From the NCBI RefSeq assembly GCF_963921235.1, contig NC_086097.1:13516001-13580000 (forward strand): a stretch of DNA of 64,000 bases. The letters run 5' to 3'. Below the pieces are notes generated by a model that was not told where the DNA came from, did no database searches, and saw only the letters and a list, made by a program, of their open reading frames with translations. Within the stretch, counting starts at the first letter, position 1. Every line of letters starts with the position of its first letter. Source of the DNA: Mobula hypostoma. Taxonomy: Eukaryota. The position numbers and the translations under genes are program-made. This document shows positions 1 through 64,000 of the stretch, piece after piece.

Positions 1-236
1 AGGGAGATCAGTGGGGAGGGATGGGGGGGACGAATGGACAAGGGAGTTGTGTAGGGAGCGATCCCTGCGGAATGCAGAGAGAGGCGGGGAGGGAAAGATA
101 TGCTAGTGGTGGGATCCCGTTGGAGGTGGCGGAAGTTACGGAGAATAATATGTTGGACCCGGAGGCTGGTGGGGTGGTAGGTGAGGACCAGGGGAACCCT
201 ATTCCTAGTGGGGTGGTGGGAGAGGCAGGTGGGTGG
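1..236 (-). mobile_element. Penelope-like element (PLE) ORF fragment
   Basis: Minus strand reads NRVPLVLTYHPTSLRVQHIILRNFRHLQRDPTT then (frameshift) SAFRRDRSLHNSLVHSS, the segment between RT and GIY-YIG in vertebrate PLEs; runs off the window start. Confidence 0.75.
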
Positions 237-941
237 AGATGAGTCCATGGCCAGATCAGCCATAATCTTATTGAAGGATGGAGCAGACTTGATGGGCCAG
301 ATGGCCTACTCCTGCTCTTATTTTTTATCTTCTTATGTTGTTTCAAGAGGACTAGAATATAAAAGCAAGGATGTAACGAAACACTGGCGAGGACTCACTG
401 GGAGTTTTGTGAGCAGTTTTGGGCCACTTATCTTAGAAAGGATGCACTGAAAGTAGAGTGGGTTAAAAGGAGGATCATGAAAATGATTCCAGGATTGAGT
501 GGCTTGTCATTTGAAGAGCGTTTGATGGCTCAGGGCCTGTATTCACTAGAATTCAAAAGAATGGGGTGGTGACCTTATTGAAAACTATCAAACCTGATAG
601 CTTGGACGTGGATGGGATGTTTCCTATGGTGGGAGAGTCTAGGATCAGAAGACAGAGACTCAAAATAGAGGAGCATCCTTTTAGAATGGATATGAGAAGG
701 TGTTTCTTTAGCCATATAGTGGTGAATTTGTGGAATTCCTTGCCACAAGCAGCTGTGGAGGCCAAGTCTTTATGTATATTTAAGGCAGAGGTTGATAGAT
801 TCTTGATTGGTCAGGTCATGAAGGGATACGGGGAGAAGGCAGGAGACTGGGGTTGAGAGAGAATTTGGTTCAGCCATGATGAAATTGTGGAGCATCCTCG
901 GGCCAAATTGTCTAATTCTGCTCCTATATCTTATGGTCTTA
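231..941 (+). mobile_element. CR1 LINE 3' fragments (one tail followed by a second 3' end)
   Basis: ORF 566-856 has the CR1 ORF2 C-terminus (RRCFFSHIVVNLWNSLPQAAVEAKSL); 3'UTR stem gatgggcc..ggccta and ttatggtcttat tail. Confidence 0.85.
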
Positions 942-942
942 T

Positions 943-1205
943 AGATACATGTTCCATAGGCCATTCTGGCACTTTGAGCCGAGCTGCCCAGCAGCCTCTG
1001 GTTTAACTCTAACCTAATTATGGGACAATTGACCAAGACCAATTAACCTCTCAAACAGGTACGTCTTTGGACAGTGGGGGGAAACCAAAGCACCTGGCGG
1101 AAACCCACACAGTCACGGGGAGAACGTATAAACTCCTTACAGATAGACAGAAGTTCAATCTGGGTTGCTGGTACTGTAAAGCGTTGTGTTAACCACTACA
1201 CCCCA
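943..1205 (-). mobile_element. tRNA-derived V-SINE (HE1-like)
   Basis: Minus strand has A-box tgtagtggttaa and the V-domain ggagttt..cgttctccccgtgactgtgtgggtttcc..ccaaagacgtac. Confidence 0.7.
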
Positions 1206-2469
1206 TCGAAACTAAATGGGTCTTTTGAATCTGATCAGTAAATGTCTTAGTTTTTATCAACAACAAACAATTGTCAGAACCTAGTGTGGTATCAATAGCA
1301 GACTGATCTCCAGAATGAAGGCGAGCAAAGATTTTCCAGGAGAATGCAGTAATTCCAAGTTGAGAGTCTTTCTCAGAATATCAGATCAAAGTTGTGGTCC
1401 TTGCACTTAAAATCCTTCCTCTCGGAGAATTGCTTCAGATCACCTGGTAACATTCCTTCCTGTCAACAATACATTTACGGAAGAATTCATTGTGAAAACT
1501 GTGTCAGTGAGTCAATCGATGACTGAGTTTGAGAATGAAATATTTGCCTTTATTGTTCCTGCTCCAGGACTCTGCGTGGAATTGAATATTTGGACGTATC
1601 TGCAGTTCACATTCCATGAAGCAGAATACAGTTGGCTTGAATCCAAATCCAAACTCTCTGCAAAAGCTCTTTCCACGCATGAAAGAGATTCAGGCATAAA
1701 ACCTTGCTGACCAAGGATCTCAAACTTATGAGGCAACATGACTGTGCCAGCTTCCTGTCCACAGGGAGCATCATATGAATGTGGAGCCACGATATTACGA
1801 TACATGCAGATCAATCATGATCTCATTTCATGGTGTGTGGTGGAACAATCTCAGAAGAGTTGAAAGGATTACTCTTTTCCTCAAATTACTTTGCACACAT
1901 GATTACAATGTGTGCACTTGGATGCATCCGACCCACTTCAACCTCCTCCAGCAATCCTGGAAAATCCCAATGGACTTGAAACAACTAGCTCCCAAATCTC
2001 ATTGGAAATTCAGTCATAAGGACACAGTGGGTTGCTGCGGAACTTAGACAAATATTATTAACTACTGGAATGCTGGACAGGTGGAGAAATTTTCAAAAGC
2101 CCAGAGCAACACACAATGTGCTGGAAGGACTCAATGGGTTGAGCTGTATCCATGGGAGGAAAGGAACTGTCGACTTTAAAGCCCTGCGTCAAGGCAGATC
2201 AGGATGCTGAGTGTCTCTGAAAGTTTCTGCACTTTTTTTAAAAGGCATCGACTGAAGATGCCGTGTGCACCATAGCCCCTTGCTAATGATGTAAAAATAA
2301 GTGAGTTAGCAAGTTGTGGAGAGAATACAAAGAGCCGACTCGAGGACGTGGATGAATTTATTGAGAGGACAAGGTGTCAGAAGACGGGGAAAGATGTAGG
2401 AGAGTAAGAGGTCATCCACTTCAGTGGAAGAGTGAAAAAGCAAATTATTATTTCAATGGCAAAAAAAAA

Positions 2470-2585
2470 GTACTGCCGATATTTCAGGCCGAGACCCTTC
2501 GGCAGGACTGGCCTTCAGAGTTCCTCCAGCATTTTGTGTGTGTCACGTGGACTTCCAGCATCTGCAGATTTTCTCTTGTTTGTGA
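2470..2585. mobile_element. Penelope pseudo-LTR fragments in inverted arrangement (decayed hammerhead motif)
   Basis: tttcaggccgagacccttcggcaggact joined to gagttcctccagcattttgtgtgt; same family as 19528, 22745 and 25161. Confidence 0.55.
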
Positions 2586-3109
2586 TTTATCTTTATTTCA
2601 ATGGTTCAATGGTTAAATTTTACATCAGAGAATGTAGTGCTTAATGACTCAACCTGAAATTCTTACTCTTCACAGACATCCATGAAACAGAAAAAACCCA
2701 AACAATGGATGTCAAAAATGGTAGAACATCAAACCTCCCTTCCCCCATGCACAAACAGCAGCAAAAGCATCAACCCTCCTCCATTCCCCCTCGCCCCACT
2801 TTCTCCAGCAAAAGCACTGACCCTCAATGTCACCCCCTTTCCACCATGCAAGCAATAGCAATCTCCCAAAGCAACCATGATATAGAGTCCATCAAAGAAC
2901 GACTGTCCATTCCAACGCTTTGACATACCTGACAGGCTCTCTCTCACTAGTGAGTGAGAGAGAGAGATATCGCTCCTGCCATAAACAAGAACAGGAGACC
3001 AGCTGCTCGCTGTTTCAATGTTACAATCTGCAGCGTATCTTGTCCAAGCCCCCCAAGCATGAGGACCAACAGACTTTCAATCACAATCAAGAGAGAGAAA
3101 GAGAGAGGT

Positions 3110-3825
3110 CTATTTAAATGGAATCAGACTAGAAAATGCTGAGATAAGATGGGACTTGGTGTTCTGCATACATGTAACATAGAGTTGATAATAAGGAAGA
3201 CAAATGCAGTATCATCATTCATTTTGAGGTGTCTAGAATATAAAAACAAAGACGTAATTCGGAGGGTCTAAAAAGCCTCATACCACACCTGGAACACTGC
3301 AAACAATTTTGAACTCTGTATCTATGGAAAGAGGTGGAGGCCCTGGAGAAGGTCCAGAGGAGGGACACGAGAATGATCCTGGGGGTGAAAGGTTTAACAT
3401 ACAATTAGTGTTTGATGGTTCAACATGCGCTCAGTGGGGTTCAGAATGATGAGGGGGGTAATCTCATTGAAACCTACGGACTATAAAAGGCCTGAATACA
3501 GTAAGCATGCCAAGGGTATCTTCATTAGTATTGAGTCTAAGATTTGAGGGCACATCCGCAGAATATAAGGACATCCCTTTAGAACTGAGGTAAGAGGAAT
3601 TTCTTCAGCCAGACAGTGGAGAATGTGTGGATATTGCAGCTACAGTGGGTTGTGGAGGCCAGTTCACAGGATGTATCTAAGGGCAGGGATTGATAGGTTT
3701 TTGATTGATGTAGGGTTAAGCCTTCTGGGAAGTAGGCAGGGGAACAGGGTTGAGAAATAAAAAGTCATGATTGAAAAGTGGACCAATCTTAATGGGCTGA
3801 ATGGCCTAATTCTACTTCCATATAT
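3110..3825 (+). mobile_element. Old CR1 LINE 3' fragment
   Basis: Decayed LEKVQRRxTRMIxG and RNFFSQxVxNxW segments and a CR1 3'UTR. Confidence 0.7.
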
Positions 3826-5600
3826 TGGACCACTGAACAATGATGCTGATAACTTAGTAATGGGGACAAAGAAATGGCAGATGAACTTAATGAGTACTTT
3901 GCATCAGTCTTCACAGTGGAAGACACTAGAAGTGTGCCAACCTTTCCGTGACTGTCAGGGAGTAGGAGTGAATGCCATTGTTATTACAAAAGAAGAAGTG
4001 CTAGGCAACCACAAAGCTCTTAAGATGGATAAGACAGCTGGACCAGATGGACTACATCCCAGAGTCTTGAGAGAGGTTGCTGAAGAGATAACAACTGTAT
4101 TGGTCATGATCTTTCAAGAATCACTTGATTCTGGCATGATCCCAGAGGACTGGGAAATTGCAAATGGCACTCCACTCTTTAAGAAGGGAGGAAGCAAAAG
4201 AAAGGAAGTTATAGGCCAGTTAGGCTAACCTCAGTGGCTGGGAAAGTGTTGGATTATATTACTATGGAAGAAGTTTCAGGGTACTTGGAGACTAATGATA
4301 AAATAAATCAAGGTCAGCATGGTTTATGAAAACGGAAATCTTGTCTGACAAATCTGTTCCTCGAGTAAGTAACAAGCAAGGTGGACAAAGAGAGGCAGAG
4401 GATATCATTTACTTGGATTTTCAAAAGGCATTTGACAAGGAACCACAAATCAGGCTGCTTAACAAGATAAAATCCTATGGTATTATAGGAAAGATACTGG
4501 CATGGATAAGGGAATGACTGACAGGCAGGAGGAAGCGAGTAGGAATAAAGGGGTTTTCTGGTTGGATGCTAGTGACTAGTGGTGTTCCTTAGGGGTCAGT
4601 ATTGGGACCGCTACATTTCATATTGTCTGTCAATGATTTGGATAATGGAATTGATTGCTTTGTGGCAAAGTTTGTGGATGATACAAAGATAGGTGGATGG
4701 GTAGGTAGTGCTGAGGAAGCAATGCGATTTCAGCAGGACAAACAAATTAGAAGAATGAACAAAAATGGCAGATGGAATACAGTGTTGGGAAATGAGTGAT
4801 AACACATTTTGGTAAAAGGAACAATAGTGCAGATATTATTTAAATGGGGAGAAATTTCAAACATCAGAGGTGCAGAGGGACTTAGGAGTCCTCCTGCAAG
4901 CCCCAGAAGGTTCATTTACAGGCTGAGCCTGTGGTAAAGAAGGCAAATGGAATGTTTGGCATTTATTTCAAGCGGAATAGAATATAAAAGCAGAGAGATA
5001 ATGCTGAGGATTTATAAGACACTAGCCAGGCTGCATTTGGAGTATTGTCAACAGGTTTGGGCCCCATATCTCAGAAAAGATGTGTTGTCATTGAAGAGAG
5101 TCCAGCGGAGGTTCACAAGGATTATTCTGGGAATGAAGGGGTTAACATACGAGAAAAGTTTGGCAGCTTTGGGACTGTATTGACTGAAATTTAGAAGAAT
5201 GTGAGGGGATCACATGGAAACCTATTGAATGTAGAAAGGACTTGATAAGGTGGATGTGGAGAAAATGTTTCCTATGGTCGGGGTAGCCAGAACTAGAGGG
5301 CACAGTCCCAAAATTGAGGGGCCATCTTTTAGAACAGAAGTGAGGAGGAAATTTTTTAGCCAAGAAGTGGTAAATCAGTGGAATGCTCTGCCACTGACTG
5401 TGGTGGAGGCCAAGTCCAAGGGAATATTTAAGGCGGAAGTTGATAGTTTCCTGATTGGTCAGGGCATCAAAGGATATGGCAAGAAGGCAGATGTACGGGG
5501 TTGAGTGGGATCCAGGATCAGCCATGATGGAATAGCGAAGCAGACTTGATGGGCTGAGTGGCCTAATTCTGTTACGTCTTATGGTTTATGGTCTTGTGGT
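3826..5600 (+). mobile_element. 5'-truncated CR1 LINE (ORF2 RT pseudogene)
   Basis: GPDGLHPRVLREVAEEI, IYLDFQKAFDK, KFVDDTKIGG, LEYCQQVWAPY, RRKFFSQEVVNQWNALP spread across frameshifted ORFs; ttatggt tail. Confidence 0.92.
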
Positions 5601-6089
5601 CTCAGTAGGGAAAGTAATGAGGGGAGTTTATTTGGCCTTAATTGCCAATAGTGCGAAATAATAAAGTAGGAAAGTTTTCACGCTATTTTACAGAGAAATG
5701 CTGAGACTGGAATTGCAGGACTTCATAGTATCACATACAAAATATTGAAGGAACTGAGTATGTCAGGCAGCATTTATGGGAATGAATAAAGAGTTGATGG
5801 CTCAGGTCGAGACCCTTCATCAGGACTTGATGGAATTAAGACTTGGAGGACTTCATACAGTTTTTTGGTTTCATGTTCTCTACACTGAAATTGTGAAGGT
5901 TGTGTCATTGAATATACTCAAGGCAAAGGAGAACTGGCATTGGAACTGAAAGAGAATCAGAGGGCATGGCGACAGTACAGGAAGGTAGCCATGATGGTGA
6001 CTGGCTCTGAAGCCAAGCAAGCTCAGAGAAAACTCACTCGGCTGCTCTCTCTCTCTCTCTCTCTCATCACCTTGCACCACTTCGAGACC

Positions 6090-6756
6090 GATGTGAACCC
6101 ACTGAAAGCATCCAGCTCAAATGGGGTGCTGGCTGAGCACTAAAGATCGGTGCTGGTTACCTGGCTGGAGTGCTCACCAATATCTTTAACCCCTTGCTTC
6201 AGCAGTCTCAGGTATCCACCTGCTTCAAACATGTTTCAATTATACCGGTGCCTAAGAAAAACGTGGTAACCTGCCTGAATGACTATCGTCCAGTAGCACT
6301 TACATCCACTGTGATGAAGTGCTTTGAGAGGCTCGTGTTGAAACATATCAATTCCTGCCTGGGAAAAGACTTGGATTGGCTCCAGTTTGCTTATCCGCAG
6401 AATGTACCATCTCATTGACTCTTCACTCAACTCTAGAACATCTGGATGCAAGGTGCATACATCAGGATGATTTTTATTGAAGACGGCTCAGCATTCAATA
6501 CTATCATCCCCTCAAAACTAATCAATAAGCTTCAAGACCCTGGCCTCAATACCTCCTTGTATAATTGGATCCTTGATTTCCTGACTTGCAGACCTCAGTC
6601 AGTTCAGATTGACAACATCTTCTCCACAATTTCCATCAGCACAGGTGCACACAAGGCTGTCTGCTTAGCCCCCCGCTCTACTCACTTTACACTTCTGACT
6701 GTGAGGCTAAGCACAGCTCCAATGTGATATTTAAGTTTTCTGATGATACCGCTGTC
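6090..6756 (+). mobile_element. Rex1/Babar-type LINE RT fragment, left part (split by Gypsy insertion)
   Basis: [44 protein letters not shown]; ends KFSDDTAV at the LTR junction. Confidence 0.85.
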
Positions 6757-7249
6757 TGTCAGTACCTTCAGTTGAACTTTGTCTTTTTCTGTGTTTCTCC
6801 CTAGCTATCAGTCTGTGGTTTTGTATTGCTATGTGTTCCTGTCCCCACTCCTGCTCTACTCCGGCCCCTGTATTACTGAGTACTGCATCTCTCACCTGCT
6901 TCTCATTTTTACCTGTATTGCTGCCACCTGTGTCTCATTGTGCTCCACCTATCACCTGCCTCTCTGTTTATTCTCAGTGTATTTCAGTCCTGTGTTTTCA
7001 CCTGTTTGTTGTTAGATTGTGCCAGTGAGTTTTCCTGAGCCTTTCCAACATTTGTATCTGAACTCTGTCTGAACAAATATTGACTCTGCCTGTTTCCTGA
7101 TTCTGGTTTTTGGATTTCTCTGGATGTTTTGATATCTGCCTGAACTTTGATACTGACTTTGTTTGCATCTTGGAATTTGTTACTCAATTAGTATCACTGT
7201 GTGCACAGTTCTGGGTCTGTGATTGGATCCCTGCTTCAGTGCCCTGACA
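6757..7249 (+). repeat. 5' LTR
   Basis: Starts tgtcagtacc, ends gccctgaca; aligns with 11498-11985 (7 differences in the first 60 bp counted by eye). Confidence 0.95.
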
Positions 7250-7261
7250 GTACAATCTGGC
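7250..7261 (+). promoter_or_regulatory. Self-complementary primer-binding site (Tf1/sushi type)
   Basis: gtacaatctggc directly follows the LTR, lacks the TGG of a tRNA PBS, and pairs with LTR sequence gccagattgtgc (11751-11762) and gttagattgtgc (7011-7022). Confidence 0.75.
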
Positions 7262-7265
7262 CAGA

Positions 7266-8254
7266 ATGGATTCACGAGACCCTGGTCTTCTGAGAGCTGC
7301 CCTGGAACAACAGGGAGTGATACTAAGGAGACAGCAGAACCAGTTGGACTCTGTGTTCAAGGCAGTGGAGTTGCTTTCTGCCAATATAGCTGATCTTGTA
7401 GCCCAGACTCAGTCACTCCATCTGTCCCAGAGTGCCCATCAACATTCTGCAACTGCAACTTCTGCCCTGCCCCCTGTGTCCTCGTATGTTCCTCCTGTCC
7501 AAGAGCCCTGTCTGCCTCCTCCAGAAAAGTACTCAGGTGTGCCTGGTACCCTGCTGCTTTTTCTTTCCCAGTGCACCCTCATTTTTGAATTACAGCCAAC
7601 AACGTTTCTGACTGATCGAGCCAGGGTAGCCTACATCATCACCCAACTGTCCGGTTGGGTGAGAGAATGGGGAATAGCTGTCTGGGAGGCAGGCTCCCCT
7701 TTTTGCAGTAGTTTTCAGTTATTTTCCAAGGAGATGAGAAAAGTGTTTGCTCCAAACATGGGAGAGAGGCTGCCAGTGAAATGCTGCACATGCACCAGGG
7801 GTGCAGATCTGTGTCAGATTATGCCATAGAGTTCCAGACCCTAGCCACCTGCAGTGGCTGGAACTCAGAGGCATAGTATGACATCTTCCTGAATGGCCTC
7901 TCTGAAGACATCAAAGATGAGCTGGTCAACCAGGACCTTCCTGCCACCTTTGAAGCCCTGGTGGATTTGGCCATCCGTATTGATGTTCACCTCCAGCAGC
8001 ACTGCAGAGGGAGGGGTTCCAGAGGGTGCCTAGGGGCACTGGGTGAGTTCCAAACTTCTCATCAGTCTACATTGCCCTACCATTTGCCTCCATCTACAAT
8101 TCCTGTTCCAGGGCTCGAGGCTATGTGTGTTGATCGTACCCGCCTGACGCCAACTGAAAGACAAAGGAGAATCAGCACCCGCTCCTGTCTGTACTGTGGC
8201 CAACCAGACCACTTCATCTCCACCTGCCCAGTAAAAGCCAGTGCTCACCAGTAG
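7266..8254 (+). pseudogene. gag: gag (frameshifted) with CCHC zinc knuckle
   Basis: PPPEKYSG, RARVAYIITQLSG, and CLYCGQPDHFISTC; broken between ORFs 7266-7829 and 7961-8254. Confidence 0.9.
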
Positions 8255-11200
8255 GACAAGGAGTACTGGTGAGCGTGACCCCTGTCTGACACTTCTCGAC
8301 GCACTCACTCTCATACCTGCTTCTCTGGAGTGGGGCGGCCAACGGCGAGCACTCTCCGTCTTGGCTGATTCTGGTGCAGAGGGGTGTTTCCTCGATTCCG
8401 GCTTGGCTGCCCAGTGGGGACTACCCACATCTGCTTTCCAGTCACCATTGATGGCCAACGCCTTGAATAGTCAGTGACTGGCTAACATCACCCATGCCAT
8501 GGCCCTGGTGAGTCTCAGTTTATCCAGCAACCATCACGAACAGTTAACCCTTTGTTATTGACTCTCCTCAAGCTCCCATTGTCCTGAACCATCCCTGGTT
8601 AGTTAAACACAACCCCCACATTGACTGGCTTATTCGCAAGATTGTAGGCTGGAGCACACTCTGTCACTCCCACTGCCTCCACCACGTTCAGATCCCCTTG
8701 TCTCCAAGACCAGATCACCTCCACCCCACCCCAAGGAATTTCTGGACCTTAATGCCATCCCTCCTGAATACATGGAACTCAAAGCTGTGTTCAGCAAGTC
8801 CCTGGCCACTTCCCTACTGCCTCATCATCCATATGATTGTGCCATTGACCTCTTGCCTGACACATCTCCCCCAAGGGGCTGCCTGTATTCCCTGTCTGTA
8901 CCTGAAACAGACGCCATGAGTAAGTACATTCAAGAGTCTCTGGCTGCAGGTATCATCGGGCCGTCTTCCTCCCCTGCTGGTGCCGGTTTTCACTTTGTTG
9001 AACAGAAGGACGGCTCCTTGCGTCCGTGCATTGATTACTGGGGACTGAATGAAGTCACTGTTAAGAACTGTTGCGCTCTTCCACTCATGACCTCTGCATT
9101 TGGACTACTGCAAGGAGCCTCACTTTTCACCAAGCTTGATCTCCATAATGCCTACCACCTTGTCTGCATCTGCGACGGGGACGAGTGAAAGACGGCCTTC
9201 AACGCCACCTCAGGCCATTACGAGTAACTGGTCACGTCATTCAATCTCATTAATGTCCCTGCCATCTTCCAAGCCCTGGTAAATGACGTTCTCAGGGATA
9301 TACTGAACCAATTTGATTTTGTGTATCTCGATGTCATTTTGTTTTTTTTCTCTAAGACCCTTGCTGAACACACAGGTCGTGTCCGCAGAGTTCTCCAGCG
9401 CCTTCTGGAGAACCAACTCTTCGTGAAGGTTGAGAAATGTGAGTTTCATCACAATACCGTCTCCCTCCTGGAGTATGTAATTTCAGGTGGTTCCATTCAG
9501 ATGGACCAACACAAGGTCTAGGCAGTGGTCGAATGGCCCCAACCTGCAACTCATTGGGAGTTGCAACACTTCTTGGGCTTTGCTAACTTCTATCACTGCT
9601 TCATCAGAAATTACAGTACACTGGCTGCACCACTCACTGCCCTTACCTCATCTGCTGTCAGATTCTCTCGGTCCCTTGCTGCTGAAAAAACATTCTCTGA
9701 CCTGAAGGAATGTTTCACCTCTGCCCCCATCCTGATTCAACCTGACACCGACCAGCAGCTCCTTGTGGAGGTGGATGCGTCTGACATTGGCGTAGGAACT
9801 GTTCTTGCTCAGCACTCGGCCAAGGATGAGAAGGTACACCCCTGTGCCTTCTCTCACCGCCTCACTCCCACAGAGTGGAATTACGATGTTGGAAGCCGGG
9901 AGCTGCTGGCTGTGAAGCTAGCTCTGGAGGAGTGGAGGCATTGGCTGGAGGAAGCCAAGGTGCCATTCTTAGTCTGGACTGAATACAAGAATCTGGAATA
10001 TATCCGTACGGCCAAGTGTCTCAACTCCCGTCAAGCTCATTGGTCCCTTTTTTTCTCAAGATTAATTTTACTCTGTCCTTCGGCCCCAGTTCCAAGAATG
10101 GAAAACCTAATGCCCTCTCCTGAAGATTTCCCTCCTCTGAGACTCCTGAGGTCCCCGAAGTGAACAGGGAGGATGACAATCTTGTGGGTGCAGCACAATG
10201 GGACATTGTGCAAGCTTCTCAACAGAACAAGGCAGGCCCTATCAATGCCCCACTAACTGTGTTTATGTTCCCAGCTCTGTCCGTTCACAGGTATTGCAGT
10301 GGCCTCATTCTTCCTGGTTATCCTGTCACCCTGGAACCAAGCGTACTCAGGCCTTCATCAATCGGCGGTTCTGGTGGCCCTCCATGGGAGATGACATCCG
10401 CAACTTTGTCTCAACCTGCTCAGTCTATTCTCAAGGCAAGAACTCTAACTGGTCACCCGCTGGTCTGTTACAACTCCTGTCTATCCCCAAGAAACCCTGG
10501 TCCCACTTTGCCCTGGATTTTGTCACCAATCTTCCCATCAGATGATAACACCATCATTCTCAAAGTAGTTGATCGTTTCTCCAAGTCTGTACACTTCATT
10601 CCCTTACCTAAACTCCCCTCGGCCAAAGAAGCAGCCAGATTACTAGTACTGCATGTTTTTAAATTACATGGTTTACCTGTAGGTGTTGTATCAGACAGGG
10701 CTCTCAATTCACATCCAGCTTCTGGAGGACATTCTGTAATCTTCTGGGTGCCTCTGAGTCTGTCTTTAGGACTTCACCCACAGACCAATGGCCAGACCGA
10801 GCAGGTCAACCAACAGCCAGAGACGGTATTTTGGTGTCTGGTCTCTTAGAACCCTTCCGCGTGGAGTCAACAGCTACCCTGGGCTGAATACACCATAAAC
10901 TCTCATCCGTCCTCTTCCACCGGTCTGTCCCCCTTCGAGTGCTGCCTTGGCTACCAATCTCCACTGTTTTCTGCCCAGGAGGAGGAGTTTGTTGTTCTAT
11001 CTGCTGAGGCATTCATCCACCGTTGTCAGCGGACGTGGAGACACACTCACTCTGCCCTTCTCCGTGCCTCTGCTAAGATCAAGGACCAAGCATCAAGCTG
11101 ATCGCCATCGCTCCAAAACCCCTTTTTACCACCCAGGACAGCATGTGTAGCTTTCAACCCAAGACCTGCCCCTCCAGGTGGATTCCCGCAAGCTCACCCC

Positions 11201-11497
11201 TCGCTTCATCGGCCCCTTTCCCACTGCTAAAGTCATCAGCCCTGCTGCTGTCCATCTCAAGTTCTCCACCACTCTCCGCCACATTCATCCCACCTTCCAT
11301 GTGCCCTGCATCAAGGCTTTTATGAGCCCCCTCCCACCCCACACTCATCGATGGGTCAGCGGCCTTCACAGTGCATCAACTGCTGGACATTTGTCACCGT
11401 GGCCTCCAGTACCTTGTGGACTGGGAGGGCTACAATCCTGAGGAGAGGTGCTGGGTCCCCTCCCGTAACATCCTAGACCCCCTCTCATCAGGGACTT
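8241..11497 (+). pseudogene. pol: pol: protease-RT-RNaseH-integrase-chromodomain (many stops and frameshifts)
   Basis: LADSGAEG (PR); [26 protein letters not shown] (RT); [22 protein letters not shown] (RNaseH); HPG..FWWP..C..(IN Zn finger), [19 protein letters not shown] (IN); [17 protein letters not shown] (chromodomain). Confidence 0.93.
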
Positions 11498-11985
11498 TCA
11501 GTACCTCCAGTTGAACTTTGTCTTTTTGTGTATTTTCCCCCAGCCATCAGTCTGTGGTTTTGTATTGGCATGTGCTCCTGTCCCCATTCCTGCTCTACTC
11601 CGGCCCCTGTATTACTGAGTACTGTGTCTCCCATTTGCTTCTCATTATTACCTGTATTGCTGCCACCTGTGTCTCATTGTGCTCCACCTATCATCTGCCT
11701 CTCTGTTCATTGCTCAGTGTATTTCAGTCCTGTGTTTTCACCTGTTTGTTGCCAGATTGTGCTAGTGAGTTTTCCTGAGCCTTTCCAGTGTTCGTATCTG
11801 AACTGTCTGTCTGAATATCGACTCTGCTTGTTTCCCAGTTCTGGTTTTTGGACTTCTCTGGATGTTTTGATATCTGCCTGAACTTTGACGCTGACTTTGT
11901 TTGCACCTTGGGATTTGTTACTCAATTGATATCACTGTGAAGTGTACTGGATCTGCAATTAGATCCCTGCTCTAGCGCCCTGACA
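11498..11985 (+). repeat. 3' LTR (5' TG and PPT missing)
   Basis: tcagtacctccagttgaactttg ... gccctgaca followed by the TSD ctgtc. Confidence 0.93.
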
Positions 11986-12830
11986 CTGTCATTGGCCAAA
12001 TGAACATTGGTGGAATCAGTGTATTGGAAGGAGACTGAATTTGGCTGAGTGGTGCCACAACAACCCCTCACTCAATGTTAACATGATCAAGGAGCTGATT
12101 ATTAACTTCAGGAGTAGGAAACTAGAGATCCATCAGCCAGTCCTCATCAGGTAATCAGAGGTGGAAACTTTAATTTCCTCTGTTATCATTTCAGAGGATC
12201 TGTCCTGGGCTCAACAAATGTGCAATTATGAGAAAACATGACGGTCCTTTACTTCCTTAGGAATTTGCAAAGATTGGGCACAATATCTAGAACTTTGATA
12301 AACTTCTTAAGATGTGTGGCGGAGAGTATTTTGACTGTTTGCTTCATAGCCTGGTGTGGAATATTCAATGCCCTTGAATAGAAAATCCTACAAAATGTGA
12401 TGGCTGTAGCCCAATCCATTGGGTGCTGTCACAAGAAAGCAGCATCCATCATCAAAGTACCCAGGCCATGCTCTTTTCTTGCTGCTGCCATCAAAAAGAA
12501 GGTACAGGGGACTTGCACCACCAGGATTAGGAACAATTATTACCCCTCAACCATCAGGCTCTTGGATCAGAGGAGGCAATTTCACTCACTGTACCACTGA
12601 ACTATTCCCACAGCCAAATGACTCACTTTAAAGGACTCTTCATCTCATGTTATCTATATTTATTGCTTATTTATTTTTTCTTTTGTACTTACACAGTTTG
12701 TCATTTGCACATTGAGTGTTTGTCCATCTTTCGTTGATTCTGTTGTGTTCCTTCAGTTTACTATGTATGCCCACCAGAAAAACTCAAGGTACTTTGATTA
12801 TAAGTTTATTTTTGAACTTTGAAACTTTGA
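11986..12830 (+). mobile_element. Rex1/Babar-type LINE, right part and 3' tail
   Basis: Continues the host frame (..V-IGQ), WCHNN.L.LNV, HALFxLLPS; (tttgaac)n-like tail. Confidence 0.85.
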
Positions 12831-12898
12831 AATAAATCTCATTAAATTGAGCAGGTAATTAAAAAAACAAATTCTGGACCAAGTATAGCATTGATTGG

Positions 12899-13126
12899 TG
12901 TGGTAAACCATATATATGTTGTAACTGGGTTAACTGGCTGGACACGCCACTCTGCTGACTGCCCCTGTGGCTCCTTCCATAGAATCCTGAATAAAGGTGA
13001 TTTCACCTTGCCCCTCCCCCTCAGTCTGGGGGCAGACACTCACCATGGAAGTCGTATTGTACAGTGAATAAAAGCCTTTCAGTATTTACCCTACTTCAAG
13101 CTTTTGGAGTTATTGAAGGTGCTTCA
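12899..13126 (+). mobile_element. Probable solo LTR
   Basis: TG..CA ends, internal aataaa, flanking 5-mers attgg/atggg (TSD with one mismatch). Confidence 0.55.
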
Positions 13127-13229
13127 ATGGGTTCAGTGCTCCAGCACAATTTAATGATCTATTTTCAGTTAAGTGACACTACATTCTTCATAAATCCAAC
13201 TTTCTATGAAATATACAAAAGCCAAATAC

Positions 13230-13710
13230 AGCTGTCCTCAGGACCTGTCCTGGGCTCAGCACGTAATTGCAATGACAAACAAAGCATAGCAGTGTCTCTA
13301 CTTCCTTAGGAGTTTGCAAACATTTGTCATGACATTTGAAACCTTTACAAACTTACATAGATGTGTAGTTGAAAGTATATTGACTAGCTGCATCACAGCC
13401 TGATGTGGAAACACCAATGCCCTTGAAAGGAAAACCCTATAAAAAGTAGTGGATACAGCCCAATCTATCACAGGTAAAGCCCTCCCAAGCATGTTCTTGA
13501 TATTAATTAATTAATTTATTTATGATTATTTCTTCTTTCTGTATTTGCAGAGTTTGTTGTTTTCTGCACTCTGTTGAATGCACTAGTTGTGTGGTCTTTC
13601 ATTAATTGCTGTGGCTATTATTCCATAGATTCATTGAGCATACCCACAAGAAAATGAATCTCAGGGTTGCATACAGTGACTTTGATAATAAATTTACTTT
13701 GAGCTTTGAA
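13230..13710 (+). mobile_element. Rex1/Babar-type LINE 3' fragment
   Basis: Similar to 12190-12830; ends aataaatttactttgagctttgaa. Confidence 0.7.
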
Positions 13711-14344
13711 CAAATAAATTGGACAGCCGATGCTGGAGATCTGGAATGAAAGGAAATAATATAAATGAATATTCAAATGGGCCAGGTGTTAACTCTGGAA
13801 AGAAAACAAACTTAATGATTTGCTAGCTTGAGGGACAAGAAGGTGAGTCATAAGGAAAGATTGCGCCTTTACACAAATGAGTTTGGAAGATTGAGAGAGT
13901 ATCATATTGTAATGTCTAGGTTCTGAGTAAAATTGGCAGGATAATATGCTAAGAGTTTGTATCCCCTTGTGGACTATCTATGGGCCAAATACTCAAGATC
14001 CAATTCACTAAGAAATGAGGAAAATCTATTAAGGACAGACATTTGGTGGAAGAACACTTAGAAGATCTCCTTTGCCTTTGACCAAGAGCACCCTTGACTC
14101 ACTTTTACCACAAAGTATCCATTGTCGCCTCATGGCCATCTCCAATGAATGAGAAATCCAACAGACCATATTGCAACCTCTGGTGAACATCGATGGATGG
14201 GGGAGAAGATGGGAGAGTGGAGTTGAGAGGGACAGTGAATCAGCAATGACTGAATGGCAGAGCAGGTCATAAGAAACTTCTGTTGCAGCAGGAACTTGTG
14301 ACTGATGGGACTGTGCTAAGGTGCAAGTGCATATGAGAAAGAAT

Positions 14345-14870
14345 GGGACATATAGGACATAGGGACAGAATTAGGCTAGTTGACCCATCAGGTCTGCTCT
14401 GCCATTCAATCACAATTTCTTATCCCTTTCAACTCTATTTTCCTGCCTTCTCCCCACTACCTTTGATGCCCTTACTAATTAAAAATCTAGCATCCTCATC
14501 TTTAAAGTCACCCAATGACTTGGCCTCCTCAACTGACTGTGGAAGTGAATTCCACAGATTCACTATCCTTCTCATCTTGTTTTAAAGATACATCCTCTAT
14601 CCTGAGGCTGTTCTCTATGGTCCTAGACTCTCCCACTAATGGAAACATCTTTCATATCTACTCTATCTAGGCCTTTCAATATCCTGTAGGTTTCAAGGAG
14701 ATTCCCCTTCATTCTTCTAAACTCCAGCTATTACAGACCCAGATTTATCAAATGTTCCTCATATGAGAATGATCCTAGGATCATTCTCATAAATGTCTAC
14801 TGGACCCTTCCCAATGCTAGCACCTACTTTGGGGCCCAAATCTACCCACAATGCTCCAACTGCAGGCTGG
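14345..14870 (-). mobile_element. CR1 LINE 3' fragment
   Basis: Reverse complement of the CR1 3' end seen at 4900-5600. Confidence 0.75.
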
Positions 14871-14929
14871 TTAAAGAAAGGTTAAATTAAAGAAATTAGG
14901 TCTGAAACAAAGAAAAGGTCCAAAAATCA

Positions 14930-15560
14930 TTGTTCATGAAAGAACCCCACTGCTGCGCCACGCTCCCCTGCTCAGTGGGCGAGCTTCGGCACAGAACCAG
15001 TTAAAGAGGAAGAACCACAGGGGCCACCAGGCCTGTCCCCGAAGGCTGGTTCTCGGTATGGTACTTCCTCCTGCATATTGCACCCGGCTGTTGTTTACCC
15101 CTCGGAAGGATCGCAACTATAGATAGCATCAGTGCCATGGTGTCTGTCAGGTAGCAGCTGCTTTACACAGCCGCGCTGTGTTAATTGCTCTACTGTGCTT
15201 GCAAATGATTGAGCTGATGAGCTGGCGGAAGCTCCGGCTCGGCTTGTCAGGTGGAGCAGCTCAACAGCGGGAGGAGAAGCAAAATGACCAGGGGCCCCAG
15301 TGGCCGGTTGCCAAAGTGTTTATTTTTTAAAGGGTTTGTAGGGTGGGTAGCTGCTTAGCTTTCAACAGTGACAGACAGGCTGCGACTGGTGCCAACATTT
15401 AGAAGGAGCGCAACGTTTTGTATTCAGTCAGTGTTGCCGGTGAGCTGGATGACAGGTCGACACTGAGTGATTGGCTGGGACAAGGTGGGCTGTTGATTGA
15501 AAGGGCTGGAGTTGGGGCACAGGCTGGCTTTCTTGTGGACTAGTTCATGGAGTCTACCTT
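14930..15560. promoter_or_regulatory. Non-repetitive, relatively GC/CpG-rich segment; possible regulatory element or 5' exon
   Basis: Retains CpGs; has Fox (tgtttac), E-box (cagctg), Meis (tgacag), ETS (cggaag) and CCAAT (gattgg) words; no repeat family recognised. Confidence 0.3.
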
Positions 15561-16169
15561 ACCACCAGTCTGTCCAGTATCGATATCACGATCCTGTTCA
15601 AAAATTGCTTCAGACTCAGTAGTTACCTGAAGTCATGTGCTTAGTAATAGTTTGGTTGAACGATTGTACAGGCAATCGAAAAACTTGGCCTAAAGGCCCC
15701 AGAAGCATGAGTTCTCTGAGGGCAAAGGTTAATCCTTCAAAATGTCATTAGGTCATTAGGAGTACCAGGTAAGCCACAATTTTCTGCAGATAAACTGGAT
15801 TGCCACTGCACTCATAACAATTTGAAATCCATTACTTAAATCTAGAATTAGCAATACAGTGACACTTGAATAAAAATCAAAATATTGATTTGCTAAAGTC
15901 TTTCAACCTTACATGGTCTGGGTTATACGTAAGTACAAACCCACAGCTATGTGGTTGACTCTTACTTGTTCTCTGAAACGGAAGAGTAAGCCAATGAGTA
16001 ATGCCAGACTGCTGTCACAGGTTAAAGCAGAACAAGGAGGGTGCTCAAGTGTAATTAAGGGTTGGGCATTAAATATTAGACCTGACAGAAATGCCAACAC
16101 CTCAAAGAAAAAAAGAAAGATTAGGAAATGCACAAATTGCTTTCTTGAACTCAGCACATTGATTAAATA

Positions 16170-17070
16170 CACATAGTGGCCACTTTATCCTGTACACTTG
16201 TCAATGTAAATTTCTAATCTGTCAATCATGTTGCAGCAACTCAATATATAAAAGCATGCAGACATGGTCAAGAGATTCAGTTGATGTTCAGACCAAACAT
16301 TAGACTAGGGACGAAATGTGATCTAACTGACTTTGACCATGGAATGATTGTTGGTGCCAGATGGTATGGATGGAGTATCTCAGAAACTGCTGATCTCCTG
16401 GGAGTTTTATGCTCAGTCATCTCTATAATTTACAGAATGATGTGTCAAATAAAAAATATCCAGTGAACAATGTTCCCTCTAAGGTGTGTGCGTGCGTCTA
16501 TTCGTGCGCACACATCTTTTGCTACTAGCACGTAAAGGAATTTAAACTGTGCACAAAAGCTTGTCACTGTCTACCTCATTGGCCAGTTAAGTATATTTCA
16601 CGATCGTACACAATCACATTTCCCTTTACGGTTTCTGATGCTGACTGTGTTGATAATGTGGAGTTTGTGATGATTTGTCTTGCTGGTTTATTTATACTGT
16701 TTTTATTGAAGAAATTATTTAATGCACACATGTCATTGTCATTGGGCAAAAACTTGCATAGCCCAAGATTCACAAATTTGTCATTACAAATTAGAGTGAA
16801 CATTGCCAGTGGGTGTCAGTTCCATGGGTGAAGATGCCTTATTAATGAGAGAGGTCAGAGGAGAATGGCTAGACTGGTTTGAGCTGACAGGAAAGAGAGA
16901 GTAACTCAAATAGCCATGTGTTACAACAGTGGTATACAGAAGCGCATCTCTGAATGCATCACACATCAAACTTTGAAGTAGATGGAATACCGTAGCAGAA
17001 GACCAGGAACATATGCTCAGAAGCTTCTTTGTTAGGTATAGGAGGAACTGAATAAGATGGCCACTGAGTG
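16170..17070 (+). mobile_element. Non-autonomous Tc1-like DNA transposon
   Basis: TIRs cacatagtggccactttat / aagatggccactgagtg, TA at the left end; transposase HTH remnant CDLTDFDHGMIVGAR..SISETADLLG. Confidence 0.85.
16468..16805. mobile_element. hAT-type MITE nested in the Tc1 element
   Basis: TIRs caatgttccctctaa / ttagagtgaacattg; 8-bp TSD ccagtgaa/ccagtggg. Confidence 0.8.
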
Positions 17071-17894
17071 CACAAGGTCATTCTTTCACTCAAGTCCTCA
17101 TGTTTTAACGCCAACATTAATTTTCCGAAGGGATTACATTTGAGAATATAATCTAATGTTTAATGAAGATGAGCATTAGAAAGAAAGAAAGAATGCCAAA
17201 AAGATTTTTTTTCCCCAATGAGTATGTAAATTTGAGCAAAGAGCACTTCTTAATTAAATATGTTGAAATCTTAGTGTTGATTAGAACCTTGCTAGCACCC
17301 TGTGGTTCAAGTTTCTGCAGAGGTTTTTCACCTAGAAACAATGACCACATTATGCAGGTTCAGCATTCTCACAAAGCCGTTAACCATACCTCAACTGTCC
17401 TGGGGAATTGGGTGAATAGTCGTTATTTGACTCAGTAGCGAAAATGGGCTGCTTTCTCACTTCTCACAGTTTGTGAGCTGTTTTTGCTCCATCTGGTCTT
17501 CTGAGATAATATCACAAATGTACTTCCCATTCAGCTGCATTCAGACGTTTGCATAAGATATGAGGTGGACGCCATTACGCGAGATGATTTGTCTTATGAG
17601 TGGACCATCTTACAGATGGTCAAATGATCAATTTTGTTAAAATCATCAATTTTATAAGTGGCAGAAATGCAGTTAGTAACTGATTACTTACTTTGTGGTT
17701 TCAACTTGTTTTTTGTGGGGAAAGCCAATGAAGGACTTATCTGTAGTTTTGTTGTTAAAATACATCAGTTACAGGCTTTGCATAGCCTGAGCTGACTTTA
17801 AGATCCTATTTAACTTTATGGTGAACTGTTGATGTTTGAACGATAACATTCAATTACATTTTTCTAGGGTCTAAAACTATTAAAGTTGAAGATT

Positions 17895-18200
17895 TTAAAG
17901 AGCAGCTTTATTTGTCGCATTACATCAGAAAATCGAAATATACAGTGAGATATGTTCTTTGTGTCAATGACCAACACAATCCAAGGGTGTACAGGGGCCA
18001 TCTGGCAAGTGTTGCCATGCTTACAGCATAGCATGCCCACAATTACTTGGAATGTGGGAGGAAACCGGAGAACCCAGGGGAAAGCTCTGACATGATGGGG
18101 AGAGCATACAACCTTCTTAAAGGCAGCGTTGGCAATTGAACCCAGATCACTAAGCGCTGTAGAGCATTGCACTAACCACTGTACCACACGGCCACCCTAT
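17895..18200 (-). mobile_element. V-SINE (HE1-like)
   Basis: gtgggaggaaaccggagaacccagggg V-domain (reverse) and tRNA-like head at ~18170-18200. Confidence 0.65.
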
Positions 18201-18529
18201 ATAATGAATATACTTCTAATTTTCTAATCTGTGATTTATATAATACCGCTTTTACCTTAAATTATTGAAGTATCAGGAGAGTGCAAAAAGTGGCCCATAA
18301 TCTCCTACCTGCTTAGTATTACAGACAAATTTCTATTATTTGCTGCCTTTTCAGATTTTATTTGTGTCCGGAGGAGTATCGATTCAAATAGCACTAAAAT
18401 TGTTAGTAGGCTGGAGTCTGAAGAAGGTTGTCTCGTACTGCATCATTATCTATGGTAGGTGGGGAAAGGAATAGCAGGTGGAATTTAACTCAGACAAGTG
18501 CAAATTGGTATATTTTGGGAAGATTTTTT

Positions 18530-18765
18530 TTTACTTTGAGGTATAACAGGATAAAAGGCCCTTCCAGCCAAATTACACTCATGTGACTAATTAACATACT
18601 AACCCGGATGCCTTTGGGATGTGGGGGGAAACCAGAGCCCCCAAAGGAAACCCAAGAGGTCAAAGGAAGAACATACAAAATCCTTATAGGCAGTAACAAA
18701 ATTGAAGCCAGGGTCGCAGGTACTGTTGTAGCATTTTGCTAACTGCTATGCAACCATACCACCCC
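18530..18765 (-). mobile_element. V-SINE (HE1-like)
   Basis: ctttgggatgtgggggaaaccagagc V-domain (reverse). Confidence 0.6.
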
Positions 18766-18919
18766 CACAGTTAAACAAGGACAGGACTTATACAGTGAAT
18801 GGCAGAGACCTGGTGAATGTTGTAGACCAGAGACATGTTAAGGAAAAGTAGATAGTTCCTTGAAAGTGCCAACACAACTAGACACAGGGTGAAAAAGATA
18901 TTCATTGGGTTGTCACATT

Positions 18920-19810
18920 ACAGTCACGGAGTCAGAAAAGTGCAGCCCAGAAACAGGCCCTTTGGCCCATCTAGTCTGTGCCGGATCATTTAAACTGCCT
19001 ACTCCTATTGACCTGCACCAGGACCATTGCCCTCCATGCCCCTACCACCCATGTACCCACCCAAACTTCTCTTCAATGTTGAAATTCAGCTTGCATCCAC
19101 CACTTGTGCTGGAAAGACAATCCATATTCTCATGATCCTTTGCATGAAGAAGTTTCATTTCATGGTCCCCTTAAATTTGTCACTTTTGACACTTAACCCA
19201 TGAGATCTGGTTGTAGTTCCCTCAACCTCAATAGAAAAAGACTGCTTGCATTTACCCTATCTATACTCCTCATGATTTTGTATACCTCGATCAAATCTCC
19301 CCTCAAGCTTTTATGTTCCAAGGAATAAAGTTCTAACCTATTCAGTCTTTCCTTATAATTCAGGTCCTCCAGTCATAGCAAGATCTTTCATCCTTATTTT
19401 CATCTTTCCTGCAGGTAGAGGACCAGAACTGCACATGATACTCCAAATTAGGCTTCACCAATGTTTTATACAGCTCCAACAAAAAATCCCATCTCCTGTA
19501 CTCAGTGCTTTGAATAATGAAGGCCAACACAAAATAATCTGCAGATGCTGGGGTCAAAGCAACACTTACAACACGCTGGAGGAACTCAGCAGGTCGGGCA
19601 GCATCCGTGGAAACGATCAGTCTACATTTTGGGCCGGAACCCTTCGTCACGATCAGTCCTGACGAAGGGTTGCGGCCCAAAACATTAACTGGTCGTTTCC
19701 ACGGATGCTGCCCGACCTGCTGAGTTCCTCTAGCGTGTTGTGAATAATGAAAGTCAATATGTTAAATAATTTTTCTTTACGACGCTATCTATCTGCAACA
19801 CCACTTTCAG
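18920..19810 (-). mobile_element. CR1 3' fragment, interrupted by a palindromic Penelope insertion
   Basis: Minus strand LELYKTLVKPNLEYHVQFWS; resumes after 19740. Confidence 0.8.
19528..19740. mobile_element. Palindromic Penelope pLTR-only insertion
   Basis: ~85-bp inverted arms (19568-19652 and 19655-19741); 17-bp TSD tgaataatgaaggccaa/tgaataatgaaagtcaa. Confidence 0.85.
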
Positions 19811-19814
19811 TAAT

Positions 19815-20770
19815 GTCATGTTACAGCTACAAGATGTTACTGAGTCAGCACTTGGAATGTTGCATGCAGTTATAGGAAGGCAGACATCCCACCCTGCAAA
19901 AACTAATTTCAGGGAGATAGCACCATCAATTTGCGGGAGACTCCTGGAACTTCCGGGCGAGGTGGGATGTCTGCAATAGAGTAGCTCCTTAGCAGCTAGC
20001 CAGCTAGTTTAAATAACGTTAGCTATGCTAATGAACAAATGACACCTGTTAAACTCACCTCAACATGTCTTTTACAGTCTTAACTAACCCACCACGGGCA
20101 ATAGAAAAGTCACTGTTGCAAACAGCGCAGCGAGCAACACTGTCATTATTTTTGACCCCTATTAGGCAGGGGTAGACTTTAGTGTAGTCTGGGGTGAAGT
20201 ACATTTTTTTTTGGAACACTCTGCCATGGCGCTCTCGCACTCTCTCTTGCTCTCTCTCTCTCTCACTCCCTCTCAAAAAAATCAGTTTCCGGGATATTGT
20301 ATATAATTTCCAGGCATCAGGGAGCTGCTATCAATATGCAGGAGACTCCTGGAACTTTCGGGAAAGGTGGGATGTCTGGGAAGGATGCCTCTAAGATAGA
20401 AAGGGTGCAGAAAAGCTTTTCAACAATTGGCTGGGATTGGGAGGCTTGAGTTATAAGAAGAGACTGGATAGGCTGGAACTTTTCTCCTTGGAGCATAGGA
20501 GTCTGAGGACGAACCTTGAGGGCCACAGATAAGGTAAAGGGCCATAATCATTTTCCCAGGTTACAGGAGTCTAAAATTAGAGGACACACATTTAGGGTGA
20601 GAGGGAAAAGATCTAAAGAGTTTCTGGGGAGTAAGTATTCACAAAGAGCATGGTAGATATACGGAATGAAATTGTAGAAGTGGGTATATTTACAATATTG
20701 AAAAAACATTAAGATAGATGCATGGATAAGTAAAGGTATAGAGGGATATAAGCCAAAGTCAGGCAAAAAA
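19815..20770 (+). mobile_element. CR1 3' fragment interrupted by a hAT-like element
   Basis: ttataggaagg|atgcc host rejoins across the insertion; downstream CR1 ORF2 end is decayed. Confidence 0.65.
19881..20378 (-). mobile_element. Non-autonomous hAT-like DNA transposon with zinc-finger remnant
   Basis: 13-bp TIR cagacatcccacc/ggtgggatgtctg; 6-bp TSD ggaagg; minus ORF ARCAVCNSDFSIARGG resembles a BED-type finger. Confidence 0.75.
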
Positions 20771-20779
20771 AACATTTTA

Positions 20780-21062
20780 AATTTTATTGAGATACAGCCT
20801 GGAATAGGCCCTTCTTCCCCTCAAGTTGCCATGCTGCCCCCTAATCCCCTGATTTAATCCTAGCCTAATCACGGGACAATTTACAATGACCAATTAATCT
20901 ACCAACCAGTACACCTTTGGACCATGGGAGGAAACCGGAGCACTCAGAAGAAACCCATGTGGTCATGGGGAGAGTGTACAAATGCCTTACAGGCAGTGGT
21001 GGGACTTGAACCCGGGTTTCTGGTAGTGTAATGCGTTGTTCTAATATTATGCTACCGTGTCG
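20780..21062 (-). mobile_element. V-SINE (HE1-like)
   Basis: gggaggaaaccggagcactc V-domain; B-box cgggttcaagtccc on the minus strand. Confidence 0.75.
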
Positions 21063-21700
21063 TTATGACCTCTAAACACACATTGGAAAATTAGAGAATA
21101 CAGATGTTGAAATAAAAACAAAAAGTGCTGGAAATAACTATCAAGACGGGCAGCATCTGGGGAGAAAAAAACAAAGTTGACACGCTATGTAAATGACATT
21201 TCAGCAGAATACTGCCCGAGAAAGGAAAGGACAGATTTCCTTTTTAACTTAATTTACTTTGTTTTAATATAATTAATGTTTATTTGTGTGTTATCTGCTT
21301 TTGATACACATTAATTTTATTATGCAATTATTTGAAGCAATTTCAGTACCTCTGAAAATCAGAAACATTGTTTCAAATCCTCACTGACTTTGACAAGAGA
21401 TGGGATTTCTTTACAGTCTTGTTCAAAGACCGTCACAGTGCAAATTCCTCACCACACCTCACTGGATGGATTTGGGATGGGATTTGGGATGGGAGGTGGG
21501 ATCTGTACTGCTGTTAAAGGTCTGTATGTGTGTGTAAGTGAATCTAGTTGACAGGACTAGATGAGCACAATTCAAGCTTTTCATCATCCAATTATTAAGA
21601 ACAAATAAAGATAAGCATCAAATTGCTCTGACCAGAGTTTTTATGGAGGTATTAACCCATATCAAATAAACAGGTGATTAGTTCCGTTACAAACAAGAAC

Positions 21701-21797
21701 AAGTCCTGATGAAAGGTCTCGGGCCTGAAACATTAACTGTACTTTTTTCCATAGATGCTGCTTGGCCTGCTGAGTTCCTCCAGCATTTTGTGTGTGT
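21701..21797 (+). mobile_element. Penelope pLTR copy with a decayed hammerhead motif
   Basis: agtc-CTGATGA-aaggtctcgggcct-GAAAC-att-aactg followed by gatgctgc..gagttcctccagc. Confidence 0.7.
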
Positions 21798-22744
21798 TGG
21801 TTAGTTTTGTTAAATCTGAATGAATATGAGTAAAAGTCTGTTAGGTATTTCTTCAAAATTACAAACAATCATGAAATTGCTACAACAGATATTCATGGGA
21901 TAAAGTTTTTAAAAATGAATTTTAATGAAGTCAAGGAATGAACTTCCAGAGCCAAGAACAAAGTACTGCAAATCTAGGTCTTGTGATCACACAAGACCTT
22001 CTTAAACTGAGAAGGAATTGCTCCAGTCAGACCTGTGTGTGCAACACTCTTTACTTATTTTTGTTAGTGGATCAGACCCTTAATTCCATATCTGTACCTT
22101 AACCTCAAAGTCTATATTTTTATATGATGCTTTGTAATTGTCAAATGTTGCTGTTTTTTATTGCATACCACACCAACATACCACAGTTAATTCCCAATAT
22201 GTGTAAATGTTTGTGTTGAATAATTGATTCTTGATCCTTAAATATAGGAGAAAGAAAGGCTCACCTCTGGTTAATTTCCACCTGTGTGCTGAAATGTTAG
22301 AGACCATTCAAGTGATATGTCAGGAAACAACATCAAACCACATGTCAATGCCAGAGTACTCAAACTACAATTTGCTTGAACATTGTGGGAAACATCACTA
22401 GGAAGTTAAATAACTGTTTAACCCATTTGACAGGAGTAGGGGGGTTTATGGTTAGGTGGTTTCGTGGTAGGCGAAGGTGGGTGTATGTGTGTAGGTGTGC
22501 AAGCATGGTGTGATTTGCAGTTATTTTGTGGTGTGCTTGCAGCGGCCATGTCAGAAAGTGGGAATGGAGCTGATTATTTTGGGTAAGTGAATCTGCAGTA
22601 ATGTATGATTGTAATCAAGCACGGTCATCCTTGATGCACAGTGGCTTTGTCCTGCCTCAGTAAATCCAAATCGTTTGACACAAACTTTCCATGTACAGTT
22701 TGCTCAAAGTCCAAGAGATCACTACAAAATAAAAAATCAAATAA

Positions 22745-22935
22745 CAAGAGAAAATCTGAAGATGCTGGAAATCCAAAGCAACACACACAATATGCTGGAG
22801 GAAATCAGCAGGTCAGGCAGCATCTGTGGAAAAGAGCAAATGGTCAACGTTTCAGGCTGATGAAGCGTCTTGGCCTGAAACATCGACTGGTTGCAGTTTG
22901 CCATGGATGCTGCCTGGCCTGATGATTTCCTCCAT
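22745..22935. mobile_element. Palindromic Penelope pLTR-only insertion
   Basis: Inverted arms tggaggaaatcagcagg..gtttcaggc / gcctgaaac..atttcctcca; 11-bp TSD aaatcaaataa (22734-22744 and 22936-22946). Confidence 0.8.
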
Positions 22936-23024
22936 AAATCAAATAATGTTTTTTATGTGCATTCTATTTGTTCAAGTGTTTCATTGGCAGCAATTTGAGC
23001 TCGCCAGAAATATTTGTAAAATAA

Positions 23025-23378
23025 AACCATAAGATATAGGAGCAGAATTAGGCCATTTGGCCCATCAAGTTTGCTCCCCCATTTCATCATGGCTGATCCA
23101 TTTTTCTTCTCAGCTCCAATCTCCTGCCTTCCCACCACCCGATATTCCTTCATGCCCTGACTAATTAAGAATCTATCAACCTCTTCCTTAAATGTCATAA
23201 AGACTTAGCCTCCACAGCTGCCTGTGGCAATGAATTCCACAGATTCACCACTCACTGGCCAAAGAAATTCTTCCTTATCTCCATTCTAAAAAGATGTCCC
23301 TCTATTCTAAGGCCTCTCCACATCCATTCGTTTGAGGCCTTTCACCAGTCAATAGGTTTCAATGAGGTCATCACTCAT
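23025..23378 (-). mobile_element. CR1 3' end
   Basis: accataagatataggagcagaattaggcc tail (reverse); FKEEVDRFLISQG. Confidence 0.85.
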
Positions 23379-23645
23379 GTTATTGTGTATCACTTAATAT
23401 TTTGAACAGAGCTTATTGATTTGTTGCTCAGATATGTATCAGTGAGAGACCACAAGATCACAAGAAAAGAGGAGAATGAGTAGACTAACAAGCTGCTCAA
23501 GACTGTCCTAACATTAATATGATCATGGTTGATCTAGTCAGTCTTCAATTCCTCTTCTGTGCCAGTTTCCCTAGCACCCTCAATTCTTCAATCTTTCACA
23601 AATTTATCTATCTACCTTAACTATTGGGTGGCAAGGTGACAATGT

Positions 23646-24198
23646 ATTAGATTAGATTATGAGGACACGCAGTCCTTTTTTATTGTCATTTAGTAACGCA
23701 TGCATTAAGAAATGATACAATATTCCTCTGGTGTGATATCACAGAAACACAGGACAGACCAAGACTGAAAAACTGACAAAAACCACATAATTATAACATA
23801 TAGTTACAACACTGCAAGCAATACCGTAACTTGATGAAGAAAAGGCCGTGAGCATGGTAAATAAAAGTTCAAAGTCTCTCGAAAGTCCCACATCTCACGC
23901 AGACGGGAGAAGGAAGAAAACTCTTCTTGCCATGCCTGACCACAGTCTGACTCTGAGTCGTCCGTAAACTTCGAACCTCCGACCAGCCCTCCGACACCGA
24001 GCACCGAGCACCATCTCTACCGAGCGCTTCGACCCCAGCCCCAGCCGCCAGCAGCAGGCAAAGCCAAGGATTTGGGGCCTTCCCTCCAGAGATTCTCGAT
24101 CGCACAGTAGCAGCGGCAGCGAACCGTCAGTTCAGAAGTTTCTCCAGATGTTCCTCCGTGCTTCTCACGTCTGTCTCCATCAAATCAGAATTGTGCAC
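23646..24198 (-). mobile_element. CpG-rich non-coding retroelement with (aatct)n tail; copy of 52801-53470
   Basis: Long near-identical reverse-complement match to 52881-53470. Confidence 0.8.
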
Positions 24199-24231
24199 AT
24201 CTCTTTCACAGAGAATACATCTTTGCAAAAG

Positions 24232-24526
24232 GAAGTGTAAGGTGCTTCTCCCCTCTGCTAGCCTGCAGGTCAACCTTGGGCAAGGTGTCGCACCTGCTTA
24301 GCCCACCGAATCAGGGCTGCGTGCAGCTATGGGAGCAGGTGGTGGATGGTCATATGAGCAGCTGGTGCACATCACAAGTCCTGGTTATGTGACTATTGAC
24401 ACCAGGCAGACAATCTCCCAAGAATATTGATAATGGAAAGACACTGTCCTGAGGAAGTCATTGGCAAACCACCTCTTTAGAAAAATTTGCCAAGAATAAT
24501 CATGGTCAAGACCATGATCGCCAACA
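24232..24526 (+). mobile_element. SINE-like element with RTE-type 3' end
   Basis: ggcaaaccac..tttgccaagaataatcatgg resembles RTE/BovB-type tails. Confidence 0.45.
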
Positions 24527-25160
24527 CTTCTGTACTCTTAGTAAAAAGATCACTGCATACCTCAGCCATATACTTCAGCATGGTGCTAGTACTCAGGGGC
24601 CTTAGGGTAGTTTGACGGAAATACTGCAACAATATGATGATTAATTTTTCATCCTCTGAGAGAAAAGGAAGGACATTCATTTATTACATCTCTCCTGACC
24701 CCTCAGTTCATCCAAAGACACTCTTCGCCCTATTAAATAATGTTGAAGTGTAGACGCTGATGTTGTAGGAAGGACAACAGTCAGTATCAACAAAGATCCC
24801 ACTAATCCGCAGCACAATAATACCTAATAATCTGTTGATGGTGAATGTTGGTTGAGAGATGGATGAGTCTGTCAGTGTTGAGATCCCGTGTGTCATTCCT
24901 TCTCCTGACTTATCCAATCAAACGTTCAGAAATGTCTCTGGTGCTGTCAGAACAGGAGCCAATTTAGGTCAGGAACAGTAAATACATCAGTCTAAATCCT
25001 GGAGCGCACAATCCAATGACATTTTGAACTGAAGCAATTCAAGAAGGTACTTCACCACCATTTTCTCAAGGACAATTGGGAATGGGCAATAAATGCCAGT
25101 GACATATATATCTATATATATGTGTCAAAAAATTGAAAAAAAATATTATTAATCTGTTAT

Positions 25161-25708
25161 AACCGCAAACATGAGGAATTCTGCAGATGCTGGAAATTCA
25201 AGCAACACACATCAAAGTTGCTGGTGAACGCAGCAGGCCAGGCAGCATCTCTAGGAAGAGGTACAGTCGATGTTTTGGGGGAGATCGAATGGGGTACGAG
25301 GGGGAGGTGGAGCATTAGTGGAAGTTACCCCATCCATTATTTATTTATTTATATACACACATTCTTTCTCTCTCTCTCCTTTTTCTCCCTCTGTCCCTCT
25401 GACTATACCCCTTGCCCATCTTCTGGGTTTCCCCCCCTCCCCCTTTTCCTTCTCCCTGGGCCTCCTGTCCCATGATCCTCTCGTATCCCTTTTGCCTACC
25501 ACCTGTCCAGCTCTTGGCTCCATCCCTCCCCCTCCTGTCTTCTCCTATCATTTTGGATCTCCCCCTCCCCCTCCCACTTTCAAATCTCTTAACAGCTCTT
25601 CCTTCAGTTAGTCCTGACGAAGGGTCTCAGCCTGAAACGTCGACTGTACCTCTTCCTAGAGATGGTGCCTGGACTGCTGCGTTCACCAGCAACTTTGATG
25701 TGTGTTGC
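25161..25708 (+). mobile_element. Penelope 3' end with inverted pLTR
   Basis: ~80-bp inverted repeats (25200-25278 and 25631-25710) around a pyrimidine-rich PLE 3' region; 12-bp TSD ttaatctgttat. Confidence 0.85.
25610..25645 (+). ncRNA. Minimal type-I hammerhead ribozyme motif
   Basis: agtc-CTGACGA-agggtctcagcct-GAAAC-GTC-gact: stem I agtc/gact, conserved CUGANGA and GAAA boxes, short stem II, GUC cleavage triplet. Confidence 0.7.
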
Positions 25709-25974
25709 TTAATCTGTTATTATTTTACGGTTAAAGAGAGGTAGCCAAGATGTAGTCTTGACAACTGGACTGAATTTGGAGGTGACACCTGGCTCTGTCA
25801 AGCACTTCTCCCTTCTCCCAGATGTTAGGAAAACAATATTATGAGTAGGTTCACTCCAGTTATTGGCTGTGTATAAAACTTTACGGTAAACTTGGCTTTT
25901 TATAAAATTATTCTAGCATAATAAAACTTGTTTCTTTACAGAAATGAATTAGCCCAGACATACTTTGTTGTTCC

Positions 25975-26155
25975 TTTCCATACCTTGAGGCGCAACGGGT
26001 GGCAACCTTGCCATTTTTTTAGCATCTTGGCCTGTATTACCAGATCGAGTTGCTAGCTCAACACTCAACCCAACACATATGAAAAGCATACAAAGGAGCC
26101 AGCTGGATTCGAACCCAGGACTGGTGCAGATGCTATCACACCACTGGCTGGCCCT
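25975..26155 (-). mobile_element. tRNA-derived SINE
   Basis: Minus strand tggtgtgatagc..ggttcgaatcc (A/B boxes); body gttgagtgttgagctagcaactcg is shared with 27865. Confidence 0.6.
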
Positions 26156-26289
26156 GATTTACTTGGAGAGAGCTTAAGATAATGACCAAAACGTCGGTCA
26201 AAAAAAAAGCTTTAAAGAACCAAGTTAAAGAAGGAAAAGAGAGAAAGAATAATAAGATGGCAAAACTTAAGGGCGAGAATTCTATACCT

Positions 26290-26430
26290 GACGGGCTCCT
26301 GATGAGTGGTCTTGGCCCAAAATATTGACTGCTCATTTCTTTCCACTGATACTGGCTGAACTGCTGGCTCTCTCTAACATCATATGCATATTGCTTAGGA
26401 TTTCCAGCATCTGCAGATTCTCTTGTGTCT
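26290..26430 (+). mobile_element. Penelope pLTR copy (decayed hammerhead motif)
   Basis: cctgatgagtggtcttggcccaaaatattgactg ... ttccagcatctgcaga. Confidence 0.55.
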
Positions 26431-27864
26431 GGAATTGAAGGGCTGAGGAGCTGAAAGCACTGCCTTCAGTCACGGAGCAACAGATATTGATGATATGCAA
26501 GGCCAGACGTGGAGGGTTTTTCCACTGAAAGAAAGCTAGGGAGGTCAGGAAGGATTTGAAAATCAAGGTGAAAAGTTTATATCTGGGACACTGTCAGTAT
26601 AAAAGCCAATTCAGGCTAGTAATTAGAGCAGTGAATAAGAGTGACTGTGAAGTAGGACACAGGCAACTAAACTTGGGAGAAAAAGCAAACAACAAGATGA
26701 AAAAAACACAGAAGGGGTTAAACGACTGAATAGCCACCTGTTGATGGTGACTTTACAAGCTGATACTGTGACCGCAAAGCAAACCACAAGGCATTTAATA
26801 GCTAATTTGAGTGGAACCTGTGAAGGACTGAAAGACACCAATGCGCTCGACACATTGTGTGAGAGAAGGCTTCAGTTAATTTCTGTACAAGCTGCCAGAA
26901 TCAGGCATGCACCAGTTATCAAACCACCAGTGCTTCCTGGAAGTGGGGAGCAGACGTAGGCCGTACATACCTGCTATCTAGTCTGTACTGCAGTACAGTA
27001 TGGCAGGCGAAGGCAAGACTGAGTTATCGACATTACATCAGATCTTAGAACTATTATCTCTTCTGACTGCATAACATATTGGCTTTGGGCCAAAGATACT
27101 GAGAAGCCCCAGACCGATATAAATGATTTATGCTGTTTTGCAACCCACTCTCAACTCTTCTGTCTCACTTTAGAGTCATAGAGTAATTTTATGAAGAGTA
27201 GTTGTTGATGCACCTATTCCAAAGAGATAATCAAAATAGAGTTCATGGCTAGTATGAGGGAGCAGTTGCGAATACGAGAGGGCCTAATTTGAAGGAGATC
27301 AAAGGAAAGCATGAGGGAGATATCAGAGGTAGGTTTTTACACAGAGAGTTGTAGGTACATGGAATGTGCTGTCAGGATTGGCAATAAAGACAGATATATT
27401 ACGGACATTGAAGAGACCCTTAGAAAGTGCATGGATGAGAGTAAAGTGGAGAATGATGTGTGAGGGAAGGGACAAAATGCACAGTAGTCACCGTGCAACG
27501 AATCACTGATGAGGCCCCCTATCTGTTTCACAACTGAGTTTCCATAATGATGGCCAGTCGACTGATTGGTAAGTATATAAAGGCCAAGCCTACAGAGGAC
27601 ACACCACAAGTGAACAGAACTTTGATGATGTCTCCTTGTATGGTGACGGAACCCTGGCAAATGGAGTGTCAAGATTGGAGAACAAATCAACCCAACCAGA
27701 GATAGCTCACTAGTAGGAAAAAGGTATTGTGAAGGAGCCACATGAGGAGATCAGTCTGCTTTGTTCGCTGTCTTCTCATATGCTTTTACCTTTGACCCCC
27801 AGGAGCCATTCAAATTTCTGATTATGGTAAAAGGGAATCGAAACTGTCAGAATTAGCAATGCTG

Positions 27865-28110
27865 GACTGGCTGGTGGTGCAACGACATCAACGCCGGACC
27901 TGGGAGCGGAGGTTCCCGGGTTCAAAACTAGTCGGGTCCGCCCCCGAGCACGCTTTCCATCCGTGCAGGGTTGAGTGTCGAGAACGCAAATCGACCTCAT
28001 AAAATAAAGGGAAAATACTCTGAAAAGGTCTGTGTGAGGAGTGGTGCGCCACACAGTCTCTCTCTCTCGCTCTGCGCCTTGGAAAAATTCATGAAAAATC
28101 CATCATCATG
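27865..28110 (+). mobile_element. tRNA-derived SINE (CpG-rich)
   Basis: tggtggtgcaacg A-box-like and cgggttcaaaac B-box-like; hairpin module gtctgtgtg..cacacag. Confidence 0.6.
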
Positions 28111-28686
28111 GATGCATGCACGGACATGCAGACGCGGACGCACAGACGCGCACCCACGCACGTGCGCGCACGGATTCGCACGCATGCACGCGCACAAAAA
28201 AAAAGAATTAGCAATACTAAATTATCTTTGTTGTTCACCTGTGGAAACATGCAGAATGCAAATAGATTCTCATTCTTCACTTCCACGGAATATTAACCCT
28301 ATGTGCAGTTGCTCAGAACTGCTTTGGAATATTATAAAAAATTTCTTCATTAATAAAATTAAGAATGCAAAATTAAGTGCTGGATTAAGCAGACTTAGAT
28401 GCAAGCCTTAAACTTATTCACTACTGTGAATTTTGGTTAACTACAGTTTATCTTGTTAATTCACATTTTGTTAATACTTCAAAGTTCAAAATTTAAGGTA
28501 AATTTATTATTGAAGTATGGATATATCACCATATACAACTCTGAGTTTCATTTTCTTGCGGGCATTCACAGTAGAACAAAGAAATACAGCAGAATAAATG
28601 CAAAATTACACACAAAGACTGACAGCAATCAACATGCAAAGGAAAACCAAGTGTGCAAATAAAAAAATGATCATAATAAATATAAG

Positions 28687-28785
28687 CAACACACAAAATG
28701 CTGGAGGGACTCAGCAGGTCAGGCAGCATCTATGGAAAAGCACAAACAGTTGACATTTCTGGCTGACACTTCTCATCAGGGATTC
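28687..28785 (-). mobile_element. Single Penelope pLTR insertion
   Basis: Minus strand cctgatga..gaaatgtcaactg; 12-bp TSD aataaatataag (28675-28686 and 28786-28797). Confidence 0.75.
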
Positions 28786-28799
28786 AATAAATATAAGGT

Positions 28800-30952
28800 C
28801 CATAGAAGATATGATCAACCCAACAAAGTAATGTAGAGTTTATAAATACACTAAAACAAAAGCTTAGTGCATACAAAGCCAGACTAAATAGATACAAGAA
28901 GCGCATGAAACATGCCAGACAAAGAAAACAGAATTATTGGTTTAGGAACAATGAAATAGGTTTCTACAAGGCATTGAAACGAAATTTGATGACCAAAATG
29001 TCATCAACCCTAGCACCGAATTACCAAAAAACACAGAGATAATAAACTTTTGGTCCCATATCTGATCAAATGATACACAATCTGGAAGCAAGTTGGATTA
29101 GGGAGGAAAGGGAATGCACTCACACAATTGTAAACATGCAAACATCTGAGGTTACAATGGATATGCTAAAAGCAGTTAGAAAAAATAACCACAACTGGAA
29201 AAGAGCTGACATTGATAATATTCATAATTATTGGTATAAAAATTTACCTGTCTTCATTCTTACCTATTAATCCATTTCAACAATTTTCTTAAAATCCAAA
29301 AAGTTCCCGAATTTTTGACAAAAGGTAAAACATATTTCTTACCTATAGGATAAATCACAAGTGACTCATCAAAACATCGTCTTATTATTTGCTTACACAC
29401 TATATATAAAATTGTAACATCGCCATTCACTTAGGAATGTATGATATACTTACAGAAGAGCAGAAAGGATGCTGTAAGTGTATGAAAGGATGTAAAGAAC
29501 AAATGATAATAGATTCTGTAATTCTAAATCAAGCCCGACAGAAAAGCAGAAATCTTTCATGTTGTTGTATTGGCTACCAAAAAGCATTTGATTCTGTCTC
29601 ACACTCATAGTTAATAGATGCTCTTAATATATATAAACTACACCCAATACCTGTGAAATTCCGACAACATATGATGAAACATTGGCATTCTATAATCATG
29701 CTATCTATTAGCAACCGAAAAAGAACAACCACCGTTATGAAAATAAACCAAGCCATTTTCAAACGTGTTCCTCTAAGCCCACTGTGGTTTTGGATAGCTT
29801 TAGACCCGCTTTCTAATATAGGGTATCAAATCAGAGACAACTAAATAAATAATGTCTTGACACACCTTCTATACATGAACAGTTTGAAAGTATACGCTCC
29901 TTCATCAGTGGATGATCATCATGGACGATTTCATCAGTAAAGCTAAAACAATTAATTCAAATAGTGGAACTATTTTCAAAAGATATAAAGCTGAACTTTA
30001 GATTAGATAAATGCAGAACATCAGACATAAGTAAGGTGCAACAGAGCTAACATAATGTAAAACAGAACAGTACCAAACAACACAACCGATGGATGAATGC
30101 GAAACATAAGTATCTGTGACATATACTAGCAAAGGAAATAGATGATAGTGCGATAAAGGGAAAACTTCTAAAAGAATTTACTTCAAGGCTTAAGAAGATA
30201 TGCCAAATAGAGCTCAATAATAAAAATATAGCAAAGACAATAAGAGCTTTTGCCATACACATATTAGCACATTCTTTTGGCATAATATCTTGGTCCGAAA
30301 CCGATCTGAACATTTACAAAGGAAAATAAGAACAGAAATGACAAATTTTAGAAAACACAATGTACACTCGAACACACTTAAGTAGATTAACACAACCTAG
30401 AACAGAAGGAGGAAGAAGAATAACAGATAATATATTTACACAACGGTCAGATAAAACATCGAAGGATATATTTTCATCAATGAAAACAGGATTCAGCACT
30501 CCTTGTAAGCATATGCAATTCTGGTAAGAGGTACACACCACTAAACTTAAATGAAAGCACAACCCAGAAAAGTGAAGAAATTATCACTACAGAAGAAAAA
30601 GTTAACCAATGGAAGAGCATCCATGGAAGACATCCCCATGATCTGAGCAGACCAAGTGTTGACAAGGAAGCGCTGAACACCTGCCTCAGATTTGAAGCCC
30701 TCTTCCCAGAAACAGAAAGGTTCCTTGTGGCAATATAGGACCAGGTGGTTAACACAAAATATTAACAACAATCTATAACAAAAGACCAACAAATTCAAAA
30801 CAGCAAATGCAGAAAATGCCAATAGAAACCAGAAACAATCCAACATATTACAGAATCCTGCAGCAGTTTAACTCAATCTGATTACTTACACAAGCTCGAT
30901 CAAGTGGAAAACATCATTCAGAAAATGTTGCTTTAAATATAAACTCATAAAA
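28800..30952 (+). mobile_element. R4/Dong (Rex6-like) non-LTR retrotransposon, decayed ORF
   Basis: DNIHNYWYK, EEQKGC..GCKEQMIID, IGYQKAFDSVSHS, LSPLWF, HLLYMNSLK (YMDDLK position), LDKCR, and CCHC knuckle KCRKCQ*KPETIQHITESC (~30805-30862). Confidence 0.8.
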
Positions 30953-31437
30953 GACTCTTGCACAGTACTGTTATAATTTTATGTATTGCACTATATTGCT
31001 GATGCCAAAAAAAGAATTGTGACATATGTGAGTGATGATAAACCTGATTCTGGTATGGGTCTCTATTGGAGACTGAGAATGGGAAAGGGGCAGGGAGAGG
31101 GGAATCATGGTTGGGAAAAGGGGAAGGGACCAGGAAGCACCAAAGAGACATTCTGTAATGATCAATAAGCCAATTGTTTGGAATCAAGTGACCTTGCCTG
31201 GTTTCTCACGGCTTGGTGTGTCAGCAACCACGCCAGCCCCATTGCTGGTACTCCTCTGCCACATGGTCCACACCCCTCCTGCGGCTCTCTAATTTCACCA
31301 TTCCCAACATCATTTGCTCCCGCCAGACTTACAAGTTTGCTCTCCACTACGTTGACAAGTACAGTACTGTGCAACTCTTACAGGCACACTAACTATATAT
31401 TTATGGTCTTATGGACTTTTGCACAGTACTGTAGTAA
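30953..31437 (+). repeat. Composite unit: MITE end + Rex1 3'UTR + unique core + full MITE
   Basis: Direct repeat gact(c/t)ttgcacagtactg at 30953-30970 and 31414-31431; core matches 53565-53938. Confidence 0.7.
31362..31431. mobile_element. 70-bp Tc1/mariner-type MITE
   Basis: TIR cagtactgtgca/tgcacagtactg flanked by TA on both sides. Confidence 0.75.
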
Positions 31438-32354
31438 ATAATTTGATAAATTTGGTTGAAAAGGTGCTGAAGAGATATGTTGAATGTTCCCTTTTCACTC
31501 CTTCCTTTTAAAATCAAGGAGGTTTAGAAATCCAAAGCAGGGTGTGCAATCTATTGCACCTTCTCACCAAACTGCTGCTACTTACAACCCTTAGGTGTCT
31601 CTAAGATGCCCTGTGTTGAGTGGTTGCACCTAACTCCTCAGCACTACGACCCATGTGATGCTTGCTGTCAGACTTCCAGCCACGCGAAAGGTGTGGCTAC
31701 ACTTGTGGGCTGCCTCCAGCGCATCCTTAGGTGTAAATGTTTCTTCCTGTGAATGGCACATTTCACTGCATGCTGTTGATCGGTATATCCGAAATGGAAC
31801 CTGAATACAGTCGTCACCCTTGTTGGCCACTTTTGATGCAACTTCGATGACAAATGGAATTTTAAATCTGCTTAGACACATTCAAAAGTCTTGCATTTCT
31901 ACTGTGGTTGCCCTGAGTCTCACCTTTCTCTTCCCTCCACTTTGGTCCTCCAGATGTCACCTATGCCCTTATCTCTCCCTAGCAGCAATAGCGAGTCATT
32001 ACTCGAATAGAATGAATTCCAATTTTTAACTACTTCAGAATACCAACTATTGACAGGACAATTTGGTACCACCCATCACTAGTACCAAATGTAAATATTA
32101 AAGCTAACCTGATCCAAGAAATTATATGCCTTCCTCGACCAGAAACAACACCTCAAAAACCTTTTGCATGCCTTTCATTTTAAAACACCATTTCTTTCAA
32201 CAACCAATGAGTGATGTCATGATGGATCAATTAATGCATTTATGAAAGTAATCTGTAAGGTAATATTCAAGCCTTATGCTCCCAGTTTTACTTAGAAGAA
32301 TTTGAGGAAAACAAAAATTCCAGCAATCGGAGAGAATCATTTGATTAAAAAGCT

Positions 32355-32616
32355 CCACCATGGACCATCCCAAGCCCAGCTGTGAAGGGAGGAGGGTTGG
32401 GCATAGGGCTAGCAAAACTTTCCCATAAAAACCCAGAGCTACAGAAACATCAGTTGTAGTTCCAGAGACCTTATCCCTGGGAGAGGAAATGATACACCAA
32501 TAATGTAGGCTATACATGAAGACAACTTGAAGGACAGGCCCGGATAGAAGACTCGGGCGAGCTGCTGTCGGCAGCCTATGCCCCAGTAGCGGTAATAAGC
32601 TTAAGTAAGTGAGTAA
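32355..32616 (+). mobile_element. Short RTE-like non-autonomous element
   Basis: gaggagggttgggcatagggctagcaa 5'-type motif joined to ggcagcctatgcccc and a (taag)n tail. Confidence 0.45.
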
Positions 32617-32999
32617 TTTGATCAAAATCCATTAATGATTTACTTCAAACTAGTATGTTGGCACAACACTGTGATTGCATGTTGCAACTTTGCCTCATTT
32701 CTTAAAATCCAAAAAAAAGAGACAAAAAACTAATCTATACAACAATGATACAAAGTCTTTAAAAAGATATACAAAGCCTAAAGCAGACCTGGGAATCTGG
32801 GACACTATACTATAGCTTTGAGGTCTTTATAGCCAAATTATGTGGAAGGGTCTAAACAGACTCCTACATAGATGATATCCACATGTCTCTCACAAAACAA
32901 AACAAATCCTTGAAGTATATCTGCAGAAGCTGTATGTAACAATTCAGCATGAATGGTTGCTGAGATACATGACTAAATGAGGAAAACTGATCCAGTATA

Positions 33000-35500
33000 A
33001 CCATTTCTGTCCCCCTTAACAATAAGTACTGCTGTCTGAGTACTGTTGGGGGGTACGGCCTACATGGGGGAAGCAACAGTGGCCGCACCTCTGCTGCAAA
33101 GTCTGGCCCTGTGGCTCAGAAGGGTAGGGAAAGGAAGAAGGCAGCAGTAATAGGGGACTCTACAGTTAGGGGGTCAGACAGGCGATTCTGTGGATGCAGG
33201 AAAGAAACACGGATGGTAGTTTGCCTCCCAGGTGCCAGGGTCTTTCTGATCGCGTCCACAATATCCTGAAGTGGGCAGGTGAACAGCCAGATGTCATGGT
33301 ACGTATTGGTACCAATGACATAGGTAGGAAAAGGGAGGAGGTCCTGAAAACAGACTACAGAGAGTTAGGAAGGAAGCTGAGAAGCAGGACCCCAAGGGTA
33401 GTAATCTCGGGATTACTGCCTGTGCCACACGACAGTGAGTGTAGGAATAGAGTGAGGTGGAGGATAAATGTGTGGCTGAGGAATTGAAGCAGCGGGCAGG
33501 AATTCAGAATTCTAGATCATTGGGACCTTTTTTGGGACAGGTGTGAACTGTACAAAAAGGACGGGTTGCACTTGAATCTGAGGGGGACCAATATCCTGAG
33601 AGGGAGGTTTGCTAAGGCTATTGGGGAGAGTTTAAACTAGAACTGCTGGGGGCTGGGAACTGAACTGAAGAGACGAAGGAAGGGGCAGTTGGTTCACAAG
33701 TAGAGAAAGCTTGGAGACAATGCAAGAGGGAAGATAGGCAGGTGATAGAGAAGGGATATGCTCAGACCGATGGTTTGAGAAGTGTCTATTTTAATGCAAG
33801 AAGCATTATGGATAAAGCAGCTGAGCTCAGAACGTGGATCAGTACTTGGAGCTATGATGTTGTGGCCATTACAGAGACATGGATGGCTCAGGGGCAGGAA
33901 TGGTTACTTAGTGTGCCAGGCTTTAGATGTTTCAGAAAGGACAGGGAAGGAGGTAAAAGAGGTGGGAACAAGGCGCTGCTGATCAGAGATAGTCTCATGG
34001 CTGCAGAAAAGGAGGAAGCAATGGAGAGATTGTCTACTGAGTCTCTGTGGGTGGAAGCTAGGAATAGGAAAGGATCAATAACTCTACTGGGTGTTTTTTA
34101 TGGACCACCCAGTAGTAACAGGGACATTGAGGAGCAGATAGGGAGACAGATTCTGGAAAGTTGTAATAATAACAGGGTTGTCATGGTGGGAGGTTTTAAT
34201 TTCCCAAATATTGATTGGCATCCCCCTAGAGCAAGGGGTTTAGATGGGATGGATTTTGTTAGGTGTGTTCAGGACGATTTCCTAACACAGTATATAGATA
34301 AGCCTACAAAAAGAGAGGCTGTACTTGATCTGGTATTGGGAAATGAACCTGGCCAGGTACCAGGTCTATCAATGTGAGAGCATTCTGGAGATAGTGATCA
34401 CAATTCTTTCTCCTTTACCATAGCATTGGTGAAGGATAGGAACAGACGAGTTAGGGAAACGTTAAACTGAAGTAAGCGGAAATATGAAGCTATCAGGCAG
34501 GAACTTGGAAGCATAAATTGGGAACAGATGTTCTCGGGGAAAGGTATGGCAGAAATCTGGCAAATGTTCAGGGGATATTTGTGTGGAGTTCTGTATTGGT
34601 ACGTTCCAATGAGACAGGGAAAGGATGATGGGGTACAGGAACTGTGGTGTACAAAGGCTGTTATAAATCTAGGCAAGAAGAAAAAAAGCTTATGAAAGGT
34701 TCAAAAAAGCTAGCTTAAGGCTAACAGGAAGGATCTCAAGAAAGAAATTAGGAGAGCCGGAAGGGGCCATGAGAAGTCCTTGGCAAGCATGATTAAAGAA
34801 AACACTAGGGCATTCTACAAGTACGTGAAGAGCAAGAGGATAAGACGTGAGAGAATAGGACCAATGAAGTGTGACAATGGAAAAGTGTGTATGGAACTAG
34901 ACGAGATAGCAGAGGTACTTCATGTATACTTTGCTTCAGTATTCACTACGGAGAAGTATCTTGGCAATTGTAAGGATGACTTACAGTGGATTGAAAAGCT
35001 TGAACATATAGACATTAAGAAAGAGGATGTGCTGGAGCTTTTGTGAAGTATCAAGTTGGATAAGTCTCCGGGACTGGACGAGATGTACCCTAGGCTAATG
35101 TGGGAAGCGAGGGAGGAGATTGCTGAACGGCAGGGGATGAGAGGTGTATAAAATGATGAGAGGCATTGATTGTGTGGATAGTCAGAGGCTTTTTCCCAGG
35201 GCTAAAATGACTAACATGAGAGGCCACAGTTTGAAGGTGCCTGGAAGAAGGTACAGAGGAGATGTCAGGGGTAAGCTTTTTTTATGCAGAGAGTGTTGAG
35301 TGCGTGGAATGGGCTGCCGGCAACGGTGGTAGAGGCGGATACGATAGGGTCTTTTAAGAGACTCCTGGATAGATACATGGAGCTTAGAAAAATAGAGGTC
35401 TATGGGAAGACTAGGTAAGTTCTAAAGTAAGTACATGTTCAGCACAGCATTGTATGCCCAAGGGGCTGTGTTGTGCTGTAGGTTTTCTATGTTTCTATTT
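33000..35500 (+). mobile_element. CR1 LINE with SGNH-esterase ORF1, APE endonuclease and deleted RT
   Basis: ORF1 VIGDSTVRG, IGTNDIG, DGLHLN; ORF2 YFNARS, VVAITETW, GFNFPNIDW, LDLVLGN; jumps at ~35130 from the pre-RT region to the ORF2 C-terminus; ttctatgt tail. Confidence 0.92.
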
Positions 35501-35569
35501 CATGGATATACATTTTAATGCTTTTCTTTCAACTAAGAGAAGGTTCTCACAGCTATCAATGAAATGTGT

Positions 35570-36172
35570 AGATAAAGTGGATATGGAGTGAATGTTTCCT
35601 ATAGAGGGAGGAGTCTAGGACCAGTGAGCACAGTCTCAGAATCCAAGGACATCCATTTAGAACAGAGATGTGGAGAAATTACTTTAGTCAGAGGGTGATA
35701 AATCTGTGGAATTTGTTGCCACCACCGGCTGTGGAGAGCAAGTCATTGGGTGCATTTAAGGCAGAGAGAGATAGGTTCTTGATTAGCCAGTGTATCAAAG
35801 GGTGTGGGGAGAAGGCAGGAGAATGTGGATAACTGGGAGAATTGTATCAGCCCATGATTGAATGCTGGAGCAGAATTGATGGGCCAAATGGCCTGCTTCT
35901 GCTCCTATATCTTGTGGTCTAATAGTCTTAATTTCTTTAGTCAGAGGGTGATGAATCTGTGGAATTCATTGCCACAGACAGCTGTCAAGGCCAAGTCACT
36001 GGGTATATCTAACGTGGAGATTAATAGATTCTGGATTAGTTAGGGTGTCAAAGGTTATGGGATGAAGACAGGAGAATGGGGTTGAGTGGATAATAAGTCG
36101 GCCACGATGGAATGGTGGAGTAAACTCGATGGACTGAATGGACTTATTTTGCTCCTATGTCTTATAGTCTAA
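35570..36172 (+). mobile_element. Two tandem CR1 3' ends
   Basis: ctttagtcagagggtgat..aatctgtggaatt occurs twice, each followed by a CR1 3'UTR. Confidence 0.8.
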
Positions 36173-36428
36173 TAAGGATTATCTGAAATAATAAGATGAT
36201 TTGACAAACGTGAAATCTAATTTTGGTTAAAAATGATCTCCTTCTTTCCATGTTACTGGCATACCTCCAATAACACCATAATTGACTTCAAGTTAAGAGT
36301 TTTCTTTGAAGTTCCACAAAATATAAGTGATTATCAAGGTGACCAAGCCAAGACTGATCAATGACAATGCAGATCGGGTCTTGCTATTCATAGTGCAAGG
36401 CCTGTTGGATCATTAACAGAGTAGGGCA

Positions 36429-36698
36429 AGACAGGACAATCACAGTGTATCGCTAAGACAAGCCAATCATAATACATTGCCTAGACAGGCCAATCATAAT
36501 GCATTGCCATGACAGGCCAATTACAATACATTGCCAAGATAGGCTAATCATAATGCATTGTCAGGACAGGCCAATCACAACGTACTGCCAAGACAGGCCA
36601 ATCACACCATACTGTCAAGACAGGCCAATCACACTGTATTGCCAGGACAGACTAATTACAATGCACTGTCAAGAGTAGCCAATCACAATGCAGTGCCA
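36429..36698. repeat. 27-bp minisatellite, 10 copies, CCAAT-containing
   Basis: Consensus ~agacaggccaatcacaatgcattgcca; units in exact 27-bp phase from 36429. Confidence 0.9.
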
Positions 36699-37137
36699 CG
36701 TCTGTCCAATCAAAGTGCATGCTTATTCAGGTCATTCACAGAGCAGAGTAAGACTTTTAGCTCCAAGGCTGCACTTCAATCCTTTCGTGAAAGCTTTTTG
36801 TAAATTAAAAAAAGAACAAAGCAATTGCTGTGTCAATGCATTTGCATTGTAAACGCAAAGCAAATGCAAAACAAAGCATTGTCAGCAGCAAACAATAACA
36901 TGTTTTTGGATAATGCATGGTCAAAACAGCAGCCAATGACAATCCTATTCCAAAGTGGATAGAGGGTGATTGGATAAGTTATCTATCAGGCCTGAGGACT
37001 AGATTGGTAATACATTGCTGCGGTACAAATGAAACACACTATCATTTAAATCCTTCGCTCTCTACCTTTATCTAGTGAAATTGCTCTGGCCTTATTTTGA
37101 GAAGTCATTTGTTCTATGTCTGTAAATTGTTTTTATT

Positions 37138-37505
37138 TGTGCCAAGATGAGGCCACCCTCAAGGTGGAGGAGTAACACCTTATATTCCAGTTGGGTACAT
37201 CCAACCTGATAGCAAGAATATTGATTTTTCCTTCTGGTAAACAAATTTTCCACCCTCGTCTTTTTTCTATTCCCTATTCAGATCTTTCACATCTTCTCAC
37301 CTGCCTATTACTTCCCCTGGGTCCCCTCCTCCTTCCCTTCTCCTGTTGTCCTCTCTCCTCTCCTATCAGATTCTTTCTTCTCCGGCACTTGAACTTTCCC
37401 ACCCATCTGGCTTCACCTATCACCTTCCAGCTAGCCTCCTTCTCCTTCCCCACTCGCTTCCATAGATGTTGCCTGACCTGCAGTCCCTCCAGCATCTTGT
37501 GTCTG
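37138..37505 (+). mobile_element. Penelope 3' fragment (GIY-YIG C-terminus and 3' region)
   Basis: Decayed EE*HLIFQLG..QPD..NID motif, followed by a pyrimidine-rich 3' region and a partial pLTR. Confidence 0.7.
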
Positions 37506-38244
37506 TTTATTGGTTGACAGCCTGCAGTGAGCTCAACTGTAGCCCAAACCTGCCCTCAATCCATTTGCTAATGACATGCTGTCAATAGAGAGTCTATCGG
37601 AGGAAAGAGAGAACATTGATTCATTCAGCATTGTTCATGACTTCCAGTGACTTAACGGACCTTGGAGCCAATAATTATAACCATTTACCCATAAGCTAGG
37701 CCACATGGCATCAAAACTGCGAGTAAAGTTCTTAAACAGCTAGCAATATGTTCATGACTTTTCTGACTGATTAAAATTGAGGGATAAGAATCGGCCATAC
37801 CACTGGGAAAACTTCACAGGATCTTTTCAGCTGTTATCACTTCACGTCACCTGAAAGGCAGCATATCCAACGAGGAGGCACATGTGATAAAATCCATACA
37901 GGCTATACCAATGCACTACCCCGTCAGCTGCCCTCATCAACCCTCTCGGCAGCCTTTGCAATAAAAAGAATGTTCACTCGAGTTAGTTAGGTGTGAGCTC
38001 AGCCTTGTTTCAGGTTATACGTGTGGCTCTATTCAAAACATTTGTTAGCTTCCTGTTGTGAATGAACAGGGTGGTGGTACAGACTCTGCGGTATTTGTGA
38101 AGCGATTTAAGAGAGATTGAATGGATTTTAACTGAATGTTTATAACTTGAAAAGCATCAAGGAGAAGGAAGTAGTGCTGTGCAATAGAACACTATTAAGC
38201 TGAGGCATGTCTTTTTCAGTGAGATGGTACCAGGCCACTGGAGT

Positions 38245-38598
38245 TACAGAGTCATAGAAAAGTACAGCACAGAACCAAGCCCTTTCACCCATCTAGTCCA
38301 TGCCAAACCATTTAATCTGCCCACTCCCATCAACCTGACCTGGAATCATAACCCTCCATTCCTCCGCCCACTTCCACGTACCTATCCAAACTTCTCTTAA
38401 ACATTGAAATTGAGCTCGCATGCACCACTTGTGCTGGCAGCTCATTCCACACTCTCACCACCCTCTGAGTAAAGAAGTTTCCCCTTATGTTCCCCTTAAA
38501 CTTTTTACCTTTCACCCTTAATCCATGACCTCTAGTTGTAGTCCCACCCAACCTCAGTGGAAAAATCCTGCTTGCATTTACCCTATCTATACCCCTTT
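38245..38598 (-). mobile_element. CR1 3' end
   Basis: TRGHGLRVKG..RGNFFTQRVVRVWNELP. Confidence 0.88.
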
Positions 38599-39289
38599 AG
38601 GTTTAGGCTGCTTTTGAATCTAGCTCTGTAATAACTGATACTTAACTAGTAACGCACAGCCTATCAAATTATTCATAGTTCCATTGAAGCAACAAATAAT
38701 TTAGAGTGCAGCAAAATACAAGGGATAAATTGATGTGACTTCTAAGAATTACAGAAATATTGATAGATCTCGGGACAATAATGAATACGATGGCAGTCAA
38801 TTTATACAGCACAAAAAATGAGAGTAGTTGCCTTGGAAAAAAAAACGGGCTCCAGAGGTTATTAATGAGAGTACTCAGCCAGCAATTGGACTTTTTCCAT
38901 GGTTGACACATTTATATACAGAAAAAGTAGACAAACATATCTTCAGACTTTCAGCTTCAGACTTGAACAAGAAATTAAATGACCCAGCAATGATTTGATC
39001 AGATGGAATAAGTCAAAACAAGTATTGATTTATTCATTTGAAATTGCATACAAGAGAGTAAATTGATTTTGTTTGGTCCATTGTATATCTCCACAATAGC
39101 TATAGCGTGGTACATTGAATTCCTGTACAATCACAGTGAGTTGGCGAGTTGGCAACACGGTACACCTTCGTCCACTATATGACAAATATTTTTGTTTAAC
39201 GGACAAAAATGTAAAAGATGCCATATAATCTTATACCTGTACAATGTGCAGTATTGCTTGTGCAGTGTAAATCTGTGTATTAGAGATAA

Positions 39290-39745
39290 TACTTATACTT
39301 CATACTTTATTGTCGCGAAACAACTGGTACTAGAGCATACAATCATCACAGCGATATTTGATTCTGTGCTTCCCACTCTCTGGATTACAAATAATAAATA
39401 TTAAAAATATTTAAAATAGTAAAATTAATAAATATTAAAAATCTAAATTATAAATCATAAATAGAAAATAAAAAAATGGAAAGTAAGGTAGTGCATAAAA
39501 ACCAAGAGACAGGTCCGGATATTTGGAGGGTACGGCCCAGATCCGGGTCAGGATCCGTTCAGCAGTCTTAGCACGGTTGGAAAGAAGCTATTCCCAAATC
39601 TGGCCGTATGAGTCTTCAAGCTCCTGAGCCTTCTCCCGGAGGGAAGAGGGACGAAAAGTGTGTTGGCTGGGTAGATCGTATCCTTGATTATCTTGGCAGC
39701 ACTGCTCCGACAGCGTGCGGTGTAAAGTGAGTCCACGGACGGGCA
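39290..39745 (-). mobile_element. Rex1/Babar-type 3' fragment
   Basis: KIIKD..PANTLFVPLPSGRRLRSL..RFGNSFFP. Confidence 0.8.
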
Positions 39746-40055
39746 ATTGGATGGCACAATAGTGTAGTGGTTAGCACAATGCTTTATAGTACAGGCCATC
39801 CAGGTTCAATTCTCATTGCTGCCTGTATTTATTTACTTGTTTGTTTGTTTGTTTGTTTACTTATTTGAGTTTGAGCATTCTCCCTGTAACTACATGGGTT
39901 TTCTCCGGGTGCTCCAGTTTCCTCCCGCATCAGTTGGTGGTGTAATTGGTCATTGTAACTTGTCCTGTGATAACGCTAGGGTTAAATCAGGGATTGTTGA
40001 GCAGTGCAGCAGGAAGGCCCAGAAGGCCCTACTCCACACTGTATCTCAATAAATA
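39746..40055 (+). mobile_element. V-SINE (HE1-like)
   Basis: tggcacaatagtgtagtggttagc A-box, ggttcaattc B-box, V-domain, aataaataaa tail. Confidence 0.75.
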
Positions 40056-41419
40056 AACAAATATTAGGTTTAGATGCACCAGTATACTGTATTCTTTGGA
40101 GATTTGTGCACTAGATTCTCAAAGTTCTAATTTCAAAGTAAATTTTATTATTAAAGTATATACTGTATATGTTACCATGTACAACCCTGAGATTCATTTT
40201 CCTGTGGACATACTCAGCAAACCTATAGATTATTAACTCGAACAAGTAACATCCATGAATTTAAAGTTTCTAACCCTCTCCACCTCTGATCCTTGGGCTC
40301 ATGGACCTCTGGTTTCCCTCTCCTGAAGTCTATCATCAGCTCTTTGGTGTGGCTGACATTGAGTGAGATGTTGTTATGTCACCATTCAGCCAAAGTTTCA
40401 AGTTTGCTGTGCAGGCAATTAGAGGTGTTTTGCAATAAGTCCATTTAGGTCCTTTGGATACACATGCAATATAGGTGGTGTGGATTACTGGAGACTTGTC
40501 TAATAGATAAGATGGCATCTGTGTACAATGCTCTTTCAGTTGACATCTTCTGAATAGATCATGAAATCATATATTTCACTTTTTTATGGCTTTTACGTTT
40601 GTTTTTCACCTTGGATGTTATTCTGGAACTGTTGGAGCCTTTAATTTGCTGTTTGGAGATCATTTGGATGTTCCAGTGTTCTGCAGTCTCCGGGAGGTTT
40701 GAGGAAGGCAGAGGTGACAAGTAGCCTATGGGACTTCTAAAGTGACAAGGGAGATTGAAGTATTGAGGCGAGTGCAGAAGGCGAGTGCCAGTTGCCTGTC
40801 TATTGATAGCTGAGGACCACTCTGCTACACTATCGGAGAAGGGGAAAACCTGCCACTGTGCCTACTAAACCACAAGGCTACTAAACAGCTTCCTCCCACA
40901 GGCAGTCAGACTGCTAAATAGCTGCTCCACCTGACTCTGCTTTGGACACTTTTAACTTGCACTGGACACTTATAACTGATATGTGGCTGTTGTGTTTTAC
41001 TATTTATTGTTATGTTTATTATTTAGTGTTGCGTTTGTTATGCTATGATTGCACTGCCCCTGAGAAACGCGGTCTCATTCTGCCCTGCAGAGCCGATGTA
41101 TGGTTAGAATGACAATAAAATTTTTTGAATCTCGAATCTTGAGTCTTTGAAGAGTGTTGCACAGATTTTCTGCATTTTGGACGTGGACTTGGACTATAGT
41201 CTTTTATTTGGTCATTAGTTTTTTTATATTCTGTGCTTTTTGCCCAAACTTTCTCACGTTTTTTGTACAGGAATTAAGGGTTGATGTGCCTGTTCCATTT
41301 TCGTTTGTTTTTTCATGTGGGGAGGAGGGATTTTGGGATTTGATGATTCTGCCGCCTTTTGTTTCCTTCTTGGTTTCACGGTTACCCGGAGAAAAAGAAT
41401 TTCAGAGTTTTATACTTTG

Positions 41420-41943
41420 AAATACTCTTGCATCGGTTTTCACTGTGGAAGACACTAGCAATATGGCAGAGTTTGCACATGTCAGGGAGTATGAAGAGTG
41501 TGAAGTTAAAGGCTAGTTTGCATAGTAGAGAGAAGGTTCTTAGGAAACTGAAAGGTATAAGTCACCTGCACCAGATCTGTGCAACCCAGGTTTTTGAAAG
41601 TGGTGGTTGAAGAGAATGTGGAGGAATTTCAAAAGGGCTTTCAAGAATCACTGGATTCTGGAGTGGTTCCAGTAGACTGGAAGATTGCAAATGTCACTCC
41701 ACTCTTCAAGAAGAGAGGGAATCAGAAGAAATTAAACTATAAGCCAGTTAGTCAGTCTTCAGTGTTTAGGAAGATGTTTGAGTCGATTATTAAGGGTACT
41801 TGGAAGCACATAATAAGATAGGCAGTAGTCAGCATGGTTTCCTCAAGGAAAAATCTTGCCTCACAAATCTGTTGGAATCCTTTGAAGGAGTAACAAATAG
41901 GATAGACAAAGGAGAATTAGTTGATGTTGTGTACTTGAATTTT
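41420..41943 (+). mobile_element. CR1 ORF2 internal fragment
   Basis: ESLDSGVVPVDWKIANVTPLFKK. Confidence 0.8.
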
Positions 41944-44900
41944 AGAAACATAGAAACATAGAAAACCTACAGCACAATACAGGCCCTTCGGCCCACAAAG
42001 TTGTACCAAACATGTCCCTACCTTAGAAATTACTAGGCTTACCTGTAGCCCACTATTTTTCTAGGCTCCATTACTAGGCTTACCTGTAGCCCACTATTTT
42101 TCTAAGTCACCGGAGGGCTGCGCACGCGCAGGCGCACCGCCATCTTCTCCTCCTTTTGGACGGTTTTGAATCGGGGCAGCCTGCAGGTAACGAATGCTGA
42201 GCTAAACTGAATCTGCCTGGACCCTTTCAATTCTGTGTTTTAAATTCTGTGTTTTTGCTCATTTTGTTGTTTGCCATTTGCGCGATCTGGTTTTTTTTTC
42301 TGCGTGTGGGAGGAGGGTTTGAAGGGTTCTATCATTTTATTTGTTTCATGGCTCTCTGTGGGGAAGGCAAATCTCAGGGTTCTATACTGCATACATACTT
42401 TAATAATAAATTTACTTTGAATCTTTGAATAAGCTGTTGTGTGTATACACAATTGGTTTAATACATGCAATTGAACCCAACAGTAGATACAATGCGGTCT
42501 CTTGTAAACAAAAACAGTAGATATAACATAGTCCTCTGAATTCTGGGATAGAGCCTTATTGGGAGCTGAACTAAAAGTCACTCTCTTTATTAGAATTCAA
42601 TCCCTGATTAATAATTTTCAGGACATCATCTTGGTATGTTGGATTGACTCCAATTCCCAAATTTATCCTGAGGACACTTTAAGTGGTCCTCGCATATACC
42701 GTGTGATTCTTTTTTTTATTATTCACACTTTTGTCCCACCCATCTATGGCGATCATTGTAATTTGCAAAAAAAAAAATTTATAAAAATCTGAAATAGTGG
42801 AAATGGATACTTGTCAGCGTAATACAAAATTACAGCGAATTCCTATTGAACATTTCTATTGGCATTAGAAATCCCAAGAGCAAGAGGTTAATGACGCTTG
42901 AGTAGTTTGTTCGAACTTTGAGAGTATAGTAATCCCTTAAGGTCACTGGAAGATACCTGTTATTGTGCATGATATGCAAAAATTGCTGAATTTCATTTGC
43001 AATTCTTTTTGCCTGGTTTGTTTTGCTGTTGCCAATTGTAAATGGCTTGTGTTGTAGCAACGGCAATACTGTTAGGCTGCTGTTGTGAAGTGAATCACGT
43101 AAAGATCTCTCCCCTAACACAAATTATGAAATGGTCTATTGCCTTGGCAGCCCATCTTGTCGTATACTCTAATTCAGCCTGTGAATATTCAGAGAAAATC
43201 AATCAGCATTTAAGAACAAAAACATGCTGAAGCCATTTTAAGCTCAGCATGTGGTAATTGTGTATTTTTAGCCCTCCGTTGACCAGTTTGCATTTTATAA
43301 GCTCTCACATTGTACGCTTGAATATTAACTGGTGATTTACTTCAAATACTTTCCTCCATTTTCTCTGATTTTAGGGCCTTGGTCTGTGCTTTCCAGTGGC
43401 AAATCATACTGATTCCTGAAAATGCTCCAAACTTTCTGTTCCAATGTCAAAGATATCATAATAATTCTATCACCAAATTGCCAAGAATCAATTTGCCAAC
43501 AAAGTAGTTCTTTAAATAAAAATAATTCAACTTATAGAAAGTCTTTTGTTCAGATATAACTAGCTTGGATATTGCACTTCCTGTTGCAAGTTAATTATAT
43601 TTTGTCTGTTCCTCCCTTACAATCTATTTCTATCATTCCCAATGCATTTCCTCATCCATAAACACCAAACATTGCCATTAATGCCAACATCGATCAGCCT
43701 ATCAAAAACTTCAGTTCAGCAGGCTTTCAAAGGTCAAGGTTTCTAATGTTGCCTTGGAGCCTCGTTGAGTCTAATTGCTGAAGTAATCCTGAATGAGAAG
43801 ACATTTTTATTTGATTTGGTTCTGCTCATGAGAACCTGGGGAAAGACTGGACAGGCTCATTTCATTGATGCCTCGGTATTGTTAAACATTTGGAGACTGA
43901 TGAATTTTTTTATTTCACTTCTATCAGTACACTAGGACCAAAAACTGTGGAGACTGAAACACCAAAAGATAACCATGTAAATGCTGGACCTGCTGAGTCC
44001 TTCCAGCAATCTTCTGCTTTTGTTACTATTTATAATATTCTATTATCATTTCCCGAGTAGTTGCTTTAGTTAAATAACCTAATTAATCTTTCCTTGAATA
44101 GACTAGTTAGCAAACTTAAGGCTCTTGAGATTAAAGGAGGCATTAGTTGCATAGATATTAAATTGACTGAAGGACTGGGAGCAAAGGTGATTTTGTTTCC
44201 CACACTGGAGGGAAGTTTGCAGTAATGTCCCCAGGGTTTGGTATTGGAATGCTCTTTTTAATAGGTGTAATAAAGATATGCATTTGCCAACTTCACAGTT
44301 GGCACAAAGCACAAAGGAACATGAACAATAAGAACAGCAACAGATCTTAAAATTGATTTAAACAGACATGAAATGGGCAGGTACAGAGTTGGTGAAATTT
44401 AACACGGAGAACATAGAGGGGTATAGAGAGGATAAATTCAAGTAAGCTCTTTCCACTCTGACTGGGGGAGACCAGAACTGGAGGTCATGAGTTATGGGGG
44501 AAAAGGTGAAATGTTTACGGGGAACATCAGTGGAACCTCTTCACTCAGAGGGTGGTGAGAGTGTGGGACAAGCTACCAGTGGAGGTGGTAGATGCAGGTA
44601 TTAGATAGATCCTGCGCAATGAGTATGGAGAGTTCGGGAAGCAGAACTGCCAGGGTAACAATCTCTGGATTACTCCCAGTGACGTGCACTAGTCAGGGCA
44701 GGAATAGGGTGACAATACAGATGAATGAGCGGCTGAGGAAGTGGTACGGGGGCAGGGTTTCACATTCCTGTATTATTGGGATCTCATCTGGGGAAGGTAT
44801 GACCTGTACAAAGCAGATGGATTTCACGTGAACAGATAGATACATCCCAAAGATGAAGAAGTATTCTAAATACAAGGGGTCAATAATTTTGGTTATAAGG

Positions 44901-45009
44901 AGAGATTAGAGGAACCGGAATGGCTTTTCATAGTCCAGGGAAAGCCAAGGGCAAATTTTGAAGGAGTAAATTAGGAGAAGCTGTTCCTGTTGATGGAGGA
45001 TTGATAACT

Positions 45010-45645
45010 ACACAACAAAGATGGTCGATAAGGTGGTTAAAAAGGCTTATGGAATGCTTGCTTTTACTAGTTGAGTCAATGAGTTCAAAAGCCATGAGGT
45101 TATGTTGCAGCTTTGTAAAACTCTGGTTAGGCCACATCTGCAGTATTGCATGCAGTTCTGGCCGCCCCACTATAGGAAGGATGTTGTGGATTTGGAGGGG
45201 GTCACCAGGATGCTGCCCAGTTTAAAGGGCATGTGGTATATCGAGAGGCTGAACAAACTTGGGTTGTTTTCTCTGGAGCACCAGAGGCGGAGGGGAGATC
45301 TGATAGAGGTTTATAATATTATCAGAGGCAGAGATAGAGTGGACAGAGAGTATCTGTTTCCTAGTGTTGAAATATCTAGTACCAGAGGATATGCATTGAA
45401 GGTGAGAGGAGGTCGGCTCAACAGGGATGTGAGGAGTAAGTTTTTTACTCAGAAAGTCATAGACGCCTGGAGTGTGCTGCCTGGTATGGTGGGTAGAGAC
45501 AAATACAATGGAGATGTTTGGATAGGCACATGGATATAAGGAGTATAGAGGGATATGGACTTGGTATAAGTAGAAGGGGTTATGTTTCGGTGTTTTTGAT
45601 TTGATTTTTGGCTGTTCTTGTGCTGTACTTTTCTATGTTCTATGT
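45010..45645 (+). mobile_element. CR1 3' end
   Basis: KTLVRPHLQYCMQFW..RRGDLIEVY..FFTQKVIDAW; ttctatg tail. Confidence 0.88.
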
Positions 45646-45664
45646 TAAAGAGCTATAAGGAAAG

Positions 45665-46025
45665 ATAGAACATAGAACATAGAAATCTACAGCACATTAC
45701 AGGCCCTTCGGCCCACAGGTTTGTGCCAACCACGTAACCTACCCTAGAAGCTGCCAAGAGTTTCCCTTCTGCATAGCCCTCTATTTTTCTAAACTCCATG
45801 TACCTATCTAAAAGTCTCTTGAAAGGTTCTATTGTATCTGCCTCTACCGCCTTTGCTGGCAGTGCATTCCATGCACACGCCATTCTCTGTGTGAAAAACT
45901 TACCCCTGACATTTCCCTTGCACCTACTTCTAAGTACCTAAAAATTATGCCCCCTCATGTGAGCCATTTCATCTGTGGGAAAAAGCCTCTGGCTATCCAC
46001 ACAATCAATGATTCTCATTATCCTA
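45665..46025 (-). mobile_element. CR1 3' end (tail-to-tail with the previous copy)
   Basis: atagaacatagaacatagaa tail; AWNALPAKAVEAD. Confidence 0.85.
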
Positions 46026-46054
46026 TACACAAAGATATGTTTTTTTTTTCCCTT

Positions 46055-47000
46055 CTCAAGAGCAGGGTGAGCTCCCTCAACAACTATCGACCAATTGTAC
46101 TCACGTCTACTGCGATGAAGTGCTTTGAGATGTTGGTCACAGCCAGAATCGAGACCTGCCTAAGTAAGCATCTGGACCCATTACAATTTGCCTAAAGGTC
46201 TACAGTGGATGCAATCTCACTGGCTCTCCACACAGCCTTGGATCACCTGAACAGTAGCAATATTTACGTCAGGCTGCTGTTTCGTTGATTACAGCTCAGC
46301 GTTTGGGGGACCAGAGCCAGTGCAGGTCAGATAAAGTATCTTCTCCGCAACACTGGCATACTTCACGGATGCATGCTTACCCCACCGCTCTGCTTTCTCT
46401 CCACCCGCGACTGTGTGGATAGGCACAGCTTATATGCCATATATAGATTTGCCAATGACACAACTATTGTAGGCAGAATTTCACATGGTAACAAGGAGGC
46501 ATACAATAGTGAAATAGATCACTAGGCTAAATGGTATCACAACAACAACCTTGCACTCAATGTCAATAAGACTGAGGAATTGATTGCAGACTTAAAGAAA
46601 TGGAAATCAAGGGCAAACAAACCAGTCCTTATTGAGGGATCAGAAGTGGAAAGGAAAGCAGTTTCAAGTTCCTAGCTGTCTACATCTCTGAAGATCTATC
46701 CTGGACCCAACATATTGATACAATTACAAAGAAGACATGACAGCGGCTATATTTCATTAGGAGTTTAAAGAGACTTGGTCTGTCACCAACGACTCTTGAG
46801 AATTTCTACAGATGTACTGCGGAGAGCGTTCTAACTGGGTGCATCACCATCTGGTATGGAGGGCCACTGCACAGTATTGGAAAAAAGTTGCAAGAGCTTG
46901 CAAACTCGGTCCGTTCCATGACCGAACAGCATTCAGGAGATCATCAAGAAGTGATCCGTCAAAAAGGTGGGATCCACCATTAAGGATCCCCATCACCTAA
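46055..47000 (+). mobile_element. Rex1/Babar-type LINE RT fragment
   Basis: LNNYRPIVLTSTAMKCFE..LDPLQFA; RFANDTTIVG. Confidence 0.85.
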
Positions 47001-48054
47001 CATTCTGATCAGTGGCCAGTTGTCAAGTTTTAGCTTTTAATTATTTTATTTATTCACCGATACATCAAGAATCAAGCCCTTCTAGCCCAACGAGCCACAC
47101 CGACCAGCAGCCCACTTGTGTAACACCACTCCAGTCGCAGGACAATTTACAATGAACAACCTACCTACATCTTTGGACTGTGGGAGGAAACCAGATTACC
47201 TGGAGAAAAAAACATGCAGTCACAGGGAGAACTTACAATCTCCTTATAGACAGTTTCGGAATTGAACTCTCAACCTATGGTCTTAAGGTCCTATGAGTTT
47301 ATTTACACAATAAAGGCAGGAGAATATGTTTGAGAGGTATAGTAAATGAGCGATGATGAAATGGCAGAAAGACTTGATGGGCCGAATGGCCTAATTCTCT
47401 CCTATGCCTGATGGTCTAACTCCAAAGCCCCGAGCTGTAATAGTGCTTAACTAACCATTACACTACTGTGGCATCCCATGGGGAAGCTGATCAGGTTTGC
47501 GATTAACAAGAGCTTCATCAGTGTGAGATAAGGCTATTCTTCATGGTAGAATTCGACTTGAGTTTAAAAGCTGTGGAATTTCAGATGTATGAAACTTGCA
47601 TAAGGTCTTTTTTCAGTGAGAGTGCTTTATTGACTGTCAGTCATTGGTAGTCTTTATTAAAGATGTTTTTCCTGTGGACATCAAAAGGTAAAGTGTGGGA
47701 ACCTTATGCAGGATGCTGGGGGAGCTCTGCTGATAACTTGTTTGTTTTTTCAGAGATGGATTATACCTGTAACCCCTGAATGAAGAGCCTAAAACTGTGA
47801 TAAAAAACAGAACCCTTCCGAAAGAGAACCGGATAACATTTGAAGGGGGAAGAAATCTTGGTTATGAAAGGAAAGAGCAGATGATCAACAATCTGTACTT
47901 TCTCTCACAAAGGGAGAAAATGTTGGAAATTTTCAACTAATTAGGCACCATTGTGAAGGGAGAAACAAAGGCAGAGAATGAGCCCATTCAATGAGTTGAT
48001 ATCAGCAAAATGGCCTACTGAGTGAGATATCATAGTGATAGATCATAAAGCAAT

Positions 48055-49710
48055 GACCATAAGATAGAAGAGCAGAATTAGGCCATTCAGCCCACCGAGT
48101 CCGCTCCGCCATTTCATCATGGCTGATCCAATTTTCCTCTCAGCTCCAATCTCATGACTTCTCCTCATATCCCTTCATGCTCTGACCAATCAAGAATCTA
48201 TCAACCTCTGCATTAAATATATGTAAAGATTTGGCCTTCACAGCAGCCTGTGTCAAAGATACACTACCTTCTGACTGAAGGAATTCCTCCTCATCTCCAT
48301 TCTAAAAGGACACCCCCTCTATTGAGATTGTGTCCTCTTGTCTCGTACTCTCCCATCACAGGAAACATCCTCTCCATATCCACTCTACCATTCAATGGAT
48401 TTCAATGAGGTCACCTCTCATTCTTCTGAATTCCAGTAAATATAGGCCTAGAGCCATCAAATGCTTTTCATATGACAAGCCATACAATACTCGAATCAGT
48501 TTAATGATCCTTCCTGGAGCCCTCCCTAGTTTTAGTACATTCTTTCCAAGATGAGGGGCCCAAAACTGCTCACAATGCTCCTAGTGAGGCCATACCTGTA
48601 CTTTAAAAAGTCTCAACATTACATCTTGCTTTTCTATTCTAATACTTCTGAAATAAATGATAACATCGTATTTGCCTTCCTTACCACAGAATCAACCGGT
48701 AAATTAAACTTTAGGGAATCCTGGACAAGAACTCCCAAGTCCCTTTGCACCTCAATTTTTTGTATTTTCTCTCCCTTTAGAAAATAGTCGACCTTTTCAT
48801 TTCTTCTACCAAAATACATGACCATGAACTTACTGACACTATATTCCATCTTCCATTTCTTTGCCCATTCTCTAAATCTGCCTAAGTCCTTTTGCAGTCT
48901 CTCTACATCCTCAAATATACCTTCCCCTCCGTCTGCCTTCATATGGTCTGCAGACTTTGAAACAAAGCTATCAATTGCGTTATCCAAATAACAGACATAT
49001 AACGTAAACAGAGTCGGTCCCAACACAAACCCTTGTGGAACACCACCCGTCAACGGCAGCCAACCAGAAAAGGTTCCGTTATTCCCACTCTTTACCTCCT
49101 TCCAATCAGCCACTGTTTACCCATCCTAAATATACCATGAACTCGTAGCTTGTTAAGCAGACTCATGTGTAGCACCTAGTCGAAGCCTTCTGAAAATCCA
49201 ACTACACAACATCAACAATTTTCATTTGTTGTTTCTTCAAAGAATTCCAAAGATTTGTCAGGCAAGATTTTCCCTTGAGGAAACCATACTGACTATGGCC
49301 TACTTTATTATGTGCCTCCAAGTTCCCTGGGACTTCCTCCTTGATAACCAACTTCAAGATCTTCCCAACCACTGAGATCAGACTAACTGCTCTATAGTTC
49401 CCTTTCTTCTGCCTCCCTCCCTTCTTTAACAGCGGAATAACATTTATAATTTTCCAGTCTTCTGGAACTATCCCAGAATCTCGTGATCCTTTAAGGATCA
49501 TTACTAATGCCTCTACAATCTCTTCAGCCACCTCTTTCAGAACCCTAGTGTGTACACTATTTGGTCCAGGTGACTTATCTACCTTCAGACCATTCAGTTT
49601 CCCAAGAATCTTCTTTTTAGTAATGGTAACTTCACATACTTTATGACCCCTGACACCTGGAACTTCCACCATACTACCAGTGTCTTCCACAGTGAAGACT
49701 GATGCATCGT
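48055..49710 (-). mobile_element. 5'-truncated CR1 LINE
   Basis: KSPGP..RVLKEVAEEI, QYGFLKGKSCLTNL, GVPQGFVLGP, RDLGVLV; CR1 tail at 48055. Confidence 0.92.
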
Positions 49711-51141
49711 GATACATCATTCTATCATTCTACACCCTAACAGTCCCAATGCTCAGTTGGTACATGTGTATTTTCACATTTCTATGAGAACCCGTGTACT
49801 CTATAAAAACGTTTTAATCTTCCATGAGATCCTGACAAGCACCCATTCTATCACACTTTAATCCCGATGAAGGATCTTGGCCTGAATTATCAACTAATTA
49901 TCCTCCTCCATAGATGCTGCCTGACCTGCTGAGTTCCTCCAGCATTTTGCGTGTGTGTGTGTTGCTCTGGATTTCCAGCACCTGCGGATTATCTTGTGAA
50001 GGGACACACTCAACAATTCGGGAAGAGCTTCACCATCTCCTGCCCCCCTACCACCATCTGATTTCTGAATGGACATTGAACCTATGAACACTATCTCACT
50101 TCTTTTTCATTTCTATGTTTGTTGCATTACTTATTGAATTTAGCTTTTTAATATATATTTACGCTAATTCATAGTTTTTTTTAAACTAATATATTGCACT
50201 GTACTGTTGCCACCAAATCAACAAATTTCACGACAAATGCCGGTGATATTAAACCTGATTCTGATTATTTTCCAATGTACTTCTATCCCAAATTTTCATT
50301 CCTTGAAATACCTTTGTCATTTCCCAAGTATTGACTTCATAGAAAATGTAAACCAAGTGTCGGTGAAAGGGGAGTTGTTTCATCTCTTGTGGTAGCAGGA
50401 GAAGATATTGTAAGAAGAGAAGTAAGTGCTGTTAGAGACTGAAGTGTGAACCAGATCCTCCTTTGAAATGCAGAAAAGAGAAGGAGGTAGTGACATTTCT
50501 GGTAGTAGCCTCCTGTTGAAGGTGTCAGGATGATCTGCTGAATGTGAGTCCCTGGGGAGTAAAAGGTAAGGACGTTAGGAAAGTTTTTCTGTGTGTAACA
50601 AGAAAGGGTAAAAGCAGAAGTAAGGGAAGAAGAATAAAATCTGTTTAGAGATGTTCCCATTCTAATAATGAATACAAGAAGACCCTTGGAAACATTGACA
50701 TGCAGATCAAAGACAGTATTGAGCAGAAATGGACAACCTGTGAGGAACTAATAGGAAGTTCTGCCTGGGTTACCAGTGGAAGTAGAATCAATTGTAGCTT
50801 TCCAAATGGAGCTGGATAAACATCAAAACAGAAGGAAATGTTCAGGGCTCAGGGAAAGGGTGACGATGTGTAATGGAACTAAATGGATTAGTCTTATATT
50901 TGCTAGTTGTAGACTCATTGAGCTGAATAGTTCTCTTGCATGCTATAGCTACCGAACTATCCTTAACTATTCATCACTCCATTGATCATACCTCTCATGA
51001 AGAGCATCCTTTTAGCTGTTTTCTGCAGTAAGTATAGATCCTTCATCACCAGCTCCAGGTTGCCTCCTGGCTTCTTGATCAGAGAATGGCCTTAATATGA
51101 ACCTATTGTTTGTGGAAACCATCCCCTTCTCCCTATAGCTG

Positions 51142-51369
51142 TTGGGTACGTGATCAAGTGGTTAAGACATTCGTCTAGTGATCTGAAGGTTGCTGGTTCA
51201 AGCCTCAGCTGTGGCAGTGTCTTTGTGTCCTTGAGCAAGGCACTTAACCACACATTGCTCTAGTGTCTGTGTGAGGAGTGGCGCCCCACACAGACTTCCA
51301 ATCTGCACCTTGTAAGGCATGAAAATGCCTGACGCAGGCCTCTCATGGTCTGAGTCAACATTCCCTCCC
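51142..51369 (+). mobile_element. tRNA-derived SINE with CORE-like domain
   Basis: A/B boxes, gtgtccttgagcaaggcacttaac; 14-bp TSD tctccctatag(c/t)tg. Confidence 0.75.
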
Positions 51370-52800
51370 TCTCCCTATAGTTGCTACCTTTTGCTTTCTA
51401 TATGGTCAATCATCCTTTCCGACACCACCCCCCCCCCCACCCCGTGCTATCTATCCTCAGTTTCTTTTCCAACTTTGTTTGTGTCTTGCAGAGTTCTCAG
51501 TCTCATCCTCAGCTTGGTTTTGATGGCAGGTCACCCATCTCTGTGTCATAGCTTCTAGATGACACATAAACCTGCCCTGTTTCATACAATATTATAGCCC
51601 ATGCACACTGCGCTTGGTTTCTGAAACTCTCTTCCAGTGATTTCAGTGAAACCTGAGTGCAATGATAAAGAACAATGCACAGTCTCTAATGTGTGCTGCA
51701 TTTAGCCCATGAGGCTGAGGATAAATTTCTTCCTTTGATCCTCTAAGATGTTTAAAATCAAGCCATATTGACACTACTAACACTTTTCCCAGATGTCACT
51801 TTATGCATGTCAAACGAAGTATACTATTTAAAGAGTATATCGTCCTGGCTAACATACCTTCTACACAAGTACTCATGGGTTCCAATTAAAGTTTAAAGAC
51901 CTTAAAGATGAGCTTTGTTTGTCACACGTACATAGAAACATCAAAACATACAGCAAAATATGTCTTTTGCATTAAATCAAATCAGTGAGGATTGTGCTGG
52001 AGGTTTCTCACTTCCAGAACCAACATAGCATGCTCATAACACACTAACCCTGAACCTAACCACACATCTTTGGAATGTGGGAGGAAATCAGAGCACCCAG
52101 AGGAAACCAACATGGTCATGCGGAAAAAGTACAAACTCCTTACAGGCAGCGATGGGAATCGAACCGCAATTGATGACACTATGGCTGAAAAGTGTTCGAG
52201 CTAACTGCTCCACCACTGTGCTGAACTGAAAAAAAATTTATTTTCAATTTTTTCAGTGGACATCACTATTAGAAAGCTCCACTTTATTTGTACATATAAT
52301 GGTAACACACTTCAGAAGTAACTCATTAGCAAGTATAACTGCTTGGTATGGAGAGGCTACTGCGCGGGATTGGGAAAAGCTGCAGAAAGTTGTAAACTCA
52401 GCCAGCTCCATCATAGGCAATAGTCTTCTCAGCATCAAGGACATCTTCAAAGAGCAATTCCTCGAAAAAGGCAATGCCCATCAGTGAGGGCCTCCATGGT
52501 CCCTTCTCAATGCTACCGTTGAAAAGGAGGTACAACATATCAGGAATAGTTTCTTCCCCACTGTCATCAGGTTTCTGAATGGACAGTGAACCAAGTACAG
52601 TACCTTACTATTTTTCCCTTTTCTTGCTCTTTTTTTGCACTAATTTAGTTAAAAAATATATACACAATACAGTGCAAAAGCTTTTGGCACGTATGTATGA
52701 CTAGGGTGCAAAGACCTTTGCACAGTACTGTAGTAATTTAATGTATTACACTGTACTGCTGCTGCAAATATAATTCATAATATATGTGAGTGATGATATG

Positions 52801-53470
52801 TGTCTGAAGGAGATGGCAGCGCGACGCAGCGCGCGCGGCCTCTCTGGTGAAATGATATCGTATTTGTTAAATAGGGGGCCGTGCACAATTCTGATTTGAT
52901 GGAGACAGATGTGAGAAGCACGGAGGAACATCTGGAGAAATTTCTGAAATGCCCAGTTCACTGCCGCTGCTGCTGTGCGATCGAGAATCTCCAGAGGGTA
53001 GGCCCCAAATCTTTGGCTTTGCCTGTTGCTGGAAGCCGAGGCTGGGGTCGAAGCGCTCGGCAGAGATGGTGCTTGGTACTCGGTGTTGGAGGGCTGGTCG
53101 GAGGCTGGAAGTTTTCAGACGACTCAGAGTCGGACTGTGGTTGGGTGCTTCCAGGGTGCTGCATCGGCAAGTTTGCGGCGCTGGAAGCTCATGGCAGGAA
53201 GAGTTTTCTTCCGTCTCCTGTCTGCCTGAGATCATGGGACTTTTGAGAGACTTTGAACATTTTTTACCATGCCCATGGCCTGTTCTTCATCAAGTTACGG
53301 TATTGCTTGTACTGTTGTAACTATATGTTATAATTATGTGGTTTTTGTCAATTTTTCAGTCGGTCTGTCTTGTGTTTCTGTGATATCACACCGGAGGAAC
53401 ATTGTATTATTTCTTAATGCATGCATTACTAAATGATAATAAAAGAGGACTGCATGTCCTCATAATCTAG
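52801..53470 (+). mobile_element. CpG-rich non-coding retroelement (longer copy of 23646-24198)
   Basis: Begins ggagatggcagcgcgacgc, no tRNA boxes, ends aataaaagaggactgcatgtcctcataatct. Confidence 0.75.
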
Positions 53471-53488
53471 AAATAAATAATAAACACA

Positions 53489-53562
<74 letters not shown>
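53471..53562. repeat. (AAAT)n-(AATC)n microsatellite
   Basis: Directly visible; forms the tail of the preceding element. Confidence 0.95.
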
Positions 53563-54398
53563 TAATTCTGATGGGTCTTTCTTGTGGACTGAATGGGAAG
53601 GGGGCAGGGAGAGGGGAATCATGGTTGGGAAAAGGGGAAGGGAGAGGGGCAGGAGTAGTAAGCACCAGAGAGACATTCTGTAATGATCAATAAACCAATT
53701 GTTTGGAATCAAATAACTTTACCCGGTGTGTCAGGTCTGGGTGTGTCTGCTCATGCACCTCACCCCACATTTGGCACTCTTTCACTGCCAACTGTACCAC
53801 ACCCATCCAGCGGCACTCCACCCTTGCCATTCACAACATCCTTTGCTCCTGCCAGATTTACAAACTTGCTCTCCACTCCACATTGACAAATACAGTACTG
53901 TCCAAAAGCCTTAGCCACCCTATCTATATTTATGTGCCAGTGATATTAAATCAAATTCTGATTCTGATCCTGACACAGTCCTATGTAAGTGCAGCCAATT
54001 TGTTCTGTTTTTAACTGGACAATGAGCACATGGTATGTTGCGCAGATGCTTCTGTAGGATGTGTTTAGTGCAGGCATCGAGGATGGTTTTCCCCTCTGAA
54101 GGATGGTGAACTGCTTGTTTCTAGTATAAGGAGAGACACCAATAGTATGCATTCTCAAAATGAGTCAAACCAGGTAAACTAATGGCCTGGGATAAACTAG
54201 ATGCAAATCTTTGACACACTAAAAGGTTTTGAAAATAAATTCACCTGAATGGAGAAGCTATCTTAAAGCACTAAAAGGGATTAAGGGAGATTTGTGAGCA
54301 TCAGCAGTCATTCTAAGGGAATAGGTGGACACCGAGGTTAGCCTCATATCAAAAGCAAGACAGTATTATGGCAATAATCCTAACCCATCAAAAGAAGG

Positions 54399-54732
54399 AA
54401 AGTGTCCACGGCAGGCGTGATTGATAACTTCATGGCCTAAGGTAGAAGGAGATGAGTTATACAGCTCTCGTTACATGCACATGCAGTTCAACACTTTGAG
54501 TGATTATGCAGAAAGTTTGAAGTTCATAACTCATCTCCTTCTACCTTAGGCCACGAACATATCAATCACCCCTGCTGTGGACACTTCTGGAGCTCCAAGA
54601 TCCGTATGCTCCATGACTGCTGAACTAAGTGTGTAAACGTAGGAGGGGACTATGTTGAAAAGTAAATGTGATAGGTTTTCTAAAATTGACTCCTTCTACC
54701 TTAGGCCACAAACTTATCAATCACCCCTGGTA
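54399..54732. mobile_element. Mariner-type MITE with three TIR copies
   Basis: caggggtgattgataagtt.gtggcctaaggtagaaggag motif at ~54413 (forward) and at ~54535-54575 and 54690-54729 (reverse); ends in TA. Confidence 0.7.
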
Positions 54733-55615
54733 ATGTCAGATGGCAGGAAGCTGACATAAACGTCACATAAATATGTAGTGCCAAATGAAATATCCTAAAG
54801 CCCTCATCATTAAAAGACAATTGGCAAGTCAAACAGGTATTGGGAATGATGAGTGAAGAAATAGGCTTTAAGGAGCATCTTATAAAAAATGAATGAAATT
54901 TGGAGGATGGAGAGATGAATTGCAAAGCTTCCAAACTTGAAGTTCTGTAAATGTGGAGTGGTAACACTGAGGACGATCAGTAGGTATCACCACCCGGGAC
55001 ATGCTCTCTTCTCTTTACTACCATCAGAGAGGAAGCACTAGAGCCAGTAGATACACACTCTTCTTCCCCTCTGCCGTCAGATTTCTGAACAGCCCATGAA
55101 CCTCAGTTTTTTTCCAATGCTAACTTTTTCATATTTCAATATTTTTGTGTATTGCGCTGTACTGCTGCCACAAAACGACAAACTTCATGACATGCGTCAG
55201 AGGTAATAAAGCTGATACCGATTCTGAGAGGTTTATGGAGTAGGAGAGAGCACAGAGTTAGGGAGGGCTGGGGTCATGAGGAGAACTGAAAATAAAGAAG
55301 AAAAAAAAGTCCCAGGCAATCTTTCAGTGGTGCCCAGGTCAGGTTGATAAGCACAGAATTATGGATGAAAGCACTTGGCGTAGATTAGGGCACATGTTTC
55401 TGAAAAGGTGAATGCGGGAGACCAGCCAACAACTCTGTTGAAGGATCATTGACCTGAAACAATAATGCTATTTCTCTCTTGTAAACTTAACTTTGTATGA
55501 CACAGAAAGAGGCCCATGAACGCATCCATCATTCCTATTCACCTTGTTCCCTGCAGCTCATTCTTTTTCATATATGCTCATCAACTCCATTTTTAATTTA
55601 TTTGCCTTTTATCGA

Positions 55616-55993
55616 CATTGATAGAGGTATATAAAATTATGATGGGTATAGATAGAGTGAATGCAAGCAGGCTTTTTCCACTGAGGCAGGGGGAGAAAAA
55701 AACCAGAGGACATGGGTTAAGGGTGAGGGGGGAAAAGTTTAATGGGAACACTGGGGGGGCTTCACACAGAGAGTGGTGGGAGTATGGAATGAGCTGCCAG
55801 GCAAGGTGGTAAATGCAGGTTCTTTTTTAACATTTAAGAATAAATTGGACAGATACATGGATGGGAGGTGTATGGAGGGATATGGTCCGTGTGCAGGTCA
55901 GTGGGACTAGGCAGAAAATGGTTCGGCACAGCCAAGAAGGGCCAAAAGGCCTGTTTCTGAGCTGTAGTTTTTCTATGGTTTCTATGGTTTCTA
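55616..55993 (+). mobile_element. CR1 3' end
   Basis: IEVYKIMMGIDRVN..TRGHGLRVRG; (ttctatggt)n tail. Confidence 0.88.
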
Positions 55994-56905
55994 TTAGAGA
56001 CATTTAAAAATTGCCAGTGAACTATCAGAGCATCTTTGAACTGCGGTAGGGAATAGGAGATTCCAAAAGAAAATTGCCTACTGCCTGTCAGTTTGTATGT
56101 TGTCCCTATGACTGTGTGTGTTTCTTCCAGGTTTTCCTGTTTCTCCCTCAGTCCAAAGGCATACTGGTTGGTAGGTTAATTGGTCATTGTCAATTGACCT
56201 GTAGTTAGGCTAGGATTAAATCAGGGAATTGCTGGGCAGTGCAGCTCCAAGGGCTGGAAGGGTCTATTCTGTGCCATATCTCAATAAATAAAAAGAAAAT
56301 GATGTAGTCATCAGGAGAACAAGCAAACTCCACATAAACAGCATTTGAGGTTAGGATTGAAACTGAAGCTGAGCGTTCACTAACTCCTCTGCCATGGTGA
56401 CACTCCTCTCTCTATATCTACGGCCACACCTGCTGAGAATTTCCAGTGCTTCCTGTTTTTATTTCTGCCAAGAGTATATGTGAGCTGACAAATCTAGAAA
56501 AAGCAGATGCATGGAAGAGGGTTCCAGCCCCTCAGAGAAGTTAATTCATTGCCACAGCATGGAATGTAGAATGGTACAGCACAGGAACAGGCCTTTTGTC
56601 CCACCATTTCTGCACTGACTCTGAAGCCAGTCTATGTAATCTCACAGTCCGCATCACTCTATTCCCTGCCTTTTTGTGCCTTTCTAAATGTCTTTTACAC
56701 ATTACTATTGAATCTGCTGCTACTACCTCCATTGGCAGAACACTCTTTGTGAAAAAACTTGCCTCACAAATTTCTTTAAAACTTCTCCCTTCTTACCTTA
56801 AATCTCTACACTCTACTGTTTGTAATTTCCAATCTGTGAAAACACCTCTGACTATCTACACTAACATTTCTTTCAGGACACCCCTCAGCTACCGATGATC
56901 CAGAG

Positions 56906-56985
56906 AGGGGGTTCCCAACCAGGGGTCCACAGATTGGCTGCTTAATGGTATTGATCCATGGCCTAGAAAGGGTTGGGAACCCCCT
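56906..56985. mobile_element. 80-bp hAT (Charlie-type) MITE
   Basis: TIR agggggttcccaacc/ggttgggaaccccct; 8-bp TSD atccagag/ctctagag (TCTAGA-like target). Confidence 0.75.
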
Positions 56986-57059
56986 CTCTAGAGAAACCAT
57001 TTTTGTCTACATAGCTAATACAGTTATTAGCCATAACTGTCCTTATGGGTGGCCCATTC

Positions 57060-57350
57060 GCATAGTGGTTAGCACAAAGCAGGCTCAATTTCTGCCACTG
57101 CCTGTAAGGAGTTTGTACGTTCTCCCCGTGACCGTGTGGATTTCCTCCGGGTGCTCAGGTTTCTTCCCGGTGCTCTGGTTTTCTCCCACAGTCCAAAGAT
57201 GTACCGGTTGGTAAGTTCAATGGTCTTTGTAAATTGTCCTGTGATTAGACCAGGGTTATATCAGAGGTTGCTAGGCGGCACAGCACGAAGGGCAAGAAGG
57301 ACCTATTCCATACTGTTTCTCACTCAACAAATAGATAGATAAATAGATAA
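57060..57350 (+). mobile_element. V-SINE (HE1-like)
   Basis: ggagtttgtacgttctccccgtgaccgtgtggatttcctccgggtgctc V-domain. Confidence 0.75.
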
Positions 57351-57834
57351 ATAATTGCTATTACCGAGTTTAAAGTTTCTAGATGTGGAAAATGGCTTTC
57401 TTAGAAGTGGCAAAGATTTGTGGTTCAAAGCTGGGGAACAGTGTTTATAACTCTGTGCAACCCGATTTCCCCATCCAATGGCAATAATAACTGATGGAGA
57501 GCATAATATGCCCGTCATACTTCTCCTTAGTTTGTTCACAATATATACTATGGTTTCTTTAGAAGGCACCTGAGATGTGTTTGTATAGGTTGCTAAGTCA
57601 TGTGGCAAGCTTAAGACAAAAGATTACTTTTGGTTAACTTGTAACAGTGATCTTACTGAGACAGTTAGAATTCTGAAGGAGCTTGACATCATAGAGTCCA
57701 AGTGAATGTTTTTCATCTTGAGGGAATCTGGAACTTGGGCATTTTGAAGATATAGATGACAGGAGTGATTTTGTTTCCAAGAGGGTTGTGAATTTTTGGA
57801 GTACTCTTCCCCACAGCTGTGTAACTGAATATAC

Positions 57835-58130
57835 TTACTTTTATTTGGAGATACAGTGTGGAATAGATCCTTGTGGCCCATCAATCCACACCACCCAGCA
57901 ACTCACCCATTTGACCCTAGCCTAATCACAAACAATTTACCATTACCAATTAACCTACTATTGGTATGTCTTTGGACTGTGGGAGGAAACCAGAGCACCC
58001 AGAGGAAAGCCACATGCTCACAGGGAGAACGCACAACAACCTTAAAGACGTTGCTGGAATTGAACTCCGAACTCTGATGCCCCAAGCTGCAATAGTGTCC
58101 AACTAACCACTACGCTACCATATCACCTTC
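57835..58130 (-). mobile_element. V-SINE (HE1-like)
   Basis: ctttggactgtgggaggaaaccagagcacccagagg (reverse V-domain); head gtagcgtagtggttag. Confidence 0.7.
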
Positions 58131-59272
58131 ACTGGCCTAGAGGAGCTATCAAGGGCTGAGTGAGGCAGGCAGCAAAACGAAGCTGAAACCTAGATTAGAT
58201 CAGGCATGATCCAGGATGGATCAAATGACTGTGGAGCCGACTCCTGTGCCATCTTCTTATATTCTTATAGTCATGTAACAGAGGCTTTAAAGGGATAGGG
58301 TATCATCATCACACAGCTTTTTTCTCATTATTAAAGGATACTTTGATTTTATGGGATAGTGAAAAATAGGGGATGGAGATTCAATAGCCAAGGTTATCAA
58401 CTTCAATGGAAAAAGACTTTGGAGACCCTGTTGATTCACCATCATCCATCTTGCAATAACTCATAAGGCCAAAATTACCTGAGAAAATGATACATGGATG
58501 CAATGGCTTCCTGGAGAGTATGATGATGAAAAAGACCCAGGAACATTTCCATAGTCAATTGAACGCCACAGTAATGAAGCTTTAGGGGAATGCTAGATGG
58601 ATGAGCCGAGGTGAGGCAAATGGTAATAATTATCACTTGATTCATCTTTTCTTTTCTTCCCTTTAGTCCTTTCTTCCTATTACAGTGCTGAAACAATCTT
58701 TCCTCTATATTGAGAGCGTATGCCTTCGCTCCAAAGAAATACACACACATGCGCAAAATGTGCAGGCTTCCTTTACAAATGTTTTTAACCTGCCAATCAA
58801 ACCCAGAAAGTGCACTCCACCATATCAACTTGAATTGGAAGATAATAGGATCATTTTCACTTAAGTGTATAGTTTTCCTTGTTCTGTGTACACAGTGTAT
58901 ACATATGCAGCGCATTAATGCTCCCATTTGCCCTTTCAAATTACTCACAATTGCATTGCTCATTTACTGGTGCTGATTCCTTATTATTCACTCATTGTCA
59001 AAGTATCACCCTTGCAAATGTCACCCAGTCTTCCTAAATTTCTTCCTGCATTGTTGAACTGTCCTATTAAAACACCATCCTTTTCTTTGAATTTGTTTTG
59101 AAAGTGAAGTAGACACTTAGTTAGTAAGTAAAGGGAACAATCTGCCCCATCTAGAACAATCGATGTATATTCTAAAGTGCTTGTTTCAAAATGTTTGACA
59201 GAAATAGATTGTTTACTCTGCTTCCCTTAAAGAAGCTTCTACTTCTGGATGTTTCACGTAACTATTCTTGAG

Positions 59273-59625
59273 TAACACACACAAAGTGCTGGAGGAACTC
59301 GTCAGGTCAGGCAGTGTCTGTGGAGAGGAATACACAATCGAAGCTTCAGACCGAGACCTCTCATCAGGTCTGGAAAAGAAGGGAGAAGAAGGCAGATTAA
59401 GAAAATAAGCTGCCGGGGGCGAGGGGGTGGGAAGAAAAAGAGTACAAGTTAGGAGGTTTTAACGTGAAGCCAGTTGAGGGGGAAGGTGGGTGGGTGGAGA
59501 AGGGTTGAAGTAAGAAGCCATGAGCTGATTGGTGGAAAAGATAAAAGGCTGACGAAGAAGTAATCTGACAGGAAAGGAGAGTGGAGAAGAGAGGGGAGTG
59601 GAGAAATGGCTATTCTTCCCTTCTC
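59273..59625 (-). mobile_element. Penelope 3' region and pLTR
   Basis: Purine-rich reverse of the PLE 3' region; minus strand cctgatgagaggtctcggtctgaagc (decayed hammerhead). Confidence 0.7.
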
Positions 59626-59778
59626 CAGCTTGTTTGCCATAAAGACGTAGAATCATACAGCATGAAAATAGGCCATTTGGTCCAATTCATCCTTGTTGAC
59701 CACTGGGCACCTATCCTTATTAATCTTATCTCCCAGCACATCCTCCTAAACCAAGACAGTTCAAGTGTTTCTCTAGAT

Positions 59779-59857
59779 CAGGGGTTTCTTGACTGGGGAC
59801 AATGGACACCTTGCTTAATGACATTGGGCCATTGTATAAAAAAGGTTGGGACTCCTT
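59779..59857. mobile_element. hAT (Charlie-type) MITE, same family as 56906
   Basis: caggggtttct..ggttgggactcctt; TSD ctctagat/ctctcaat. Confidence 0.65.
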
Positions 59858-60089
59858 CTCTCAATACGTCATATATACTTTCAGCTTCAATCACTCTTTC
59901 AGGCAGCCCTATTTAAGTTACTTACCAGCCGTTGGGTGAAGACAGTTCCATCCATGGCACGATAGGAAAATGGAGGGAAGGGTGAGATTGAACTTAGAGT
60001 AAGTTAAAAGTTCAGCACAATATCGGAGCCTTAGGGGCTGTACTGTACTCTGTCTCTCTTCAACTTTACCCAAAAGCTACATCCTTTAG

Positions 60090-60389
60090 CTTGTGGCCAA
60101 GTGGTTAAGGCATTGGTCTAGTGATCCGAAGGTCGCTAGTTCGAGCCTCAGCTGAGGCAACATGTTGTGTCCTTGAGCAAGGCACTTAACGACACATTGC
60201 TCTGCAACGACACCGGTGCCAAGCTGTATCGGCCCTACTGCCCTTCCCTTAGACAACATTGGTGGCGTGGAGAGGGGAGACTTGCAGCGTGGACAACTGC
60301 CGGTCTTCCATACAACCTTGCCCAGGCCTACGCCCTGGAAACCTTCCAAGGCGCAAATCCATGGTCTCACGAGACTAACAGATGCCTAA
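60090..60389 (+). mobile_element. tRNA-derived SINE with CORE-like domain
   Basis: tggccaagtggttaagg A-box, gttcgagcc B-box, gtgtccttgagcaaggcacttaac; 11-bp TSD acatcctttag. Confidence 0.8.
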
Positions 60390-60719
60390 ACATCCTTTAG
60401 TTTTATTTTCCTCTGATATCAGGAAGGATTCCTGTAGTCGACTCTATCTTTACACTCCCCTCACAGTTTTATTCAGCACTTTTTCTCCTCTGCTCCACAG
60501 TGAATAGACATAGCTTGTCCACTTTCTCTTCACAGTAGAACTTCTCTGCCCAAGCAGCTTTTCTTGTGAACTCCTCTGCACCCTCCTCAGCCTTATGACA
60601 TCATCCCCATAACACCAGAACTGTCCTCAATATCTCATTTAAGGTCTGATCTATGTTTTATCAAGTGCAAGCATAACACCCCTACTATTGCATTTAATAC
60701 CCCAACCAATAAAGACCAA

Positions 60720-60960
60720 AAGGATGAGGTTATGGATTACTTGGTGACACAGGACAAGATAGGGCAAAGTCAGCATGGTTTCCTTAAGGGAAAGTCTTGC
60801 CTGATGAGCCAGTTGAAAGTCTTTGTGAATATTACAAGTAGGATAGATAAAGGGGATGCAGTTGGTGTTGCATATTTGGACTTTCAGAAGGACTTTGACA
60901 AGGTGCCAAACCTGAGGCTGTTTACCAAGCTGAGAGCCCATGATATTACAGGAAAATTAC
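60720..60960 (+). mobile_element. CR1 RT fragment
   Basis: QHGFLKGKSCL..YLDFQKDFDKVP. Confidence 0.85.
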
Positions 60961-61660
60961 TGTTGTGTATGTGGCCTGGTTACACAACAATACTATTAAT
61001 AAAAACGTGGGAGATAGGAGCTAAGTTTCAGGGTTCTTTACTGGCATAAAACAAAATCAGTACACAAGTACAGATCAATATGCGTCTAATAGCACATGCT
61101 CAATATGGGCCTAATAGCGCATTCACGACACATATTAGTCCCTTATTATAATCTAGGCTATATGGTACACTCTACCTCTTTTATTTTAATAGTGCATCAA
61201 CTTTTTTTTTACTGGGGCATTATGCTAAACAAATATGTTTACAATTAACATACAAACGCCTACCATTTGTTTACTTAGCAACTTAATAATATCAAATTAT
61301 AACAAAGTAATGTAATAATATCGAGTTATAACAAGCCATTTTTTTTTACTTTTGGTCTAAGACCCATTTACAACTCAAGCCTCTGGGGATTGTCCATCAC
61401 AGAAGCAAATAGGTCTTCTCTCTATTGTATGGAATAAATTAAACAATCCACAAATTGGCAGGTTCCAGCCATAAAGAGTAGTCACCTCCTTCTTGCAAAG
61501 ATGATGAAAGCAAAGTGAAATCCATGAAAAGGTGAATGTTTCTCTTAAAAATATGTACAATTATCAAAACTGAGATGGCATTGGAAAGTGTCTTCAAATA
61601 TGTGGTCTGTGTCCTAGCCTCTGTAGGACTTGAAAATGGATTAATCTCCAATTGGCATTT
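60961..61660 (-). mobile_element. Possible Gypsy remnant (3' LTR, PPT and end of internal region)
   Basis: Minus strand purine tract aaaataaaagaggtagag (61170-61187) followed by TG; ends ..caaca at 60961 where the CR1 breaks; possible ORF end NPQRLEL*. Confidence 0.35.
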
Positions 61661-62124
61661 TTCAGCTTATTTCACCAACACATCAGTATCTCCTTGCATC
61701 TAAGACTATCTTCCAGACTATCAGCAACTCTACTAGCCTGTGTGTCGCTCACGAACTTACTGATAATCTGTCCCGCATCTACAGCCAGATCATTGACCTA
61801 TATTTTAAACAGCAATGTTCTCAACACCGATATTTCTCGGACACCACTAGACACAGGCATCCAATTGCAAAAAAAAGCCCATACTATCACCCCTTGCCTC
61901 TTATTGCCAAGACAACTTTGGATTCATTTTATCAATTTTCCCTGGACGCTATGGACCATAACGTTTTGAATTATCCTCTCATGTAGAATCTTGTCAAAGG
62001 ATGATTAAAATCCCTGTAAATCCCTGTAAAATCCCTGTAAATACTAGAGGACCTCCATTTTTTTTATATTTTTGGAGCTATGAACTAGACTTTCATCTAG
62101 TCCTTTACTGAATTATCCAGCTCA

Positions 62125-62639
62125 AAATCAGAATCAGAATGAGGTTTATTATCACTGGCATGTTTCGTGAATTTTGTTAAATTAGCAGCAACAATTCAAT
62201 GCCATACATAATATAGAAGAAGAAGAAAGAATAAATAAATAACAGTATATGTATATTGAATAGATTAAAAATCATGCAAAAACAGAAATGATATATATTA
62301 AAAATCTGAGATAATGTTCACAGGTTCAATGTCCATTTAGGAATCGGATGGCAGAGGGGAATAAGATGTTCCTGAATTGCTGAGTGAGTGCCTTCAGGCT
62401 TCTGTATCTCCTACCTGATGGTAACAGTGAGAAAAGGGCATGCCCTGGGTGCTGGGGGTCCTTAATAATGGACGTTGTTTTTCTGAGACAACGCTCCCTA
62501 AAGATGTCCTGGGTACTTTGTAGGCTAGTATCCAAGATGGAGCCAACTAAATTTACAACCCTCTGCAGCGTCTTTTGGTCCTGTTCAGCCTGTCAGAATG
62601 CTCTCCATGGTACATCTATAGAAGTTATTGTTGACATAC
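62125..62639 (-). mobile_element. Rex1/Babar-type 3' fragment (target of the terminal Gypsy element)
   Basis: SIIKDPQHPGHALFSLLPSGRRYRSL; (attctg)n tail. Confidence 0.85.
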
Positions 62640-63541
62640 TGTGACAAGAACACACATAGATTAAGATGTTAGCTGGCCTGTGCTGGCACCAGTGGGATCA
62701 GCAGTTGGTCTGCCACCTGTCTTCAGGAGAAAGAGAGATAAGGAAAACAATGGAGCAGCATTTGGAGATGTTAATGAAGGGACGGGAGAGAGTAACGGAA
62801 GGAGAGCTGTCAAGATCGGCTCCCCCTTTGAACACTGAACTGTTTGAAGTGATGGACAGGCGATACCCCAGCAGGGGGATAAAAAGGGACAGGTTCGCTG
62901 AGGCAAGGACACACACGACACCCCGAGGTAACGAGACCCTGGAAGCGGTGCGTCTCCCACAAGTCGGTGGGAAGTTTTGGACAGCTGGTCGCGGGACAAG
63001 CCATAGACACACAGGGTGGAAAGGCACGATTGGCGGGAACCTGGTGTGTGTCCACCCTTGCCTGGGTGCCAGGTTCACCGCAGAGAAACGATCGTATCTG
63101 GAAACGGAAGGGTCACGGTCGGTGACCTCAGATGACATCACAAAGGGCTCGCACGAAAGCTGACTGAGAAGAATGTCGAAGGTCTGTGTGGAAGCCGTTT
63201 GAATATTCATTCGTTTTGCTCTCTCTCTCCTTCCCCCCCACTGTCCATCTCCCATGGCAGCGATTACTGCGAACAGAACTGAACTAAATTGAACTGAACT
63301 TTGCATCACTTTGAAATTGGTCATTTACCCCCAGACAACGATAGAGCTTGATTGATCCTGTTATCTTAATTCCGTGTACATGTGTGTTTATCATTGCTGA
63401 ACTGTTGCATTTATTATTCTTTTGATTAGAGTACTGTGTTGCTTGTGTCTTTAATAAAACTTTCTTAGTTCTAGTAATCCAGTCTCCAACTGAGTGATCC
63501 ATTTCTGCTGGTTTGGCAACCCAGTTACGGGGTACGTAACA
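62640..63541 (+). repeat. 5' LTR (~902 bp) of a Gypsy element
   Basis: tgtgac..gtaaca ends, TATA-like gataaaaa ~62878, aataaa ~63453, CpGs retained; followed by PBS and gag. Confidence 0.85.
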
Positions 63542-63545
63542 TAAG

Positions 63546-63564
63546 TGGGGTTCTAGTCCGCGAT
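63546..63564 (+). promoter_or_regulatory. Degenerate tRNA-Pro-type primer-binding site
   Basis: tggggttctagtccgcgat versus canonical TGGGGGCTCGTCCGGGAT, 4 nt after the LTR. Confidence 0.6.
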
Positions 63565-63640
63565 TTTGAACGCTAAATTTGGGACGGAGTAAATTGATTG
63601 GGTAAAAATTCCCGAAAGAAAGAAAAGATAAACAGCAGAA

Positions 63641-64000
63641 ATGGAGGCCGAGGAATTTATAAAGGCGCCGACCTTGGAGGCGTTAGAGGATGCCAGGAAA
63701 ACAGAATTGATAGCTGTGGCCAAACGGTTGAATCTTGTTAAGGGGAAGTCGACAATGAGGGGAGAGGAGATACACAGAGCTATCGTAGAGCACTATGTAT
63801 CTAAAGGTGTGTTTCCCCAAGGCGAGCTGGAGGTGATGTCTATTGAAAAACCTGCTGGAGACGCGGTACAGGTGCAGCTTGAAAAACTGAGACTCGAGCA
63901 CGAGTTCCAGGTACGGCAGTTAGAACACGAAGAGAAGCAGATAGAAAGGCGGAAGAAAGAGAGAGAGTTAGAAAGGCAGGAGAAAGAGAAACAGTTAGAA
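63641..64000 (+). CDS. gag: gag N-terminus of a Gypsy (possibly Gmr1-like) element; open to the window end
   Basis: MEAEEFIKAPTLEALEDARKTELIAVAKRLNL..., 120 codons without a stop, E/K/R-rich coiled coil; absent from the ORF track, presumably because there is no stop in the window. Confidence 0.75.
   Translation, partial: MEAEEFIKAPTLEALEDARKTELIAVAKRLNLVKGKSTMRGEEIHRAIVEHYVSKGVFPQGELEVMSIEKPAGDAVQVQLEKLRLEHEFQVRQLEHEEKQIERRKKERELERQEKEKQLE

What the first reader, a model, noticed from the sequence alone, without database searches (positions are those of the whole stretch)
25610..25645. Intact minimal hammerhead ribozyme core inside a Penelope-like pseudo-LTR
Seen: agtc-CTGACGA-agggtctcagcct-GAAAC-GTC-gact. 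Stem I is agtc/gact, both catalytic boxes (CUGANGA, GAAA) are intact, stem II is agg/cct (or ggg/cct with an extra A), and the GUC triplet abuts GAAAC so stem III is a self-complementary acgt. Established: Penelope-like elements carry minimal type-I hammerheads in their pLTRs, thought to cleave as dimers. Inference: this abundant repeat family is a self-cleaving RNA module, and this copy may still be active.
Basis: partly seen in the sequence, partly recalled or inferred. Interest (0 to 1): 0.75.

Follow-up and report, generated by a model that had tools for sequence, protein, structure and literature searches.

The report
Known Penelope hammerhead, likely silenced copy
This is a real minimal hammerhead ribozyme motif of a kind already known from Penelope-like jumping genes, but this copy is one of tens of thousands of near-identical leftovers and is likely inactive, because it has no partner nearby and its own inverted arm is predicted to pair over the cut site.

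Summary
The motif is there (25610-25645, +): both core boxes, the extra A, a 4-bp stem II, the ACGU palindrome in place of helix III, C17 = 25641. It lies in the 3' pLTR of a Neptune-type Penelope-like element (RT plus C-terminal GIY-YIG), with at least 84,856 near-identical motifs in this 3.5-Gb genome. Diverged relatives keep the core and covary in stem I (15 of 16 motifs pair). This is the published min-HHR of Penelope pLTRs (PMC4209133). The claim that this copy may be active is weak: it is a 548-bp truncated, head-to-head insertion with a 12-bp target duplication, has no intact partner in the window, and its inverted arm is predicted to bury the cut site in a long hairpin. Copies show no excess of 5' ends at the cut site once microhomology is controlled (39 vs 108). 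A by-product: 76 of 76 inverted insertions with a target duplication have one tailed and one tail-less end. The scan has reported this family, its hammerhead and its two-ended priming before at other places in this genome.

The parts
25609..25646 (+). Minimal type-I hammerhead motif: stem I 25609-13/25642-46, CUGACGA 25614-20, extra A 25621, stem II 25622-25/25630-33, GAAA 25634-37, ACGU palindrome 25637-40, C17 25641 (predicted cut 3' of it)
25326..25708 (+). Forward arm: 5'-truncated 3' UTR/pLTR of the Penelope-like element, ending at the tail-less end (about +69 from C17)
25161..25279 (-). Inverted arm: tail plus pLTR 3' end, truncated inside the hammerhead (holds only its 3' half); 25200-25275 is 96% complementary to 25635-25710
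25286..25327 (-). Short inverted piece matching the element's ORF end and UTR start, at the junction of the two arms
25149..25160 (.). Left copy of a 12-bp AT-rich target-site duplication
25709..25720 (.). Right copy of the 12-bp target-site duplication

Best explanation
The motif is a genuine minimal hammerhead carried in the 3' pLTR of a very abundant Neptune-type Penelope-like retrotransposon, and this copy is a truncated head-to-head insertion in which the ribozyme is likely inactive. Shown: the motif, its place 300 or so bases after the stop of an RT/GIY-YIG ORF in intact parents, tandem pLTR-ORF-pLTR units with two motifs 3.5 kb apart, covariation of stem I in relatives, the 12-bp target duplication and the two inverted arms. 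Inferred: in tandem parent transcripts two motifs would pair through their ACGU palindromes to form helix III and cut slowly after GUC, probably with help from the element's protein; the RNA that gets copied is the uncut form, since reverse transcription starts 65-105 nt downstream of the cut site and copies run through it. Inferred for this locus: both cut ends of the target primed cDNA, one from the tail end and one from the tail-less end; both stopped early and were joined; a read-through transcript would fold the arms together and bury A13-C17 and the 3' strand of stem I.
For: Motif unique in window vs shuffles. Parent L067: pLTR with motif at 3196, 1043-codon open frame, pLTR with motif at 6709; RVT_1 E 3e-5 and C-terminal GIY-YIG E 1e-3, both below Pfam's curated cut-offs; DKG, YIDD, CX4CXXC linker and CXXC between the GIY and YIG boxes visible in the translation. 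Exact 36-mers: 32,886 with U11.1 and 4,891 with C11.1, reversed control 0; 84,856 allowing CpG decay. In 80 metagenome loci of relatives, 18 core matches picked without asking for stems gave 16 distinct motifs, 15 with stem I >=3 bp, against a permutation mean of 3.1, maximum 9 in 10,000; 90% of cells paired, 41 double-sided changes, 0 of 500 shuffles as high. Inverted arm 96% complementary, fold z -14.65. As a monomer the 38-mer prefers a fold that pairs UGAC with GUCG (-11.0 kcal/mol) over stems I+II only (-7.0). No excess of 5' ends at the cut site. Literature: PMC4209133, PMC11167929.
Against: No cleavage assay and no raw RNA reads were available. The relatives' motifs are related to each other, so the covariation counts are not independent; one of four whole-structure measures (pairs with a double change) did not exceed shuffles (237 of 500). 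Raw junction counts are higher at the cut site (302) than at +4 (81) or -3 (131); the microhomology control rests on one pair of patterns. Within this genome no stem covariation was found. The fold is a prediction; co-transcriptional folding, a transcript starting between the arms, or dimers in trans among many copies could leave some activity. Neptune membership rests on motifs, not a tree.
Confidence: 0.85

Rival explanations
1. This copy is an active self-cleaving element in a host transcript, cutting as a dimer in trans with RNA from other copies.
For: All core nucleotides are intact; tens of thousands of near-identical motifs exist, so partners in trans are conceivable; contigs guessed to be RNA hold the family.
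Against: No intact partner in the window; inverted arm predicted to sequester the cut site; G-U at 10.1-11.1; single min-HHR inactive and dimers weak in PMC4209133; the anole element's ribozyme needed its protein (PMC11167929).
Confidence: 0.07
2. In this family the motif is no longer a working ribozyme; it is kept as part of the promoter/transcript start or protein-binding region, or simply hitch-hikes.
For: The youngest subfamily has U11.1 in 56 of 56 scored copies and the U11.1 36-mer outnumbers the canonical one 6.7 to 1; no fossil of cut templates; 5 of 25 unselected young arms start at -40..-25, the motif's front edge, and 0 of 25 at the cut site; ribozyme mutants did not affect insertion in vitro (PMC11167929); Naiads thrive without the motif (PMC8557442).
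Against: All catalytic positions are still intact in the dominant variant; G-U keeps the pair and occurs in 1 of 16 relatives' motifs; conserved core plus covarying stems across relatives imply long selection on the fold.
Confidence: 0.3
3. The motif is a chance match inside a repeat.
For: No Rfam match; the fold is not unusually stable (z -1.27).
Against: Same core at the same place after the ORF in relatives of about 45-55% protein identity, with covarying stems and 0 matches in 20 shuffles of 272 kb.
Confidence: 0.01

Closest known systems
Minimal hammerheads (min-HHR) of metazoan Penelope-like elements (Cervera and De la Pena 2014, PMC4209133; parts 1-2 of 4 read, supplements searched by term)
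   Same: Type I; in the pLTR; no helix III, palindromic 15.2-16.2; extra nucleotide between 9 and 10.1; 4-5 bp helix I; mostly solo copies, some close pairs on opposite strands.
   Different: Helix II is 4 bp, not the 7-8 bp of the Schistosoma families; G10.1-U11.1 instead of the conserved G-C; at least 84,856 motifs versus about 4,000 (coelacanth) and 9,000 (Xenopus) there, counted by different methods; no cartilaginous fish term found in 2 of 3 supplementary files.
EN+ Penelope-like elements, Neptune/Nematis type (Craig et al. 2021, PMC8557442; passages read)
   Same: RT plus C-terminal GIY-YIG with CCHH-type finger, CX2-5CXXC linker, DKG motif, partial tandems, inverted 5'-truncated arm, 30-40 bp tail often at one end only.
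   Different: Here the one-sided tail is a strict rule in the sample (76 of 76) and target duplications are clear (11-18 bp, mostly 13-14).
PAc, Poseidon of Anolis carolinensis (Frangieh et al. 2024, PMC11167929; parts 1-2 of 4 and passages read)
   Same: Two insertion ends 30-40 nt apart downstream of the hammerhead; AT-rich targets (68% AT here); uncut RNA as template.
   Different: Different clade (Poseidon lacks the linker finger); in PAc the ORF starts within stem II, here the first ATG lies about 140 nt after the cut site.
Non-LTR retrozymes (bioRxiv 10.64898/2026.07.22.740005; part 1 of 5 and passages read)
   Same: Type I hammerhead derived from a PLE pLTR; reported in one chondrichthyan.
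   Different: Retrozymes are tandem arrays with a motif in each unit; this locus is a single, inverted, truncated insertion.

Membership tests
PLE minimal hammerhead | CUGANGA and GAAA boxes with NUH triplet | tested here: met
PLE minimal hammerhead | No helix III; palindromic 15.1-16.1 (ACGU) | tested here: met
   same in relatives
PLE minimal hammerhead | [quoted passage not shown] | tested here: met
   A25621; invariant column
PLE minimal hammerhead | G10.1-C11.1 pair (highly conserved, not absolute) | tested here: not met
   G-U in this copy and in the dominant variant; G-C in 4,891 exact copies and 13 of 15 aligned motifs; G-U also in one relative
PLE minimal hammerhead | Stems I and II supported by covariation | tested here: met
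   (across relatives); none seen within this genome
PLE minimal hammerhead | Located in the pLTR of a PLE | tested here: met
PLE minimal hammerhead | Self-cleavage as a dimer or with protein | not testable with these tools
   needs an in vitro assay; genomic proxy negative
EN+ Penelope-like element | Single ORF with RT and C-terminal GIY-YIG with two cysteines between the boxes | tested here: met
   (parent L067; Pfam scores below curated cut-offs)
EN+ Penelope-like element | Partial tandems, inverted pLTR, one-sided tail, target duplication | tested here: met
Neptune clade | CX2-5CXXC linker finger between RT and EN (absent in Penelope/Poseidon) | tested here: met
   against the description; does not separate Neptune from Nematis
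Neptune clade | Placement in an RT phylogeny with named Neptune elements | not tested
   no named reference sequences were at hand
Non-LTR retrozyme | Tandem array with a hammerhead in each unit | tested here: not met
   one motif, inverted arms

The most novel reading that the evidence does not exclude
Each insertion of this family is made by one two-headed complex that primes both cut target strands from two different fixed start sites on the RNA (one tailed, one tail-less, never the same twice: 76 of 76), using RNA that the hammerhead has not cut; freed from a role in making the template, the ribozyme has drifted to a G-U at 10.1-11.1 in the youngest and most successful subfamily. This would tie the two initiation sites seen in vitro for the anole element to the two ends of single insertions.
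Probability: 0.5. Interest if true: 0.5.

Novelty: new member of a known kind. Interest (0 to 1): 0.2.

Why it matters
The finding itself is ordinary: minimal hammerheads in Penelope pLTRs have been published since 2014, and this is one decayed copy among tens of thousands. The family is useful as material: its size allows counting tests on the open question of what these ribozymes do (here: no sign that cut RNA is copied) and on how Penelope elements insert (strict one-tail rule), and intact parents exist for an in vitro assay.

Tried and rejected
Rfam scans gave no hammerhead match. A search for same-genome families with other stem I letters gave 585 matches (control 10); the 100 listed look like decayed copies of the same family, no covariation. 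Fossil test of cleavage: a first pattern found 1,109 copies interrupted near the cut site, about 1% of the family; junctions exactly at +1 numbered 302 against 81 and 131 at control positions, which looked like a signal, but 0 of 30 inspected +1 copies ran on into the ORF and most were joined by 2-4 nt GAC(T) microhomology to an inverted arm; the same microhomology at a non-cut-site GAC gave 108 junctions against 39 at the cut site, so the signal was rejected. Sequencing runs: no RNA holder listed; only contigs, which cannot show ends or expression. Cofolding two copies gave a non-hammerhead duplex and cannot model the dimer. Lunse et al. 2016 (PMC5785218) is not held; only its title in a reference list was seen. 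Literature searches for twin priming in Penelope, for shark or elasmobranch Penelope hammerheads and for recent mechanism papers showed nothing further in their listings; supplements of PMC11167929 had no hit for five terms in 3 text files, figures are not held, and one supplementary file of PMC4209133 could not be searched. No host gene was identified, so whether and on which strand the locus is transcribed is open.

Full report
Observation. A descriptor asking for both boxes, both stems and an NUH triplet finds only this site on either strand; 200 shuffles gave a mean of 0.055. Rfam gives no match at gathering score and no hammerhead among 3 weak matches.

The element. The motif sits in a repeat with 1,532 first-look candidates in the 3.48-Gb genome, 40 scored. 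Longer copies extend upstream into an ORF; a protein search had 245,002 candidates, and the 101 scored are 94-100% identical. Locus L067 is a tandem: pLTR with the motif at 3196, a 1043-codon open frame, pLTR with the motif at 6709. [quoted passage not shown] PMC8557442 (passages) says the linker finger marks Neptune and Nematis and is absent in Penelope/Poseidon; I call it Neptune-type without a tree. The closest named homologues are from a bamboo shark (73% and 69%), so the host is likely a cartilaginous fish (inference).

Copy number. Two exact 36-mers occur 32,886 times (U at 11.1) and 4,891 times (C at 11.1), reversed controls 0; allowing CpG decay, 84,856. In 400 kb taken at fixed coordinates, 45 hits span the core, roughly 0.4 million by extrapolation when old families are included.

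Is it a hammerhead? In 80 metagenome loci encoding relatives, a full descriptor found 19 motifs in 16 loci and none in 20 shuffles. Picking by core letters alone gave 18 matches, 16 distinct; 15 have stem I of 3 bp or more (permutation mean 3.1, maximum 9 of 10,000) and 15 have stem II in the extra-A register. On an alignment of the window motif with 14 of those 18 matches (L298, one each of L324 and L332 as near-duplicates and the longer L308 were left out), 90% of cells pair, all 4 stem I pairs show double changes, and three of five measures exceed all 500 shuffles, while pairs with a double change do not (237 of 500). The sequences are related, so these are not probabilities. The architecture is that of PMC4209133, including the extra nucleotide and the palindrome. 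One departure: G10.1-U11.1. It is inherited at least in part: 56 of 56 scored copies of the subfamily with CG after stem I have U, and the window's own subfamily is 30 U to 23 C.

This copy. It is one 548-bp insertion (25161-25708) between copies of a 12-bp AT-rich duplication: an inverted arm holding the tail and the pLTR 3' end, a short inverted piece of the ORF end, then the forward arm. The inverted arm is 96% complementary to 25635-25710, which includes A13-C17 and the 3' strand of stem I, and the predicted fold of 25149-25720 pairs them (z -14.65). Alone, the 38-mer prefers a fold that pairs the CUGA box with the cut site (-11.0 vs -7.0 kcal/mol). Other same-family motifs in the window are damaged. 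In PMC4209133 a single min-HHR did not cleave and dimers did so weakly; in PMC11167929 the ribozyme needed the element's protein, mutants still inserted, and no RNA reads ended at the cut. Activity of this copy is therefore unlikely.

Does cut RNA leave fossils? If cut RNA were copied, arms would start at +1. Raw counts favoured this (302 vs 81 and 131), but 0 of 30 such copies ran into the ORF and most were microhomology joints; the matched control gave 108 joints at a non-cut-site GAC against 39 at the cut site. In 504 kb not chosen by junction, 0 of 25 young arms start at -3..+4 and 5 of 25 at -40..-25. So the template is the uncut RNA, as the position of the start sites downstream of the cut already requires for the last pLTR.

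How copies insert. 3' ends are bimodal, about +65 to +70 and +100 to +105 from C17. Of 123 candidate outward-facing pairs in all fetched loci, 76 have a target duplication of 11 bp or more, and all 76 have one end of each type (binomial p 1e-23 against 0.5); among the 47 without, 37 are mixed, 6 same-type and 4 run into the ORF. Many of these loci were chosen by junction searches. The one-sided tail is described in words in PMC3846280 and PMC8557442, and the two start sites and two-strand priming in PMC11167929; I did not find the strict pairing stated in the searches made. I infer priming from both cut strands at two different start sites. Earlier scan notes on this genome reach similar readings; they are not independent evidence.

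Verdict. Observation confirmed; known kind, new member; this copy likely inert. Interest 0.2.

Noticed in passing
76 loci of G000, including window 25149-25720: Every head-to-head insertion with a target duplication of 11 bp or more has one tailed and one tail-less end; duplications peak at 13-14 bp and are 68% AT.
   Followed up: yes
G000 genome-wide; window 25633: The non-canonical U11.1 variant outnumbers the canonical C11.1 variant 32,886 to 4,891 and is fixed in the youngest subfamily; contigs of two other organisms (X9, X14) mostly have C.
   Followed up: partly
unselected loci L079-L118, L165-L168: 5' ends of arms gather at the front edge of the hammerhead rather than at the cut site (5 of 25 at -40..-25); older families also lose similarity just before stem I.
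   Followed up: partly
window 2470-2582, 5802-5827, 19538-19727, 21702-21803, 22743-22924, 26296-26431, 28678-28781, 49858-49988, about 59373: About ten older, damaged copies of related pLTR ends, several as short fold-backs.
   Followed up: partly
L266, L267, L268: Some copies have lost the whole hammerhead core by a deletion between the two GTC words, or are joined there.
   Followed up: no
L067, L065, L066 and G000:C40, C5, C62: Open frames of 1,039-1,054 codons show near-intact parents of the family.
   Followed up: partly
window 7248-10849: Broken frames that look like gag, RT, RNase H and integrase of a Ty3/Gypsy-type LTR retrotransposon (family named from recall, not scanned).
   Followed up: no
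window 3761-4228, 33664-34377, 45075-45539, 48634-49729, 60570-61049: Fragments resembling CR1-type LINE ORF2 (named from recall, not scanned).
   Followed up: no
L317, L355, L366: Hammerhead-like motifs with longer palindromic helix III near PLE relatives in metagenome contigs.
   Followed up: no
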